From NCBI GenBank assembly GCA_963793265.1, contig CAWBZI010000001.1, positions 576,001 to 640,000 of the forward strand: 64,000 nt of DNA, written 5' to 3'. Both the position numbers and the translations under genes were made by a program. Positions 1 through 64,000 of the stretch are shown here, one piece after another. This DNA comes from an uncultured cyanobacterium (GTDB lineage Bacteria > Cyanobacteriota > Cyanobacteriia > Phormidesmidales > Phormidesmidaceae). The stretch's first letter is position 1; each line of letters begins with the position of its first letter. Below the pieces are notes generated by a model that was not told the origin of the DNA, searched no databases, and saw nothing but the letters and a program-made list of their open reading frames with translations.

Positions 1-65
1 GAGTACTCACTGTCATCGTCGCTGTTTTTGCAATCACGCTTAAGCAACCTGAGCCCGCAGCCTAG
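1..65 (+). CDS. 3' end of an upstream membrane protein (partial)
   Basis: Frame from nt 3 reads VLTVIVAVFAITLKQPEPAA then TAG at 63-65; hydrophobic stretch; cut by the window edge. Confidence 0.45.
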   Translation, partial: VLTVIVAVFAITLKQPEPAA

Positions 66-131
66 CGCTACAAGAGTTGCCTATATTTACACGTCTTAAT
101 AGTATAAATAGACAAACAAGTTTAGGTAAAC

Positions 132-1688
132 GTGACTTACACAAGTATTGATAAGGCCCCTGAAGCGGTGAAAAGCCAGCCGTCAGAGTGGTTTTCTAAT
201 GTGCCAAAGGATTTAGTCGCTGGGGTAGTGGTGGCTTTGGCGTTGATTCCTGAAGCGATCGCATTCTCCATCATTGCCGGAGTCGATCCCCAAGTCGGCC
301 TCTACGCTTCATTCACGATGGCCGTCACGATTGCCTTTTTGGGGGGCAGACCCGGTATGGTGTCGGCAGCGACGGGCGCGATGGCACTGTTAGTCGTCGG
401 GCTAGTCAGAGAATATGGCGTGGAGTATCTGTTTGCAGCCACGCTGGTGACTGGCTTATTGCAGATAATCTGGGGCTCGCTGCGCATTGGGCGCATTATG
501 AAGTACATTCCTCGCGCGGTTTTGGTGGGCTTTGTAAATGCCTTAGCTATCTTGATCTTCATGGCTCAGCTAGAGCAGTTTACGATCGCTAGAGAAGTGG
601 ATTTTGAGGGGCCTAATGGCATTTTGATGTATGTGATGGTGGCCGCAGGACTGGCTATTATTTACCTGTTGCCGCGCGTGATTGGCAGAATTCCTTTTAT
701 CAAGTCGATTCCAACGCCGCTGATTGCGATTGTGGCGCTAACGGCAATAGCGAGGTATTTCAACATGCCTTTGCCAACCGTAGGTGATATGGGCGAGCTT
801 CCCAAAGCCTTTCCTTTCTTTAGACTACCTGCGATTCCGTTTAATTTACAGACCCTTCAAATCGTGCTGCCGGTTGCACTCACGATGTCGGCGGTGGGTC
901 TACTGGAGTCATTCCTGACGGCCTCAGTACTCGACGATATGACCGATACCAACAGCGATAAAAACAAAGAAGCGCGCGGTCAGGGTGCAGCTAACTTGAT
1001 CACCGGGATATTTGGCGGCATGGCGGGCTGCGCAATGATTGGGCAGTCGGTAATCAACATCAAATCAGGCGGACGCCAGCGACTTTCTACGCTGAGTGCG
1101 GGCTGCTTTCTGCTGTTCTTTGTGCTGACGCTAAGCCCCTTGGTCAGCAGAATTCCAATGGCAGCGCTGGTTGCGGTGATGTTCATGGTGGCCTTCAGTA
1201 CGTTTAACTGGGCCTCGCTGGTGAACTTTCGCAAGCTGCCTAAGAGTGAGACGGCGGTGATGCTGGCGACGGTGGTGACAACGGTGATTACGCACAACCT
1301 GGCGCTGGGGGTGCTGGTGGGAATTGCTTTGAGTGCGATCGCCTTCTCGCGTAAAATCGGTAAGCTGATCATGATTCAAAGCGAGCTAAGCGAAGATCGA
1401 AACACGCGCACTTACTACGTGTTTGGGCAGCTATTTTTTGTTTCTGCCAACAACTTCCGCGAAGCGTTTGATATTCACGAGAAAATTGAAAACATTGTGA
1501 TCGATCTAACGCATTCTCATCTATGGGATCAATCAGCAGTCATGGCGATAGATAAGGTCGTACTGAAGTTTCGATCGCACGGCTCAAAAGTCGAGATCGT
1601 TGGAATGAATGAAGCAAGTGCAACGCTAATGGAGCGTTTAGCCATTCATGACAAGCCAGATGCAATAGCGCTAGCCAGCGGCCACTAG
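132..1688 (+). CDS. SulP/SLC26 family inorganic anion transporter with C-terminal STAS domain
   Basis: Signature [53 protein letters not shown]-like C-terminus (FGQLFF...[14 protein letters not shown]). Confidence 0.92.
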
Positions 1689-1732
1689 CGCTTAGCGCGT
1701 AAGCGTCCAAATCGCACTTGACTTTAACGGCT

Positions 1733-1762
1733 CTTAACCCGTCGTTAAAGCTTTCCTAACCC
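1733..1762 (+). promoter_or_regulatory. Cyanobacterial Pho box (SphR/PhoB binding site) upstream of pstS
   Basis: Three 8-mers with 11-bp periodicity, CTTAACCC-gtc-GTTAAAGC-ttt-CCTAACCC, plus TTTAACGG at 1723; fits the PyTTAAPyPy(T/A) consensus and precedes pstS. Confidence 0.8.
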
Positions 1763-1839
1763 GCTGATTTTGCTGTCTTAAACTTGCCCCGATACTTTAC
1801 TCCTTAGCCAAGATTTTGAGCTTAGGAGTTTTCGACACA

Positions 1840-2778
1840 ATGATAATGAACGACAAGAAGTTTTTCACCAGCTTCAAGTTTTTGGGAGCTGCGACGGTGG
1901 CTGCGACGGTGGGGCTCTCTTCTATGGCAATCGCACAGAGCCGCAGCGTCATCTCTATCGATGGCTCTAGCACGGTTTTTCCTATCACCGAAGCGATGGC
2001 TGAAGAATTCATGAGGACAAATTCTAGCGTCAATATCAGCGTCGGTGTTTCGGGTACTGGCGGCGGTTTTCAGAAGTTTTGCGCAGGCGAAACCGCGATT
2101 TCTAATGCGTCTAGACCCATCAAAGACACCGAAATAGAGCTTTGCGCGGCTAACGGTATTGAGTACGAAGTGATTCCGGTCGCCTACGACGCAATCACAA
2201 TCGTTGTGAACCCAGAGAACGATTGGGCAACTGATCTGACCACTGAAGAACTCAAAAAAATTTGGGAGCCTGCTTCTGAAGGCACCGTCACTAGATGGAA
2301 TCAGGTCAATCCGGCTTACCCCAACGAGCCTATCCGGCTGTTTGGCCCTGGTTCTGACTCAGGCACATTCGACTACTTTACAGATGAGATTGTTGGTGAA
2401 GAAGGCGCTAGCCGTGGCGACTATACGGCCAGCGAAGACGATAACGTGCTAGTACTTGGCGTTTCGCGCGACAGAAATGCCCTGGGCTACTTTGGCATGT
2501 CTTACTATCTTGAAAACCAGGACATTCTCAAAGCGCTGGGTGTTTCTAGCCCGGACACTAACAACATCCCAGTTGTGCCTTCGCCTGAAACCATCGAAGA
2601 ATACAAGCCTTTAGCACGTGAAATTTTCATCTACGTGAGCAAAGATACTCTGGCTAGCCGCCCTGAGGTGGCCTCTTTTGTCGAGTACTACATCAACAAC
2701 GCGCCGACTATCGTGCCTGAAGTAGGCTACGTCGCGCTGCCTGGTAGCAGCTACGAAGAATCTCTAAGCAAGCTATAG
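1840..2778 (+). CDS. pstS: Phosphate ABC transporter substrate-binding protein
   Basis: [25 protein letters not shown] and DSGTFDYF motifs; signal peptide; ATG 1840 (or 1846) preferred over TTG 1816. Confidence 0.93.
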
Positions 2779-2829
2779 CGACGGTTTGAATGTCTGTCGG
2801 GTTCATCTACTAAGTTGATAATTGCCTGG

Positions 2830-2879
2830 GGTGCTTTTTGTGATCACCAAATAGTTGTTTGGCAGTTGCAAAAAGCACC
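2830..2879 (+). terminator. Stem-loop after pstS
   Basis: Inverted repeat GGTGCTTTTTG ... CAAAAAGCACC. Confidence 0.55.
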
Positions 2880-2929
2880 TGAGTTTGTTTGCTGTGCTTA
2901 ACAGAGCTATCTAATTTTATGCTGCGACT

Positions 2930-3811
2930 ATGCTTCCTACTATTAAAAAGAATACATCGGTTCAACAAAAGGAATCAGCGATCGCACCCTCTAGCACTCA
3001 GCCGACCAAACAGCCAGCGGGCAGACGTATCACGCTCAAAAAGGTACTGTATCATCCCCTAACCTGGCTCGCGGTAGGCTTCCACGTTCTATTACTTGTG
3101 GTGCCTTTCGGTGGCGGTGCCAATAGCGACTTAGCCGAAACGCCTGAAGAAGACAGCGAAGCGGCAATCCCTGTCGATCTGCTTAATCTGTCAGATATTG
3201 CCACATCTACGCCACCCCCTCTTGAGCCTCCGGTGGCTGCTCCGCCGCCAGCAGTCGCACCGCCGCCACCTGTGCCCAGTAGTAGTAGTCAATCACCCAC
3301 TCAAGCGGCTGTCCCTGATTCAGTGCCCGCTCCGGCAAATGAGGTTCCGGCAAATAAGGTTCTTGAGCCCACAACGGCTTCAGTAGAAACAGCGACACCA
3401 GATCCGGTCGCCACTCCTAAAGAAACGCCGCCTGCCTACAATCCCGCTCAGGATCAATCTATTTTTATCGCTAACTTGGAAGCGGTCGGCTTAAATGACT
3501 ACACCGATCAAGGACTGCCACCGTCTAGCTTTTTTCGCAGCCCTGAGAACGCAGGTTATTTTTTAAATGGGGATACGCCTGCACCGGGGGCAGCCAGTGC
3601 CCGGTGGGTGGATAAGAGCCCGGCTGATGTGCTCGCTCAGCTCCAAACCAGCTATGCACCGACTGGAATTGCCTTTACGAAGCTAGATGACTATGCAGGA
3701 GAGCTGCTCTACCAGCTCACAACCCCAATAGGCGAAACCTTTATGCACATCAGTCTAGTGCGGCTGAAAGGCTCAACTTTGTTAGTAATCTGGCAAGATC
3801 GGCCCGCGTAA
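2930..3811 (+). CDS. Membrane-anchored proline-rich protein with TonB-like N-terminal anchor
   Basis: Single TM segment HPLTWLAVGFHVLLLVVP, Pro-rich linker, globular C-terminus of unknown family. Confidence 0.6.
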   Translation: MLPTIKKNTSVQQKESAIAPSSTQPTKQPAGRRITLKKVLYHPLTWLAVGFHVLLLVVPFGGGANSDLAETPEEDSEAAIPVDLLNLSDIATSTPPPLEPPVAAPPPAVAPPPPVPSSSSQSPTQAAVPDSVPAPANEVPANKVLEPTTASVETATPDPVATPKETPPAYNPAQDQSIFIANLEAVGLNDYTDQGLPPSSFFRSPENAGYFLNGDTPAPGAASARWVDKSPADVLAQLQTSYAPTGIAFTKLDDYAGELLYQLTTPIGETFMHISLVRLKGSTLLVIWQDRPA

Positions 3812-3930
3812 CTGGCTGAATGCTCGCTATCGTGTAGTAAATCTGTGTAGCGATTTGTAGCGAAGTTCTGCGGAGGTCTTAATTTTTATTTTTCAAGTTT
3901 CTGATCTGTGTTTTAACTAGCCCCTGCTTT

Positions 3931-4962
3931 ATGAAGGTTGTTCAGTTTATTCATCCGCTTTTTCTAGTTGCTTTGGGCCTGCACGTATCTATTTTGTTCG
4001 TGCCAGTAGGCGATGATTCTGACTCGGCACTCATTGAAGAAGACGTACCGCTAGCGACGCTGACAGATTCTCCTACAGACGACTCGCAGACAGTTGCATC
4101 GGACAGGTTGCCTGTACCCGGTCCTAATGTTTTGAAGCCGACAGCAGCGGTTCCTAGCTCTACTGCTAAATCTACGGTGTCTGCTAAGGCTCCGCCAACG
4201 GCTGTAGCCATACGTCCTGCGCCTGCGCCTGCGGTGGCTGTGCGGTCGGCGGGCGCTACTACACCTACTATCGATCAGCCCCCTGTAGTACCAAATACCC
4301 CGGTAACCGTCCCACAGCAGCGTTCTAATTTGCCGGATCTAACAGCAGGTGACGGAGATGAGAATACTGGCGAGTCTTCGGTTGCAGCCAACAGCGAATC
4401 CGAGCTGACATCTAACGATGACGCGAGTACCGCTGCCGCAGACTCTCCTGAACTCAGTCAGCTAATAGCCTCAGCGCAAACAGAGGTGCCTGTATCGTTA
4501 GCGGCCTCTTTAGAAGATTTAGCTAAGGGGCTGGTGTATGAGCCTGAAGGAACAGGGGATGCAATCGCTCAACAAAAGCTTGATGTGTGGCAAGCGAAGC
4601 TTAGCGCACAGGCCAGTGCAGGTCGGATTGAAACTATCGAACCAATACTGAATTTTGATGTGGTGCTGGAGTATCCAGTTGAATCGGCTGAGGTATTGGA
4701 GGGGCGATCGCTCTCAGTATGCCTGGACGAGATACCGTACAGCGCTGAAATTGGTTTGGCCTTCGACGGGCAGGGCGAGCTGATGGGCGAGCCTGAGCTA
4801 ATTCGCAGTACGGGCTATGACATTTTGAACGAAGAGGCGATCGCGCTAGTCCTACTCCCTGAAAACTTACCCGAAAACCCAGCGTCCAAAGTCTACCTAT
4901 ATGACGTGACCGTAGACTATAACGACGAGCGTTGCGTGAGCTTAGAGGAGCTAAAGGACTAG
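3931..4962 (+). CDS. TonB-like energy transducer (TM anchor, Pro/Ala linker, TonB_C-like domain)
   Basis: HPLFLVALGLHVSILFVP anchor; C-terminal LAFDGQGELMGEPELIRSTGYDILNEEAIALV resembles TonB C-terminal domains. Confidence 0.6.
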   Translation: MKVVQFIHPLFLVALGLHVSILFVPVGDDSDSALIEEDVPLATLTDSPTDDSQTVASDRLPVPGPNVLKPTAAVPSSTAKSTVSAKAPPTAVAIRPAPAPAVAVRSAGATTPTIDQPPVVPNTPVTVPQQRSNLPDLTAGDGDENTGESSVAANSESELTSNDDASTAAADSPELSQLIASAQTEVPVSLAASLEDLAKGLVYEPEGTGDAIAQQKLDVWQAKLSAQASAGRIETIEPILNFDVVLEYPVESAEVLEGRSLSVCLDEIPYSAEIGLAFDGQGELMGEPELIRSTGYDILNEEAIALVLLPENLPENPASKVYLYDVTVDYNDERCVSLEELKD

Positions 4963-4971
4963 ACCCTCTAC

Positions 4972-5801
4972 CTAAACTTTAGTGCGGTCGGTAAGAATTT
5001 CGTAGCCTGATTCAGTGACCAGAACGGTGTGCTCCCATTGGGCTGAGAGGGATCGTCTAGGGTGACGACTGTCCAGCGATCGCTCAACGTGCGCGTATGC
5101 CTTTTCCCCTCATTCAAAATCGGCTCAATCGCCAGCGTCATCCCCGGCTCAAGCGTCACATTCGGCGCTTCCTTAGTGCGAAAGTTAAACACCGCTGGCT
5201 CCTCATGCAAATTGCGCCCAACGCCGTGCCCTGTGAACTCCTGCACCACTGAGAACTTATTAGCCTTCACCGAATCCTCAATCGCCCCGGCAATATCCAT
5301 CAGCGTATTACCCGGCTTCACCTGCCCAATCCCCGCGAACAGCGCCGCCTCAGCCGCATCGATTAACCGTTGAGCCTTGGGCTTTACCTTCCCTACAGCG
5401 ATGCTAATACACGAGTCGCCGTGAAAGCCCTCGTAGTAAGCGCCCGTGTCAATCTTCACCACATCCCCGTTCTGAATCGTCTTACGCTTACGCGGAATGC
5501 CGTGCACCACCTCATTATTAACGCTCGCACAAATTGAGGCCGGAAAGCCGTGATAGCCCTTAAAGCTCGGCGTCGCCCCCATTTCCCTAATCCGCTTTTC
5601 AGCGTGAGCGTCCAAATCAGCCGTGGTCATCCCCGCAGCGGTGATTTCGCTAATTTCTTTGAGCACCGTCGCCACAATTTTAGAAGCCGCGCGCATCGTC
5701 TCAATTTCGGAGTCCGACTTTAGCTCAATGCGGCGACCCGCTTTTACTCTCAGAGCAGGCGGAAAAGAGATTTTAGGAAGCAAATTAGTAATGAAATTCA
5801 T
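4972..5801 (-). pseudogene. map: Type I methionine aminopeptidase with an apparent 1-bp frameshift near the C-terminus (real lesion or sequencing error)
   Basis: MetAP motifs [31 protein letters not shown] are present; the conserved [21 protein letters not shown] lies in another frame after about 5053 and ends at TAG 4974-4972. Confidence 0.85.
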
Positions 5802-5933
5802 GACTTACAAAGCGGGTGTGCTCTACATCGTAGCGGGAAGTGACAGGCAGCGACAGCTAAAAGTTCGATAAAACATTTCCATTCCTTCCTTTTTGCTATA
5901 ACCTTAAAGACTGTGCGCTTTTTGAAGGCTGTA

Positions 5934-6296
5934 ATGAACGCTGAAGCAATTATCCGCTCTATTGAAGCGGAACATATTAAAGACGATCTTCCTAAGATCT
6001 ACGTTGGGGATACGATTCGCGTCGGTGTGCGAATTGTCGAGGGCGGCAAAGAGCGCGTCCAACCCTATGAAGGAACTGTCATTGCCATGCGCAATGGTGG
6101 CATTAATGAGACAATTACAGTGCGCCGCGTGTTTCAAGGTGTCGGTGTAGAGCGAGTATTTTTACTCCATGCGCCGCGCGTTGCCAGCATTAAAGTGGTG
6201 CGTCGGGGTAAAGCGCGTCGGGCTAAGCTGTATTATCTGCGCGATCGCGTCGGTAAGGCAACTCGCCTCAAGCAACGCTTTGACCGCTCTCTGTAG
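5934..6296 (+). CDS. rplS: 50S ribosomal protein L19
   Basis: [23 protein letters not shown]...[14 protein letters not shown]. Confidence 0.97.
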
Positions 6297-6434
6297 GCTT
6301 TCTGACCACTTGACTAAGAGAGGCATTTGCAACATTTATTTAATGTGAGAATAGTTAGCTCAGGTTAAATAAATGTGCGAGCCTCACTTGTAGAGTGTAA
6401 GCATCCGCGATAGGATCTAGAAAATTCGAGCTAT

Positions 6435-6507
6435 GCGTCCTTAGTTCAGTTGGTAGAACGTCGGTCTCCAAAACCGAATGTCGGGGGTTCGAGTCCCTCA
6501 GGGCGTG
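6435..6507 (+). tRNA. trnW: tRNA-Trp (CCA)
   Basis: Acceptor stem GCGTCCT/AGGGCGT, D-arm AGTTCAGTTGGTAGAAC, anticodon arm TCGGT-CTCCAAA-ACCGA, T-loop GGTTCGAGTCC; usual position before secE; no encoded 3' CCA. Confidence 0.96.
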
Positions 6508-6662
6508 CTTTAGATGTCAAACTCTGCCCAGGAGTAGCCCCACCGCTCACGCGAAGGCATAGCTCTTGGGCAGGTTTGCTGTCTGGATAGATGTTGAATT
6601 GTTCGACAATTTACTAGAATTGAATTTCGATATTGTTTTGAGTGGGCGAGGAGCCGGAACCT

Positions 6663-6950
6663 GTGGCCAAAAAAGACGCTAAGCGAGCACCTAAAGAAGA
6701 CATTTCTCAGCCAGTGAAAGAATCGGCCAAGCAGCCAGCCAAAGGGCAAGCTGCCGTCGAAACTTCAGATGGCTTTAGCGCTGGCGAATTTGCTCAGGGA
6801 ACGCGCGAAGAGCTAACCAAGGTCATTTGGCCCACTCGCCAGCAGCTCATCAGCGAATCTGCGGCAGTAATTTTGATGGTGGGGCTATCGGCAACCGTTA
6901 TTTATTTAGTAGATAAGCTATTTGGCTGGGCGTCTAGGCAGGTTTTTTAA
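6663..6950 (+). CDS. secE: Preprotein translocase subunit SecE
   Basis: EELTKVIWPTRQQL motif plus one TM helix; lies between tRNA-Trp and nusG; GTG start at 6663. Confidence 0.93.
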   Translation: MAKKDAKRAPKEDISQPVKESAKQPAKGQAAVETSDGFSAGEFAQGTREELTKVIWPTRQQLISESAAVILMVGLSATVIYLVDKLFGWASRQVF

Positions 6951-6953
6951 GTC

Positions 6954-7625
6954 ATGGTTCAAGCATTAGACAATTCTGATTACGACGAGTCTTTAGCCTC
7001 CCAAGAAGATCCGATTTCTGAAGAGGAACGGGCGGAAGCAGAGAAAGTTAAAGTCCGAAAAGAGCGACCCCGTTGGTATGCGGTGCAGGTGGCTTCGGGC
7101 TGCGAAAAAAAGGTGAAGCTGACGCTAGAGCAGCGTGTAAAAACGTTTGACTTAGCCAGCGTCATCTTAGACGTAGAGATTCCGCAGACCCCTGCGGTGA
7201 AAATGCGCAAAGACGGCTCGCGTCACAACATTGAAGAAAAGGTGTTTCCAGGGTACGTGCTCATTCGTATGGCCCTAGACGACGACGCCTGGCAGGTTGT
7301 GAAGAACACCCCTCACGTGATTAACTTTGTGGGGGCCGAGCAGCGTCGGGCTCAGGGCAGAGGTCGCGGACACGTGAAGCCGATGCCGCTGAGTGCAGGC
7401 GAGGTAAAGCGCATCTTTAAGCAGACCCAAGAGCAGGCTCCCGTGGTCAAAATTGACATGGCGGCTGGCGACAAAATCGCCGTGCTTTCTGGGCCGTTTA
7501 AAGACTTTGAAGGTGAAGTGATTGAAGTGAGCCCAGAGCGCAGCAAGCTTAAGGCACTGCTCTCTATCTTTGGTCGCGATACCCCCGTCGAGCTTGAGTT
7601 TAATCAAGTGAAAAAAGAAGGGTGA
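6954..7625 (+). CDS. nusG: Transcription termination/antitermination factor NusG
   Basis: RWYAVQVASGCEKKVK, FPGYVL, KOW motif GPFKDFEG, IFGRDTPVELEF. Confidence 0.97.
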   Translation: MVQALDNSDYDESLASQEDPISEEERAEAEKVKVRKERPRWYAVQVASGCEKKVKLTLEQRVKTFDLASVILDVEIPQTPAVKMRKDGSRHNIEEKVFPGYVLIRMALDDDAWQVVKNTPHVINFVGAEQRRAQGRGRGHVKPMPLSAGEVKRIFKQTQEQAPVVKIDMAAGDKIAVLSGPFKDFEGEVIEVSPERSKLKALLSIFGRDTPVELEFNQVKKEG

Positions 7626-7661
7626 TAAGCCCGGTTTTATTCAGTTAGTAAGAGATAATCA

Positions 7662-8084
7662 ATGGCAAAGAAGGTAGTTGCGCTCATTAAGCTAGCGATT
7701 CCCGCTGGCAAGGCGAACCCTGCGCCACCGATTGGCCCCGCTTTGGGTCAGCACGGTGTCAACATTATGGCGTTCTGTAAAGATTACAACGCCAGAACCG
7801 CTGAAAAAGCAGGTTTGATTGTTCCGGTTGAGATTTCTGTTTTTGAAGACAGAAGCTTTACCTTTATTCTCAAAACGCCGCCCGCATCCGTTTTGATCAA
7901 AAAGGCTGCGAAAATTGAAAAGGGATCTGGCAATCCCAAACTTGAGAAGGTGGGTTCGATTAGTCGCGCTCAGCTCAAAGAAATTGCCGAGACAAAAATG
8001 CCTGACCTTAATGCCAACGACATTGAGATGGCGATGAATATTATTGAAGGCACCGCTCGTAATATGGGCGTTGAAGTCAAGTAG
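7662..8084 (+). CDS. rplK: 50S ribosomal protein L11
   Basis: [22 protein letters not shown]. Confidence 0.98.
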
Positions 8085-8106
8085 AACCCGGACTAGAAAA
8101 CATTAC

Positions 8107-8136
8107 GGGGAAGGAGCGCCAGCTTCGTTAGACCCC
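8107..8136 (+). promoter_or_regulatory. Putative L1-binding autoregulatory hairpin before rplA
   Basis: Outer stem GGGG/CCCC and inner stem GGAGC/GCTTC with an asymmetric internal loop (GTTAGA), directly before the AGGAG RBS of rplA. Confidence 0.5.
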
Positions 8137-8146
8137 AGGAGAACAC

Positions 8147-8884
8147 ATGGCTACTAAACTATCTAAGCGGATGAAGACGCTCGCTGAGAAGGTCGATAGC
8201 GATAAGGACTATCAGCCTCAAGAAGCGATCGCGCTCCTCAAAGAAACCGCATCAGCAAAATTCAACGAAACCGCTGAAGCGCACATCCGCCTCGGCATCG
8301 ATCCTAAGTACACCGACCAGCAAATTAGAACCACAGTGGCCTTGCCTAAAGGCACCGGGCAAACCGTAAAAGTCGCAGTGATTGCTCGCGGTGAGAAAGT
8401 AAACGAGGCTACTGAAGCTGGGGCTGCGCTCGCGGGCTCTGAAGAGCTGATTGATGAAATCAGCAAGGGCATGATGGACTTTGACGTGCTGGTGGCAACC
8501 CCCGACATGATGCCTAAAGTGGCGCGATTGGGCCGGGTGCTCGGCCCCCGTGGTTTGATGCCTTCGCCCAAGGGTGGCACGGTTACTTTTGACGTGGCAC
8601 AGGCCATTGAGGAATTTAAAGCAGGTAAGCTTGAATTTCGTGCCGATCGAACGGGCATCGTTCATGTTAAATTTGGTAAGGCAGATTTTTCACCCGAAGA
8701 TTTGTTGGAGAATTTGAAGGCGCTGCAAGAGACGATTGACCGCAACCGTCCTTCAGGTGCCAAGGGCCGATTCTGGCGCTCCGTTTCACTTTCAATGACG
8801 CAAGGGCCTTCTATTTCGGTAGATGTTCAGGCTTTGCGAGATTTGAAACTGAACGAACTGCTTGAAGCTCAGGCTGCTGGATAA
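8147..8884 (+). CDS. rplA: 50S ribosomal protein L1
   Basis: [38 protein letters not shown]. Confidence 0.98.
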
Positions 8885-8980
8885 GCTAGTAAATAGCTTA
8901 TCGTCAGCTAGCAAAATCATTGTTTTAATGTCTTAGACCTAACAACTGTATGGTTCAACCTCAAAATTGAATATTGCACA

Positions 8981-9139
8981 CCAGAGACAGTGGGTGCGGC
9001 TAGTGGGATTCTCCCTGCTGCTGCTTAAATTACCCACCGAGGTTGCGTTAGAAGGTTTTCATACCGCTTTCAATTTAGAGAGTCATGAATAGATCTTTGA
9101 GACGTTTGCCCCGCTCTGGTTGTCAGGTCGGGGCTTTTT
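8981..9139 (+). ncRNA. L10 leader cis-regulatory RNA with attenuator-like hairpin
   Basis: CCAGAGACAGTGGGTG...TTAAATTACCCACCGAGGT core, then a GCCCCG...CGGGGC-TTTTT hairpin (9108-9139) upstream of rplJ. Confidence 0.8.
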
Positions 9140-9248
9140 AATGAGACGCTTTTCAACAAAACTAAGCGCTTGCTCTTGAAAGACATGTGACACTCACAGG
9201 GTCTTTTTGCAGAGCATAAAAATCTAAACAAAAAGGAGGTGAAATGAA

Positions 9249-9776
9249 ATGGGAAGAACGCTAGCTAACAAGAAAGAGATTGTAACTGAGCTACAAACGC
9301 TTTTGGACGAGTCGCAGTCAGCTTTTGTGATTGATTATGCGGGACTCACCGTGGCTCAAATTGGCGACCTACGCGGACGCTTGAGAGAGTCTGGTGCGGT
9401 TTGCAAAATCTCCAAGAACACATTGCTCAAACGGGCAATTGATGGGCAAGAGCAGTGGCAAGAGCTGGAATCTTTGCTAACTGGAACGTCTGCGGTATTG
9501 CTAACCCAAGAAGACATTGGGTCTGCGGTTAAGGCGTACAAGAAGTTTCAGAAAGATACTAAGAAAACTGAGCTTCGCGGTGCGGTACTGGAAGGCAAGC
9601 TGCTGGGCCAGAAAGATGCTGAAGCACTCGCTGATCTGCCAACCAAAGACGAGCTGTACGCAAAAATTGCGATTGGCATCAATGCGGTGGCAACCAAAAT
9701 TGCTTTGGGCGTCAAAGAAGTTCCGGCTTCTATCGGCCGTGGTATCAAGGCTTATGCCGAGAAAGAAGAGTCATAG
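9249..9776 (+). CDS. rplJ: 50S ribosomal protein L10
   Basis: DYAGLTVAQIGDLR, KNTLL, LADLPTKDEL; RBS AAGGAGGT. Confidence 0.97.
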   Translation: MGRTLANKKEIVTELQTLLDESQSAFVIDYAGLTVAQIGDLRGRLRESGAVCKISKNTLLKRAIDGQEQWQELESLLTGTSAVLLTQEDIGSAVKAYKKFQKDTKKTELRGAVLEGKLLGQKDAEALADLPTKDELYAKIAIGINAVATKIALGVKEVPASIGRGIKAYAEKEES

Positions 9777-9834
9777 CTTCGGCTTTGCTTAACTCATAAC
9801 GACACAATTCAACAAACTACAAGGAGAGACACCA

Positions 9835-10221
9835 ATGTCTACTGCAACTGACGAAATTCTGGAAAAACTGAAAACGCTATCTTTGCTAGAAGCTTCTGAG
9901 CTAGTAACTCAGATTGAAGAGGCTTTTGGCGTAAGTGCGGCTGCGCCCGTAGGCGGCATGATGATGGCTGGCGGTGGCGGTGGCGCTGCTGAAGAAGTTG
10001 AAGAGAAAACTGAGTTCGACGTCGTGTTGGATGAAGTGCCTGGCGATAAGAAGATTGCCATTCTTAAGGTTGTGCGTACAATGACTGGCCTGGGCTTGAA
10101 AGAAGCAAAGGGTATGGTTGAGTCTGCACCAATTACCGTTAAGGAAGCTGTGGCTAAAGACGCGGCTGAAGAGGCTAAGAAGTCTCTTGAAGATGCGGGC
10201 GCTAAAGTTACCGTCAAGTAG
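9835..10221 (+). CDS. rplL: 50S ribosomal protein L7/L12
   Basis: [18 protein letters not shown]. Confidence 0.98.
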
Positions 10222-10271
10222 GTTTTTAGCTTACTGATTGTTTGTAATAACGCAGTCTGATTGACAGATTG

Positions 10272-10310
10272 AAAAGAGAGGGGAGCTAGCGGTTGTTAGC
10301 TCCTCTTTTC
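10272..10310 (+). terminator. Rho-independent terminator of rplJL
   Basis: AGAGGGGAGCTAGC-loop-GTTAGCTCCTCTTTTC. Confidence 0.75.
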
Positions 10311-10351
10311 AAACTTGTCAGCGAGAGAATTGTCATGTTCGAGATACTCTT

Positions 10352-10564
10352 ATAAGTAGATACGTGCAATTAAATTAAGGATAAGATAACTATCACTGCA
10401 TTGCCCCCCAGCCCCCACGATAGGGGAGCACAGGTTATCCAGAAGTAATTGACCGCCTATTACAGCAGGGGTTAAGCGCATCTTGTCTCAGAGCCCCAAG
10501 GTGGGGACGGGGGCCATGCAGTCAGTCCTTTTCATCTTCAGTTTAATTAAACAGATTCACCTAT
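10352..10564. mobile_element. Degenerate MITE-like / repetitive extragenic element with long imperfect terminal inverted repeats
   Basis: Left arm ATAAGTAGATACGTGCAATTAAA...ACTGCATTGCCCCCCAGCCCCCAC versus reverse complement of right arm ATAGGTGAATCTGTTTAATTAAA...ACTGCATGGCCCCCGTCCCCAC; no ORF. Confidence 0.5.
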
Positions 10565-10604
10565 CACTAACTCTGAACCGTATGTAGGCATTAGAGAAGT
10601 TTTA

Positions 10605-11057
10605 TCAGTTGTCAGAGATTCGATTTTCTTCAACAAACCGTGTGAAAGCGTCGAAGGATTCAAACTGAGGCTTTAGCTCGGGCCATTCGCGGCTGATGAG
10701 GGGGCAGCGAAGGGTTCGTTCCATGTCTTCGCGCCAAACTTGCCAGATGGAATCATCGATGTATTGTTGGTAGGCGAGGTAGTGGACTTCGCAAATGACG
10801 AAAAGGTAGTTGATGACGGCCTGGGTGAGTTCGGGCGATCGCACCGGCAATTTACTATCATCCAACCGATGATAAAACGCATTATCAGGAAAGCCATTAA
10901 TGGCGTCTTTATGGCGCTCAGTATAGGTAATGAAGGTGCTGACGTTCCACTGCTTGCGATTGAGGCGGGTGTTGGAGCGGATGGAAATGGCAGCGAAGAT
11001 GACGGAGATGATGGCGGCTAGCTGTGAGATTTGGGCGGTGATTGATAGCCAGTCCAT
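10605..11057 (-). CDS. Hypothetical protein with N-terminal TM helix
   Basis: 150-aa ORF with ATG, N-terminal hydrophobic helix and helical C-domain; lies downstream of the 899-aa gene on the same strand. Confidence 0.7.
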   Translation of the reverse strand: MDWLSITAQISQLAAIISVIFAAISIRSNTRLNRKQWNVSTFITYTERHKDAINGFPDNAFYHRLDDSKLPVRSPELTQAVINYLFVICEVHYLAYQQYIDDSIWQVWREDMERTLRCPLISREWPELKPQFESFDAFTRFVEENRISDN

Positions 11058-11132
11058 GGTGGGTTTGTTGGCGGGACGGTAAGTGTGTTGCGCTGTGCGT
11101 AAAGCCTTACGCCCCTACAGTTTATCGGCAGT

Positions 11133-13832
11133 TTAGCGGGTTTGGTCGGGGGTGAAGGTGATGAAGACGGTGCTATCGACAGTGCCAGTGGTGATCGGTG
11201 GGGTGCCGCCTGTGATGTTGCTGACGGCAGCGCTGTAGCCGTAGCCTGCATCTACGCCCTGTACGGTGCCCCGGCTACCGTTTTGGGATAGGGTTGTCCA
11301 AAAGTTACGGGCTCTGAAATCGGGAGCCACTGACATCCAGGCGGCGTCTTGACCACCGTAGCCGCCGACAGACTGATTGTTGAAGGTGAGATTTTCGCGG
11401 TTGGGGAGGGTGGAATAGGCGGTGCCACCGAAGGTGAGGGTGCCCTGGCTGTTGGTGGCAATGTCGCCAATCCGCATGGTGTTGGACTTGGTGCTGGCGA
11501 GGCGGGGGAAGCTGAGCTGTGAGGTGACTAGCTCTCCGGTGATGGGGTTGACTCTGCCGTAGTAGGAAATGTGGGCCGCACCGCTGTTGTATAGGCGGCT
11601 GTTGGCGTCAATTTGAGTGAGGAAGGGGCGGTCGGAGCCAAACTGTTCGCCTTCGGTCATGGGCTGGCCGCTCCAGCGGAAAATGGTGGCGGTGCCTGCA
11701 CTTTCGCCGCCGATGTAGAGGTAGCCGTCTTGACCCAAAGTGACTCGGTAGAGACGGGTGTCGGCAACGTTTTGTTTGATGGTGTCAGCGGCGTTGCCAA
11801 ACAGGCTCCACTGCTGCTCGCCCGTAAAGTCAAAGGCTTCGAGCTTGGCGATTTGAACCGGGTTGCGTCTGCCCTGCAAGTCTACAAAAGAGGTGTTGCG
11901 GAAGCTGGTGACGTAGACCAAATTGTTGCCGTCTTGGCCGCTGCGAATTTCGAGATCGGTGACTTCTTTGTAGTCGAGGAAGTTGGAGAATAGCGGCGTG
12001 TTGTTGGTGTCGTATAGGTGAACGGTTCGGCCTGCGATCGCACCCACCACCCCAGTCTTTGAAATCGCCACTCGCGTAATCCCCGACAGCTCAATTTCGC
12101 TTAAGACTGCGCCCGTAGTCGCACTGAGCTTTAGCAGCTTATTGTCTGAGGCGATCGCCAACGTCCCACCACTATCAAAAGCAATATCCCGAATCGAACC
12201 CGTGAGGCTCACAGTTTGCGCAATCGCCCCTGTCTCAGGATCTATCCAGTAAAGCGCAGAGCCGGTATCCGTATTAACGGCTGCGATCGCCCCTCCACTT
12301 GTCATCACCACATCAACGCCCTGATTCCCAGGCAGCGCCAGGCTCGCACTTAAGCCGACATCGGTACTATAGCTACCGCTTCGGGTTAGCACAGACTCAT
12401 CAGGAGCACCATCGCCAGCGCTGCTTGGCTCAGGAACTTCGAGGACGAAAGGCGAGGTATCGGCTACATTACCTGCCAAATCGCTCACGCCCGCCACCGA
12501 AAATTCGTAGGTTCCAGTTGACAAGCGCTCTGCTAAGGTCAGCTCTACCTGGCTATCGCTGAGTCGGTTGGCTGACGCGATAGCGATCGCCTCTCCTACT
12601 TGATCGCCCGTCGCATTAAGCATATAGTTTGTCTGGCTATCTGCCCCACTATCTACCGCCTCACTAAAATCAACCTTAATCTTTGAGAAGGTCGCTGCCG
12701 GTTCACTGACAACCACTGATGAGTAAGTAGGGTTGGTCGTGTCGAGCGTGAACGTTTGTTGAACCGTATCTTGTTTGGTGCCAGTTGCGTCGGTAGCGGC
12801 TATTGTCAGCGTGTGCTGTCCATCCGGTAAAGTGCCGCCGTAAATCGCGTTTAGCTGAGCCGCATCTATGCTAAATCTACCGTCTGTTTGATTGTCAGGT
12901 GAATTGACTGTGGGAATAAAGGCGCTAGAAATATCTGTGTAGTCCTCAGCAGGCGTATCGTCAAAGCCTGCTTTCAAGCTAATAACTGCTGCCTCAGCGA
13001 CGACGCCTGCTACCGTTGGCAGATCCTTTGTCAAGGCAGGTGCCTCAGTCGTGATCTGAATTTCTGGTGTCGTCACAATGGCGTTAGGGCGGTAGCCGAT
13101 GCGATCGCTCACCGCCGCCTTATCTGTCTGAGTAATCTGCCTGTCACCATCAAAGTCAGCTTTAGCATTAGTGCCATCAACCGCTTCACCGACGCGCTCC
13201 TCTACAAAGATTTCATCCGTAACGTCCACCTGCTCGCTACCGTCAATATCCCAAGGAAAATAGCTAACATCATCTACGCCAATTCCCTTAATGGCACTCG
13301 TATTATTATCTTCATCGGTTTCAATCACTCTATTTTGCGTATCTACCTGGATGCCCAAAAAGCCAATGTCTGTAGCCGTATAGTTCGAGCCTTGGTTTCC
13401 TGGAATATTCACCTGCACGCGATCGTTTAGCAGCGCTAACGGTAGCTGCACGCTAACGGTGCGAGTCAGCGTATCTTCAGCATTTATTTTGTCAATATTA
13501 ATGCTTTCAACAACAATATCGTCGCTGTTACCGATCAGAGAATCTTCGGAGAAGAGAATGTCAACTTTAAAGCTGTCGGCAGCGGCCACACCCGTATTTT
13601 TTAGGGTGAAGATTACATCTGTTTTACCCAGCGGTAAATAGTCGTCAATCGCGTCAAAGGCGAGAATAGAAAGATCGCCGTCTTGACTTTGCTGTATACC
13701 AGGGCCAAGGGGGGCGAAGTGGATGGGGGGCGGGGCGATCGCAATAAGTTCACCGCCAGCGCCAACAGCAGAAGACGCGCTCATCGGGCTAGGTAGAGCG
13801 TCGGCAGGTAGGTAAAGAGCGGCGGTTTCCAT
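11133..13832 (-). CDS. Large putative surface/extracellular protein: CARDB-like, dockerin-like Ca-binding pair, Ig-like domains, beta-propeller-like C-terminus
   Basis: CARDB-like FTLKNTG...VDTQNRVIETDEDNN; duplicated loops WDIDGSEQVDVTD and ADFDGDRQITQTD; Ig-like DGQHTLTIAATDATG and VDFSEAV...VSDLAGN; repeated beta-strand blades at the C-terminus. Confidence 0.75.
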   Translation of the reverse strand: METAALYLPADALPSPMSASSAVGAGGELIAIAPPPIHFAPLGPGIQQSQDGDLSILAFDAIDDYLPLGKTDVIFTLKNTGVAAADSFKVDILFSEDSLIGNSDDIVVESINIDKINAEDTLTRTVSVQLPLALLNDRVQVNIPGNQGSNYTATDIGFLGIQVDTQNRVIETDEDNNTSAIKGIGVDDVSYFPWDIDGSEQVDVTDEIFVEERVGEAVDGTNAKADFDGDRQITQTDKAAVSDRIGYRPNAIVTTPEIQITTEAPALTKDLPTVAGVVAEAAVISLKAGFDDTPAEDYTDISSAFIPTVNSPDNQTDGRFSIDAAQLNAIYGGTLPDGQHTLTIAATDATGTKQDTVQQTFTLDTTNPTYSSVVVSEPAATFSKIKVDFSEAVDSGADSQTNYMLNATGDQVGEAIAIASANRLSDSQVELTLAERLSTGTYEFSVAGVSDLAGNVADTSPFVLEVPEPSSAGDGAPDESVLTRSGSYSTDVGLSASLALPGNQGVDVVMTSGGAIAAVNTDTGSALYWIDPETGAIAQTVSLTGSIRDIAFDSGGTLAIASDNKLLKLSATTGAVLSEIELSGITRVAISKTGVVGAIAGRTVHLYDTNNTPLFSNFLDYKEVTDLEIRSGQDGNNLVYVTSFRNTSFVDLQGRRNPVQIAKLEAFDFTGEQQWSLFGNAADTIKQNVADTRLYRVTLGQDGYLYIGGESAGTATIFRWSGQPMTEGEQFGSDRPFLTQIDANSRLYNSGAAHISYYGRVNPITGELVTSQLSFPRLASTKSNTMRIGDIATNSQGTLTFGGTAYSTLPNRENLTFNNQSVGGYGGQDAAWMSVAPDFRARNFWTTLSQNGSRGTVQGVDAGYGYSAAVSNITGGTPPITTGTVDSTVFITFTPDQTR

Positions 13833-14022
13833 AGAGCAGTTGATAGTGGTTTATATAGTTAGGCAGCGGGCAACACAGATCGGCCCGAGTAGATTTACTC
13901 TCAAAAAAATAAATATCCGCACATATTGCAACTAATTGGCCCTACTACCGAACAACTTGAGCTGTTATTGGCTGAATGACTTAGGGATATATAAAGCAGG
14001 GTTGGTATATTTTGTCTGCCGT

Positions 14023-14439
14023 ATGTTGATGTTGCTATTTAGGGTTGAAAGCGAACGCTGGGCGATTGCAGCTTCTGAAATACAGGCCGTCATTCCACTG
14101 GTTGACCTACAGAAAATGCCACACAGCCATCCCACGATCGCGGGGCTGCTAAACTATCACGGACAAAGGCTGCCCGTCGTCGATGTGTCGGTTGCGATCG
14201 CCCAACGACAAGCCCCACCGCTGATGAGCACTCGAATCGTGATTATCGAAAAGCAGCACTCAGCCAAACAGCCGCAGCGAATGGGACTAATTGTTGATCG
14301 AGCCAGCAAGACAGAGCAGCTTACTGAAACGTCAGACTGGATCGCTAAAAATGAATACGCCCAAGCGACCTACCAAACCCCGTTGGGTGAAAGCGTACAC
14401 CGTTTAGCCTTAGCGTCTTTTTTTAATCAAGCAGGGTGA
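14023..14439 (+). CDS. cheW: CheW-like coupling protein (WspB-like)
   Basis: MLMLLFRV...WAIAASEIQAVIPLV...IAGLLNYHGQRLPVVDVS...STRIVII...MGLIVDRA. Confidence 0.88.
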   Translation: MLMLLFRVESERWAIAASEIQAVIPLVDLQKMPHSHPTIAGLLNYHGQRLPVVDVSVAIAQRQAPPLMSTRIVIIEKQHSAKQPQRMGLIVDRASKTEQLTETSDWIAKNEYAQATYQTPLGESVHRLALASFFNQAG

Positions 14440-14444
14440 GATAG

Positions 14445-15734
14445 GTGGAATATACGCGGTTGATACAGCGTGAGATAGAAGACTTGTTGCGCGATCGCAT
14501 CGGGTTAAATCCTGAGTCGGTAGGATCGCGCTCTATTCTACGGGCGGTCAAAAAAGGAATGCGCAGCGGAAAAATGCAGGGACTCTCAGACTATCTCATC
14601 AGCCTGAGAGCGTCGCCTGAGCTATTTGAAGCGTTAGTAGAGTCGATTGTTGTTCCAGAAACCAGCTTTTTTCGCAATCGTGCTTCGTTTGTTTTTTTGC
14701 GGCAGTGGGTCGCACAAGAATGGTTGCAGGGCGGCAAAATACCTAAAAGGCCGCTGCGGGTACTGAGTTTGCCCTGCTCTACTGGTGAGGAGCCTTACTC
14801 TATTGCGATTACGCTGCTTGAAGAAGGGCTTGAGCTAGACAATTTTCAGATCGATGCAGTTGATATTAGCGCAGCAGTGATCGCTAAAGCGAAAGAAGCC
14901 GTTTATAGTCCCTATGCTTTTAGACGCCAAACCTATCGTGAAGACGACAAGTACTTTGTATTAGGTAAGCCTGAGGGCTCAAAGGAGCAGCGAACAACTC
15001 AACGCTACTTTTTAGAGTCGTCTGTGCGAGAGAAAATCTCCTTTTCGCAAGGCAATGTGTTGACGCCTGGGCTACTAGCCGATAGAGCCCCCTACGATAT
15101 TGTTTTTTGTCGAAACTTACTTATCTATTTTGACCAGGCAGCGCGCGATCGCACCAATACACTGCTCTACCGGCTATTGCAACCCTCTGGACTGTTGTTT
15201 GTCGGCTATGCCGAAACAGGTTTGGTGATGCCAGATGCTTATCAGCTCGTGCCCTACCCTCAAACGTTTGCCTACCGTAAAAAGCTAGCAGATGGAACAG
15301 ATATTTGTGAGCCTCAGCGATCACAAATATCTGTTCCATCTGCCACAGTTCATGTAGCCGCACTTGAGGCCAGCTATCGCGCTAAATTCAAAAACGAGGA
15401 TGCCAAAAAACGAAAAGAGAGTTTGAGCCTAGCGAGTGCTCAACAGCTAGCGGATAAAGGAGACATGCAGCAGGCTATTGTCCAGTGCGATCGCTACTTA
15501 ACCCATCATCCCACAGATGCTCAGGCCCACTTGCTGCGAGGAGAACTATACGAGACAGCCGGCAACAGTAGCGCCGCCGAAGAGTGCTTTAAAAAAGCCA
15601 TTTACCTCGACCCGCAGCTTACCGCAGCGCTCACTCACCTCATGCTAATCAAAGAAGAGAAACAGGCTTTTGAGGAAGCAGCCGTCATTCGTGCGCGAAT
15701 TCATAGGCTAGCTGAACGCAGCTCTCAGCATTAG
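14445..15734 (+). CDS. cheR: CheR methyltransferase with C-terminal TPR (WspC-like)
   Basis: VPETSFFR, LSLPCSTGEEPYSIA, YDIVFCRNLLIYFD; C-terminal TPR AHLLRGELYE...FKKAIYLDP. Confidence 0.93.
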   Translation: MEYTRLIQREIEDLLRDRIGLNPESVGSRSILRAVKKGMRSGKMQGLSDYLISLRASPELFEALVESIVVPETSFFRNRASFVFLRQWVAQEWLQGGKIPKRPLRVLSLPCSTGEEPYSIAITLLEEGLELDNFQIDAVDISAAVIAKAKEAVYSPYAFRRQTYREDDKYFVLGKPEGSKEQRTTQRYFLESSVREKISFSQGNVLTPGLLADRAPYDIVFCRNLLIYFDQAARDRTNTLLYRLLQPSGLLFVGYAETGLVMPDAYQLVPYPQTFAYRKKLADGTDICEPQRSQISVPSATVHVAALEASYRAKFKNEDAKKRKESLSLASAQQLADKGDMQQAIVQCDRYLTHHPTDAQAHLLRGELYETAGNSSAAEECFKKAIYLDPQLTAALTHLMLIKEEKQAFEEAAVIRARIHRLAERSSQH

Positions 15735-15773
15735 TTTCGCTTTATACAGATCTTGAGTAGGCTTCTTCCAACA

Positions 15774-17273
15774 ATGTTCGATCTCTCCTTAAAGAAAATC
15801 AGTACGCGGCTGTTGATAGGCTATTCTATTCCGCTGCTTTGTTTAGCCGGACTAGGCATATCTGCAATATCCACGGCCAGAGAAACGTTCGCCCTAGAAA
15901 AAGAAAGGGATGCGCTCAATGCTTATAGCAACGCGGCTAACGACGCGTCATACGATCTTATAGACTCTATTCGGAAGGTGAAGGGGAGCGTGATTAGTTC
16001 TGAAAAGTCTCGCGGTATGGAACTCTATAGTGCCAGTCGAGATTCGTTTGTAGCAGATGCCGATCGGCTAAATGAGCTAGCTGAAAGTCATTCTGACGAA
16101 GAGCTGAGCGAGCTAACTGACGTACTGGTGGCTGAAGGTGAGCGAATTCATCAAGTGGCGCAGCGTATTTTTTCGCTGCTAGGTGATGAAGATACTGCCC
16201 GCGCGCGGGCATTAGTATCTGAGCTAGAATCTGATAGCGTTGGCGTTGATCGCGCAGAGCTATTGATGCAGCTTCGAATGCATCTAGAAGAGAACACCGC
16301 GCACTTTGAACGCGCTCAAGATCGCCTGACAGACACCCTAAAATGGGGAACGGTGCTCGCTACGCTGACGACTATCGGTGTGGCCATCGTATTGACTCAG
16401 CAAATTCGTAGCCAAATGACCAAGATTGTGGGTGTCGTTGAACAAAACGGGATTCAGGTCACCACGTCTAGCACCCAAATTGCCGCCTCTAGCCGTCAGC
16501 TAGAGGCTAGTGTCACCGAGCAAGTAGCCGCTACTACAAAAATCACGGCAACAGCAACAGAAATTGCAGCCACAGCAGAAGAACTTAGTCAAACAATTGA
16601 GCGCGTCGGCGGACTTTCGGAGTCAGCAGCAGCAACCGCGAGCGCGGGCAAAGAAGATTTGGAACGGATGGCCGCGACGATTCAGCAGCTCACGGCGGCG
16701 ACCGCGACAATCTCTTCTAAGCTCGGCCTGATTGACGATAAGGCCAACAACATTAGCGCGGTTGTTACGACAATTACAAAAGTGGCCGATCAAACAAACT
16801 TACTGTCGCTGAATGCGGCGATTGAGGCAGAGAAGGCGGGCGAGTACGGGGCGGGCTTTTCGGTGGTAGCTAGAGAAATTCGACGGCTGGCCGATCAGAC
16901 TGCGATCGCCACGCTAGATATAGAAAACACCGTACAGGAAATGCTCTCTTCAGTGTCTACCGGGGTGATGGAGATGGACAAATTCACCCAGGATGTGGGT
17001 GAGAACGCACAGAGCATCTCACAGATTAGCGATCAGATGGCGCAGATTATCTATCAGGTGCAAAGCCTCGTACCGCAGTTTGAAATCGTCAGCGGAGGCA
17101 TGTTGGCCCAAGCGCAAGGCGCTCAACAAATCAAAGCCGCCATGGAACAGCTCAACGACACCTCGCAACAGACCGCAGATTCGGTAAAAGATACCAATCA
17201 GGTGATTCTTCAGCTTGGCGATGTGGCTCAGGATTTGCAGATGGAAGTGGCGCACTTTAGACTGGCGGTGTAA
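15774..17273 (+). CDS. Methyl-accepting chemotaxis protein (WspA-like)
   Basis: Two TM helices flanking a periplasmic helical domain; signalling hairpin VADQTNLLSLNAAIEAEKAGEYGAGFSVVAREIRRLADQT. Confidence 0.93.
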   Translation: MFDLSLKKISTRLLIGYSIPLLCLAGLGISAISTARETFALEKERDALNAYSNAANDASYDLIDSIRKVKGSVISSEKSRGMELYSASRDSFVADADRLNELAESHSDEELSELTDVLVAEGERIHQVAQRIFSLLGDEDTARARALVSELESDSVGVDRAELLMQLRMHLEENTAHFERAQDRLTDTLKWGTVLATLTTIGVAIVLTQQIRSQMTKIVGVVEQNGIQVTTSSTQIAASSRQLEASVTEQVAATTKITATATEIAATAEELSQTIERVGGLSESAAATASAGKEDLERMAATIQQLTAATATISSKLGLIDDKANNISAVVTTITKVADQTNLLSLNAAIEAEKAGEYGAGFSVVAREIRRLADQTAIATLDIENTVQEMLSSVSTGVMEMDKFTQDVGENAQSISQISDQMAQIIYQVQSLVPQFEIVSGGMLAQAQGAQQIKAAMEQLNDTSQQTADSVKDTNQVILQLGDVAQDLQMEVAHFRLAV

Positions 17274-17888
17274 ATGAATACTCATTTGTTGAACCGTTTG
17301 CCGCCAGCAGGATATAGAGAGCAGCAGACGCAGAGAGTTGCGACCCGATGGCATAAAGGCGATCGCACACAGCTATTTTCAGCGATGATTTTTCGGCTGG
17401 GCAGAGAATGGTTAGCACTCCCCGCTGGCCTTTGTCAGCAGGTACTTTCACCGCTACCGGCTCACCGACTGCCGCACCGCAGCAACAGCACCTTACTTGG
17501 CATCATCAATGTGCGCGGTCAGCTTCTTTTAAAGGTTTCTCTGTTTGAAATATTAGGCGTATCTCCACAGCAGGCGGCTAATTCTGAGCGCTCTGTTGAT
17601 TCAAAAACTGTCGATTCAAAGACCGATAAAGAGAGCATGAAAGCGTATCCGCGCATGTTGGTGATAGAAAAACAGTCAGAAGACGGTGAAGTAGATAGCT
17701 GGGTTTTTGATGTAGACGAGCTGCACGGTATTCATGCTGTTGCGTTCAGCCAGTTATCGCCAGCCGCGCCTGGCGTTTCAACCGTGGCCCATCCCTGCAT
17801 TCGCGATGTCTTCGCCTGGCAAAACCAGCAGGTCAGCTTTCTAGATGACGTTCGGCTATTTGAAGCATTGAGGCAGCAGGCGTTATGA
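17274..17888 (+). CDS. cheW: CheW-like coupling protein (WspD-like)
   Basis: LLNRLPPAGY, IFRLGREWLALP, HRLPHRSNSTLLGIINVRGQLLL, WVFDVDELHGIH. Confidence 0.88.
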   Translation: MNTHLLNRLPPAGYREQQTQRVATRWHKGDRTQLFSAMIFRLGREWLALPAGLCQQVLSPLPAHRLPHRSNSTLLGIINVRGQLLLKVSLFEILGVSPQQAANSERSVDSKTVDSKTDKESMKAYPRMLVIEKQSEDGEVDSWVFDVDELHGIHAVAFSQLSPAAPGVSTVAHPCIRDVFAWQNQQVSFLDDVRLFEALRQQAL

Positions 17889-20308
17889 GTACAGCTCAAG
17901 ACTGGGGCGATCTTTCGTTGATGGGCTTGTTTTGCTTGGAAGTAGAAAGCCAGGTGGAAGCGCTAAACAGTGGGTTGCTGGCTTTAGAGAAATCGGCGGG
18001 CTGCGATCGCACCCACTTAGACGGACTGATGCGCGCAGCCCACTCTATCAAAGGCGCAGCTCGTATTGTTCAAGTAGAAGCGGCTGTGAAGGTTGCCCAT
18101 GCCTTAGAAGATTGTTTTATTGCAGCGCAGCAAGGCATTCTTATGCTGACGAGCGATCACCTCGACGTGCTGCTAAAGGGCGTGGATTTGCTAGCGGCCT
18201 TGGGCCAGTTAGAAGAGTCAGCTTTAGCCGAGGTATCGTATAGCTATATGGCTCAGGCCGACGAGGCAGTCCTGGCAATTGAAGGCATGGTATCAGCAGC
18301 AGAGAAAGCAGCACCCTTGACACCAAACTGCAAAGAGCCTGCCGCTGAACTTCCAATTGAGCCTATTGTTGGAATTGCAGATAAATCTATTGCTGCTTCC
18401 CCAGACAGCACTATCGCCAATTTATCTCTAGAGCCACAAGCGATCGCACCTGAACCATCAGCACGAACCGTTCGGATTAGTGCGCGCAATCTCAATCGCC
18501 TGATGGGATTAGCCGGAGAGTCTTTAGTCTCATCAAACTGGTTGCAGCCTTTTGCGCAGTCTTTGCTACATATTAAGCGGCAGCAGCAGATAGCGATCGC
18601 CCAGCTCGAAAAGCATCAACAGTCACAGATAAGAGGTGAGCCGTCCCATTCATCCCATTCATCTATATCCGAGTCAGATCTGAACAAAGCTTTTCAAACG
18701 CTCCAGTCTGCTCAGAGCGCATTAAACGAGCAAATTAGTGATTTAGATGTATTCGCTCGGCAGTTTGAACAGCTTTCTGACCGGCTATATCGGGAGGTAA
18801 TTGCAGGACATATGTGCGCCTTTGAAGAAAGCACGCAGGGCTATGGCCGATTAATTAGAGATTTGTCACGACAGCAGGGCAAGCAGGTTAAATACGAACA
18901 AATTGGCGCAACCACTCACGTAGATAGAGACATCGCAGCTAGATTAGACGCACCAATTTCGCACCTGTTGACGAACGCGGTTGTGCACGGCATTGAGCCT
19001 TCGGAGCAGCGGCTAAATGCGGGCAAACCGGCTGAAGGCTCTATTCGCCTGAGCGCAGCGCATCGCTCTGGCATGTTGGTGGTGACGGTAGAAGATGACG
19101 GCGCGGGTGTGGACTTTGTAGCGCTGCGCTACAAAGTTGTTGATAGAGGGCTAACAACGGCAGAGGTGTCCGATCGGCTCAGTGAGGCTGAGCTGCTTGA
19201 GTTTTTATTTTTACCTGGATTCTCAACGGCATCCCAGGTAGATAGTGTGGCAGGCCGAGGCTATGGCTTGGATTTAGCGCGTACGATGGCGCAGTCTGTC
19301 GGGGGCTCGCTTCAGGCAATTTCGCCCACCTTTGAAGATAAAATGACGGGCGCAGTCGGCGGTATGCGGTTTCAGTTTCAGCTGCCGCTGACGCTTTCGG
19401 TCGTGCGATCGCTCCTTTTTGAAGTGGCCGGTGAGCCCTACGCCATCAGCCTCTCGCGAATTGTAAGCGTGATTAAGCTAGCGCCCGAGCAAATTCAATA
19501 TAGTCAAAACCGCCCTTATTTCTCACTTGAAAACGACCGGGATGATAAAGGCAGAAACAGCTCGAAAGAGAATATCAGCTTAGTCAGCGCCGATCGGTTA
19601 CTCTCGCTCTCACCAAGCCCAAACCAGCGCTCAAATCAGTGCGCAGATTGTGCTAAGACGTTATCAATAATCGTTATCGGCGAGGCGGGCAACTACTATG
19701 GACTACGAGTCGATCGCTTTTTAGAAGAGAAAGATTTAGTTGTGCGACCTTTAGATCCTCGTCTGGGTAAGGTACCAAACATCAGCGCTGCGGCCCTTAC
19801 AGACAAAGGCACGCCCGTCCTTATTTTAGATGTTGCCGATGTTTGGCGTTCCGCGGAAAAGATTGCAGGCCAAGATTTTTCTCAAGGGTCTTCACAAGAG
19901 CCTGCGGGGCCAAAACAGAAATTTCCCAAAGAGATGGCTCAAAAGCGCGTGCTGGTTGTTGATGACTCAATGACCGTACGCGCCATGGAGCAAAAGATGC
20001 TTCAAAATTGTGGCTATGCCGTTGATGTGGCAGTCGATGGGGTTGAGGGATGGAATGCGATGAGAATGGCGACTTACGATTTAGTCATTACTGATGTGGA
20101 TATGCCTCGGATGAGTGGCATTGAGCTAATCGAGAAAATGCGGGCCTACAGCGCGACTAAAGGGGTGCCGGTGATTGTTGTTTCTTACAAAGATCGCGCT
20201 GAAGATCAGATGGCAGGATTGGCAGCAGGTGCAAACTACTACCTGACCAAAAGCAGCTTTCACGACGACGGGCTGACCAACGCAGTATTGGATTTAATCG
20301 GTTCTTAA
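17885..20308 (+). CDS. cheA: CheA-REC hybrid histidine kinase (WspE-like)
   Basis: HPt LMRAAHSIKGAARIV, HATPase HLLTNAVVHGIE/EDDGAG/GRGYGLD, CheW domain, C-terminal REC VLVVDDS...DVDMPRMSG. Confidence 0.95.
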   Translation: MSTAQDWGDLSLMGLFCLEVESQVEALNSGLLALEKSAGCDRTHLDGLMRAAHSIKGAARIVQVEAAVKVAHALEDCFIAAQQGILMLTSDHLDVLLKGVDLLAALGQLEESALAEVSYSYMAQADEAVLAIEGMVSAAEKAAPLTPNCKEPAAELPIEPIVGIADKSIAASPDSTIANLSLEPQAIAPEPSARTVRISARNLNRLMGLAGESLVSSNWLQPFAQSLLHIKRQQQIAIAQLEKHQQSQIRGEPSHSSHSSISESDLNKAFQTLQSAQSALNEQISDLDVFARQFEQLSDRLYREVIAGHMCAFEESTQGYGRLIRDLSRQQGKQVKYEQIGATTHVDRDIAARLDAPISHLLTNAVVHGIEPSEQRLNAGKPAEGSIRLSAAHRSGMLVVTVEDDGAGVDFVALRYKVVDRGLTTAEVSDRLSEAELLEFLFLPGFSTASQVDSVAGRGYGLDLARTMAQSVGGSLQAISPTFEDKMTGAVGGMRFQFQLPLTLSVVRSLLFEVAGEPYAISLSRIVSVIKLAPEQIQYSQNRPYFSLENDRDDKGRNSSKENISLVSADRLLSLSPSPNQRSNQCADCAKTLSIIVIGEAGNYYGLRVDRFLEEKDLVVRPLDPRLGKVPNISAAALTDKGTPVLILDVADVWRSAEKIAGQDFSQGSSQEPAGPKQKFPKEMAQKRVLVVDDSMTVRAMEQKMLQNCGYAVDVAVDGVEGWNAMRMATYDLVITDVDMPRMSGIELIEKMRAYSATKGVPVIVVSYKDRAEDQMAGLAAGANYYLTKSSFHDDGLTNAVLDLIGS

Positions 20309-20312
20309 GCAC

Positions 20313-21317
20313 ATGATCAAAGTAGCGATCGCAAACGACACCCTCCTAGCCTTAGAAGCATTGCGCCGGGCAATCGCCACTGACCCAGCCTATCAGCTCG
20401 TTTGGATAGCCAGAGAAGGAGCCCGAGCCGTTGAACTAGCTGAGCGCAACCGACCTGATTTAATCTTAATGGACTTGCAGATGCCCGGCGTAGACGGGGC
20501 CGAGGCAACCCGACAGATTATGGCGCGATCGCCCTGCGCTATTTTAATTGTTACAGGTAGCGTCGAGCGCAACACATCTAAAGTATTCGAGGCAATGGGC
20601 TATGGCGCACTCGACGTCGTACAAACGCCCGTGCTGGGAAGCGAACAGAGTTTAGAGATCTCAGCCCGACCGCTGCTAGCAAAAATGGCGGTTGTCATCA
20701 AGGCGTTTCACCTACCGGCTCCGCCCATATTACAGACTGAGCCAGTATCTAATCTCCCTGTGGAACTGATTGTTATTGGCGCTTCTACAGGTGGGCCTAA
20801 AGCGATCGCTCACATCCTAAGCCAGCTACCTGAGGGCTTTACAGCGGCTATTATAATTACCCAACATATCGACCAGCAGTTCACACATCAGCTTGCAAAC
20901 TGGCTGAACGATCAGAGTCATTTACCCGTGTCGTTAGCGCAGGCAGGCGATCGCCCATTGCCCGGTAAGGTGCTACTGGCAAAAGCTGAAGGACATTTGG
21001 TCATGAAAGGCGATCGCACCCTGGCCTACACACATCAGGCAAATAATATCTACCGCCCTTCCGTCAACGTATTTTTTAAGAGCATTGCTCGACACTGGCC
21101 TTTAGGCCAACAGCTCTCAGGACGAGCCATTTTGCTCACGGGGATGGGGCAAGATGGTGCTGAAGGATTAAGGGCGCTGCGTGAGTCGGGATGGCAAACG
21201 GTTGCAGAGAGCGAAACAAGCTGCGTGGTGTTTGGAATGCCTCAGGCGGCAATCGCGAGGGGCGCGGCGAGTCGGGTGATGGGGGTGGAGGCGATCGCAA
21301 GTTGGCTAGCCCACTAA
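20313..21317 (+). CDS. cheB: CheB methylesterase (WspF-like)
   Basis: REC domain plus catalytic motifs GASTGG, QHID, YRPSVNVFF, LTGMGQDGA. Confidence 0.94.
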   Translation: MIKVAIANDTLLALEALRRAIATDPAYQLVWIAREGARAVELAERNRPDLILMDLQMPGVDGAEATRQIMARSPCAILIVTGSVERNTSKVFEAMGYGALDVVQTPVLGSEQSLEISARPLLAKMAVVIKAFHLPAPPILQTEPVSNLPVELIVIGASTGGPKAIAHILSQLPEGFTAAIIITQHIDQQFTHQLANWLNDQSHLPVSLAQAGDRPLPGKVLLAKAEGHLVMKGDRTLAYTHQANNIYRPSVNVFFKSIARHWPLGQQLSGRAILLTGMGQDGAEGLRALRESGWQTVAESETSCVVFGMPQAAIARGAASRVMGVEAIASWLAH

Positions 21318-21383
21318 TCCTGCCGGGAACACTAATGGTTGATACGTGCACGATAGAAATGATGATAACCGATAGGTATATCG

Positions 21384-22814
21384 ATGTCTGAGTTGACTCT
21401 TCCCAATCAGCCAACTGACGGGCGGCCTACCGTTGTCTTAGTCATTGACGATCAGCCGATTGTCATTGAATCTATCCGCCGTTTGCTCGAAGCCGAGGCT
21501 GATATTGAGCTACACGCCTGCTACGACCCTACGATGGCACTCTCTACAGCGGCAGAGTTGCGGCCCAGCGTAATTTTGCAAGATTTAGTCATGCCTGACG
21601 TAGACGGGCTTATGCTGGTTAAATTTTTGCGGGCTCATCCTGCGACCAAAGAAACGCCTATTATTGTTCTTTCTTCTCAAGACGACGCCAAAACCAAAGC
21701 AGAAGCTTTTGCAGTCGGAGCCAACGATTACTTGGTAAAGCTGCCCGATCCGATTGAACTTATTGCTCGCTTGCGCTATCACTCGCAGGCTTACTACAAC
21801 TTGCTCAAGCGAGATGAAGCCGAACAAACGCTCGTTCATAACAAAGTTTTAGAAAAGCGTGTGGAGGAACGCACCGCTGAGCTAAAGCAAGCTTTAGATG
21901 ATTTAAAGCGCACTCAGGCTAAGCTGATTCACAATGAAAAGATGAGCAGTATGGGTCAGCTTGTTGCTGGCATCGCGCATGAAGTTAACAATCCCATCAA
22001 TTTTATCTACGGCAATCTCAACTACATGAACGGCTACGTTCAAGATTTGTTAGATCTTATAAGATCGTATCAGCAGCACTACCCTGCGCCCGCTAAAGAC
22101 ATCAAAGAAAAAATAGAAGAACTTGACCTAGAATTCACCTCACCTGATCTCATTCAGAGCTTTGTTTCTTTACGCAGCGGTGCGAAGCGCATTCGCAATC
22201 TGGTGCTCAGCCTACGCAACTTTTCTCGCTTCGATGAATCCGAGCTAAAAACGGTAGACATTCACGAAGGCATAGACAGCACGCTTGCTATGCTGGGCGA
22301 TCAGACCAAAGGCATCACGGTTGAAAAACAATATGGTACGCTGCCGTGTGTCGAATGCTATCCAGGGCAGTTGAACCAGGCTTTAATGCACCTTATCCGC
22401 AATGCTCTAGAAGCGCTTAATCGGCTAGGCACCGTAGAAGACGGGGCCGTAAAGTCTCCTATACTACACATTTCTACGGCTGCAGTTGAAGGCGATCGCG
22501 TCACGATATGGATAGCTGACAACGGCCCTGGCATTTCATTAGAGATACAAGATCGTATATTTGATCCCTTTTTTACAACTAAAAAAGTAGGAGAAGGTGC
22601 AGGATTAGGTCTTTCAATTAGCCATCAGGTCGTGTCGGTGCTGCATGGCGGCAAGCTAAAGTGCTATTCAATGCCGGGGCAGGGCGCTAAGTTTTTAGTT
22701 GAGCTGCCGGTTCAGCTATTGGCTGGTGAGAAAACGGCTGAGCCCGCTACCGATCAGAAGTTCATAACGCCTGCCGAGCTTGTTGGGTCATCTCACAAAG
22801 CTCAGCGAGGCTAG
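21384..22814 (+). CDS. WspR-type receiver fused to a histidine kinase (REC-coiled coil-HisKA-HATPase)
   Basis: REC VILQDLVMPDVDG...GANDYLVKLPDPIELIARLRYHS; H-box AGIAHEVNNPINFI; ADNGPG, FDPFFTTK, GAGLGLSIS. Confidence 0.9.
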   Translation: MSELTLPNQPTDGRPTVVLVIDDQPIVIESIRRLLEAEADIELHACYDPTMALSTAAELRPSVILQDLVMPDVDGLMLVKFLRAHPATKETPIIVLSSQDDAKTKAEAFAVGANDYLVKLPDPIELIARLRYHSQAYYNLLKRDEAEQTLVHNKVLEKRVEERTAELKQALDDLKRTQAKLIHNEKMSSMGQLVAGIAHEVNNPINFIYGNLNYMNGYVQDLLDLIRSYQQHYPAPAKDIKEKIEELDLEFTSPDLIQSFVSLRSGAKRIRNLVLSLRNFSRFDESELKTVDIHEGIDSTLAMLGDQTKGITVEKQYGTLPCVECYPGQLNQALMHLIRNALEALNRLGTVEDGAVKSPILHISTAAVEGDRVTIWIADNGPGISLEIQDRIFDPFFTTKKVGEGAGLGLSISHQVVSVLHGGKLKCYSMPGQGAKFLVELPVQLLAGEKTAEPATDQKFITPAELVGSSHKAQRG

Positions 22815-23598
22815 GCCAGGGGTGCGTTTCTGATTCTGCCTTTAGCCACAGCAAATACTCGATATTACCAGCCGGGCCAACGGTATCTGACCACGTGAGC
22901 CCTTTGTACTGCCAGCCGAGAGCAGCGGCAGCTTGATTGACCTGAAGAATTGTGATCGCCTGATCTTTAGCATCACGAACCACCCCCTTCTTCCCAATCT
23001 TTTCGCGGCCCACTTCAAACTGCGGTTTGACCAACAAAATTACTTCTCTTGGTGGAGCCAACAGCGCCCAAAAGGCAGGCAGCACTTTTGTCAGCGAAAT
23101 AAAGGAAACGTCCATAACGCCCAACGTAGGCATCGCTAACGGCTGAGCTGGCGTCTGGTCTGGCGGTGGCTGATAAAGATCGGCAGGCGTCAGGTGACGA
23201 ATATTCGTGCGCTCTCGCAATACCACCCGAGGATCTTGGCGAATCTTCCAGGCGACCTGCCCGTAGCCAACATCAATACCGTACACCCGTTTGGCGTCGG
23301 CCTGTAGCAGGCAATCGGTGAAGCCACCTGTAGAAATACCGCCGTCTAAACAGATTTTACCTTGGGGCTGCACATCGAATGTTTTGAGCGCTTTAGCGAG
23401 CTTTTCACCCCCTCTAGAGACAAAGGGCGGCTTTTTTTTAAGTTCAATAACCGCATCTGCGGCAACGAGCGCACCGGGCTTATCTATAATTTGCTGGGCA
23501 ATTTTCACCTCACCCGCTCTAATCAACCGCTGCGCCTGCTGCCGGGAGGGGCATAGGCCCTGCTCCACGAGGAGAGTATCGATTCGCTGTTTAGCCAA
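22762..23598 (-). CDS. tlyA: TlyA family rRNA 2'-O-methyltransferase
   Basis: S4-like N-terminus, FVSRGGEKL, DGGISTGGFTDCLL, DVSFISL, LVKPQFE, GNIEYL; TTG 23598 likely (the ORF extends to ATG 23667). Confidence 0.93.
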   Translation of the reverse strand: MAKQRIDTLLVEQGLCPSRQQAQRLIRAGEVKIAQQIIDKPGALVAADAVIELKKKPPFVSRGGEKLAKALKTFDVQPQGKICLDGGISTGGFTDCLLQADAKRVYGIDVGYGQVAWKIRQDPRVVLRERTNIRHLTPADLYQPPPDQTPAQPLAMPTLGVMDVSFISLTKVLPAFWALLAPPREVILLVKPQFEVGREKIGKKGVVRDAKDQAITILQVNQAAAALGWQYKGLTWSDTVGPAGNIEYLLWLKAESETHPWPSLAELCEMTQQARQAL

Positions 23599-23900
23599 GG
23601 TAGGAGCATAGGTAGGGGTGCGTTTAATTGTAATCTTAGAGGGTTTCGACAGCGATTCTTCTGTCATCCTCGGTCATCTTCAAAATATTAGCGTGAACTA
23701 CATTCAAGGCTGCATAGTGGACAAGGCGCAGCCACAGATATATCTCCTATCAGCCTGAATCTGGAAAAGTTAGATGAGGCGTATGTGCGTCGTTATGAAG
23801 ATGGTTAGACAGACTATCTGTAAGTGCGGGCTGTTCGGTAGGATTAAAGGTACGCGAGACAACGCTTGTAGCGCCGCCCTACCGCATCTAGAAACTGTCT

Positions 23901-25262
23901 ATGACCTTTGAGAGCACTTCAGCTAAGCTATCTTCAGAATCATCTTTGGGGCCGTTTTCAAAACAGGCGGCTGAGGAATGGGACTTGAAGCGGCTGTATG
24001 CTGATTTGGCGATCGCAAAGTCAAAAGCCACCCCCGACCGGCAGCCAACGCTAACAGCCGTAGAAAAAGAACGCCTGTGCGGGCTGCTATTGGACTATAG
24101 CCCGGCTGAAATCGCTCAAAAGAAGTACGTGACGCCTCGAACGGTTGAAGTCTCTTTTTGTGTGGGGATTTATCGGTATGTAGAGATTTTGGCAAAGCGC
24201 GATCGCAATGCTTTAGAAGGCTGGCGGGATGTCGTCACTTGGCTAACAGCGGCAGGGTATCGGCGATCGCAAGTCGCTGTTAACTGGGCACAAATGCCCG
24301 ACGTACCCGCGCTATATGGGCGAGAAGTTGAGCTTGACCGGCTCTCAAGTTGGATATGTGGCAGTTCGCCCTGCCGAATGCTGGCGATTAATGGCCCGGC
24401 GGGAATTGGCAAAACATCGCTGGCGATTGAACTTGCTAAAAAGGTGAAGCCTCAGTTTGAAGGGGCCATTTGGCAGTCTTTACGGCATCAGCCCGCGCTC
24501 GAAACTGTGTTGAGCGACTGGCTAGTGCAGCTCCCTAATGATTTTAATCGGGCGCGGCCTACGTCAGAGTGGTACAAGCAAATTGACGATGTGATGGATT
24601 ATCTGAGAGCGCACCGCTGCTTGGTGGTGCTGGATAATTTGGAGTCTATTTTGCGCGGCGGCAGTTTGTTTGGTGAGTATGAGCCCGCGCATGAGCCCTA
24701 TCGCGAGCTGCTAAAACGGATGGGCGAGGAGCCACATCAAAGCTGTGTGCTGGTGACGAGTCGGGAGAGCAATCGAGAAATTCGAGGATCAGAGTCAGCG
24801 GCGCATCCAGTGCGGCAGTTGCGTTTAGAAGGACTGAGCTATGAGGCGGCAGCGCCTATTTTAAAAGAAGAAAAGCTGTTGGAGAGTGATGGGCCGAACG
24901 GGTACGGTAAAAAGCTAGTGCAGCAGTATCGGGGCAATCCTCACTTTTTGAGGATGGTGGCTTTTACCATTCATGAGGTGTTTGACGGTAGGGTGGGCGA
25001 CTTTTTGAAGCAGCGGATGACGCTGTTTGGGGAGGTGGTGTATATTCTCGATCAGCAGTACGACCGCCTGTCGGATGAGGAAAAGGCAATATTGCAACAG
25101 CTAGCAAGACAGGACGAGCGGGTGCCGCTTGAGGATTTGATTCCGCCGCATAAGCTGGAATCTATTAACGCGCTAAACCGGCGATCGCTGATCGAAAAGA
25201 GCGCAGCGGGCTACACGCTAAGACCTGTGGTCATGGAACATGTGCGCCGTAAGCTGCAGTGA
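23901..25262 (+). CDS. STAND/NB-ARC ATPase with N-terminal HTH-like domain and no C-terminal repeat domain
   Basis: HTH-like LTAVEKERLCGLLLDYSPAEIA...TVEV; YGREVEL, Walker A GPAGIGKT, Walker B LVVLDN, VTSRE, GNP, winged-helix end LRPVVMEHV. Confidence 0.85.
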   Translation: MTFESTSAKLSSESSLGPFSKQAAEEWDLKRLYADLAIAKSKATPDRQPTLTAVEKERLCGLLLDYSPAEIAQKKYVTPRTVEVSFCVGIYRYVEILAKRDRNALEGWRDVVTWLTAAGYRRSQVAVNWAQMPDVPALYGREVELDRLSSWICGSSPCRMLAINGPAGIGKTSLAIELAKKVKPQFEGAIWQSLRHQPALETVLSDWLVQLPNDFNRARPTSEWYKQIDDVMDYLRAHRCLVVLDNLESILRGGSLFGEYEPAHEPYRELLKRMGEEPHQSCVLVTSRESNREIRGSESAAHPVRQLRLEGLSYEAAAPILKEEKLLESDGPNGYGKKLVQQYRGNPHFLRMVAFTIHEVFDGRVGDFLKQRMTLFGEVVYILDQQYDRLSDEEKAILQQLARQDERVPLEDLIPPHKLESINALNRRSLIEKSAAGYTLRPVVMEHVRRKLQ

Positions 25263-25272
25263 GTTTTGTAAC

Positions 25273-26322
25273 ATGAGCTATTGCATAAATCCCTGGTGCG
25301 CTCAGCGTAAAAATGAAGCGACAGACAAGTGCTGTCAGGAATGTGGTACGCCTTTGCTCATTCAGGGGCGCTACCGGCTGTTGCGTCCGCTGCGTGAGCT
25401 GGATGAGTGGGAGCCATCAGAGATTTTTGAGATTGAAGATAGGGCCGACAGCAGCGGTCAGCCGAAGGTGCTGAAGATTCTTAAAAAGGCGAGCTTTCAG
25501 CCGCAGTTTGAGCGTGAGATTAAGACGTTGCAGCATTTGCAGCACGTGGGTGTCCCCGCGATCGCCCTCGATGGAGATTTTGTCTTTGAGATAGGCGATC
25601 GCAAGCTCTACTGCCTGGTGATGGAAAAAATTCAGGGCAAAAACCTGGACGTCTGGCTACAGGAAAACGGCAGCATCGACCAGGCCCAGGCGATTGACTG
25701 GATGCGTCAGCTCGTAGCCGTACTCGGCAAACTACACAGCGAAAGTCTCTTTCATCGAGACATCAAGCTCTCAAATATTATGCTTCGGCCCAGCGGACAG
25801 CTCGCGCTAATCGACTTTGGCACGGTGAGGCCGATGAGCGGCACTTACTTTGCCAAAATCTCAGGACAAAGAGACATTACCAGCGTAGTGTCGCCGGGCT
25901 ATACGCCGTTAGAACAAATTAATGGCAAAGCGGTGCCGCAGTCTGACTTTTATGCACTGGGGCGATCGCTTGTCTATTTGCTCACCGGGCAGCACCCGAT
26001 TGATTTGCCTGAAGATGAGGCAACGGGGCTTTTGGCGTGGAGAAGCTATAGCGATCGCCCCGTATCAGACTGGTTTGCCAGCCTATTAGACGACATGATG
26101 GCTCCCTTTTTAGCGCAGCGACCGCTAAACGCAGAGGCGTTGCTAGCACGGCTTGATCAACCAGAGATTAAAGCTCAGAGCATCGCACAGTCTAGTCCAG
26201 ATGCTTCTAAAGTTAAGCGTCGCCAAAGCCTTCAGGCAAAAGGAGAACTGTTCCTTTTGATCGTGCTGAACACTGTTGCTTTCGTAATGATTGTTGATTT
26301 TCTGGTGAATGCTTGGGGCTAA
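25273..26322 (+). CDS. Ser/Thr protein kinase with 4-Cys N-terminal prefix and C-terminal TM helix
   Basis: MSYCINPWC...CQECG prefix; VLKIL, FERE, HRDIKLSNIM, DFG, GYTPLEQ, SDFYALG; terminal hydrophobic helix. Confidence 0.9.
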   Translation: MSYCINPWCAQRKNEATDKCCQECGTPLLIQGRYRLLRPLRELDEWEPSEIFEIEDRADSSGQPKVLKILKKASFQPQFEREIKTLQHLQHVGVPAIALDGDFVFEIGDRKLYCLVMEKIQGKNLDVWLQENGSIDQAQAIDWMRQLVAVLGKLHSESLFHRDIKLSNIMLRPSGQLALIDFGTVRPMSGTYFAKISGQRDITSVVSPGYTPLEQINGKAVPQSDFYALGRSLVYLLTGQHPIDLPEDEATGLLAWRSYSDRPVSDWFASLLDDMMAPFLAQRPLNAEALLARLDQPEIKAQSIAQSSPDASKVKRRQSLQAKGELFLLIVLNTVAFVMIVDFLVNAWG

Positions 26323-26389
26323 CGACAGGCGAAGCCGTTAGAAAAGGTGCGTACATACGCTAAATAGTCAACAACGAAAGCACTGGCAA

Positions 26390-27787
26390 CTAGCTCATAG
26401 CGCGTCTCAAGCAGTTCTTTACAGCGCTATCTGTCTTCTTGTCTAAATAACATCGCGTTTTTCGCTGCGCGCTTTCCATAGCCTGCTCGATCGCTCCTTC
26501 ACTTGTGACCGATTCACCTAGCAGCTCACTGAGCGAGATTTGAAGCTCGCGAGAGACAGCAGTATATGGCTTAACCTTAGGGCGAAAATCAGAGCGCTGC
26601 TGTAGGTATTGCAGAATTTCTGGCATAAATGGATACTTCTCAACGATCTCAGCGTCTTCGAATAGCGCTTTGCGACTAGGCAGCACGCCGACCTCTAGCA
26701 CAAACTCCTTTTGGATCGCTTCACTGGTGAAATATTTAATGGCTTCCCAAGCCTGAGCTTCATAGGCAGAGTTTTTAGAGATGCCAAAGCCCCAGCCGCC
26801 TCGGCAGCTTATGCCGGGTCGACTGGCTGCGAAAGAGAACGGAGGGGCGATCGCAACTTTCCCTTTCACCAAAGAGCCCTCTCCCTGAATATCCGACCAA
26901 AACGCAGGCCATCCCCTCAAGAAAATCGCCTTACCCTCAACAAACTTCTCCTTAGAAAGTGTCTCGGTATAGTTCGTGACATCACGCGGAGAGATACCCT
27001 CTTGAATAAGCCGCTTCATCGCCGCCACCGCCCGCTGCGTCGGTTCATCAGTAAGTTTCACCCTACCGCGATCTATCCACTGTCCGCCTAAGCTGCGCAC
27101 CGCCTCAAAAAAGTTAACCACAAGCCCTTCATAAGAATCCCCCTGCCAAAGATAGCCTGCCTCTATCCCAGACGACGCCTTCACAGCTTCAACCGTCTCT
27201 TTCAGCGCCATCAATCCTTCAGGAACCTGTAATCCCACGCGATCCAACAGATCTTTGCGATAGTACAAAACGCCGACATCAGGATACATCGGTATGCGAT
27301 AGAGCCTTTTTCCACGAATATCAGAGTAGGTACCAATATCTATTTCGCTCTCTAAAAACTGATCGAGATCAAGCTTGTCAGCTTTCACACGTCTTGTTAG
27401 GTTCACTAACTCATCCTTGAAAGACTCTATCCAAATAACGTCCATAAAAACAAGGTCGTAGCGGACTTTATTGTCGCTACGGTTTTCTGTCGTAGATCTA
27501 AAGTCTTCTTTGTACAGGCCCTCTCTAACACTGGTGTTGTCAGAATCTCCTATCAGCGTGATCTTAATATCTCGATGTGTAGTTTCAAATCGATCGGCCA
27601 GCTTTCTCCAGGTAGACAGTTCACCCTCAGAAACCAGCATCGACAGTTCAGCAGGCGCTGCTAACGAAGAAACTGCTGCTGAAGGAGGCCACAAAATGTT
27701 TAGCAATAGCAGGCAGACAATCTGAGCTGCCAGCAGTACCATGAGTGCTGTTTGCCAAGAAAAGCGACGACGAGTTCTAGAGCGCAC
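26390..27787 (-). CDS. Sugar-type ABC substrate-binding protein with N-terminal TM anchor (orphan)
   Basis: YDLVFMDVIW, DVGVLYYRKDLL, GYLWQGDSYEGLVVNF, FLRGWP, RGGWGFGIS; start uncertain (GTG). Confidence 0.82.
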   Translation of the reverse strand: MRSRTRRRFSWQTALMVLLAAQIVCLLLLNILWPPSAAVSSLAAPAELSMLVSEGELSTWRKLADRFETTHRDIKITLIGDSDNTSVREGLYKEDFRSTTENRSDNKVRYDLVFMDVIWIESFKDELVNLTRRVKADKLDLDQFLESEIDIGTYSDIRGKRLYRIPMYPDVGVLYYRKDLLDRVGLQVPEGLMALKETVEAVKASSGIEAGYLWQGDSYEGLVVNFFEAVRSLGGQWIDRGRVKLTDEPTQRAVAAMKRLIQEGISPRDVTNYTETLSKEKFVEGKAIFLRGWPAFWSDIQGEGSLVKGKVAIAPPFSFAASRPGISCRGGWGFGISKNSAYEAQAWEAIKYFTSEAIQKEFVLEVGVLPSRKALFEDAEIVEKYPFMPEILQYLQQRSDFRPKVKPYTAVSRELQISLSELLGESVTSEGAIEQAMESAQRKTRCYLDKKTDSAVKNCLRRAMS

Positions 27788-27985
27788 TGGCTTGCGTAAG
27801 GGTAAAACGGCTAGGGCATTCAGCGCGGCTGTTAGCTGATAGCTGCTTGCGCTTATCCTTCCTACAGTACCGTTAAGTTCGGCGCGGTAAAATGCGCAAA
27901 CGGCGTTTTCAGCGCAAGCATAACCAAATTCATAACAGCGACTACCAGTGTTCTACTTTCGACGTAGGCTTTTGACATAGACGCT

Positions 27986-28162
27986 CTATTTCTTGCGGCC
28001 AAACTGCGCTTTCGCTTCCTTATAAACAGCGCCTGTAATCTCAGCCTGTCCGTGCTCTTTGGCATACTTCTCTATCTTCTTTCGAGCCGCTGGTCGCACG
28101 AAAAAAGGAATCTCTTTCAACGAAGCTTCAGCTTCAGCCGTCCACTGAATAGAATCTGCCAT
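27986..28162 (-). CDS. PCP_red-family small protein (stand-alone ChlB/BchB C-terminal-like domain), 58 aa
   Basis: Read by hand: MADSIQWTAEAEASLKEIPFFVRPAARKKIEKYAKEHGQAEITGAVYKEAKAQFGRKK; WT.EAE..L..IPFFVR..AR signature; below the ORF-track length cutoff. Confidence 0.85.
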   Translation of the reverse strand: MADSIQWTAEAEASLKEIPFFVRPAARKKIEKYAKEHGQAEITGAVYKEAKAQFGRKK

Positions 28163-28225
28163 AAAACGTAAGCACTCCTAAAAACATACAAGGCTCTTAT
28201 AGTAGTGTACGAGAGCTTCGTAGCG

Positions 28226-30778
28226 TTATGAGCTAGACACTGCCATTGCTAACGCGCCGCCAAAATCCAAGTTCTCGTCCACCCAGGTCTTATCTTCAGC
28301 CACCAAAGCTTCTGCGGCCTCAGCAGGCAGCGGCTTCGCAAAAAAGTAGCCCTGCCCGTAGTTACAGCTCAACCGTCGCAAGTCAGCTAGCTGTCCGGCT
28401 GTCTCGATGCCCTCAGCAATCACATCCATCCCGAGCTGATGGCCTAAGGAAATAATCGTCTTCACAATATTGCCGTCTTCACTAGTGCTCTCTTCCATCC
28501 GGCCCACGAACGACTGATCTACTTTCAGCGTATCTGTAGGGAGCTGATGCAGATAGCTCAGCGAAGAGTATCCCGTGCCAAAATCGTCCAGACTCAGCTT
28601 CAAGTTCAAAGACTTTAGCTTCACAAGCTGTTCAATAGCCCCGTTCACGTCATCCATCGCTGCGCTCTCAGTCAGCTCTAGCTTCAGGCAGTCACTCCTA
28701 AATCCTGTCTTCGCTAGTATATAAGCCACTTCTTCAGAAAGGTTCTCCTGGTTAAACTGCTTGGTAGACAGATTGACGCTCACCATCAAGTTCTGCGCGT
28801 GAGCAAACTGTTGATGCCAAGTGTGCATCTGAGTGCAGGCTTCTTCCAAAATCCAGCTACCCATCGGCACAATCAGTCCCGTATCTTCAGCCGCTGGAAT
28901 AAATGCCCCCGGTGATACAAAACCCTGCTGAGGATGCTGCCACCGCACCAGAGCCTCAAATCCAGCTAGCTTGCCTGTGCGCAAATCTACAATAGGCTGA
29001 TAGTACAGCATGAACTCTTTATTTGCGATCGCCTGCCGCAGCTCCGCCTCTAGCTGAAAGCGCTTAACCGCCTCCGCCCTCATGCCAGGATCAAAAATCT
29101 CATAGTGTTCTTTCCCCAAAGCTCTCGCTCTTGCCATTGCCCGATGAGCATCTTGCATAAGCGTTTCAGCTTCAGCCGCATCTCTCACCTGATTCAACGC
29201 AATGCCAATACTAAAGCTAGTCGTAATCGCCTGTTTTTCAATATTGAAAGGCTCCGTTAGCTGGTTATACAGCACATCAGCAACTTTCGTAGCCTGGCTT
29301 GCTTCATCTAAGTTTTGCAGCAGTACAGCAAATTCATCGCCGCCAATTCTAGCGAGCTTAGCCTGCACTGGTAAATGATCTTTAATCCGCTCGGCCACTA
29401 ATATCAATAGCTGATCGCCAAACTTATGCCCGAAGCTTTCATTTATTGCCTTAAAGTGATCCAAGTCCAACAGCAATATAGCTGAAGAGGCGTGCACATC
29501 GCTCTGAGTGGTTCTTTGAATGGTTTGCTTTAGCTGCCGTACAAACAAAGACCGATTGGGCAGGCCGGTCAGCAGATCGTAGAAAGACTGGTGAAAAACT
29601 TGGTAGGTAATTAGAGAACCGCTTGTGAGAATGAGTGCGATTACAGGCGCGGCGAACGGTATCCAGCCTGAAAGCGTGAAAGCCAAAAAACACAGGCCGC
29701 CTAAGCTTGCCACGCCAGCGATGATAACAGCGCCTAGCAGCGCCGATCGCTTCAGCCGCCAAACCAGCACGCCGCCCACTAAAGACCATCCCCATATCCA
29801 AAAGACTTCTGCCCTCTGCGACCAGTACCAAAACAGAGGCTGCTCGTCTAGAACGCTGCTCAATATTTGGCTCACAACTTGCGCGTGAACCATCACCCCC
29901 GGCATCACATGTTCGCCACTTCTTTCTGAACTGTAAGGCGTATAAAAGAAATCTTTCTCGCTAGGGGCCGTCACCCCAATCATGACAATTTTATCTTCAA
30001 CCCAGCCCGGATCAATCTTCCCTTCTAAAACCTCAGTCAAAGAGACTTTCCTAGCCACCCAATTCGAAGATCGGTAGTCTAGAAGCATCTGATAGCCCAA
30101 TGAATCGATATCATCGTAGCCACCTGAATCAGGCGACAGCGGGAAAAACTCTGTTGCGTTTATCCGCAATGAATCGTTGTCATAGGCAAAATTAGTCGCA
30201 TCTTCTCCACCTAGATAGTTCAATCCTAGCTGCAACGCAAAAGAATAAAGCTGTGTATCATCTTCCAAAAGGGCGAACAGCAACCCACGACGTACGATTT
30301 TATCCGAGTCGATCACAAAATCATTGAAGCCAATCTGAGACGGCTTTAGATTAGGTGGGGGTGGAATACTGTCTTCTTCGCTAATACCCAAGCTGGTGAT
30401 CGCCACAACGTTCGGCGCTTTCAAAGCCTCTGCCAAAGCTGCTTGTCCATTACCTTGCGGAATATCACGATAGATATCTAGGCCGATTGTTTTAGGAGAG
30501 TCTGCCTGTAGCCGGTTGAGCAACGTCGCCATTTTCTCGTCAGAAATTGGCCATTCGCTTTGCTTGCGAATATCTTCTTCGGTCACTTCAACAATTAATA
30601 AGCGCGGATCAGGGCCGCGATCGCCCTGCAGCCGAACCATGCGGTCAAAAGCAAGTAGCTCTAGTGACTGCAAACCACCCACCTGCCTGAGCGCTATGAG
30701 CAAAGCCGTTACTGCAATACTTGCTATCCAGTAAGGCTCACGCTGTAGTTTTTTGTAGAGGTTGGTAATTACGGACAA
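28226..30778 (-). CDS. CHASE2-GGDEF-EAL c-di-GMP cyclase/phosphodiesterase
   Basis: CHASE2 (DPRLLIVEVTEEDI...WPISD...IGLDIYRD...MPGVMVHAQ), three TM helices, YDLLTGLPNR, ARIGGDEF, FEALVRW, DDFGTGYSSL. Confidence 0.93.
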   Translation of the reverse strand: MSVITNLYKKLQREPYWIASIAVTALLIALRQVGGLQSLELLAFDRMVRLQGDRGPDPRLLIVEVTEEDIRKQSEWPISDEKMATLLNRLQADSPKTIGLDIYRDIPQGNGQAALAEALKAPNVVAITSLGISEEDSIPPPPNLKPSQIGFNDFVIDSDKIVRRGLLFALLEDDTQLYSFALQLGLNYLGGEDATNFAYDNDSLRINATEFFPLSPDSGGYDDIDSLGYQMLLDYRSSNWVARKVSLTEVLEGKIDPGWVEDKIVMIGVTAPSEKDFFYTPYSSERSGEHVMPGVMVHAQVVSQILSSVLDEQPLFWYWSQRAEVFWIWGWSLVGGVLVWRLKRSALLGAVIIAGVASLGGLCFLAFTLSGWIPFAAPVIALILTSGSLITYQVFHQSFYDLLTGLPNRSLFVRQLKQTIQRTTQSDVHASSAILLLDLDHFKAINESFGHKFGDQLLILVAERIKDHLPVQAKLARIGGDEFAVLLQNLDEASQATKVADVLYNQLTEPFNIEKQAITTSFSIGIALNQVRDAAEAETLMQDAHRAMARARALGKEHYEIFDPGMRAEAVKRFQLEAELRQAIANKEFMLYYQPIVDLRTGKLAGFEALVRWQHPQQGFVSPGAFIPAAEDTGLIVPMGSWILEEACTQMHTWHQQFAHAQNLMVSVNLSTKQFNQENLSEEVAYILAKTGFRSDCLKLELTESAAMDDVNGAIEQLVKLKSLNLKLSLDDFGTGYSSLSYLHQLPTDTLKVDQSFVGRMEESTSEDGNIVKTIISLGHQLGMDVIAEGIETAGQLADLRRLSCNYGQGYFFAKPLPAEAAEALVAEDKTWVDENLDFGGALAMAVSSS

Positions 30779-31009
30779 TGGGCCTCCCGGCAGAGGTTTG
30801 ACAGACGTGTTTTATACCCCAGAGAATGCCCACCCACAGAGGGCCGCGACCCATCACTTTTACTTAGTTTGAGAAGATTGACAAAACTATGCACAGCACA
30901 TGGCGGTCATAGCAAAACCCCCTAGCTCATCAGCGCTCATAAAAAAGCAGCATAGCTAAGGGGCAAGATAGAACTCAGTGGCGTTCAGCTACCTCGAAGA
31001 ACAAAGGAT

Positions 31010-31774
31010 CTAACGATCAGGCGCAAGAAGCGCGTCAGGCGTAGATAGCGCAATTGACTCGACAGGGCTCATCGCTTCTGAAATATTGCTAGAAACTTCA
31101 GACGTTAAACCGGCAAATTGCACTAGCGCGGCCCACTCAAGCTGAAAGTCCATATCGGCTAAGTTCTGACGGCGAAGATTTATTAGCTCAGTCACCTGTT
31201 CGTGCCATAGCCCGGCGGCGGCATACAAAGCGACGCTATCTTCGGGGCTAGCACTCTCAATTTGTGAGGCCATATCACTTGTCAGCTCTACTCGGTTCAC
31301 CCATCCCTGCACCTCAAATCGCGAGCTGTCACTACAGCCAAGAGAAAATACCCATCGATAGTTTTCACCGGGTACCAGGGCAGGTACGCTCTCAGGCAGC
31401 CGCAACTCACTCAGACCATGCTTGCGACTAATATCTACTTGAGTGCTATAAACCGGCTCATCAAACTCAGTAAGTAAGGAAAATCTGACTTCATCAAGGG
31501 CTTCGGTTTCAGGCAAGGAAAACCAAAAAGCTGGCCGCGCTTCAGCCGTTTTGGCGAAGTTGTTGCGAGGCATAATCGCAACTAAAGACTGGTTGAAATC
31601 TACGAAACAGTTACCTTCTCTCACGCCTCCGCTAATTCTTCTGCCAGGCAAACCTACATTTCTATTTTGGCCATTGCGGCTATTGGCAAGGCTAGACATT
31701 GGAAACGTGCTGCTTGCCAGCACTAAGCCAAACGTAGCTGCCAACACTAATTTAGGAATGTGAATGGTTTGCAT
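31010..31774 (-). CDS. DUF928 family exported protein
   Basis: Signal peptide, GLPGRRISGGVR, PAFWFSLP, NYRWVFSLGC, GWVNRV, GLWHE. Confidence 0.85.
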   Translation of the reverse strand: MQTIHIPKLVLAATFGLVLASSTFPMSSLANSRNGQNRNVGLPGRRISGGVREGNCFVDFNQSLVAIMPRNNFAKTAEARPAFWFSLPETEALDEVRFSLLTEFDEPVYSTQVDISRKHGLSELRLPESVPALVPGENYRWVFSLGCSDSSRFEVQGWVNRVELTSDMASQIESASPEDSVALYAAAGLWHEQVTELINLRRQNLADMDFQLEWAALVQFAGLTSEVSSNISEAMSPVESIALSTPDALLAPDR

Positions 31775-31852
31775 AGTAGGGGTTGTCCTTATTAGTAGGA
31801 GGTTTATAAAACGTTTCTATGTATTCTTTAGAAAAGTAGATGCTTTTGAGAA

Positions 31853-32644
31853 CTAATCTTGCGTAGGCAAATCGCTTTGAGCTATTTGTGGCGCAGGCGC
31901 TAGGTCGTTGCCAAAGGGAACTGAAACCACCTGAGATAGCTCTATTGATTCCAAAAGCGCTATCCATTGCTGTTCTAAGCTATCGCTTGCAGCAGCGCTT
32001 TCGGCAGTGTCACCGTCAACAGCGTCGCGACGAAGTTCCGCGAGCGTGGTAAGCGCGTCATACCAGAGCATAGATTCTTCGTAGATAGAGAGGCGTTCTC
32101 GACCCGTAGCTACAGTTAGCCGCTCACGCATCGCCTGGTCAGGCTCTATCCGTTGAATCCATCCTGCAACGCTCAGGTTTTCGGAAAGGCTTTCGGCATC
32201 ACAAACCACTGACAAGTTCCACCGATAGTTCTTGCCTATGAGTAGGGGCGCAGTCGTCTCGGGCAGTAATAAGCTCACAATGCCAGCATCCGCAGGGACG
32301 CTAAAGGTTTTCTGATAGAGCAGCTCTCCTGACTCATCGACTAGCCCAAACTCAAGACTTCTGTCTGCGCTAATACCGGGTAGTGAGAACCATAGCGTCG
32401 GGTGCTCTGAAATTGTCAGACCGACGCTGCTTTTTGGTATCAGCGCGATAACAGGCTGATTAGGCGTCGTCAGGCAGGCGGTATTTGGGGATCTAGAGCC
32501 ACCGCTGATCCGTCTGCCGGGTAGACCTAGCCTTTGGTTATCCTCTTGCGAGTTAGCAAAGCCAGGTAGGCCGAAAAGACTACAGGCAAGCATTCCGCCG
32601 AGGGCTATGGCTATGGTCGTTTTTGTCAGGCTAGAGCGTCTCAT
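31853..32644 (-). CDS. DUF928 family exported protein
   Basis: Signal peptide, GLPGRRISGGSR, TISEHPTLWFSLP, NYRWNLSVVC, GWIQRI, LWYDALTTLAELRR; ATG 32644 preferred. Confidence 0.87.
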   Translation of the reverse strand: MRRSSLTKTTIAIALGGMLACSLFGLPGFANSQEDNQRLGLPGRRISGGSRSPNTACLTTPNQPVIALIPKSSVGLTISEHPTLWFSLPGISADRSLEFGLVDESGELLYQKTFSVPADAGIVSLLLPETTAPLLIGKNYRWNLSVVCDAESLSENLSVAGWIQRIEPDQAMRERLTVATGRERLSIYEESMLWYDALTTLAELRRDAVDGDTAESAAASDSLEQQWIALLESIELSQVVSVPFGNDLAPAPQIAQSDLPTQD

Positions 32645-32884
32645 ATCACACGCTGAGTTGAAGGTAGTTGCATATGGCAAGTCAAGGGCCGCGCCAGGAT
32701 GGGTACGGAGCTGCCTCGGCTATCTTTTCTGTCTTAAAGGGTTTTCGATACATTGGAGAATCGTAATATTACGGACTCGTCACCGCGGCGGGCGCGTCAC
32801 TAGCCTGGTCAGCACGAACCAGAGCATTGACTGAAGTGGCGATCGCTGGTGACAATAGAGAAGTCGTAATTTTTAAAAGCAAGT

Positions 32885-33055
32885 ATGGCTAGTATTCAGC
32901 CCACTAAAGTCCCTAATATGGAACGCCCAAAAAAGGGCTTTAACCACTATGCAGAGCGGCTTAACGGCAGAGCAGCCATGATTGGGATGGTCGCTTTGGT
33001 TTTAATTGAGCTACTAACTGGCAAAGGTCTAATGACATTAGTAGGGTTGGCCTAG
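32885..33055 (+). CDS. hli: High-light-inducible protein (Hli/SCP, one-helix CAB-like), 56 aa
   Basis: Read by hand: MASIQPTKVPNMERPKKGFNHYAERLNGRAAMIGMVALVLIELLTGKGLMTLVGLA; chlorophyll-binding AExxNGRxAMIG motif. Confidence 0.93.
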   Translation: MASIQPTKVPNMERPKKGFNHYAERLNGRAAMIGMVALVLIELLTGKGLMTLVGLA

Positions 33056-33059
33056 AACG

Positions 33060-33674
33060 TCAGACCAGCGCGTCTATCTGTGAAAACAGGTGTTCTAAGC
33101 TACCAGCGTTATCTAATATATGGTCGGCAAGCTGGCGCTTTCTAGCCAAACTCATCTGCGCGTCGATTCTGGACTGTGCATCTATGTCAGAGAGCTGATT
33201 GCGGCTCATGAGCCTTTGCTTTTGCTGCGACAAATTGCAGGTGACGACCCAGGTTTCGGTCACAAGGTGGGTCAAATTCGCTTCAAATAGCAGCGGGATA
33301 GAATATACCAGTGTTTGAGATGGCGGAAACGAGGCTGCTTTTTTTTGAAACTGGCTGCGGACAAAAGGATGAATCTGCTGCTCTAGCCAGTTCTTTTCGG
33401 TGGCATCACTAAAGATAATTTGACCGAGCTGACTGCGGTTAAGATCACCATCAGGCAGGAGGATAGTGGGGCCGTAGCGTAGGGCGATCGCCTCTAAAAT
33501 TTCACTTCCTTTTGCGACTGCTAATCGCGAATACACATCTGCATCTAACACAGGCAGCTCATGCTTTTGCATCAAATAATCAGACGCGGTGCTTTTACCA
33601 GTCGCGATACCACCTGTCAAACCAATAATTCGCCTGGCCAAAGAGCCAGCCAAGGAGTCAGCAGAAGAGGTCAT
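33060..33674 (-). CDS. coaE: Dephospho-CoA kinase
   Basis: IIGLTGGIATGKST, LDAD, IHPFVR, IPLLFEA; ATGA overlap with the cobA/hemD stop. Confidence 0.93.
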   Translation of the reverse strand: MTSSADSLAGSLARRIIGLTGGIATGKSTASDYLMQKHELPVLDADVYSRLAVAKGSEILEAIALRYGPTILLPDGDLNRSQLGQIIFSDATEKNWLEQQIHPFVRSQFQKKAASFPPSQTLVYSIPLLFEANLTHLVTETWVVTCNLSQQKQRLMSRNQLSDIDAQSRIDAQMSLARKRQLADHILDNAGSLEHLFSQIDALV

Positions 33675-35215
33675 TTTGCCCATTCCTCTAACCCCTTTGT
33701 CAGCCCCGCTAGCGTGTACTCTTTAGCCTCGAATGTAACTTTGCCCAAGAGCATCTGGCAGTCTCTTGAGGTTTGCGGGCCGATGGAGGCGATCTCGACA
33801 CCCTCTAGCAAATCCAACCAATTTTCACCGAAAGCGCGCGCCATCATCTGCGCAAAGTGCCGAACCGTTTTAGAACTTGCAAACGTAATCACATCTATCT
33901 CTCTATTCTCTATCGCTAGCTTTGCAGCCGGTGGAATAGCAGTAGGAAGCGCTGATTCATAAGCGGCGACCTCGGTGACTAGCGCGCCTTTTTCTGACAT
34001 CTCTTTTGTTAATATCTCCCGACCGCCTTGTTCTACACGAGGAAACAACAGCTTTAGACCATTGGGACTTTCAGGAAAGTGTTCAATCAGAGAATCTGCA
34101 ACATACTCTGGCGGAATAAAGTCAGCAACCAGACCACGCTGAGTCAAAACAGCATTTGTCTTTTTCCCGACGACTGCGATCTTAAGAGAAGACAGTGCGC
34201 GGAAGTCTTTACCTTGCTGAAGAAGTCGGTCTAAGAAAAAGTTGACGGCATTGGCTGAGGTGAGAATAAGCCAGTCGAAGGTAGAAAGGATGGCGATCAC
34301 ATCGTCTACCGGCTTCCAGGTGGCCGGTTCACGAATTTCTAGCGCCGGAAAATCAACGACCCTAGCACCTTTCTCAATCAGCATTTGGCTAAACTGGCCT
34401 GATTGAGTCGCAGCGCGAGTAACCAGAATGGTTTTATTTGAAAGCGGTTGCAAAGATGTTGGTGGAGGCGCTAGATAGCTACGCAGGCTGACGACTTCTC
34501 CAACAACGATGACGCAGGGAGAAAGCTTTGCCTCACCCACTATTTGCGGCAAGCTTATCAAAGTGCCCTGCCAAATCTGCTGCTGGGGTTGGCTCGCCCA
34601 ACGCACGATCGCGACGGGTGTTTCGGGGCGTTTGCGGTGCGTTGTCAGGCGATGGCAAATCTCTCGCAGGTGCCGTCCACCCATGAGCAAAACAACGGTG
34701 TCGAGACGGGCGATCGCGGCCCAATCTAAAGCCTCCAAATCGTGAGCCGTAAACGCGCCAAATCCGCGACTAAGCACCTTATCAGTCAGTGGAATACCCG
34801 CAAGTAGAGGGGCGACTAGCGCGGAAGAGAGTCCAGGAACCACTTCAAAATCGCAGTCTGCGGCCTTAAGTGCCTGAATCTCTGCAGCGGCTCTACCAAA
34901 AATAAAAGGATCGCCGCTTTTGAGCCGCACCACTTGCTTACCCGCTTGGCAAAGCTTTACCAGCAGCCGATTAATCTCGGGCTGAGGTGTACTAGGCTCT
35001 CCGCCGCGCTTGCCAACGTGCCACTGCTCGCAGGTAGCGGGAATTTCCTGTATCAGCGAGCTATCTACGAGCGCATCAAAAACCAAAGCATCGGCCCGAT
35101 TGAGCAGCCGCAGACCGCGCACGGTGAGATAGCCGATATCGCCTGGGCCTGCACCCAACAGAAAAACTTTGCCCTGACTTGATTCGCTCTGACTTAATTT
35201 AGGTTCAGACAACAT
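33671..35215 (-). CDS. cobA/hemD: Uroporphyrinogen-III C-methyltransferase / uroporphyrinogen-III synthase fusion
   Basis: GAGPGD, VRLKSGDPFIFGR, then HemD ILVTRA, WLILTSANAV, ITFASSKTV, IGPQTS. Confidence 0.93.
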   Translation of the reverse strand: MLSEPKLSQSESSQGKVFLLGAGPGDIGYLTVRGLRLLNRADALVFDALVDSSLIQEIPATCEQWHVGKRGGEPSTPQPEINRLLVKLCQAGKQVVRLKSGDPFIFGRAAAEIQALKAADCDFEVVPGLSSALVAPLLAGIPLTDKVLSRGFGAFTAHDLEALDWAAIARLDTVVLLMGGRHLREICHRLTTHRKRPETPVAIVRWASQPQQQIWQGTLISLPQIVGEAKLSPCVIVVGEVVSLRSYLAPPPTSLQPLSNKTILVTRAATQSGQFSQMLIEKGARVVDFPALEIREPATWKPVDDVIAILSTFDWLILTSANAVNFFLDRLLQQGKDFRALSSLKIAVVGKKTNAVLTQRGLVADFIPPEYVADSLIEHFPESPNGLKLLFPRVEQGGREILTKEMSEKGALVTEVAAYESALPTAIPPAAKLAIENREIDVITFASSKTVRHFAQMMARAFGENWLDLLEGVEIASIGPQTSRDCQMLLGKVTFEAKEYTLAGLTKGLEEWAK

Positions 35216-35267
35216 GGTCTACCCGCTAACCTGCTGCCTTTATTCTGAAGCAAGATGGCACTCAAGT

Positions 35268-36191
35268 TTAGTCTTCAGGCATTGGGTTGGCGTAAATGCC
35301 CAAATGATTGGCGACAGGTCTGAGATTTGTCGGTATGCGCGCTTGAAAAGGCGAGTTCAAAACCTTTGCCCGTCCGCCTGAGTCCACCGCTAGGGTTGAC
35401 GAGCCGCCGCCGTCTAAGTTCAAAGCTTTGCTTGCACCTAAAGCAATCAGTTCCTCAGCGAGTTCAGCGAGGGTAATTCCTTCGCTATAGCCTTTTTGAC
35501 GGCCGTCTACGGTGACTAGCCACATCGCTTCGTGGGCTTCGTCTAAGGCGACGACTGTGCGGGGAAAGAGTTCGTTGTAGTTAGAGCCAGCGACGAGCTG
35601 AGCTTCTTTTAGGAAGTAGCGATCGCCCGCCCACCCATGGGCTGTCCCGTCAGGACAATCACCGCTATCAGCAATAGAGATTTCCTGAGCGCTAGCAATG
35701 CACAGAGCAGGCCAGTCAGCTTCGGCTTCGGAGTAGCGATTGCCATTAGACATCATGATTCCTACGGCATTTACGCCCTCACCTACATGAGGCGCATAGT
35801 CAAAAGGGTGGTGCACATGCATCGGGTAGAAAAAGTTAGCGTTAATTGCTACCTGCACACCTTGCTTCTGCAAAAATCCTGGCACCGTATCAGCGGTAGT
35901 CTCTTTCCCATCATCAGCAATCCCTTGAGGCGTCGCCAAAAACTCGATACCTGGCGCAGTCAAATCTACTGTTACAACGTGGAAGACAAGCGGTCTGGGT
36001 GTGTTGCGACTGTAGCGTTCGTAGGTGATGCCTTGAAAGAGCGATCGCACCTGAGGCGTTCGAGCGGGCCTTTTGAGCAAACAAAAACCATACGTCAGTC
36101 CGCCCGCTAAAACCAAACTACCTAATATACTCGCAGCAACCACAGCGAGTGTCTTGAACGTTTTTTTAAGCGATGTGTTTTTGAAAGCCAT
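35268..36191 (-). CDS. Phosphodiester glycosidase (NAGPA-like) family exported protein
   Basis: VAINANFF, PRTVVA, VTVDGRQKGYSEG, LNLDGGGSSTL, RPVANHLG. Confidence 0.85.
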   Translation of the reverse strand: MAFKNTSLKKTFKTLAVVAASILGSLVLAGGLTYGFCLLKRPARTPQVRSLFQGITYERYSRNTPRPLVFHVVTVDLTAPGIEFLATPQGIADDGKETTADTVPGFLQKQGVQVAINANFFYPMHVHHPFDYAPHVGEGVNAVGIMMSNGNRYSEAEADWPALCIASAQEISIADSGDCPDGTAHGWAGDRYFLKEAQLVAGSNYNELFPRTVVALDEAHEAMWLVTVDGRQKGYSEGITLAELAEELIALGASKALNLDGGGSSTLAVDSGGRAKVLNSPFQARIPTNLRPVANHLGIYANPMPED

Positions 36192-36656
36192 AACCTACTG
36201 AAATTTCGTGTGTATCTATTTAATGACGAGCGTGTGTCTTTACGTATGGCGAGATGAAGATGCATGTGTTGTGGTAAAGAACTGTTGTGCTGACGCTCTG
36301 AGCCTCTGAGTATTCATCTAATATGAAAGTGTTCAAGAAAGCAGTGCCTTTCACCTCCAACGCACAGCGACTCGCCGTTTTCTCTTAAACATAAGGTGAG
36401 ACTTGAATCATAAAACTGTTGTTTAGCTTGACCGCTCGAATTAGCGAACTTCTTAATAGATACAGCCTTTAATCGCTTATTCCTGATAGCTCAGCTTCGC
36501 AAAAAACGCTTTCTTTCTGAGGCGATTTTGCAAGGCAACAGTTTCAACCTTTTCTCAACTAAATAAAATTCGTAGGAGTTCTATTTTTTTACACTCTGTT
36601 TTTACACTGCGTTCCGCTAAGAAAATGTAGTTCAGAAAGAAAGGAGACTTCAGGCT

Positions 36657-36806
36657 ATGAAACTTTTCCAAACACTCAATAGCGTTTTCCTCTATCTAGC
36701 TGAAGGGGTCTATCGAATCTTCAGCCCCCATGACGATGCTTACCCTGCGACAGGGTTGCAGCCATACGCTGGAGTCCCTTATTCCAAACGCTTTGATGTT
36801 TGGTAA
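36657..36806 (+). CDS. atpT: AtpTheta/Norf1-like small protein (putative ATP synthase inhibitor), 49 aa
   Basis: Read by hand: MKLFQTLNSVFLYLAEGVYRIFSPHDDAYPATGLQPYAGVPYSKRFDVW; RBS AAGGAG at 36641; amphipathic N-helix plus RIFxPxDDxYPATGxQP motif; own terminator. Family name is recalled from memory, not searched. Confidence 0.7.
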   Translation: MKLFQTLNSVFLYLAEGVYRIFSPHDDAYPATGLQPYAGVPYSKRFDVW

Positions 36807-36864
36807 AAGAGAACCGTAATCGTGCTTCCTTCCATACTTCCATAGACACACAAACATAGACACG

Positions 36865-36903
36865 CAAAAAGCGGGCAAAGTACCAACCTTTGCCCGCTTT
36901 TTG
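36865..36903. terminator. Bidirectional terminator between the atpT-like gene and the NADH dehydrogenase gene
   Basis: Perfect stem CAAAAAGCGGGCAAAG-loop-CTTTGCCCGCTTTTTG. Confidence 0.85.
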
Positions 36904-36937
36904 ATGTGTTCAGAAATATAAAGCTCTCTGGTGAGCC

Positions 36938-38341
36938 TTAAGCCTTTACCATCTCTGAATCGTCAGCAGCTTTCTTTTTACCCTGTGCCATCTCATCAAT
37001 GACTAAAGCCGAAAGTGCAGGAATAGAATCGTCGCCTGTAATTAAGCGAGCGCCGCGCTGACTTGTGAAATAGTGCCAGCCCCACTGAAGCATGACCAAT
37101 AGCTTGTTATCAAATTCGACCAGGTAGTAGATGTGAACGAAGATCCAGATAAACCAGGCAGGAAAGCCAGAAAGGTTAGCAAACCCCAAGCTAGCGACAG
37201 CTTCGTTGCGGCCAATGACAGCTAGGCTCCCTTTGTCCTTGTACTCAAAGGGTTTAACGGGCTGCTTGGCAACGCGGCTTTTGATAGATTTTGCTAGATA
37301 CTCACCTTGCTGCATAGCAGTAGAAGCTGTGCCGGGAACAGGGCCGTCATTGTTGTGAGCGTAGTGAGCCAAATCGCCTGCGATGAATATGTTAGGACAG
37401 CCTGGTACGCTTAAATCCGGCTCTACAATGATGCGGCCAATGCGGTCTAATGGTGCACCCGTTTGATCAGCGATCGCCTTCCCCATTGGCGAAGCCTTAA
37501 TGCCCGCTGCCCACAGTACGGTAAACGCCTGAACTTTCTCTTCACTATCGCCGCTTTTGAGCGTCACGATATCGCCATCAATATTAGTCACCAGCGTATT
37601 GGTACGAACCTCTACGCCTAGCTTCTCTAGAGACTTTTTCGCAGCCACAGACAGATCGCCAGGGTAGGGCGGCAGCACTCTGTCCATACCTTCGAGCAGG
37701 ACAACTTTAGTTTCCCCAGGATTGATGCTACGGAAGTCTTCGCGGAGTGTTTCGTAGGCAAGTTCAGCGATCGCACCCGAAAGCTCCACACCCGTAGGCC
37801 CACCACCCACAATAAAGAAGGTCAGCAGCGCCTCACGCCGAGCCGGGTCAGTTTCATTTTCAGCCGCCTCAAATGCCAAAAAGATCCGACGACGAACCTC
37901 AAGCGCGTCTTCAATCGTTTTCATGCCCGGCGCAATCGACGACCACTCATCTTTACCAAAGTAGTGATGGCTAGAACCCGTCGCAACGATCAGGCTATCG
38001 TAGCTAACACTTTCACCGCTCTTAAGCCGAACGTTTTGATCCTCAGGCTTAATGCCGACGACCTCGCCCATCAAGACCTGTACGTTCTTTTGCTTGCTGA
38101 GAATGGCGCGCAGCGGCGAAGAAATATCTCCTGCAGAAAGTCCGCCAGTAGCGACCTGATAGAGCAGCGGTTGAAACAGGTGAAAGTTGCGCTTGTCGAT
38201 TAAGGTGACTTTGACGTTGGCTTTGCCAAGAGCTTTGGCAGCGTACAGTCCTCCAAAGCCACCGCCGACAATCACAACATGATGAGGTGCGGGTTTGTGA
38301 GTTGCGACGGAGACGGGCTTGTTCTGGAGAACTGCTGTCAT
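36938..38341 (-). CDS. ndb: Type II NADH:quinone oxidoreductase
   Basis: VVIVGGGFGGL, HLFQPLLYQVATG, IVGGGPTGVELSG, WAAG, YKDKGSLAVIGR. Confidence 0.92.
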   Translation of the reverse strand: MTAVLQNKPVSVATHKPAPHHVVIVGGGFGGLYAAKALGKANVKVTLIDKRNFHLFQPLLYQVATGGLSAGDISSPLRAILSKQKNVQVLMGEVVGIKPEDQNVRLKSGESVSYDSLIVATGSSHHYFGKDEWSSIAPGMKTIEDALEVRRRIFLAFEAAENETDPARREALLTFFIVGGGPTGVELSGAIAELAYETLREDFRSINPGETKVVLLEGMDRVLPPYPGDLSVAAKKSLEKLGVEVRTNTLVTNIDGDIVTLKSGDSEEKVQAFTVLWAAGIKASPMGKAIADQTGAPLDRIGRIIVEPDLSVPGCPNIFIAGDLAHYAHNNDGPVPGTASTAMQQGEYLAKSIKSRVAKQPVKPFEYKDKGSLAVIGRNEAVASLGFANLSGFPAWFIWIFVHIYYLVEFDNKLLVMLQWGWHYFTSQRGARLITGDDSIPALSALVIDEMAQGKKKAADDSEMVKA

Positions 38342-38717
38342 AGTTAGTAACCGATGATTATTTAACTTAAATAAAGTTTATAACTCTAGCGCCTTATTTT
38401 TCTAGTGCTCAGACAGACACTTCATAGAAAGTTGTTGGGTTGAGGCGGCTCTGACAGGCTTAATTCTGTCTAAATAAATAGAAATAACTTTAATAAGTAG
38501 GCGTAATTAGAGCATAGCTATTGACTTGTGGATCAATGTGCCCATTATATTGAAGCCCATTGATTATTTTTACTGTGCCGATGGTTACCGTTGCGATCGC
38601 TTAGCGCTACGCTCAATCGTAGAGTTTGGTAGCTTTGATGCCATATGAGACGCAGAGAAATTGTAGAGTTTAGATAGCTGCGGCAGCGGCGAGATTAAGG
38701 CGAGGAGATTTGAGGAC

Positions 38718-40541
38718 ATGGGGTTAATTGTTCAGAAGTATGGTGGTACTTCCGTTGGTAGCGTAGAGCGGATTCAGGCGGTAGCTGAGCGAATTCAGGC
38801 AACGGCCAAAGCTGGGAACTCAGTGATTGTCGTGGTTTCGGCAATGGGCAAAAGCACTGATGGCTTAGTGCAGCTTGCGACCGAAATTTCGAGTAACCCT
38901 AGCCGTAGAGAAATGGATATGCTGCTCTCGACTGGGGAGCAGGTGACGATTGCCCTATTGAGCATGGCCCTGCATGAACGCGGACAGGCCGCTATCTCTC
39001 TAACTGGCGCACAGGTTGGAATTGTGACCGAGGCTGAACATAGTCGCGCTCGCATCTTAGAAATTAAAACGCACCGCCTAAAGCGTCATTTAGAAGAGGG
39101 CAAAGTCATTGTCGTCGCAGGCTTTCAAGGCACTAGCCGCAGTGACGAACAAGAGAATGATATTGAAATTACGACGCTAGGACGTGGCGGCTCTGACACC
39201 TCAGCCGTTGCCTTAGCCGCCGCTATGCAGGCAGAACGCTGCGAGATTTATACAGATGTCCCTGGCATTTTGACCTCTGATCCGCGTGTAGTACCCGAAG
39301 CGCAGCTCATGGAGGAAATCACCTGCGATGAAATGTTAGAGCTAGCGAGCTTAGGCGCGAGCGTACTGCATCCTCGGGCGGTAGAGATTGCTCGAAACTA
39401 TGGCATTACGCTCGTGGTGCGATCTAGCTGGACAGATCAGCCTGGTACTCGTGTAACCTCACCTGCGCCACAGCCTAGACCCCTAGAAGGATTGGAGCTA
39501 GGCAATCCAGTCGACGCCGTGGAATTTGATACTGACCAGGCCAAGATAGCGCTGCTGCGAGTGCCCGATAAGCCGGGGGTGGCCGCTCAGCTATTTGGCG
39601 AGCTAGCAGGGCAGGCGCTGAATGTAGATTTGATTATTCAGTCTATTCATGAGGGCAATTCCAATGACATTGCATTCACGGTTCACAGTAAGTCGTTGGC
39701 TCAAGCAACCAGCGTTGCCGAGCATATTGCGCCTACGCTGAGATCGGATGTCTCTGCGACAGATGAGGCCGAGGTACAAACGTCTGACAAAATTGCCAAG
39801 CTGAGTATTGCAGGCGCAGGTATGATTGGCCGTCCTGGGGTAGCAGCAGGTATGTTTTCAGCGCTGGCGGCGGCGGGTGTGAATATTCAGATGATTTCGA
39901 CTTCGGAGGTGAAGGTGAGCTGTACGGTGGCTGCGAAGGATTGCGATCGCGCGATCACCACTCTCTGCAAACATTTCGACGTATCCAACTCACCTGCTAG
40001 GCTCGATCAAGCCCGCATACTTCCCACCGATCTCCCTTCAGTACGCGGCGCAGCTTTAGATCTCAAACAAGCACAGCTCGCCATTCGCTACGTGCCTGAC
40101 CAGCCGGGACTAGCCGCCCGCATCTTTCAAATCTTGGCCGATCGAGGCATTAGCGTGGACATGATTATTCAATCTCAGCGCAGCCGCCCGCACGAGGGGC
40201 AAATGACCCGTGATATTGCCTGCACAGTAGGTCAGGCTGAGGCGGCACTGGCCAAAGAGGTGTTGCAATCGGCGGCGGCTGAGTTGGGGTATGGAGAAGT
40301 TTGGGTGAATGAGGCGATCGCTAAAGTAAGCGTCGTCGGGATCGGCATGATCCATCGCCCCGGCATCGCTGCTGCTATGTTTCAGTCATTAGCTAAAGCA
40401 GGTATCAACATTCATATGATTGCGACTTCAGAGATCAAAATTAGCTGCGTTGTGAAACAAGCACAAGGCGTAGAAGCTTTAAAGGTCATCCATTCAGCCT
40501 TTGGTTTAGCTGGGAATAAAACCATTGAGGTACCCGCATGA
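38718..40541 (+). CDS. lysC: Aspartate kinase (cyanobacterial type with four ACT domains)
   Basis: [34 protein letters not shown]; repeated ACT units. Confidence 0.96.
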
Positions 40542-40657
40542 GTCAAGATACCGCTATTTTTCTAGGCAGCGTAGCTTTATTCTTTGGCTACCTAGTTTTG
40601 TCTGCAAAAACTGAGATGGGTACGAAGACGAGCTTTCGATGGCCGTGGCAAAAATAA
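40538..40657 (+). CDS. 39-aa single-TM small protein translationally coupled to lysC
   Basis: ATGA overlap with the lysC stop; [39 protein letters not shown]. Confidence 0.65.
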
Positions 40658-40766
40658 TGAGAGAAAGCCATCAAAAAACGCTGCTAAATGGAGAGGCAGC
40701 TCACCCTTGTTTAGCAACGCGTAATTTTGAAAAAAGGTGTTGGGAAGCGATTGACTAAGCGATTGA

Positions 40767-41750
40767 CTAAGCGACTGGTGGGCGACGGCGAGTTGCACCC
40801 AAGCCTGCGGCAAGTAAACCCACGCTAATTAGAGACATAGACATAGGTTCAGGAACCGGCTGCGCGGCGACTTCTCTGAATGTGCCTGCGGCAACAGGCG
40901 CTGTGAGACGGAAGACTTGACCGTCACCGACATCGACACCGAGAGGAGCGCCACTGCCTGCGGCTGTGACTGCTGCGTCAATAGGATTAGAAATCTCTGC
41001 GGGGAGCGTTAGTCCGTGAATCACAATCTCTCGGAAATCGAGAGGATTCAAGTTGTTGTATTGACGAGCCTGATCGGCATCAGATAGATCGAAGCTATAG
41101 GTAGTATCTAGAACAAACTCTGTACCACTTGGAAAAAGCTCGCCAGGATTGATTTCCCCAGCACCCGCTCTTTGCAAGAACTGAGTAAGTGGTGGCAGGC
41201 CAGAGGGTGGCGCAGGCTGCTGCTCAGAGGACAGATTCAAAATCACTGGGCCGTAGGCAGGACGACCTTCAATAAAGTTGAGATAGCCATCGCCATCAGC
41301 ATCATCCATGGCCAGCGTAGGCAGCCTTGATGGCACGGGCCTGCCACCAGTTCCGGCAAAGAAAGGGCCGTTGCCCTGCTCGAATAAAGGCAAAGAGGCA
41401 TTGCCTAGAAACTGACCGTGAATGTGGGCAACGTGAACGCCGCCAAACTCAGTCAGGTCTTGCAGTCCAGTGACGTTGACTTTAACTTGTAGGCTCGCTG
41501 TGTTGGCGATGCTGTCAAGCGTTTCGATAATAGAGGCAGAGCCGGAAGCGCGAGAGCCAAAGGCACTGTTGAGCGTACCGATTTCGCTGGTGTAGGTGCT
41601 GGTAGAAAGATGTGCAGCGAGTGCGGATAATGGCAGTGTAGCCGTCGCGGCAACGGCTGTCAGCGTGGAAAATAGCAGTGCTTTCAAGGCGGTTAATCCC
41701 TTTGAAGATGCTCTTAAGGCATTTCTATCTGGATTTTTGGCGATATGCAT
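40767..41750 (-). CDS. PEP-CTERM sorted exported protein with a His-rich (CHRD-like) motif
   Basis: Signal peptide; HVAHIHG, DADGDG and VIHG motifs; C-terminal VPEP, TM helix, RRR. Confidence 0.85.
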   Translation of the reverse strand: MHIAKNPDRNALRASSKGLTALKALLFSTLTAVAATATLPLSALAAHLSTSTYTSEIGTLNSAFGSRASGSASIIETLDSIANTASLQVKVNVTGLQDLTEFGGVHVAHIHGQFLGNASLPLFEQGNGPFFAGTGGRPVPSRLPTLAMDDADGDGYLNFIEGRPAYGPVILNLSSEQQPAPPSGLPPLTQFLQRAGAGEINPGELFPSGTEFVLDTTYSFDLSDADQARQYNNLNPLDFREIVIHGLTLPAEISNPIDAAVTAAGSGAPLGVDVGDGQVFRLTAPVAAGTFREVAAQPVPEPMSMSLISVGLLAAGLGATRRRPPVA

Positions 41751-41813
41751 AAGATTTAGGATTTGTGTACGGCGAGAATACGGAACGGAAGTAGATGCCC
41801 TTCGTAGTCGGGG

Positions 41814-41841
41814 TACGTATGAGGGCTATGAGCGGATTCGG
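41814..41841 (-). promoter_or_regulatory. Putative ECF (SigK-like) promoter of the PEP-CTERM gene
   Basis: Minus strand CCGAATCC-N16-CGTACC; the same motif recurs before the anti-sigma gene. Confidence 0.55.
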
Positions 41842-42035
41842 AATAGACGATAAAGCGGGAAAAACCCGTTGAAACTTCGCAGCGCCTTTATAAAGTGCGA
41901 ATGAAGATATAATTCTTGTGAAGCAAGCAGTACTAAGCAACCTTTACGAATAGCGAGTATACGAATAGCGATTAACTATGGCCCAAATCTATATAAGATG
42001 GTGAGACGAGCATATCTTTTTGCCCCCTGTCCCGT

Positions 42036-42647
42036 ATGTCTTTACCGCTATCTAATAGCTCTAGCTCTGAGTCGTCAGTACACAAAGACTCAGCAGATAC
42101 GGTTGTATATGCAGCACTCGAGCGCGGCGACGCCAAAGCTTTAGGCATTTTGTATGACCGCCATGCGGGGCTAGTATATGCCATTGCTCTCAAGGTTTTG
42201 AGCAATACGCAAGCAGCAGAAGATTTGACCCAAGACATCTTTGTGATGCTTGCAAACACGAAGCAGTACAACCCCAAAAGAGGCGCACTACGGACTTATC
42301 TAGCGGTTTTAACCCGGTCACGGGCTATTGATCGGCTGCGTTCAAAGGGGGCAGCTTCTCGCAAAATTAACCGGCTCCAAAGTCTTCAGTCGCGATCGCC
42401 CACAGACAACGTACCGCTAGAGAAAGTCAGCCAGTACGAACAAAATTACACCGTACGGGAGGCGCTATGTCAGCTTTCAACTGAAGAACAGCAGATTTTG
42501 AACATGATGTATTTTGAAGGGCTTAGCCAGTCGGCAGTTTCGCAAACGCTAGGTGTTCCGTTGGGAACAGTAAAAACAAGATCTCGTCGGGGACTAACAA
42601 AACTGCGACAGATTTTAGGCGATTCTGTTCTTACGGACAAAGCTTAG
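42036..42647 (+). CDS. ECF RNA polymerase sigma factor (SigK-like)
   Basis: AEDLTQDIF, RSRAIDRLR, YFEGLSQSAVS...PLGTVKTRSRRGL. Confidence 0.92.
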   Translation: MSLPLSNSSSSESSVHKDSADTVVYAALERGDAKALGILYDRHAGLVYAIALKVLSNTQAAEDLTQDIFVMLANTKQYNPKRGALRTYLAVLTRSRAIDRLRSKGAASRKINRLQSLQSRSPTDNVPLEKVSQYEQNYTVREALCQLSTEEQQILNMMYFEGLSQSAVSQTLGVPLGTVKTRSRRGLTKLRQILGDSVLTDKA

Positions 42648-42650
42648 AAG

Positions 42651-42679
42651 GAATCCACATCTATCATAAGAAGCGTACC
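42651..42679 (+). promoter_or_regulatory. Putative ECF promoter of the anti-sigma gene
   Basis: GAATCC-N17-CGTACC. Confidence 0.55.
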
Positions 42680-42722
42680 TAGTTTAGTAGTTCCATTCAC
42701 TTCCCTTTAACAAGGCGACTTG

Positions 42723-43544
42723 ATGAGTCAGTCATCACCAGCAGAAAATATATCTTCTCTCGTCGCAGGGTATGTACTCGGCACGCTAGATGATGTCGAG
42801 GCAGAGATGTTTGCCCAGCTTGTGCTGGAAGATCCCACGGTGCTAGAAGAAGTTGACCAAATGCAGGCGGTGCTAGAGCAGACTTACGCGATAGAAGAAA
42901 TTGCACCGCCCTCTCAGCTTAGAGAAAAGGTTTTGGCAGCATCAGCGACATCGGCAGCGGTCGCTCAACCTACATCCCTATTCTCACAGCCTCTACAACC
43001 ACAACCTCTACAGCTACCAGAGCCTACGGTTGAGCAGCCACACACACGCTGGCGAAAAGCTGCTTTAGCTACCCTTGCTACAGTGCTAGGGCTTAGCGCG
43101 CTGACTAACTTTGTTCTATGGCGTCAGCTCAACCAACAAATCGCCACAGCCCCTAATAACCAAACGGTAGAGCAGAGCGCTGAGTCTTTAGACTATAGGC
43201 TAACCTCAACAGAACCAGCAGAAACGGGAACGGCTGAGGTGACCGTTGATCCAGCCAGCCTGACAGCTCAGATTCAAGCTCAAGAACTGCCAGCGATCGC
43301 ACCTGATAAAACCTACGTACTATGGGCCGTACTCAATCCAGAAGCCCCTTTCACCACTGATGAGAAAGGAGCCATCTTAACCACAGCTTTTCAGGTAGAC
43401 GAACAGGGCAACGCCAGCGAAACAACTTCAGTTCCCGCCGTATTCAGACAGCCCGAGCTGATTGTAGCCTTGGGCATCACGGTGGAATCTGCTGATTCGC
43501 CGCAGAGCCACACAGGCGCTCCCGTACTACTTTCACCGCTCTAG
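42723..43544 (+). CDS. Anti-sigma factor (RskA-like)
   Basis: LVAGYVLGTLD, PPSQLREKVL, single TM helix, C-terminal LPAIAPDKTYVLWA...LGITVE. Confidence 0.88.
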   Translation: MSQSSPAENISSLVAGYVLGTLDDVEAEMFAQLVLEDPTVLEEVDQMQAVLEQTYAIEEIAPPSQLREKVLAASATSAAVAQPTSLFSQPLQPQPLQLPEPTVEQPHTRWRKAALATLATVLGLSALTNFVLWRQLNQQIATAPNNQTVEQSAESLDYRLTSTEPAETGTAEVTVDPASLTAQIQAQELPAIAPDKTYVLWAVLNPEAPFTTDEKGAILTTAFQVDEQGNASETTSVPAVFRQPELIVALGITVESADSPQSHTGAPVLLSPL

Positions 43545-43713
43545 CATTCTCAGAGAAGCTACCGTAGGGCCTTTAAAGATCTCACTCTTATGGCTATGGA
43601 GGGATATCTACACTCGTAATAAACCGCTAAGCTTGCGATATTAAATATGTCAAGTGGCTAAGCGCAAACTGTTCTTGCGAGGTCACCCAAGCTCAAACAC
43701 ACAGGTAGCCCCC

Positions 43714-44004
43714 ATGGACAATAAAAATTTAATTGAATCGTTTTACGGCTGGTATCGTGGCGCAATTCGTGACCCAAAGTGGCGCTGGTTCATCATCCTG
43801 GGCACAGCACTCTATCTTGTTAGCCCACTAGATATTTCACCAGATATTATTCCTATCATTGGCTGGCTAGACGATGGTATTTTGGCAACTTTGCTAGTGA
43901 CTGAACTCTCTTCTTTAGCGATGGATTATTTAGGCGGCCGTAAGGAAACAGCAGCTACTGCTGATGCAGAAGACGCGACTGTTATTGATGTTGAAGTTAG
44001 CTAA
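43714..44004 (+). CDS. DUF1232 (YkvA) family membrane protein
   Basis: YLVSPLDISPDIIPIIGWLDD. Confidence 0.9.
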   Translation: MDNKNLIESFYGWYRGAIRDPKWRWFIILGTALYLVSPLDISPDIIPIIGWLDDGILATLLVTELSSLAMDYLGGRKETAATADAEDATVIDVEVS

Positions 44005-44104
44005 TTTTAGATTGTTGATTAGTTAAGTTTAAGAGCTTAAAAAGAGTGTTGATAAGGTTTTTCTAAAAGAGAACTTTATTAGCACTCTTTTGCCTTAGGG
44101 GCAG

Positions 44105-45958
44105 CTACTCACTTGCTGCTGGAGGTGCAACAGGAACAGCTTCAGGAGAGTTGTTTTCTTCGGGTACAGCAGGCGGCGCGGCGATTGGTTCAACGGGAGC
44201 ATCTACCGGAGCCCAAGTGCCGATATCCCAGGTACTCGTGTCCCAAGGTGTCGGGTCTACGCCAGTGATGCGATCGCTCAACCCATTAATCACCGCCCGA
44301 CGCACCAGCGGAATCACCACATAATCCTGCGCCAAAATAGTGTTCAACCGCTGAAAAAGAACACTTCTCTTATCAGGATCTAGCTCCTTACTCGCCTGCT
44401 CCCACACCTTGTCATATTCAGGATTACAGTAGCGGCCATTGTTTGGCCTTTGCCACTGATTTTTTTGAGAAGCAATCTCATCACATAGCCACCAGCTCAT
44501 ATAGATCGCAGGATCAGGCGTGTCGCTGCCCGTGTTGTACTCCTGCATATCTGCATAGAAGTGGTTGAGACTGCGAGTCTGAGACGGGTCGGCTGAAAAG
44601 AAGTCTTCGGCAACCACCCGGCTAATATCAACATCGATACCGACAGCCGCTAAGTCCTCTTTGATCATCTCCTGAGTTTGCTGGCGCACCGGATTGATTG
44701 GCGTTTGGAACACCATCCGCATTTCTTCGCCGTCTTTATCGCGAATCCCGTCTTCGTTAGTATCTACCCAACCGGCCTCATCCAGCAGTTTGTTAGCGCG
44801 CTCGGGGTCATGACGGTAGTAAATGCTAGGGTTCGCGTATTCTTCGGGGTAAGGAAGGAGCTGGTTCGTTCGCTGGCCTGCGTTGCCGTATACCTCGTAG
44901 GCGATCGCATCTCTATCAATCGCATAGTCCACTGCCTGACGCACTTTCACATCACTTAAAAAAGGATGCGGATTATCCACACTAGAGCGTTCACCCTTTT
45001 CAGTTTCTTCATTGGGATCGGTCAGGTTAAGCATCAGCCGCTCCACGTAAGCGCCAAACGTTGCAAACACGCGCCCGGCTCCACCTGCTGCTAGAGACTT
45101 GCGATCGTCAATACTGAGCTGTACGTTATGAGCGAAATCAGCGTCGCCATCGCGCAGCACTCGCTTTGCCGCCACATACGGCGTCACGCCGCCCTCTAGC
45201 TCCACAATTTTAAAAGCAGGTAGCCCGTCTCGAAACTGTTCGTTCGCCGCAAACGTCCACCGCCCATCCACAATTGTGATGAAGCGAAAAGGGCCAGTGC
45301 CCACTGGCTGCAAGTTTGCAGGCGCACTGCGAGCATTAATTCCCTTGGCACTCTCAAACACGTGCTTGGGCAAAATCATGCCGTTTTGCCCTGTGAACGG
45401 CAGCGCCCAAGAAGGATTGGGCTCTTTGAAAGTGATTTTCACAGTCAGCGGATCGACGGCCTCTACTTTCTCTATTGCCTCGTAGTACTTTTCTGTTACG
45501 GCTGCGACTTTCGGGTCGCTCACAAACTCGTAAGTAAAGACAACATCTTCAGCCGTAAAGGGCTGACCGTCTGACCAACGCACGTTGGGCTTTAATCGCC
45601 AGGTAACCGTGCGGCCATCCGCAGCAATGCCCCCATTTTCAGGCGTAGGAATCAGCTCAGCCAATACCGGCAGCAAATCGCCATTGGGCTCGTAAGTCGC
45701 TAGGGGTTCGTAGACAATTCTGGCGGCTTCAAAGTCTTGAAAGCCATTAGCCAAATGAGGATTTAGCGTCGTCGGAATTCGGCTGTACAGCAGCTTAAGA
45801 ACGTATTCATCGCGTACGTCTAGCTCAACCTGTTCGTTTGTTTTGTTCAGCGTAAAGGGTTCAGAGCTAACCACTTCTGTCGTGTTAGTAGACCTAGACT
45901 GACAGGCCGAGAGCGCTAGCAGCCCAGCTAAAGGAATCGCTAATAGAGAAAATCTCAT
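44105..45958 (-). CDS. Peptide/nickel ABC transporter substrate-binding lipoprotein (orphan)
   Basis: Lipobox LSAC; TLNPHL, VRWSDGQPFTAEDVVFTY, PVGTGPF, VRQAVDYAIDR. Confidence 0.92.
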   Translation of the reverse strand: MRFSLLAIPLAGLLALSACQSRSTNTTEVVSSEPFTLNKTNEQVELDVRDEYVLKLLYSRIPTTLNPHLANGFQDFEAARIVYEPLATYEPNGDLLPVLAELIPTPENGGIAADGRTVTWRLKPNVRWSDGQPFTAEDVVFTYEFVSDPKVAAVTEKYYEAIEKVEAVDPLTVKITFKEPNPSWALPFTGQNGMILPKHVFESAKGINARSAPANLQPVGTGPFRFITIVDGRWTFAANEQFRDGLPAFKIVELEGGVTPYVAAKRVLRDGDADFAHNVQLSIDDRKSLAAGGAGRVFATFGAYVERLMLNLTDPNEETEKGERSSVDNPHPFLSDVKVRQAVDYAIDRDAIAYEVYGNAGQRTNQLLPYPEEYANPSIYYRHDPERANKLLDEAGWVDTNEDGIRDKDGEEMRMVFQTPINPVRQQTQEMIKEDLAAVGIDVDISRVVAEDFFSADPSQTRSLNHFYADMQEYNTGSDTPDPAIYMSWWLCDEIASQKNQWQRPNNGRYCNPEYDKVWEQASKELDPDKRSVLFQRLNTILAQDYVVIPLVRRAVINGLSDRITGVDPTPWDTSTWDIGTWAPVDAPVEPIAAPPAVPEENNSPEAVPVAPPAASE

Positions 45959-46040
45959 CACAAACTTTGCACCCAAACTAAACACTCGCAGCTTATCAAC
46001 CTACTGGCTGTCTCAATATATTCAAACGCTGTTAGGGCAA

Positions 46041-46568
46041 TCAGCCATTACTCGACAAAAAAGGCAAGACTTCAGCAACCCGATCAGACACCTGCTCGCT
46101 CGAACGCCTCGCCCAATACTCGCTTAAAAAATGAATTTGCCGTAGCCCCACGATCAGATTTAAACCTGGAATAACAATCCACCAGCAAACTAAAGGCGCA
46201 CTCAATCCTTCAGCGACATACAGCCGGTTGATCTCTCGATACAGCCGATACTGAACGATATAAATCCATAAAACGCCTGAGAATGCCAGCCAGCTAAACC
46301 AGCTTGGCACATCTGGATCGAACCGAGCGAGCGCTAATGGCACGACAATGCCGAGGACGAAAGGAATAATGCATACTGCGCCTGACCATACGTTTGCGAT
46401 CGCCTCATCCGACTCAGATTGCTGAGCAGCGTAAGCTTTCAGCTCGTCTTGAATCATCCACTTGTAGTAGCCGTAATACAGCAGCCCAGACGCTACCGAG
46501 CGTAAAATGACGCGAGTTAAGGGGCGAGGTGTGCCCACAGCAGAGGTCGCCGGAGAAGTAGCAGTCAT
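46041..46568 (-). CDS. Hypothetical membrane protein (DUF4234-like)
   Basis: Several TM helices; LLYYGYYKW motif. Confidence 0.7.
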   Translation of the reverse strand: MTATSPATSAVGTPRPLTRVILRSVASGLLYYGYYKWMIQDELKAYAAQQSESDEAIANVWSGAVCIIPFVLGIVVPLALARFDPDVPSWFSWLAFSGVLWIYIVQYRLYREINRLYVAEGLSAPLVCWWIVIPGLNLIVGLRQIHFLSEYWARRSSEQVSDRVAEVLPFLSSNG

Positions 46569-46671
46569 GGAGAAAAAGGCACTAGCAAAAGTTTTTGTAT
46601 CCTAGCGCGAGTTGGAGCGCCTTGTTCTGAGATCTGTTTCGAGTAAATCTATGCCTCGTTTCAACAAAGTG

Positions 46672-46677
46672 TCCTGA
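46672..46677 (+). promoter_or_regulatory. DIF1-like -35 hexamer (TCCTGA), copy 1
   Basis: Starts 34 nt before the sRNA repeat start; same spacing in copy 2. Confidence 0.6.
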
Positions 46678-46705
46678 CTCAGCTAAGCAACTGAGTACTA
46701 ATAAT

Positions 46706-46814
46706 TGGTAGATGCACCCTGATGTTTCCTCGGCTGTCATACCCTCGGTTCACGCTTGAATTCACACTTTTGTGGCGATGCGTACTGTCGGTTGATTAGC
46801 TGAGGATTTTTTTT
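46706..46814 (+). ncRNA. nsiR1: NsiR1-like small RNA, copy 1 (long-stem variant)
   Basis: 5' TGGTAGATGCACCCTGA, then a TCCTCGGCT...AGCTGAGGA stem and T8 tail. Confidence 0.65.
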
Positions 46815-46839
46815 GTTTTTAGCTGGCTTGCCGTATTTG

Positions 46840-46845
46840 TCCTGA
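46840..46845 (+). promoter_or_regulatory. DIF1-like -35 hexamer (TCCTGA), copy 2
   Basis: Starts 34 nt before the second TGGTAGATGCACCCTGA. Confidence 0.6.
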
Positions 46846-46873
46846 ACCCAATCGCCGCCTTGGAATAGTTAAG

Positions 46874-46929
46874 TGGTAGATGCACCCTGACCATTCCCTG
46901 GCACTTTTTAGCGCTAGGGAATTTTTTTT
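46874..46929 (+). ncRNA. nsiR1: NsiR1-like small RNA, copy 2 (about 56 nt)
   Basis: TGGTAGATGCACCCTGA, hairpin TTCCCTGGCACT-TTTT-AGCGCTAGGGAA, T8 tail; size and layout match NsiR1 as recalled. Confidence 0.72.
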
Positions 46930-47001
46930 GCAAAAAAAGCCGCTAGCGAAGTAGCGACTTTCTTTCAACGATCATTCTTTCAACGATCAAAGGCGTCAGA
47001 A

Positions 47002-47508
47002 CTACGCAGACTCAGCCGCTGGTTCTTCAGCAGGTTTCTCCTCAGCAGCGGGTTCTACAGGTTCGTCACTAGCAACGGGAACCTCAGCAACCGGTTCAGT
47101 CGTTTCAACGGCTTCGGCAGCAGGTGCCGTTGATTCAGTCGTTTCGCTAGAGTCAGCAGCCACCGACTCACTGCCATCAGCCGCTTCAGTTTCAGAAACT
47201 TCGGGCACTTCAGGTTCAGCGACCTTTGCAGAAGGCTTAGGCCCACGTACTAAAGCAGGATTCATCGGCCCTTTAGGCTTATCGTCCTTGCCTCGGCCCT
47301 TACCTTTACGTCCCTTGCCTTTACCACCCCGACCACTGTCACGATCGTCGCGGCTATAGGTCTGACTCTGGCTTTCGCTTTGGCCTTCGCCGCTGTCTTT
47401 GCGATCAGCCTTCTTAATCGGTGGAGGCACGTTACTAACAGGTGCAGGCGTGGGCTCAGCCTGCTTTGCCGCCTCACGCTCACTTTTTTTGATAGGACGC
47501 TCTGCCAT
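47002..47508 (-). CDS. Low-complexity hypothetical protein
   Basis: MAERPIKKSER start, GKG/RG-rich basic patch, PMNPALVRGPKP motif, acidic tail. Confidence 0.75.
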   Translation of the reverse strand: MAERPIKKSEREAAKQAEPTPAPVSNVPPPIKKADRKDSGEGQSESQSQTYSRDDRDSGRGGKGKGRKGKGRGKDDKPKGPMNPALVRGPKPSAKVAEPEVPEVSETEAADGSESVAADSSETTESTAPAAEAVETTEPVAEVPVASDEPVEPAAEEKPAEEPAAESA

Positions 47509-47577
47509 CGATCTCTCCGCTGTATTACGTAAATTGCCAATTAATGGTATCACGTGCGATTGAGAGAAAAGCGCAGC

Positions 47578-47961
47578 TTAGCTAGGTGGCCAGCCATCGT
47601 CCGTTTGAGGAAGCGGGCTTTCGCTGCCCAGCAAAGGCGTTTCACCGTCAGAAGATGCGTCAATTGTCTTGCCTACTTCGCCGTTGTCCAGCACTGCTTC
47701 AGGATCAAAGTTCAGACCTAGTACATCAATCAGCGCGTCTTCATCTGAGTTGAGCTGATAGAACGGCACCATTAGGTTAGAAAGCTTAGGCTCTAGGGCA
47801 TTAACAACGCCTAGAATAAGGAATGAGGACGGTCGGCGTCCGCCTTCGGGTGTGCGTACGGAAGTCGTAGACATCTGAACTTCGAGCCAGGTACGGTTGG
47901 CGCGGAAGTAGTCCAGCCATTTGTCTCTGATAACCGAAGTAAAGTTCTCGAAAAAGGCCAT
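47578..47961 (-). CDS. DUF5331-like cyanobacterial protein
   Basis: IRDKWLDYFRANRTWL...GGRRPSSFLILGVVNALEPKL...LGLNFDP. Confidence 0.8.
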   Translation of the reverse strand: MAFFENFTSVIRDKWLDYFRANRTWLEVQMSTTSVRTPEGGRRPSSFLILGVVNALEPKLSNLMVPFYQLNSDEDALIDVLGLNFDPEAVLDNGEVGKTIDASSDGETPLLGSESPLPQTDDGWPPS

Positions 47962-48098
47962 TTTTCAACCTGTAAGGAATTGCGAGCAAACTGCAACGGG
48001 GGCGTTTGCTATTCTACGCTTGTGCATGTAGCCCCAATATCGCAGCAATCTAACACCCTTCAGGCGTTATGACTAGACTATGAACAAATTTTGTTGTT

Positions 48099-49256
48099 TT
48101 AGGGCTCTAGCTGCATTCCCGTTCGTATAAACGGACTGCTGACTTCTAAGTCGCCCGTCTTCACGCCCTTGGTCACATCTACGCCGGGCTCTCTTCGCTC
48201 GTTAAAGTCTGCGATCGCCCGATTCACTTCCGTCGCAATCTGCTCATGAGACTTGGTAACGACCGGATCGGCTTCTAAAAGCTGGAACTTGTAATAAAGC
48301 ATTTCAGAGAACTCGCCCAAATTACCCGAAAGCACCTCGGCAGGCGAAAGATTCAGCGGCCCCGTCTCAGTGATTTGCTCAATAAGCTGCGGGCTCAACG
48401 TCGCCTGAAACTGCTGAATGTAGGCCCAGGCGATAGAGCGCACTTCTGATTGCAGCTCACCTTTACGGGCGTAGCTCGCTACTTTTTGGGCCAAAGCTAC
48501 CCATTCTGGGGCTACCCAACGGCTCAGCGCGCGATCTAACTCAAACGTCTCGACCACTTTATTCACCAGCGCTCGTCCGCCCGAACGGCTTAAAGAACCA
48601 TCGTTGAGCGTGGCTACTACCGTTTGCACCAGGCTTAATAGCTCACCCGTTTTTTGCCAGTCTGTATCATCAGGTGCAAACTGCTGTAGGTAGGCGCTCA
48701 CCACGTTGCTAACGGTCGCCTCTTGTTCACGCCGCCATACGGAAACCTGCTCGGCTAAGAGCTGGGCGCTTACGTCTACGAGGGTAGGGTCTACGCCTAA
48801 GCTTTTGGAGGCTGCGATCGCCTCATCTATGAACCGCTCTAGCTGAGCATTCTCAATTTGCACAGTCGTCAAATTTGCAACAATTGCCCCGATAGTTGCC
48901 CGCAGCTCAAGATTGTTTTCAGGCTGTCCAAACGTCACCACGTAAGCGCGTAAGACATTGAGCACCTGACTCAGATTTTTAATTGAAGCAGGCTGGTTAC
49001 GCTTGGGCCGACCTGGCAGGTCGCGAGGCGGCTCAGCGCTTTGAGTAGCAGGGTTTGGGGAAGGCGCTGACGAATCTGCTGGCATATCTGGGGGCACAGA
49101 AGGCAAGGGGGTAGAAGAACGCGTTACTACGTCAGACGCTTTAGAAAAGTCTGGTGTTTCTTCATCGTTACTGGCAGGCAATGCGGGGACTTGATTATTC
49201 GTTTTTTTCTTAAAGAGACGAAATATATTGAAAAAGCGAAGAAATTTCCGAAACAT
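48099..49256 (-). CDS. Hypothetical protein
   Basis: 385-aa ORF with ATG, basic amphipathic N-terminus, Pro-rich linker and helical body. Confidence 0.7.
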   Translation of the reverse strand: MFRKFLRFFNIFRLFKKKTNNQVPALPASNDEETPDFSKASDVVTRSSTPLPSVPPDMPADSSAPSPNPATQSAEPPRDLPGRPKRNQPASIKNLSQVLNVLRAYVVTFGQPENNLELRATIGAIVANLTTVQIENAQLERFIDEAIAASKSLGVDPTLVDVSAQLLAEQVSVWRREQEATVSNVVSAYLQQFAPDDTDWQKTGELLSLVQTVVATLNDGSLSRSGGRALVNKVVETFELDRALSRWVAPEWVALAQKVASYARKGELQSEVRSIAWAYIQQFQATLSPQLIEQITETGPLNLSPAEVLSGNLGEFSEMLYYKFQLLEADPVVTKSHEQIATEVNRAIADFNERREPGVDVTKGVKTGDLEVSSPFIRTGMQLEP

Positions 49257-49324
49257 AGCTAGTTTTTATTCCCCTGATTTGATGATGCAAATCGCTGAGC
49301 CGTTAAGCTGCGGTGAAAGACAAC

Positions 49325-50323
49325 CTACGTCAACGCTAGTTCGTACTCAATAGCGCTCTGAATCGTAGCCGCGACCGACTCGGCCAAAGCACGGTAATCA
49401 TAGCCGCCTTCTAGCCCAAATAAAATCTTTGGCGTGAGGCGCATACAAGCTTGGGTAAACCAGCCGTAGTCTTCAGGCTGCAAAGAGACGCTCGCCAGCG
49501 GGTCGGCATGGTTAGCATCGTAGCCCGCACTCACAATCATAAAATCGGCATCAAAAGCCTTCAGGAATGGCTGTGCTTTAGCTTTCCAAAGCGCTTGATA
49601 GTCGGCAAGCTGACTGCCTGCTGACATTGGGATGTTGAGAACGTTATTGTGCAGGCCCGTTTCGGTAGGCGCGCCTGTGCCAGGGTAGGCCGGAGACTGA
49701 TGGAAGGAGCAGTAGGCAATGCGATCGCACGCCTCAACCAAAGACTGAGTGCCGTTACCGTGATGCACATCCCAGTCGAGAATAGCGACTCGGTTGACTT
49801 CCGGTAGATTGGCTAAAGCATAGTGGGCTGCGATCGCCGCGTTCGAGAGCAAGCAAAAGCCCATTCCCCGCGCATACTCGGCATGATGACCTGGTGGTCT
49901 AACCAGCGCAAAAGCAGGCGAGCCATATTGCCCCACCCAGTCCGCACCATCCAGCCAAGCCGCCACCGCCAGCAGCGCCAGGTCATAGCTCTGGGTGCTC
50001 ATGATAGTGTCGGCATCTACCTGCCCCCCGCCCCTTTTCGCAAAAGCCTCAAGCGCCTTCACGTAACCTGCCTCATGCACCCGATAAATGTCCGGTAATA
50101 CGGCCCTATCAGACGGATTTATCCACTGAATTTTTGTGGCCCAATCACGCTTAGAAGCCGTGCCAGAATCACTGCCATAAACATCGTTTTCTGAGTGCTT
50201 TTGTTGACAGTTCTTAAGGTAATCTACGACCGCCGTCAAACGGCCCGCATTTTCAGGGTGGGTAGCGCCCGTATCGTGGCCTAAGAATAAACTGCTATAA
50301 AAGATGGGAAACTTTTGTGCCAT
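49325..50323 (-). CDS. Histone deacetylase-family amidohydrolase
   Basis: HPENAGRL, VRPPGHHA, GMGFC, DWDVHHGNGTQ, SAGYDA, LEGGYD. Confidence 0.93.
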   Translation of the reverse strand: MAQKFPIFYSSLFLGHDTGATHPENAGRLTAVVDYLKNCQQKHSENDVYGSDSGTASKRDWATKIQWINPSDRAVLPDIYRVHEAGYVKALEAFAKRGGGQVDADTIMSTQSYDLALLAVAAWLDGADWVGQYGSPAFALVRPPGHHAEYARGMGFCLLSNAAIAAHYALANLPEVNRVAILDWDVHHGNGTQSLVEACDRIAYCSFHQSPAYPGTGAPTETGLHNNVLNIPMSAGSQLADYQALWKAKAQPFLKAFDADFMIVSAGYDANHADPLASVSLQPEDYGWFTQACMRLTPKILFGLEGGYDYRALAESVAATIQSAIEYELALT

Positions 50324-50684
50324 AAGGGTTACAGAGCATTAGACAACAGCCTATTCACAGCCCAAAGGAGCCGTAAAAAAGGGGTAAAACATGATAGAAT
50401 ATTAGCCATATTGAATGCTGCTTTAAAGCCTTACGTTACATGCCAAAAAAAGACTTCTGACCTGTTTTCTTAGGTGAGCAAACAGGTGAGCAAATAATCT
50501 AACTGATTCAATCGTTTTCAACGGTTTGCTGTTAACAGTTTGCCAACCCAATTTCTTTCTAATCTTCTATTAAGATTATTTACTGCATAGCGCCACTATT
50601 CAACTGTGGCGCTATGCAATTGAAGACCGCCATTGTCTTTCAGCCTTTCTCGTACTTTCCTCGAATTTTTCTGGAGCTTCCTAC

Positions 50685-53396
50685 ATGAGTAGTCCTCAAG
50701 AGCGCATCGTGCCAACAGACCTGCGCAATGAGATGTCTAGATCCTATCTCGAATACGCTATGAGCGTAATTGTAGGTAGAGCCCTTCCAGATGCGAGGGA
50801 TGGCCTTAAGCCAGTGCACAGGCGCATTTTGTATGCCATGCACGAGCTAGGACTGACGGCGGATAGACCCTTTCGTAAGTGCGCTCGCGTCGTCGGTGAA
50901 GTGCTCGGTAAGTACCACCCCCACGGCGATACAGCGGTGTACGACGCGCTTGTGCGAATGGCCCAAGACTTTTCCATGCGCCACCCGCTGATCAACGGCC
51001 ATGGCAACTTCGGCTCTATCGACAATGACCCGCCAGCGGCCATGAGATATACCGAGTCGCGGCTTCAGGCGCTCACGGGCGCAGCCCTGCTGCAAGATAT
51101 TGAAGCTGAAACCGTTGACTTTGCTGACAACTTTGACGGATCGCAGCAAGAGCCTGTCGTGCTGCCTGCGCGCATTCCGCAGCTCCTTATCAATGGCTCC
51201 TCGGGCATCGCCGTGGGTATGGCCACCAATATTCCGCCGCACAACTTAGGCGAAGTTATCAATGGCACTATCGCCCTAATTGACAATCCCGAACTCACCA
51301 GCATTGAGCTGATGGAGTATATTCCAGGGCCAGATTTTCCGACGGGTGCCCAGATTATGGGCACTAGGGGCATTCGCGAGGCTTACACAACGGGTCGCGG
51401 ATCGGTAACGATGCGCGGCGTGGCCAACATCGAGACGCAGGAAAATAGGGGTCGCCCCGATCGCGAAACGATCATCATCACTGAGCTGCCCTACCAAACG
51501 AACAAGGCAGCGCTGATTGAAAAAATCGCTGACATGGTGAACGAGCGCCGGTTAGAAGGCATATCCGATCTACGCGATGAGAGCGATAGAGACGGGATGC
51601 GGATCGTAATTGAACTCAAGCGTGATGCCTACCCGCGCGTAGTGCTCAACAACCTTTACAAGCAAACGCCGCTGCAAAACAACTTTGGCGTCAACATGCT
51701 GGGCTTGGTTAACGGCGAGCCTCAGCTCCTCACGCTGCGAGACTTTCTCCAGGTCTTTCTCGACTTCCGCGTTGAAACCATCACCCGCCGTACGCGCTAC
51801 CAGTTGCGCAAAGCTCAAGAGCGCGATCACCTCTTGCAGGGCTATCTAATTGCCTTAGACAACCTAGACGCGGTAATTGCGCTCATTCGGGGCTCTGCGG
51901 ATGCGGCATCGGCAAAGGCTGAGCTAATTGAGTCTTACGGATTTTCGAGCACGCAGGCCGATGCCATTTTGCAGATGCAGTTGCGCCGACTGACGGCTTT
52001 AGAAGCTGAGAAGATTCAGCAGGAGCACGAGGAGCTAACGAATCGGATTGCCGATCTTGAAGATATTTTGGCGAATCGTGATCGCATTCTCAGCATCATC
52101 AAGTCAGAGATCACAGCCATTCGTGACGCTCATGCCAACGAGCGCCGCACCGTCCTCGAAGCCGACGAAAACGATCTTTCAGACATCTCGCTAATTGCCA
52201 ACGAGCAAGTAGCCATTCTAGTCACCGAGCAAGGCTATATCAAGCGAATGCTGGTAGATACCTTTGAGGCGCAAAACCGAGCCACACGCGGTAAGTCTGG
52301 CACCCGCATGAAGGACGATGACGGCATTGAGCACTTCATGACCTGCTGTAGCCATGACCACGTGATTTTCTTCACCGATAGAGGCGTGGCTTATTCGCTC
52401 AGAGCCTATCAAATCCCTGAAAGCTCACGCACGGCCAAAGGCTATCCCCTCGTACAAATGCTGCCGATTCCTAAGGAGGAAAAGGTGACTTCTGTCATTA
52501 GCGCTAGCGAATTTAGTGAAGACGAGTACCTGGTCATGCTCACTCAGGGCGGTTTTGTAAAAAAGACCGCACTCTCCGCCTTCAGTCGGATTCGTACCAA
52601 CGGCCTAATTGCGATTTCTTTAGAAGAAGGTGACGAGCTGAGATGGGTACGCCTAGCGCGCGCTGAAGATAGCATTCTCATTGGCTCTCAGCGCGGTATG
52701 ACGATTCACTTTAAGACCGATCATGCTCAGCTCCGTCCGTTGGGTAGACCGACTAAAGGCGTCAGGGCGATGTCTTTGCGAGAGGGCGATCGCCTAATCA
52801 GCATGGATATCCTTTCTTCTCAAATCGTTGCAGCTATTGAGGCCGCTACCGCCGAAGCCGCTGACGACGACAGCGAAGATGAGGTCACTGTTGATCAGGG
52901 GCCATGGGTACTGGTCGTATCAGCCGGTGGATTGGGCAAGCGCGTGCCGGTTTCTAACTTCCGCCTGCAAAATCGAGCGGGCATGGGGCTCGTCGCGATA
53001 AAGTTCCGCAAGGATGATGACGAGCTAGTCGCGCTCAGGATTGCGGGCGCAGAAGATGAGCTGATGATTGTCAGTCAGCGCGGCATTATTATGCGGCAGG
53101 CCATTGATGCGATTTCGGTTCAGTCGCGGATGGCAACAGGCGTGCAGTTGCAGCGGTTGGATAGTGATGATGCGATCGCCGCTGTTGCCCTCGTACCTCA
53201 CCTTGAAGAAGAGGATGACTTGCCCTCAGAAGACACCGCTGAAGTGATTGCTGAAACTATTGCCGAAACGCAGGTCATCGCTGACCTAGAAGCTGCTGCC
53301 GAAGAAGGAGAAGCCGTTGATGAAGCTCACGACGCCCTAATGCTGCTACAGCAGGAAGCCGCCGCCGAAGCTGACAGCGAGCCTACCGATAGCTAG
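50685..53396 (+). CDS. gyrA: DNA gyrase subunit A
   Basis: [29 protein letters not shown] (catalytic Tyr), GyrA-box-like QNRATRG, C-terminal beta-pinwheel and acidic tail. Confidence 0.96.
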
Positions 53397-53437
53397 TTCT
53401 CTAAGTAGCTGGTACAAAGTCAACAAACTAAATTAGC

Positions 53438-53480
53438 AAAGCCGCTATCGATCCTAAAGCAGATCGGTAGCGGCTTTTTT
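53438..53480 (+). terminator. Rho-independent terminator of gyrA
   Basis: AAAGCCGCTATCGATC...GATCGGTAGCGGCTTTTTT. Confidence 0.8.
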
Positions 53481-53770
53481 GTATAAAGAATCTGCCTTTG
53501 GATAGTCATCATTATTGCCTCGCCGAGCTAACCTCCCGTAACCGCTGATTCGGTTGACTCGTTTTTTGAATTAATTTCGTTAAACGATCACCATTCACAT
53601 CACAAGGCATAGGTGATACGCATCACAAACAAGCCTTTAGCAACGCCTAAAAGATAGATACATAGCAAGCACTTTGTTAAAAAGGTTCGCTAATCTCCGT
53701 GGATTCCCGTTGCGATCAACACTAAAGCTGTACCCTATTTCTAAATATCAGCAAAACTTGCTGATAGCTG

Positions 53771-55483
53771 ATGCTAGCGTTCCAAACACACCAAACTTCA
53801 CCAGACTCAAACCAAAATATGATTCATCTAATGCCGCCCCCAGCAATGGGTAGTAGCTTAGTCGGGTTCGGCCCATCCCCAACCCTTGCTCAGACCGTTG
53901 TCGAAGCAGACAACTTCTCTGAGCTTTGGGCTAGCCTGCTTGCCTTCGTGCCCACACTCATAGGGGCCTTAATATTCCTGATTGGCGGGCTCATTCTTGC
54001 CTATGCCGTTGCCTGGATAATTAAGAACCTGCTCAAAAAGACGACCATCGACGAACGAATCGGGGCTGCGATTAGTGGCTCATCCACCAATCATCTCAAC
54101 CTATCCAAATGGATCAGCGATGGTATTTTTTGGATAATTGCCATACTGGCCATTATTGGCTTTCTCAATGCCCTGAACCTAGAAGTGGTATCAGAGCCGT
54201 TGAGCAATCTCATCGACACCGTACTTCAGTATATTCCGCGCATCATTAGCGCAGGCGTGTTGCTACTCGTTGCATGGATTATTGCAACCGTTGTCAAAAC
54301 GATTGTTAACCGCATCTTTGAAGGCTTTAACTTAGACGACAAGCTAGCTGAGAACACAGGCGTCGATCCCCGAGAGAATTCCATTCGCATCCACGAAACT
54401 CTAGGAACTGCGCTCTATTGGTTCGTATTTCTGCTGTTTTTGCCGCCCGTGCTCAACGCGTTAGACCTCAATGGTTTGCTCGCGCCGGTTCAGAATTTAC
54501 TTGACCAGTTCCTATCAGCGATTCCTAAGATCATCTTTGCGCTGTTGCTATTTGGTGCAGGCTGGCTAGTTGCCAAAATCGTTCGCGGTATTGTCACAAA
54601 CTTACTATCGGCTACTGGCATAGACAACATCGGTCATCGCGTGGGCTTAGCACGTACGCCCGCTACCACAAGCGGAATCTCACTTTCTGGGCTAATCGGC
54701 ACCATCGTCTATGTCTTAATCCTGATTCCGTTTGCTATATCTGCCCTCCAAGCACTAGATATTGAGGCCATCTCTGATCCGGCTGTCAACATGCTTGACC
54801 AGGTGTTGACGTTCATTCCGTTGCTGATCACTGCAGGCGCTGTACTCGCAGGGTTCTACTTTATCGGTCGGTTTGTCAGTGAGCTGGTTACAGGCTTGCT
54901 AGAAAGCGTTGGCTTCAACAGCATTCTCGACTCTTTGGGTCTTCCTGAAATGTCGCGATCCACGCCGCCAGTGCCACCCACGACGCCCGTTGCTGACTTG
55001 GGTGCCCCTGGGGCCACGATGATTCAGCCACCGACTGATACGCCTCAAAGCAAGACGCCTTCTGAAGTAGCTGGCTGGATTGCACTGGTAGGCATTGTGC
55101 TCTTTGGCGTTGTGACTGCAACTGAAATCCTTCAGCTCACACAGCTCACGCTGATTGTTCGCGCGGTCATGGAAATCGCGGCTCAAGTACTTGTCGGTGT
55201 GCTCATCTTTGCAATTGGCCTATATATCGCTAATTTGGCCTATCGCCTGATCAAAAGCAGTGGCGCTTCTAACATGTTGGCGCAAGCTGCCAGAGTGGTT
55301 ATTCTCGTGTTTGTTGGTGCTCTGTCACTCGCACAGATGGGTGTTGCGCCTAGCATTGTGAACCTGGCGTTTGGTTTGCTACTGGGCGCGGTTGCGATTG
55401 CAATTGCAGTCGCTTTCGGCTTAGGTGGCCGAGACGTTGCTGGCGAACAGCTCAAAGAATGGCTTAGCGATCTTAAAAAGTAA
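53771..55483 (+). CDS. TM-helix-repeat membrane protein (CmpX / MscS-associated type)
   Basis: Repeated units such as FVPTLIGALI, YIPRIISAGV, AIPKIIFAL, FIPLLITAG; terminal AFGLGGRDVA; start uncertain. Confidence 0.82.
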   Translation: MLAFQTHQTSPDSNQNMIHLMPPPAMGSSLVGFGPSPTLAQTVVEADNFSELWASLLAFVPTLIGALIFLIGGLILAYAVAWIIKNLLKKTTIDERIGAAISGSSTNHLNLSKWISDGIFWIIAILAIIGFLNALNLEVVSEPLSNLIDTVLQYIPRIISAGVLLLVAWIIATVVKTIVNRIFEGFNLDDKLAENTGVDPRENSIRIHETLGTALYWFVFLLFLPPVLNALDLNGLLAPVQNLLDQFLSAIPKIIFALLLFGAGWLVAKIVRGIVTNLLSATGIDNIGHRVGLARTPATTSGISLSGLIGTIVYVLILIPFAISALQALDIEAISDPAVNMLDQVLTFIPLLITAGAVLAGFYFIGRFVSELVTGLLESVGFNSILDSLGLPEMSRSTPPVPPTTPVADLGAPGATMIQPPTDTPQSKTPSEVAGWIALVGIVLFGVVTATEILQLTQLTLIVRAVMEIAAQVLVGVLIFAIGLYIANLAYRLIKSSGASNMLAQAARVVILVFVGALSLAQMGVAPSIVNLAFGLLLGAVAIAIAVAFGLGGRDVAGEQLKEWLSDLKK

Positions 55484-55545
55484 GCGAAGCAAAGGGCTGT
55501 AGCAATAACGAATAATGATTTAGTCAAGCTACAGCCTTATTTCTC

Positions 55546-55594
55546 AAAACCCGTCGCTGTCAGGATTTTTTCCTTCAGCGGCGGGTTTCGTTTT
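55546..55594 (+). terminator. Terminator hairpin
   Basis: AAACCCGTCGCTG...CAGCGGCGGGTTT followed by a T-rich tract. Confidence 0.7.
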
Positions 55595-55687
55595 AAAGCC
55601 TTGCTATACAATTAGGCTCTGAAGTGTAAAAAGCGACTCCAAAGCAATAGACCCTGTAGAAAAAGCCCATTAAAAACCAATACCTCA

Positions 55688-55894
55688 ATGAAAAGCAATG
55701 AGCTTGCAAGATACATAGAAGCCACTGACGGTATGGGCAAACCCTGGCTGCTCGTTCAGCTTCGACTCGCCAAACTAAAAGAGCGCCGCCACGAACTCAC
55801 CACTGAAGAATTTAATGATCAGCTCGCCGAACTCCACGCAGAGCTGATGAAGCTAGGGCAGTGGTGGGTGGGTCAAGAAAAAGATGTGTTTTAA
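55688..55894 (+). CDS. Small cyanobacterial hypothetical protein
   Basis: 68 aa, LARYIEATDGMGKPWLLVQLRL...LGQWWVGQE; directly upstream of ppk1. Confidence 0.8.
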   Translation: MKSNELARYIEATDGMGKPWLLVQLRLAKLKERRHELTTEEFNDQLAELHAELMKLGQWWVGQEKDVF

Positions 55895-55928
55895 AACCTA
55901 TTCAATTTAAGTTCAAGCCGTAAAGCGT

Positions 55929-58193
55929 ATGAGTAAGGCCCCAACTAACCATAAAAGCGGTGGTCAACCGGCTACTAAAGCTGAAACCAAATTAGCCGAT
56001 GAAAAACAAGGTAATAGCAAAAATCAGAGCAAAGCAGCAAAGCATATCTCCACCGAAAAGATCTCTTTGGGCGATACGCAGTGGTATCTCAGCCGCGAAC
56101 TAAGCTGGCTAGAGTTCAACCGCAGAGTGCTCCACGAAGCCTTGGACGAACGCACACCGCTGCTAGAGCGTCTTAAGTTTCTAGCCATCTTCAGCGCAAA
56201 CTTAGACGAATATTTTATGGTGCGCGTCGCCGTCACCAAACAGCAGATAGACGCCAGTGTTAGCAAGCGCACGCCCGATGGCCGTAATCCGGTAGAGCAG
56301 CTACAGGCCATCAGCCAGCGACTCAGGCCGATGATTGCGCAGATGCATCATTATTTTCAGGCAGACTTGCGATCGCTAATGACCCAAGACGGTATCTATT
56401 TACTGAGCTATCCAGACTTAACGCCAGAGCAAAGCGCCTATCTCGATACATACTTCAACGAACAAGTATTTCCCGTACTTACGCCCTTAGCCGTAGATTC
56501 TGGACATCCCTTTCCATACATCTCTAACCTCAGCTTGAATTTAGCCGTTGAGATTCAAGATAAGGAATCTAATGAGTCTCATTTTGCACGGGTGAAAGTG
56601 CCTAAGGTTCTGCCAAGGTTTGTGCAGATTCCAGAAAGCTTGCGACCCGCGATCGCGCCCGACTCTAAAGATTCTGCTGCCGGGCCGCCCTGCCATTGGA
56701 TAGGCGTACCGATGGAGCAAGTCATCGCGCACAACATCGCCGCGCTGTTTCCAGGAATGGAGGTCATAGACTGCCATTCATTTCGCATTACCCGCAACGC
56801 AGATTTGGCCCTAGAAGAAGACGAAGCGGATGATTTGATGCTGGCAATTGAGCAGGAGCTGCGCAAGCGTAGGCTAGGCGGGTCTGTGGTGAGGATGGAG
56901 CTAGAGTCGGGAATGAACCCGGACATGCGCAACACGCTCATGAACGAACTGAATATCAAAGAAGAAGACGTTTACGAAGTAGAAGGGCCGCTAGGCTTTG
57001 CCGATCTCATGAGCCTGATGGGGTTGCCGCTACCTGAGCTTAAAGATCCGCGCTGGTCACCTGTTACGCCGCCTTCTTGGAAAAACGCGGCTCAGGCTGA
57101 AGGTGACGATGTATTTGGCCTAATTCGCAGACGCGATCGCCTCGTCCACCATCCTTACCACGCCTTTTCTGGCACGGTTCAAGCCTTCATTACTCAGGCA
57201 GCTATCGACCCTGACGTACTCGCCATCAAAATGACGCTGTACCGAACCTCGGGCGACTCTCCGATTGTCAACGCCTTGATCAAAGCCGCTGAAAATGGCA
57301 AGCAGGTCGTTGCCTTAGTAGAACTCAAGGCCAGGTTTGACGAAGAAAATAATATCAACTGGGCTCGTACGCTAGAGCGTTCAGGTGTCCATGTTGTATA
57401 TGGGCTCATGGGACTAAAAACCCACACCAAAGTCGCGCTCGTCGTCCGCCGCGAAAAAGATATGATTCGCCGCTACGTGCACATTGGCACTGGCAACTAC
57501 AATCCTAAAACAGCAAAGCTCTATACCGATCTAGGCTTACTGAGCTGTCGGCCTGAGCTAGGCACCGACCTTACAGACTTATTCAACTATCTAACGGGCT
57601 ACTCTAAGCAGCAGTCATATCAGAAGCTATTGATTGCGCCAGTTAGCTTGCGATCGCAAATGACTGAGTACATTCGTCATGAGGCTAAACTTGCAGCCGA
57701 CGGCAAAGAAGGCCGCATTATCGTCAAAATGAACGCCCTTGTCGATCACAAAATGATTGCCGAACTCTATAAGGCATCGCAAGCGGGTGTACAGATAGAC
57801 CTGATCGTGCGGGGTATCTGCTGCCTGCGTCCTGGCATTCCAGGGCTGAGCGAAAACATCCGAGTCATCAGCGTTATTGGTCGGTTTTTAGAACACTCTC
57901 GTATCTTTTACTTCCAAAATGGCGATCAAAACGGCAGCGCAGCCCGCTACTACATTGGATCAGCCGACTGGATGCCGCGCAATCTTGACCGCAGAGTAGA
58001 AGCGCTCGTGCCTATAGAAGATCCGTCCTTACAGAAAGAGCTTTTTGAACTACTAAACATCTGCTTAGAAGACAATCGTAAGGCTTGGGAAATGCAGTCC
58101 GACGGTACTTATATTCAAAGACATCCTCAAAAGGGAGAGCCTAAACGAAACACCCATAAGATTCTGATGAAGAAAGCGCTTAGCCAGCGTTAG
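55929..58193 (+). CDS. ppk1: Polyphosphate kinase 1
   Basis: RELSWLEFNRRVL, HHPYHAF, IKMTLYRTS, ELKARFDEENN, TGNYN, RFLEHSR, SADWMPRNLDRRVE. Confidence 0.97.
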   Translation: MSKAPTNHKSGGQPATKAETKLADEKQGNSKNQSKAAKHISTEKISLGDTQWYLSRELSWLEFNRRVLHEALDERTPLLERLKFLAIFSANLDEYFMVRVAVTKQQIDASVSKRTPDGRNPVEQLQAISQRLRPMIAQMHHYFQADLRSLMTQDGIYLLSYPDLTPEQSAYLDTYFNEQVFPVLTPLAVDSGHPFPYISNLSLNLAVEIQDKESNESHFARVKVPKVLPRFVQIPESLRPAIAPDSKDSAAGPPCHWIGVPMEQVIAHNIAALFPGMEVIDCHSFRITRNADLALEEDEADDLMLAIEQELRKRRLGGSVVRMELESGMNPDMRNTLMNELNIKEEDVYEVEGPLGFADLMSLMGLPLPELKDPRWSPVTPPSWKNAAQAEGDDVFGLIRRRDRLVHHPYHAFSGTVQAFITQAAIDPDVLAIKMTLYRTSGDSPIVNALIKAAENGKQVVALVELKARFDEENNINWARTLERSGVHVVYGLMGLKTHTKVALVVRREKDMIRRYVHIGTGNYNPKTAKLYTDLGLLSCRPELGTDLTDLFNYLTGYSKQQSYQKLLIAPVSLRSQMTEYIRHEAKLAADGKEGRIIVKMNALVDHKMIAELYKASQAGVQIDLIVRGICCLRPGIPGLSENIRVISVIGRFLEHSRIFYFQNGDQNGSAARYYIGSADWMPRNLDRRVEALVPIEDPSLQKELFELLNICLEDNRKAWEMQSDGTYIQRHPQKGEPKRNTHKILMKKALSQR

Positions 58194-58220
58194 TCAGTCT
58201 GCCGTCATTGAGCAAATCGA

Positions 58221-58436
58221 TTATTCAAACTTTTCTAGCTGATCGAGCTTTAGCCAGGCATTAGGCGTCGGCACTCGTCCAAACTTGACCAGAGCGTAGT
58301 CATCGCGAGTGTCTAAAATTTCGCCTTTAGTATCAAACACGTAGCTAGAGAGGCGGCGATCGCTAGCCTTCGCTTCCACGCTATTTTCAAACTTCTCGCG
58401 CACCAAACGAACAAAATCCCCTTTTTTAACCGGCAT
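58221..58436 (-). CDS. ndhO: NDH-1 subunit O
   Basis: [10 protein letters not shown]...[15 protein letters not shown]...GEIL...VPTPNAWL. Confidence 0.92.
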
Positions 58437-58556
58437 AGGTGAAGCTCTCAACTATAAATATCTAGCGTTCATTGTATCGTTCTAGGCGATCGTGCGCTGA
58501 TTAATCACATCACTCTATTGATGCTATGTACTGATGCTATGTACGACCGCCTGCGG

Positions 58557-59441
58557 CTACTTCTGGCAGCTAGGACAGTAGTGCGCCGAACGCCCAGCTA
58601 AAGACACACGAACGATTTCACGCTCACACTCACGACAGGGCTCACCTTCTCTGCCATAGACCCAGGCCACCCCACCATAGTTGCCATTCGTACCGTGAAC
58701 ATCACGGAAGTCACTAAAGGTCGTGCCGCCGGATTCAATGCTAGTCGTCAATACCTGAACAATGGCTTTATGTAGCTTTGTGATGCGTTTTTTAGAGAGG
58801 CGATCGCACATCACCTCAGGCCGAATACCGCTCATAAAAAGCGCCTCGTCGGCATAGATATTACCAATTCCAGCTACCAGCTTTTGATCTAATAGCGCAT
58901 TCTTAATCGGCCTTTTGCGCCCCTTCAAAGCATCGACCAGATAGCCCACCGAAAAGTCTTCCGAAAAAGGCTCAGGCCCCAAATTATTCAGCCCAGTCAT
59001 CACATCCTCAACAGGCCGATCGGGCGGCACCCACCACAGACGCCCAAACGTTCGCTGATCGACATATCGTAGCTCTCTACCACCGTCAAAAAACAGCCGA
59101 ACCCGACAGTGCGTTTGCAGCGCCTCATCTTGAGACACCCAAAGTAGCTGCCCGGTCATTCGGAGATGAACCCCTAGCCAGCCAGCCGCCCTAGTACGAT
59201 CTTCAGCGCCATTTTTAGCGTGATCGCCCGATTCCGAACGCCTTAGCTCACCCAGCAAATACTTTCCTCGACGGTGCCAAGTCGCTAAATGAGCACCTTC
59301 TATGCCCACCAGAAAGCTATCAGACTGCTCAGGATAGGCAATCGTACGCGCCAGCCGAACGTCTCCACCTCGAACCGGCTGATTTAACGAAACTCGGTTA
59401 AGCCCTCGGCGGACAGTTTCTACTTCAGGTAGCTCGGGCAC
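58557..59441 (-). CDS. mutM: Formamidopyrimidine-DNA glycosylase
   Basis: PELPEVE, RRGKYL, HLRMTG, LLDQ..VAGIGNIYADE, C-terminal zinc finger. Confidence 0.97.
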   Translation of the reverse strand: MPELPEVETVRRGLNRVSLNQPVRGGDVRLARTIAYPEQSDSFLVGIEGAHLATWHRRGKYLLGELRRSESGDHAKNGAEDRTRAAGWLGVHLRMTGQLLWVSQDEALQTHCRVRLFFDGGRELRYVDQRTFGRLWWVPPDRPVEDVMTGLNNLGPEPFSEDFSVGYLVDALKGRKRPIKNALLDQKLVAGIGNIYADEALFMSGIRPEVMCDRLSKKRITKLHKAIVQVLTTSIESGGTTFSDFRDVHGTNGNYGGVAWVYGREGEPCRECEREIVRVSLAGRSAHYCPSCQK

Positions 59442-59492
59442 TGCGATCGCCTTTCAACAAATTATCTCAATCAAATACATTCAAACCAGCAC

Positions 59493-59915
59493 TCAGCTAG
59501 CCGCAGACCTGTTCTTACTTTTGGCCTTCGGCGCTGGGTTTCTCGGTGCTTTTTTATCGGCAGGCGTTGCGATCGCCTTGCCTTCGGGCTCAACACTATC
59601 TTTACTAGCAGCTTCAACAGGAGCCGTCTGCTTGCTAGCAGAACCAGCCACGGCCTTAGAACTACCGCTAGAACCATTGACAGCATTATTCTGAGCAGGT
59701 CGCCGCTTACTCGCCTTTTTAGCAGGCGCTTCAACCTCTACCAGCTCAAACTCTGCGAAGTTATTGGTATTTACGCCTGAGTAGTTCACTTTACTAAAGC
59801 GCACCACCACCGGATACTTAATGCCGCTTTGATCCACAGAGGCCACAGAGCCAATCTCTCTGTACCAATAGGACTCAGGACGCAGAATCCTTACCTTAGA
59901 GCCACGCTGAACCAT
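59493..59915 (-). CDS. psaE: Photosystem I subunit IV, paralog with long low-complexity C-terminal extension
   Basis: [18 protein letters not shown]...[20 protein letters not shown] followed by an Ala/Lys/Ser/Pro-rich tail; 140 aa. Confidence 0.9.
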
Positions 59916-60049
59916 TATTAATCATTCTCAATAGCTATCAACCCTCTCGCCAAGCACCTCAAGAACTGCCTATCTCTTGCAGAAGAGTCAAGCAGTTTTT
60001 GAGAGCGTTGAAACAAGCATCCAAATACAAGGGCACTCGGTTCTTTTTC

Positions 60050-60280
60050 TTACTTAGCCGCAGGCGTTTTTTTCATTGGTTTCTTAGCAGGAGCCTCAAC
60101 TTCTACGACTTCAGCTTCTGAAAAGTTATTCGTGTTCACACCCGCGTAGTTGACCTTATTAAAGCGCACCACAACAGGGTATTTGATGCCGCTTTGGTCT
60201 ACTGATGCGACAGCGCCAACTTCCCGATACCAGTAGGACTCGGGGCGGAGAATTCTGACCTTAGAACCACGCTGAACCAT
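60050..60280 (-). CDS. psaE: Photosystem I subunit IV (canonical length, 76 aa)
   Basis: [18 protein letters not shown]...[14 protein letters not shown] at 60280. Confidence 0.96.
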
Positions 60281-60579
60281 GAATACTAGCCCTCTTAAAA
60301 CATTAGATAGAACCGTCGCAACGTAAACCATCGCGCACCTTCTAAGGTTACTACTCTGTCGGAGAGAAGCCTCGGTTTTACTGTTTAAGTTTTATTGCTG
60401 CGAAACGATAATTTTTACAAAGAACGTTCATTTCACAATGCCTACTGACCCAAGATTCCTATCACTAACCGCCACTAGGTAATACGCCTCCAAAAGAAAA
60501 AGCTACCGAACGACGCTAGAGATCGTTTCGATAGCTTCAACCAGTCGCTGTAAGAGAGCAGACCTTGTAGAACTAACCG

Positions 60580-61617
60580 CTACACAGCATTAGGTACAGG
60601 CACTCGGAAGCCAGGCAGTACAACCTGAGACACCACATCGGCAGGCTGCAATAGCAGAGAGTCTGGAACGCTACCCTGTGCGGGCTGTAAAGGATTGGCC
60701 GTAGCCGGAGGGGCTGCTAGTAGAGGCGTTGTTCGAGCAGTCGGCACAAATGCAGTAGGAATACTCACCGCAGGCGTCGTGGCTACTGGCTCTTCAGCAG
60801 CTTCATTACTGCTACCACCAGAAATAGGCCGGGAAACTTCGATGCCATTCTCTTCTAGAATCACCCGAGGCTCAAAGGCGATTGTTTCAATGCGCTTGAC
60901 CCGAACATTGCCACCGCCGAGGCGATCGCCCACCTTCACATATCTTTCTGGCTCACTACCGGAGCGCACAATTGCATAGGGCTCATCGCCTAGCTGAATA
61001 ATGCCAGAAACCGAAATTGTCGGTGCAATAATAGGCTGCGGAATTGAAGGAAGTGCCGCAATAGGAGAGGGTAATACTAGCGGTTCATTAGGTGGCTGTA
61101 CGCGCACAGGTGGAGGTGTTGGCGCGGGCCGAGCGGCGACAGGCCGAGCCGTATTTCCACCAGATCCATTGCTAGCTCCACTGCCAGATCTATTTGCCGT
61201 GCGTCCACTGGAATTTCCGCCGCTTGGGTTTCCGCCACCAGAACCATTGCGAGCTGCTGCAACAGCATCGGGTGAAAGAACAACAGCATCGGGGGTTGGT
61301 GGGATTGGCAAACTGGCGAAGGGATCGACTCGGCTACGGGCGATCGCTCTAGCCCGAGCCGCCGGGTCAGTCGAACTAATCAAATCAACCGTAACCGTTC
61401 CGGCAGGCTGAGAGCCCTCTACAGTCGGGTCTTCGAAAGCTTCGGCATCTTCTGAAGCCTCTTCACCTAGCTGAGAGATAGAGTTTGGAATGGCCTCTAG
61501 AGCCTCTCCAGACTCAACAGACTCCACGATATCGACAACCGTGTTGCCGTCACGGTTGAAAAATTGGCAACCCGTCAACGGAATCGTTGCCAGTGAGATA
61601 AGCAGCAAACGCCGCAT
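60580..61617 (-). CDS. Lipoprotein with PilP/GspC-like features
   Basis: Lipobox LTGC, RVDPF motif, Pro/Gly linker, beta domain VSGIIQLGDEPYAIV...YVKVGDRLGGGNVRVKRIE. Confidence 0.65.
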   Translation of the reverse strand: MRRLLLISLATIPLTGCQFFNRDGNTVVDIVESVESGEALEAIPNSISQLGEEASEDAEAFEDPTVEGSQPAGTVTVDLISSTDPAARARAIARSRVDPFASLPIPPTPDAVVLSPDAVAAARNGSGGGNPSGGNSSGRTANRSGSGASNGSGGNTARPVAARPAPTPPPVRVQPPNEPLVLPSPIAALPSIPQPIIAPTISVSGIIQLGDEPYAIVRSGSEPERYVKVGDRLGGGNVRVKRIETIAFEPRVILEENGIEVSRPISGGSSNEAAEEPVATTPAVSIPTAFVPTARTTPLLAAPPATANPLQPAQGSVPDSLLLQPADVVSQVVLPGFRVPVPNAV

Positions 61618-61802
61618 GTGGTGTTCCCTCCCAGGACTGGTTAATCAAAAGGAATCGCAAACGCCTTACAAAATCTTTATCGGGTCGTCGCTAGCTTAGA
61701 GTAGACACAATTCACTTGAAAACTAACGTCCTGGGCAAAGAATGTAGCAAATTAGATTGAAACGTCCGGCGGCTACGCCTGATACTGCCTCCGCCTACCG
61801 AA

Positions 61803-62582
61803 CTAAGCCTCTTCAGCCGGTCGCATAATCACCTGCAAGTGCTTAAGTCCTTTCTTAACCCGGCGAGACACCGTGACTGAGCTAATGCCCAAGCGTTCAG
61901 CCGTTTCCTTCTGCGTAAGATCGTGCAAAAACACAAACTCCACCACTTCTCGGGTGCGTTTCTCTAGCTGAGAGAGTGCCTGATGCAGCCGAATCTGGTC
62001 TTCTTGGGCGAGCTGAAAGCTTCGGTAGCGAGAGTCGGGGAGCAAGTCACCTAAAGACGACGCGCCACCATCGTTTTCTTTAATCGGAGCGTCCAAACTC
62101 AAAAGATTGCGGTTGCTGCTAGCAATTCTGACCTGCTGCCATTCTTCCACACTAATCTCAAGCTCATCAGCAACCTCTTGATCGCTAGGTCTGCGGTTCA
62201 GATTTTCTTGCAGGTGACGAATAGCCCTAGCTGACTGATTTTGTAAGGTTTGCCAGCGCCGAGGAATGCGAACTACAGTACCTTTGTCTCTCAAGTAGTG
62301 CTGAATTTCGCCGCGAATGTAAGGGATGGCAAAAGAGCTGAAGGCAAATCCTTTTTGGAGGTCAAAGCGTTCAATCGCGCGGATTAAGCCTAAGCTGCCT
62401 ACCTGCATTAAGTCGTCAAAGGTTTCTCCAGAGCTGTGCAGCCAGCGATGAGCTTCTCGGCGGACAAGGCCAATATTCATCTGCACTAAACGGTTTCTAA
62501 GCTGTGGTGAAGGGTCTTTGTGATAAGTCGTTAAAATTTCAAGAGATTGGTTTTTAATAACTTGATTCGACGAAGAATGCAT
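61803..62582 (-). CDS. sigF: Group 3 RNA polymerase sigma factor SigF
   Basis: LRNRLVQMNIGLVRREAH, DLMQVGSLGLIRAIERF, FAIPYIRGEIQHYLRDK, DLTQKETAERLGISSVTVSR. Confidence 0.93.
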   Translation of the reverse strand: MHSSSNQVIKNQSLEILTTYHKDPSPQLRNRLVQMNIGLVRREAHRWLHSSGETFDDLMQVGSLGLIRAIERFDLQKGFAFSSFAIPYIRGEIQHYLRDKGTVVRIPRRWQTLQNQSARAIRHLQENLNRRPSDQEVADELEISVEEWQQVRIASSNRNLLSLDAPIKENDGGASSLGDLLPDSRYRSFQLAQEDQIRLHQALSQLEKRTREVVEFVFLHDLTQKETAERLGISSVTVSRRVKKGLKHLQVIMRPAEEA

Positions 62583-62809
62583 ATATTAAAGAGCCTGTAA
62601 TTATCAGTTAAGGACTCTTGGCAGATGGGACAAGGCACACCTACTAGGCGACTCTGACTGAGCAACTTCAATCACAAGATCTGGAGCTAACCAGGACTTG
62701 AAAGCGCCTGTAGCAGAGGATACCAAGTTGACCCATCTAGCCTAATCAACGCCTCTTGCTCAAGCAATTGGGTTTCTACGGAATCAGACGGCTTAGAATG
62801 TGACCGCAC

Positions 62810-62842
62810 AAAAAAGAGGACATCTTGGTAGATGTCCTCTTT
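62810..62842 (-). terminator. Terminator of psbO
   Basis: Perfect stem AAAGAGGACATCT/AGATGTCCTCTTT with a minus-strand U-tract. Confidence 0.8.
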
Positions 62843-62902
62843 AAGGGGTGCGCTTTGCTAAAAAGCGGCTAACTGTAGCTGACTAGAGACAAGTGGCTGA
62901 AC

Positions 62903-63739
62903 TTAAGCGTCTTGACTAGACTCAATGCGACCGTAGAATACGCCTTGCAAGCGGACGTCATCGGCTGCGGCCGTTCCCATATCTGTATCAGAAGGCTGCT
63001 CGGAAATGAACGTACCGCCAACTTCACCCGTTTTGCTATCTACTTTAGAAATTTGCAAAGAGATATTGCCTCTACCCACATCAAAGGCTTTGACGTTCTC
63101 TCGGCTCAAATCAACCGCATCAGCACGAGCAGGTAGGGCAACTGCGTTGTCGTATCCCGTGGTCAAACCGCGCGCTTTAGGATCTAAGAAGTTAGAAGTA
63201 CGGTAGGAAGGAACGCGAAAATCACCCTCAAAATCGGTGGAGGTGGTAATAGCGTTAAGCCCAGGCTGAGACTTAGCCTTTAGCCCTTTGATAGTAAAGA
63301 GGAAAGGAATTTGGTCACCGCCAGGAAGCAGTACGGTAATCGGCTGGAAGTCCATACCTAGCTTTTCGTCGAAGACTAAGCTACCGTCATCCTGAAGCTT
63401 GATATCACCGCTGACCTGCTCTAGAGAAGTGGTGTAGCGAGTGAGTGATTTACCGGCTACAAACTCAGCTTCTTTGCGCTGATTAGGTGACTCTTGCTTT
63501 ACAAAGAAGCTGGTAGGCTCCATGCAAAGGTCAACGAGTTGATAGGCCACACCGGATTCGATGGGGATTTGGCCACGACGGGTTTCGTCTACCTGAGGGC
63601 AGCTATTGGCAAGCCCTGTATTACGAATTTCGTCATAGGTCAGTGGAATGTTGCTAGTTGCGCTAGGCGCTTCGCTACAGGCCGTTAGGACACCTAAGCA
63701 AAGGGCAAAAAACGCAGCTAGCAGAGCGCGATACCTCAT
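62903..63739 (-). CDS. psbO: Photosystem II manganese-stabilizing protein
   Basis: LTYDEIRNTGLANSCP, GMDFQPITVLLPGG, VPSYRTSNFLDPKARG, QPSDTDMG. Confidence 0.97.
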   Translation of the reverse strand: MRYRALLAAFFALCLGVLTACSEAPSATSNIPLTYDEIRNTGLANSCPQVDETRRGQIPIESGVAYQLVDLCMEPTSFFVKQESPNQRKEAEFVAGKSLTRYTTSLEQVSGDIKLQDDGSLVFDEKLGMDFQPITVLLPGGDQIPFLFTIKGLKAKSQPGLNAITTSTDFEGDFRVPSYRTSNFLDPKARGLTTGYDNAVALPARADAVDLSRENVKAFDVGRGNISLQISKVDSKTGEVGGTFISEQPSDTDMGTAAADDVRLQGVFYGRIESSQDA

Positions 63740-64000
63740 GGTCAACCTCAAGATTCTGTTAAATATTTGAAAACGGCAAAGGGAATTTAGTTATTCATTT
63801 TACACCGCAACCGCCCGGTTCTGAACGGTTTCTTCAGCTTTACCCGGCGACGATATAGCGGCTGGCTAGCAGCTAGCTTGCATGAGCAGGCGGCGATCAC
63901 GTAGGCTCCGATAGACTGTCGTACGATTGAAAGAACATAAACTAAAGTTACAAAACTACAAAGTCTTAGTTTAAAAAAAGCTAAAAAAAGCCTTAATCAA

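What the first reader, a model, noticed from the sequence alone, without database searches (positions are those of the whole stretch)
46672..46929. Tandem pair of NsiR1-like sRNA units with DIF1-like promoters, with no hetF nearby
Seen: the exact 17-mer TGGTAGATGCACCCTGA occurs at 46706 and 46874. Each copy has TCCTGA starting exactly 34 nt upstream and ends in a stem plus T8, so each looks like a self-contained transcription unit. Copy 2 is about 56 nt; copy 1 carries an extra ~50-nt insert inside its terminal stem. Recalled knowledge: NsiR1 of Nostocales is a ~60-nt HetR/NtcA-dependent sRNA in tandem repeats upstream of hetF, driven by TCCGGA (DIF1) promoters. Inference: this is a minimal two-copy array in a different context (between a DUF4234-like gene and a DUF5331-like locus), possibly in a non-heterocystous host, and may represent an ancestral form of the differentiation sRNA circuit.
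Basis: partly seen in the sequence, partly recalled or inferred. Interest (0 to 1): 0.82.

Follow-up and report, generated by a model that had tools for sequence, protein, structure and literature searches.

The report
Two NsiR1 RNA genes, heterocyst-less host
These are two real genes for NsiR1, a small regulatory RNA known from cyanobacteria that build nitrogen-fixing heterocyst cells, found here in a filamentous relative that most likely builds none; the RNA follows the regulators HetZ and HetR rather than heterocysts, which gives a way to test what those regulators do in such organisms.

Summary
Observation confirmed. Both units pass the Rfam NsiR1 cut-off (53.5 and 45.9 bits; cut-off 39). 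Each has a sigma-HetZ-type promoter, TCCTGA-N16-AGTA/GGAA, and a terminator. The promoter boxes are kept across a variable spacer at 18 of 18 syntenic same-genus loci. Copy 1's extra ~50 nt is an unconserved stem extension.

The host is Phormidesmis-like, with hetR, hetZ, patX and nifH but no HetP family. Its hetF is unlinked, and it has three more dispersed copies.

The pair is neither minimal nor ancestral. Across 151 cyanobacterial genomes, NsiR1 occurs in all 84 with HetZ-family genes; only 3 of these are in the heterocyst family. Copies fall into two promoter classes. DIF1 type (this pair): 82 genomes. HetR-box type, mostly after gatB: 69 genomes. Neither promoter type was found in the 67 genomes without HetZ.

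Non-heterocystous homologs are already in a 2016 supplementary table and a Limnospira paper. I did not find the two-class split in print. This scan reported both points before on other DNA. Expression is untested and no convincing target was found; hetF is a weak candidate.

The parts
46672..46677 (+). -35 element of copy 1, TCCTGA (variant of the DIF1 / sigma-HetZ motif TCCGGA)
   Evidence: conserved while the spacer varies; sigma-HetZ consensus in PMC13342950
46694..46697 (+). -10 element of copy 1, AGTA, 16 nt after the -35 element
   Evidence: GTA invariant in alignment A2; fits TGnA with the substitutions the paper tolerates
46706..46814 (+). NsiR1 copy 1, about 107-109 nt: conserved 5' seed (46708-46722), long terminator hairpin (46727-46806) with an unconserved extension, U8 tail. 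The 5' end is inferred at or near 46708 by analogy with the Nostoc start site.
   Evidence: RF02399 45.9 bits; fold; length 46-107 nt among orthologs; Nostoc start at the G of the seed
46840..46845 (+). -35 element of copy 2, TCCTGA
46862..46865 (+). -10 element of copy 2, GGAA, 16 nt after the -35 element
46874..46929 (+). NsiR1 copy 2, about 54-56 nt, canonical size: seed, hairpin, U8 tail
   Evidence: RF02399 53.5 bits; fold z -3.48; present at 18 of 18 syntenic genus loci
46041..46568 (-). Divergent left neighbour, 175-aa protein, no family hit; dispensable for the locus
   Evidence: found at 5 of 18 genus loci
47002..47553 (-). Convergent right neighbour, acidic low-complexity protein, no family hit
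   Evidence: found at 16 of 18 genus loci
47578..47961 (-). DUF5331 gene, marker of the syntenic locus
   Evidence: PF17265, E 4e-48; found at 18 of 18 genus loci

Best explanation
The two units are independent NsiR1 small-RNA genes of the DIF1 promoter class ('class A'). Inferred: RNA polymerase carrying sigma-HetZ reads TCCTGA-N16-(A/G)G(T/A)A, starts at or near the G of the conserved seed (about 46708 and 46876) and stops at the hairpin plus U-tract, giving RNAs of about 107 and 54 nt. The working part is the single-stranded 15-nt 5' seed; the hairpin serves termination and stability, so copy 1's extension is neutral. The host is a hetR+, hetZ+, patX+, nifH+ filamentous cyanobacterium without HetP-family genes. 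The pair is two of five copies that feed the same seed: four DIF1-type and one behind a HetR box. Most likely action (inferred from Nostoc): trans base-pairing that damps translation of mRNAs in the HetR/sigma-HetZ module in cells where sigma-HetZ is active. The hetF start region is the best, but weak, candidate. Shown here: family membership, conserved promoter and terminator, gene content, distribution. Inferred, with odds: real transcribed genes ~0.95; sigma-HetZ dependence ~0.85; base-pairing mode ~0.6; hetF as a target ~0.25.
For: Rfam hits above cut-off. All 31 copies detected at the window locus and 18 same-genus syntenic loci carry exact TCCTGA at -34 (27) or -35 (4), then a free 16-17-nt spacer, then a conserved xGTA/xGAA. 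That scan required a near-TCCTGA; the unfiltered scan gave the same copies plus one divergent one. The geometry fits the sigma-HetZ consensus TCCGGA-N16-17-TGNA-N7-9-T, in which G-32, T-13 and T-11 can be replaced (PMC13342950 passages). That paper's supplement used an nsiR1 promoter for the consensus and lists a HetZ ChIP peak over nsiR1(1-12) that falls in the hetZ mutant. The host's own patX gene, before hetR, has the same TCCTGA-N16-CGTA layout (read from the sequence printed; RGSGR ORF). Host genes: hetZ 599 bits against cut-off 550, hetR, nifH, no HetP family where 3 of 3 heterocyst-family genomes have it. In one draw of 151 genomes, the DIF1+seed pattern is in 82, all among the 84 with HetZ-family genes, and in 0 of 67 without. 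It includes two genomes where hetR was not found.
Against: No transcript data for this organism. The same supplement row lists nsiR1 as 'up' in the hetZ4-201 mutant RNA-seq, against simple sigma-HetZ dependence; the paper calls that mutant leaky because of a paralog, sigma-HetZ', and the host has a second HetZ-family gene. No conserved target was found. The 11-nt match between copy 1 and the host's hetF start region (top 0.1% of 2579 gene starts) is not conserved: the exact 8-mer is in 0 of 24 genus relatives and a 6-mer in 12 of 24. It overlaps a purine-rich ribosome-binding-like stretch and ranks only near 0.2 against shuffled sRNAs. The known trans target class (hetP-like alr3234) is missing. 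The co-occurrence counts are across related genomes and are not independent.
Confidence: 0.72

Rival explanations
1. The genes and promoters are as described, but the invariant seed works by binding a protein or another RNA (sponge or decoy). Many copies under two regulators would then set the dose, not mRNA pairing.
For: The seed is held invariant across all HetZ-bearing lineages, although both known Nostoc target arrangements (cis hetF overlap, hetP-like gene) are missing here. No conserved complementary site was found. NsiR1 was enriched in PatR CLIP-seq in Nostoc (PMC11797042 passages).
Against: Base-pairing of NsiR1 with alr3234 was shown by reporter assay and footprinting, and inhibition of hetF translation is reported (PMC9045159). 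PatR binds many sRNAs. My target search covered one genome plus two candidate genes, so it could miss a real target.
Confidence: 0.2
2. The pair is an ancestral, minimal form of the Nostoc hetF array.
For: Host most likely non-heterocystous; two tandem, self-contained units like those of the Nostoc array.
Against: Five copies in the genome. The tandem context was seen only in the genus, and copy 1 is missing at 6 of 18 genus loci. A hetF-antisense copy exists in 11 of 24 loci from other families, 9 of them outside the heterocyst family, but in 0 of 24 genus and 0 of 6 other family loci, which points to loss in this family.
Confidence: 0.04
3. The units are silent relics or chance terminator-like repeats.
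For: Copy 1 is lost or degraded in some relatives. Terminator hairpins give weak RF02399 hits in 13 of 14 control genomes at E up to 10.
Against: No control genome reaches the cut-off. Promoter boxes, seed and stems are conserved while spacer and loops drift. An NsiR1-like 57-nt RNA is reported as expressed in non-heterocystous Limnospira (PMC8400943 passages).
Confidence: 0.04

Closest known systems
NsiR1 of Nostoc/Anabaena sp. PCC 7120 (Rfam RF02399; PMC9045159 first part and passages, PMC4030482 passage; Ionescu 2010 not held, known only as cited)
   Same: Same 5' seed, about 55-60 nt, intrinsic terminator, each copy with its own DIF1-type promoter at about -35, tandem siblings that differ just behind the seed.
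   Different: Two copies, not twelve; not next to or antisense to hetF; TCCTGA instead of TCCGGA; copy 1 has a stem about 50 nt longer; the host has no HetP-family gene (so no alr3234-type target) and most likely no heterocysts.
NsiR1 homologs already noted in non-heterocystous strains (PMC4734099 Table S3 row; RNA162 of Limnospira indica, PMC8400943 passages)
   Same: NsiR1-like sequence outside heterocyst formers: 38 of 89 genomes, of which 27 heterocystous, so 11 are not; the Limnospira RNA is reported as expressed.
   Different: In the passages and table rows I saw, neither source describes promoters, copy numbers, gene context, or the match with hetZ/hetR distribution.
Sigma-HetZ (DIF1) regulon and the HetR operator (PMC13342950 passages, discussion and supplement rows; PMC4192349 passages and one section)
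   Same: The window's promoters fit the sigma-HetZ consensus. The genome's fifth copy (G000:C1:191452) sits behind a GGG-N5-CCC palindrome resembling the hetP HetR site.
   Different: Both elements were defined experimentally in Anabaena PCC 7120; here they are only sequence matches. A HetR-box-driven NsiR1 class was not found in the papers searched.

Membership tests
NsiR1 RNA family (Rfam RF02399) | Covariance-model score above the gathering threshold | tested here: met
   53.5 and 45.9 bits against 39, full model 1-60
NsiR1 RNA family (Rfam RF02399) | Conserved 5' seed followed by hairpin and U-tract | tested here: met
   conserved in orthologs
NsiR1 RNA family (Rfam RF02399) | Own DIF1-type promoter per copy (-35 hexamer, 16-17 nt, -10) | tested here: met
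   TCCTGA-N16-AGTA/GGAA, one mismatch at a tolerated position; sequence match only
NsiR1 RNA family (Rfam RF02399) | Transcribed, induced on nitrogen step-down, dependent on HetR/HetZ | not testable with these tools
   needs RNA data or mutants of this organism
Nostoc hetF-linked nsiR1 array system | Tandem array upstream of hetF with one copy antisense to the hetF 5' UTR | tested here: not met
   hetF on C6, all five copies on C1; no antisense core within 420 nt of the host's hetF start or within 600 nt in 24 of 24 genus relatives
Nostoc hetF-linked nsiR1 array system | Heterocyst-forming host with HetP-like target alr3234 | tested here: not met
   no NF037966 match in G000 (98.97% complete) against 3 of 3 genomes of the heterocyst family; genus label Phormidesmis; morphology not observed
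Nostoc hetF-linked nsiR1 array system | Repression of hetF translation | tested here: inconclusive
   11-nt complement at the host's hetF start, only partly conserved
HetR-box NsiR1 class ('class B') | GGG-N5-CCC centred near -35, TAnnnT -10 box, GGAGAG-type stem, usually after gatB | tested here: not met
   the window copies are DIF1 type; the class-B copy of this genome is at G000:C1:191452

The most novel reading that the evidence does not exclude
NsiR1 is not a heterocyst RNA but a core, ancient output of the HetR/sigma-HetZ module of filamentous cyanobacteria. One invariant 15-nt seed is made from two promoter classes: sigma-HetZ-activated copies (this pair) and a gatB-linked copy whose -35 region is covered by a HetR operator. 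Because the box decays while the RNA and its -10 box persist in four genomes where hetR was not found, HetR may repress class B. The two classes would then give the same seed in opposite cell states, marking a hidden cell-state pattern in filaments without heterocysts and adding overlooked nsiR1 genes to heterocyst formers (class-B body in 142 of 151 genomes of that family). The seed's conserved target would be something other than the hetP-like gene.
Probability: 0.35. Interest if true: 0.7.

Novelty: new variant of a known kind. Interest (0 to 1): 0.4.

Why it matters
What hetR, hetZ and patX do in filamentous cyanobacteria without heterocysts is stated as open in PMC11298460 and PMC12669612 (passages). 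The review passages I read describe NsiR1 as an RNA of heterocyst formers. These ~40-nt promoters are compact, conserved candidates for sigma-HetZ reporters in such hosts, and a hetR deletion strain of a non-heterocystous Leptolyngbya already exists. A seed kept invariant where both known Nostoc target arrangements are missing implies an unidentified older target. The pair itself is an ordinary member of this wide family; the interest lies in the family-level picture.

Tried and rejected
Expression: no RNA holder was listed for window 45800-47800; this is no evidence either way, and no reads were laid. A search of the Trichodesmium transcriptome supplements (PMC4143802, 2 files) for the expected position or motif found nothing.

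Copy-1 insert as a functional domain: rejected. It is not unusually stable alone and is unconserved in length and sequence.

sdhC-like gene as target: this was the best duplex among 5125 start regions (-23.2 kcal/mol). Rejected: the site is one arm of a terminator hairpin after the upstream gene and is not kept in 13 of 13 orthologous regions.

hetF as trans target: kept only as a weak lead. hetR, hetZ and the second hetZ-family gene show no pairing site near their starts.

Linking class B to a published HetR ChIP peak at asr4228/alr4229 in PCC 7120: not established and dropped. Class-B sequence was not found in the PMC4734099 supplements held as text.

The sigma-70 promoter scan found no site at 46500-47100, as expected for a non-sigma-70 promoter. 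A class-B model on the 67 HetZ-negative genomes gave 1 strong hit and 4 weak ones; the one full-length weak hit lacks the seed.

Ionescu 2010, Videau 2014 and Mitschke 2011 were not held, and the 2020 Environ Microbiol NsiR1 paper was not read. They may bear on prior art. bioRxiv supplements are closed.

Full report
1. OBSERVATION. The 17-mer is exact at 46706 and 46874. With up to 3 mismatches the window has 3 matches where shuffles give 0.13. TCCTGA starts 34 nt upstream of each copy, and each unit ends in a hairpin and eight T. Both units pass the Rfam NsiR1 gathering score of 39 over the whole model: 53.5 bits (46874-46928) and 45.9 bits (46706-46814); none of 14 control genomes reaches it. 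Copy 1 folds as one long hairpin (z -2.91); its 52-nt middle alone is ordinary (z -0.53). The left neighbour has no family hit, and DUF5331 is the second gene on the right.

2. CONSERVATION OF THE LOCUS. All 24 same-genus genomes in the first draw have RF02399 matches. I fetched 18 same-genus loci, chosen by strong hits, and 2 from other genera of the family. All 18 are syntenic through DUF5331; the other 2 are not. Copy 2 is present at 18 of 18. Copy 1 is present at 11, plus one divergent copy seen, so 12 of 18. In the 31 copies listed (window included) the hexamer is exact TCCTGA at -34 (27) or -35 (4). A free 16-17-nt spacer follows, then a conserved xGTA (copy 1) or xGAA (copy 2). Conserved boxes across a drifting spacer are the footprint of a promoter. 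Copy 1 ranges from 46 to 107 nt, with unrelated stem extensions, so the insert is not a conserved domain.

3. PROMOTER TYPE. PMC13342950 (passages and discussion read) shows that HetZ is the sigma factor for DIF1 promoters, with consensus TCCGGA-N16-17-TGNA-N7-9-T and tolerated changes at G-32, T-13 and T-11. The window's promoters read TCCTGA-N16-AGTA-N8-T and TCCTGA-N16-GGAA-N8-T. Supplement rows of that paper include an nsiR1 promoter in the consensus and a HetZ ChIP peak over the PCC 7120 array, but also list nsiR1 as 'up' in the hetZ4-201 mutant, which does not fit simple dependence. The host's patX-like gene has the same TCCTGA-N16-xGTA layout. The lead to HetZ came from scan note e1-5235552; I tested it myself.

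4. HOST. G000 has 5.68 Mb and is 98.97% complete. A same-genus genome corresponds to a record titled Phormidesmis sp.. It has hetR (475.8 bits, just under the NCBIfam cut-off of 489), hetZ above cut-off plus a paralog and nifH. No HetP-family gene was found, against 3 of 3 genomes of family f32. I take f32 to be the heterocyst-forming family from HetP and its hetF-linked arrays; names are not shown. The hetF ortholog lies on contig C6, while five NsiR1 copies lie at four loci on C1: four above the cut-off and one at 23 bits. Morphology was not observed.

5. DISTRIBUTION. One draw of 151 genomes of the class (at least 90% complete) was searched five ways. RF02399 above cut-off: 83. hetR: 82. 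By my cross-count of the lists, both 81, RNA only 2, hetR only 1. HetZ family at E up to 1e-60: 84, namely the 83 plus G076. DIF1+seed pattern: 82, all within the 84. HetR-box+seed pattern: 69, all within the 84, including G076 and 68 of the 82 hetR genomes. None of the 67 HetZ-negative genomes has either pattern, and the reversed-pattern controls gave 0 and 1 hits. Only 3 of the 84 are f32. Kin are not independent, so these counts show co-distribution, not a statistical test.

6. TWO PROMOTER CLASSES. Of 203 distinct copies from the loci, 135 have a DIF1-like hexamer and 68 do not. A perfect GGG-N5-CCC near -35 is in 53 of the 68 and 0 of the 135. That motif is the reported HetR requirement, and the hetP site is a 17-bp palindrome of this form (PMC4192349 passages). 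This class B has a TAnnnT -10 box and a distinct stem with covariation (6 of 8 pairs with double changes, 0 of 500 shuffles; 41 of the 48 non-DIF1 loci aligned). It follows gatB at 22 clustered loci, including this genome's fifth copy. Its body is found in 142 of 151 f32 genomes; in the 30 loci fetched, 36 of 38 copies have the box with at most one mismatch and 0 of 38 have DIF1. Four genomes keep the RNA without the box, and hetR was not found in them. G034 is an exception, with a box but no hetR found. I reached this split; scan notes e1-7459211, e1-7459214 and e1-7750774 report the same on other DNA and are not independent support.

7. IS THE PAIR ANCESTRAL? An antisense seed within 600 nt upstream of hetF is in 11 of 24 loci from other families whose start I could place (5 of 29 not placed); 9 of the 11 are outside f32. 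It is in 0 of 24 genus and 0 of 6 other family loci. The hetF link is therefore older than heterocysts and probably lost here (inference; no tree was built). The tandem pair looks like a genus-level arrangement.

8. TARGETS. The best genome-wide duplex with the seed, before an sdhC-like gene, is an arm of a strain-specific terminator. The host's hetF start region has an 11-nt perfect complement to copy 1 at -25 to -14, in the top 0.1% of 2579 starts. In relatives only a 6-mer is kept, in 12 of 24 genus loci and 0 of 30 others. hetF start regions rank near the 8th percentile of gene starts in genus and class, against 53-74th for DUF5331 starts, but only near 0.2 against shuffled sRNAs. This is a lead, not a finding. 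In Nostoc, NsiR1 represses hetF and the hetP-like alr3234 by pairing (PMC9045159, first part and passages) and is bound by PatR (PMC11797042 passages); PatR was not looked for in the host.

9. MECHANISM. Most likely, sigma-HetZ polymerase makes two RNAs of about 107 and 54 nt, starting at or near the G of the seed as in Nostoc (Table S3 row). Their free 5' seed acts in trans on mRNAs of the HetR/HetZ module, while a HetR-controlled fifth copy supplies the same seed under different control. Family, promoters, gene content and distribution are shown by sequence. Transcription, regulation and targets are inferred.

10. PRIOR ART AND VERDICT. PMC6596454 and PMC4030482 (passages) describe NsiR1 in heterocyst formers. 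But PMC4734099 Table S3 lists homologs in 38 of 89 genomes, 27 of them heterocystous, and PMC8400943 reports an expressed NsiR1-like RNA in Limnospira (passages). So presence outside heterocyst formers is not new. The match with HetZ and the HetR-box class were not found in seven literature searches; three papers were not held and the 2020 Environ Microbiol paper was not read. The scan reported NsiR1 in non-heterocystous hosts several times before. Verdict: a real NsiR1 pair and a member of RF02399, but not of the hetF-linked array system. New variant of a known kind; interest 0.40, or 0.70 if the two-class, hidden-cell-state reading (probability about 0.35) holds.

Noticed in passing
G000:C1:191409-191513 (L005): Fifth NsiR1 copy, after gatB, behind the only intergenic match genome-wide to the strict HetR-box pattern I scanned; it scores only 23 bits on RF02399, so threshold-based annotation misses it.
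   Followed up: yes
G000:C1:1467011 (L003) and C1:1305103 (L004): Two further DIF1-type copies: one just upstream of a D-Ala-D-Ala ligase gene, one between two convergent genes (by recalled motifs cobM-like and lgt-like). Similar neighbours recur at 4 and 3 loci of other genomes, so these look like older orthologous loci.
   Followed up: partly
L134, L104, L110, L160: Class-B RNA body with a -10 box but without the HetR palindrome in records titled Microcystis, Hydrococcus and Chroococcidiopsis and in G102; hetR was not found in these four genomes.
   Followed up: partly
G034:C72:121056-121106: Exception: a perfect HetR box with class-B RNA and two HetZ-family genes, but no hetR found by two searches in a 99% complete, 80-contig genome.
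   Followed up: no
L061; family of G127: Class B itself forms tandem arrays: 7 copies in a Scytonema record, up to 8 matches per genome in the heterocyst family.
   Followed up: partly
G127:C1:2075757 and 4499768; G150:C33:168503 and C38:58972; G169:C109:185971: Genomes of the heterocyst family also hold dispersed DIF1-type copies outside the hetF array.
   Followed up: no
G000:C1:146733-147050: patX-like ORF with two RGSGR motifs directly before hetR, preceded by TCCTGA-N16-CGTA.
   Followed up: partly
G000:C1:1587722-1587760: Terminator-like hairpin between a cyclophilin-like gene and an sdhC-like gene (names from recalled motifs) whose arms resemble the NsiR1 seed and its complement; strain-specific.
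   Followed up: yes
window 46933-46956: Hairpin with an A7 run on its left, probably the minus-strand terminator of the gene at 47002-47553.
   Followed up: no
window 42036-43544: ECF sigma factor gene followed by an RskA-like anti-sigma gene.
   Followed up: no
window 40767-41750 (-): 327-aa protein with no Pfam hit, ending in a VPEP motif, hydrophobic stretch and basic tail that recall a PEP-CTERM sorting signal (recalled).
   Followed up: no
window 6435-6507 and 8963-9149: A tRNA gene and a ribosomal protein L10 leader.
   Followed up: no
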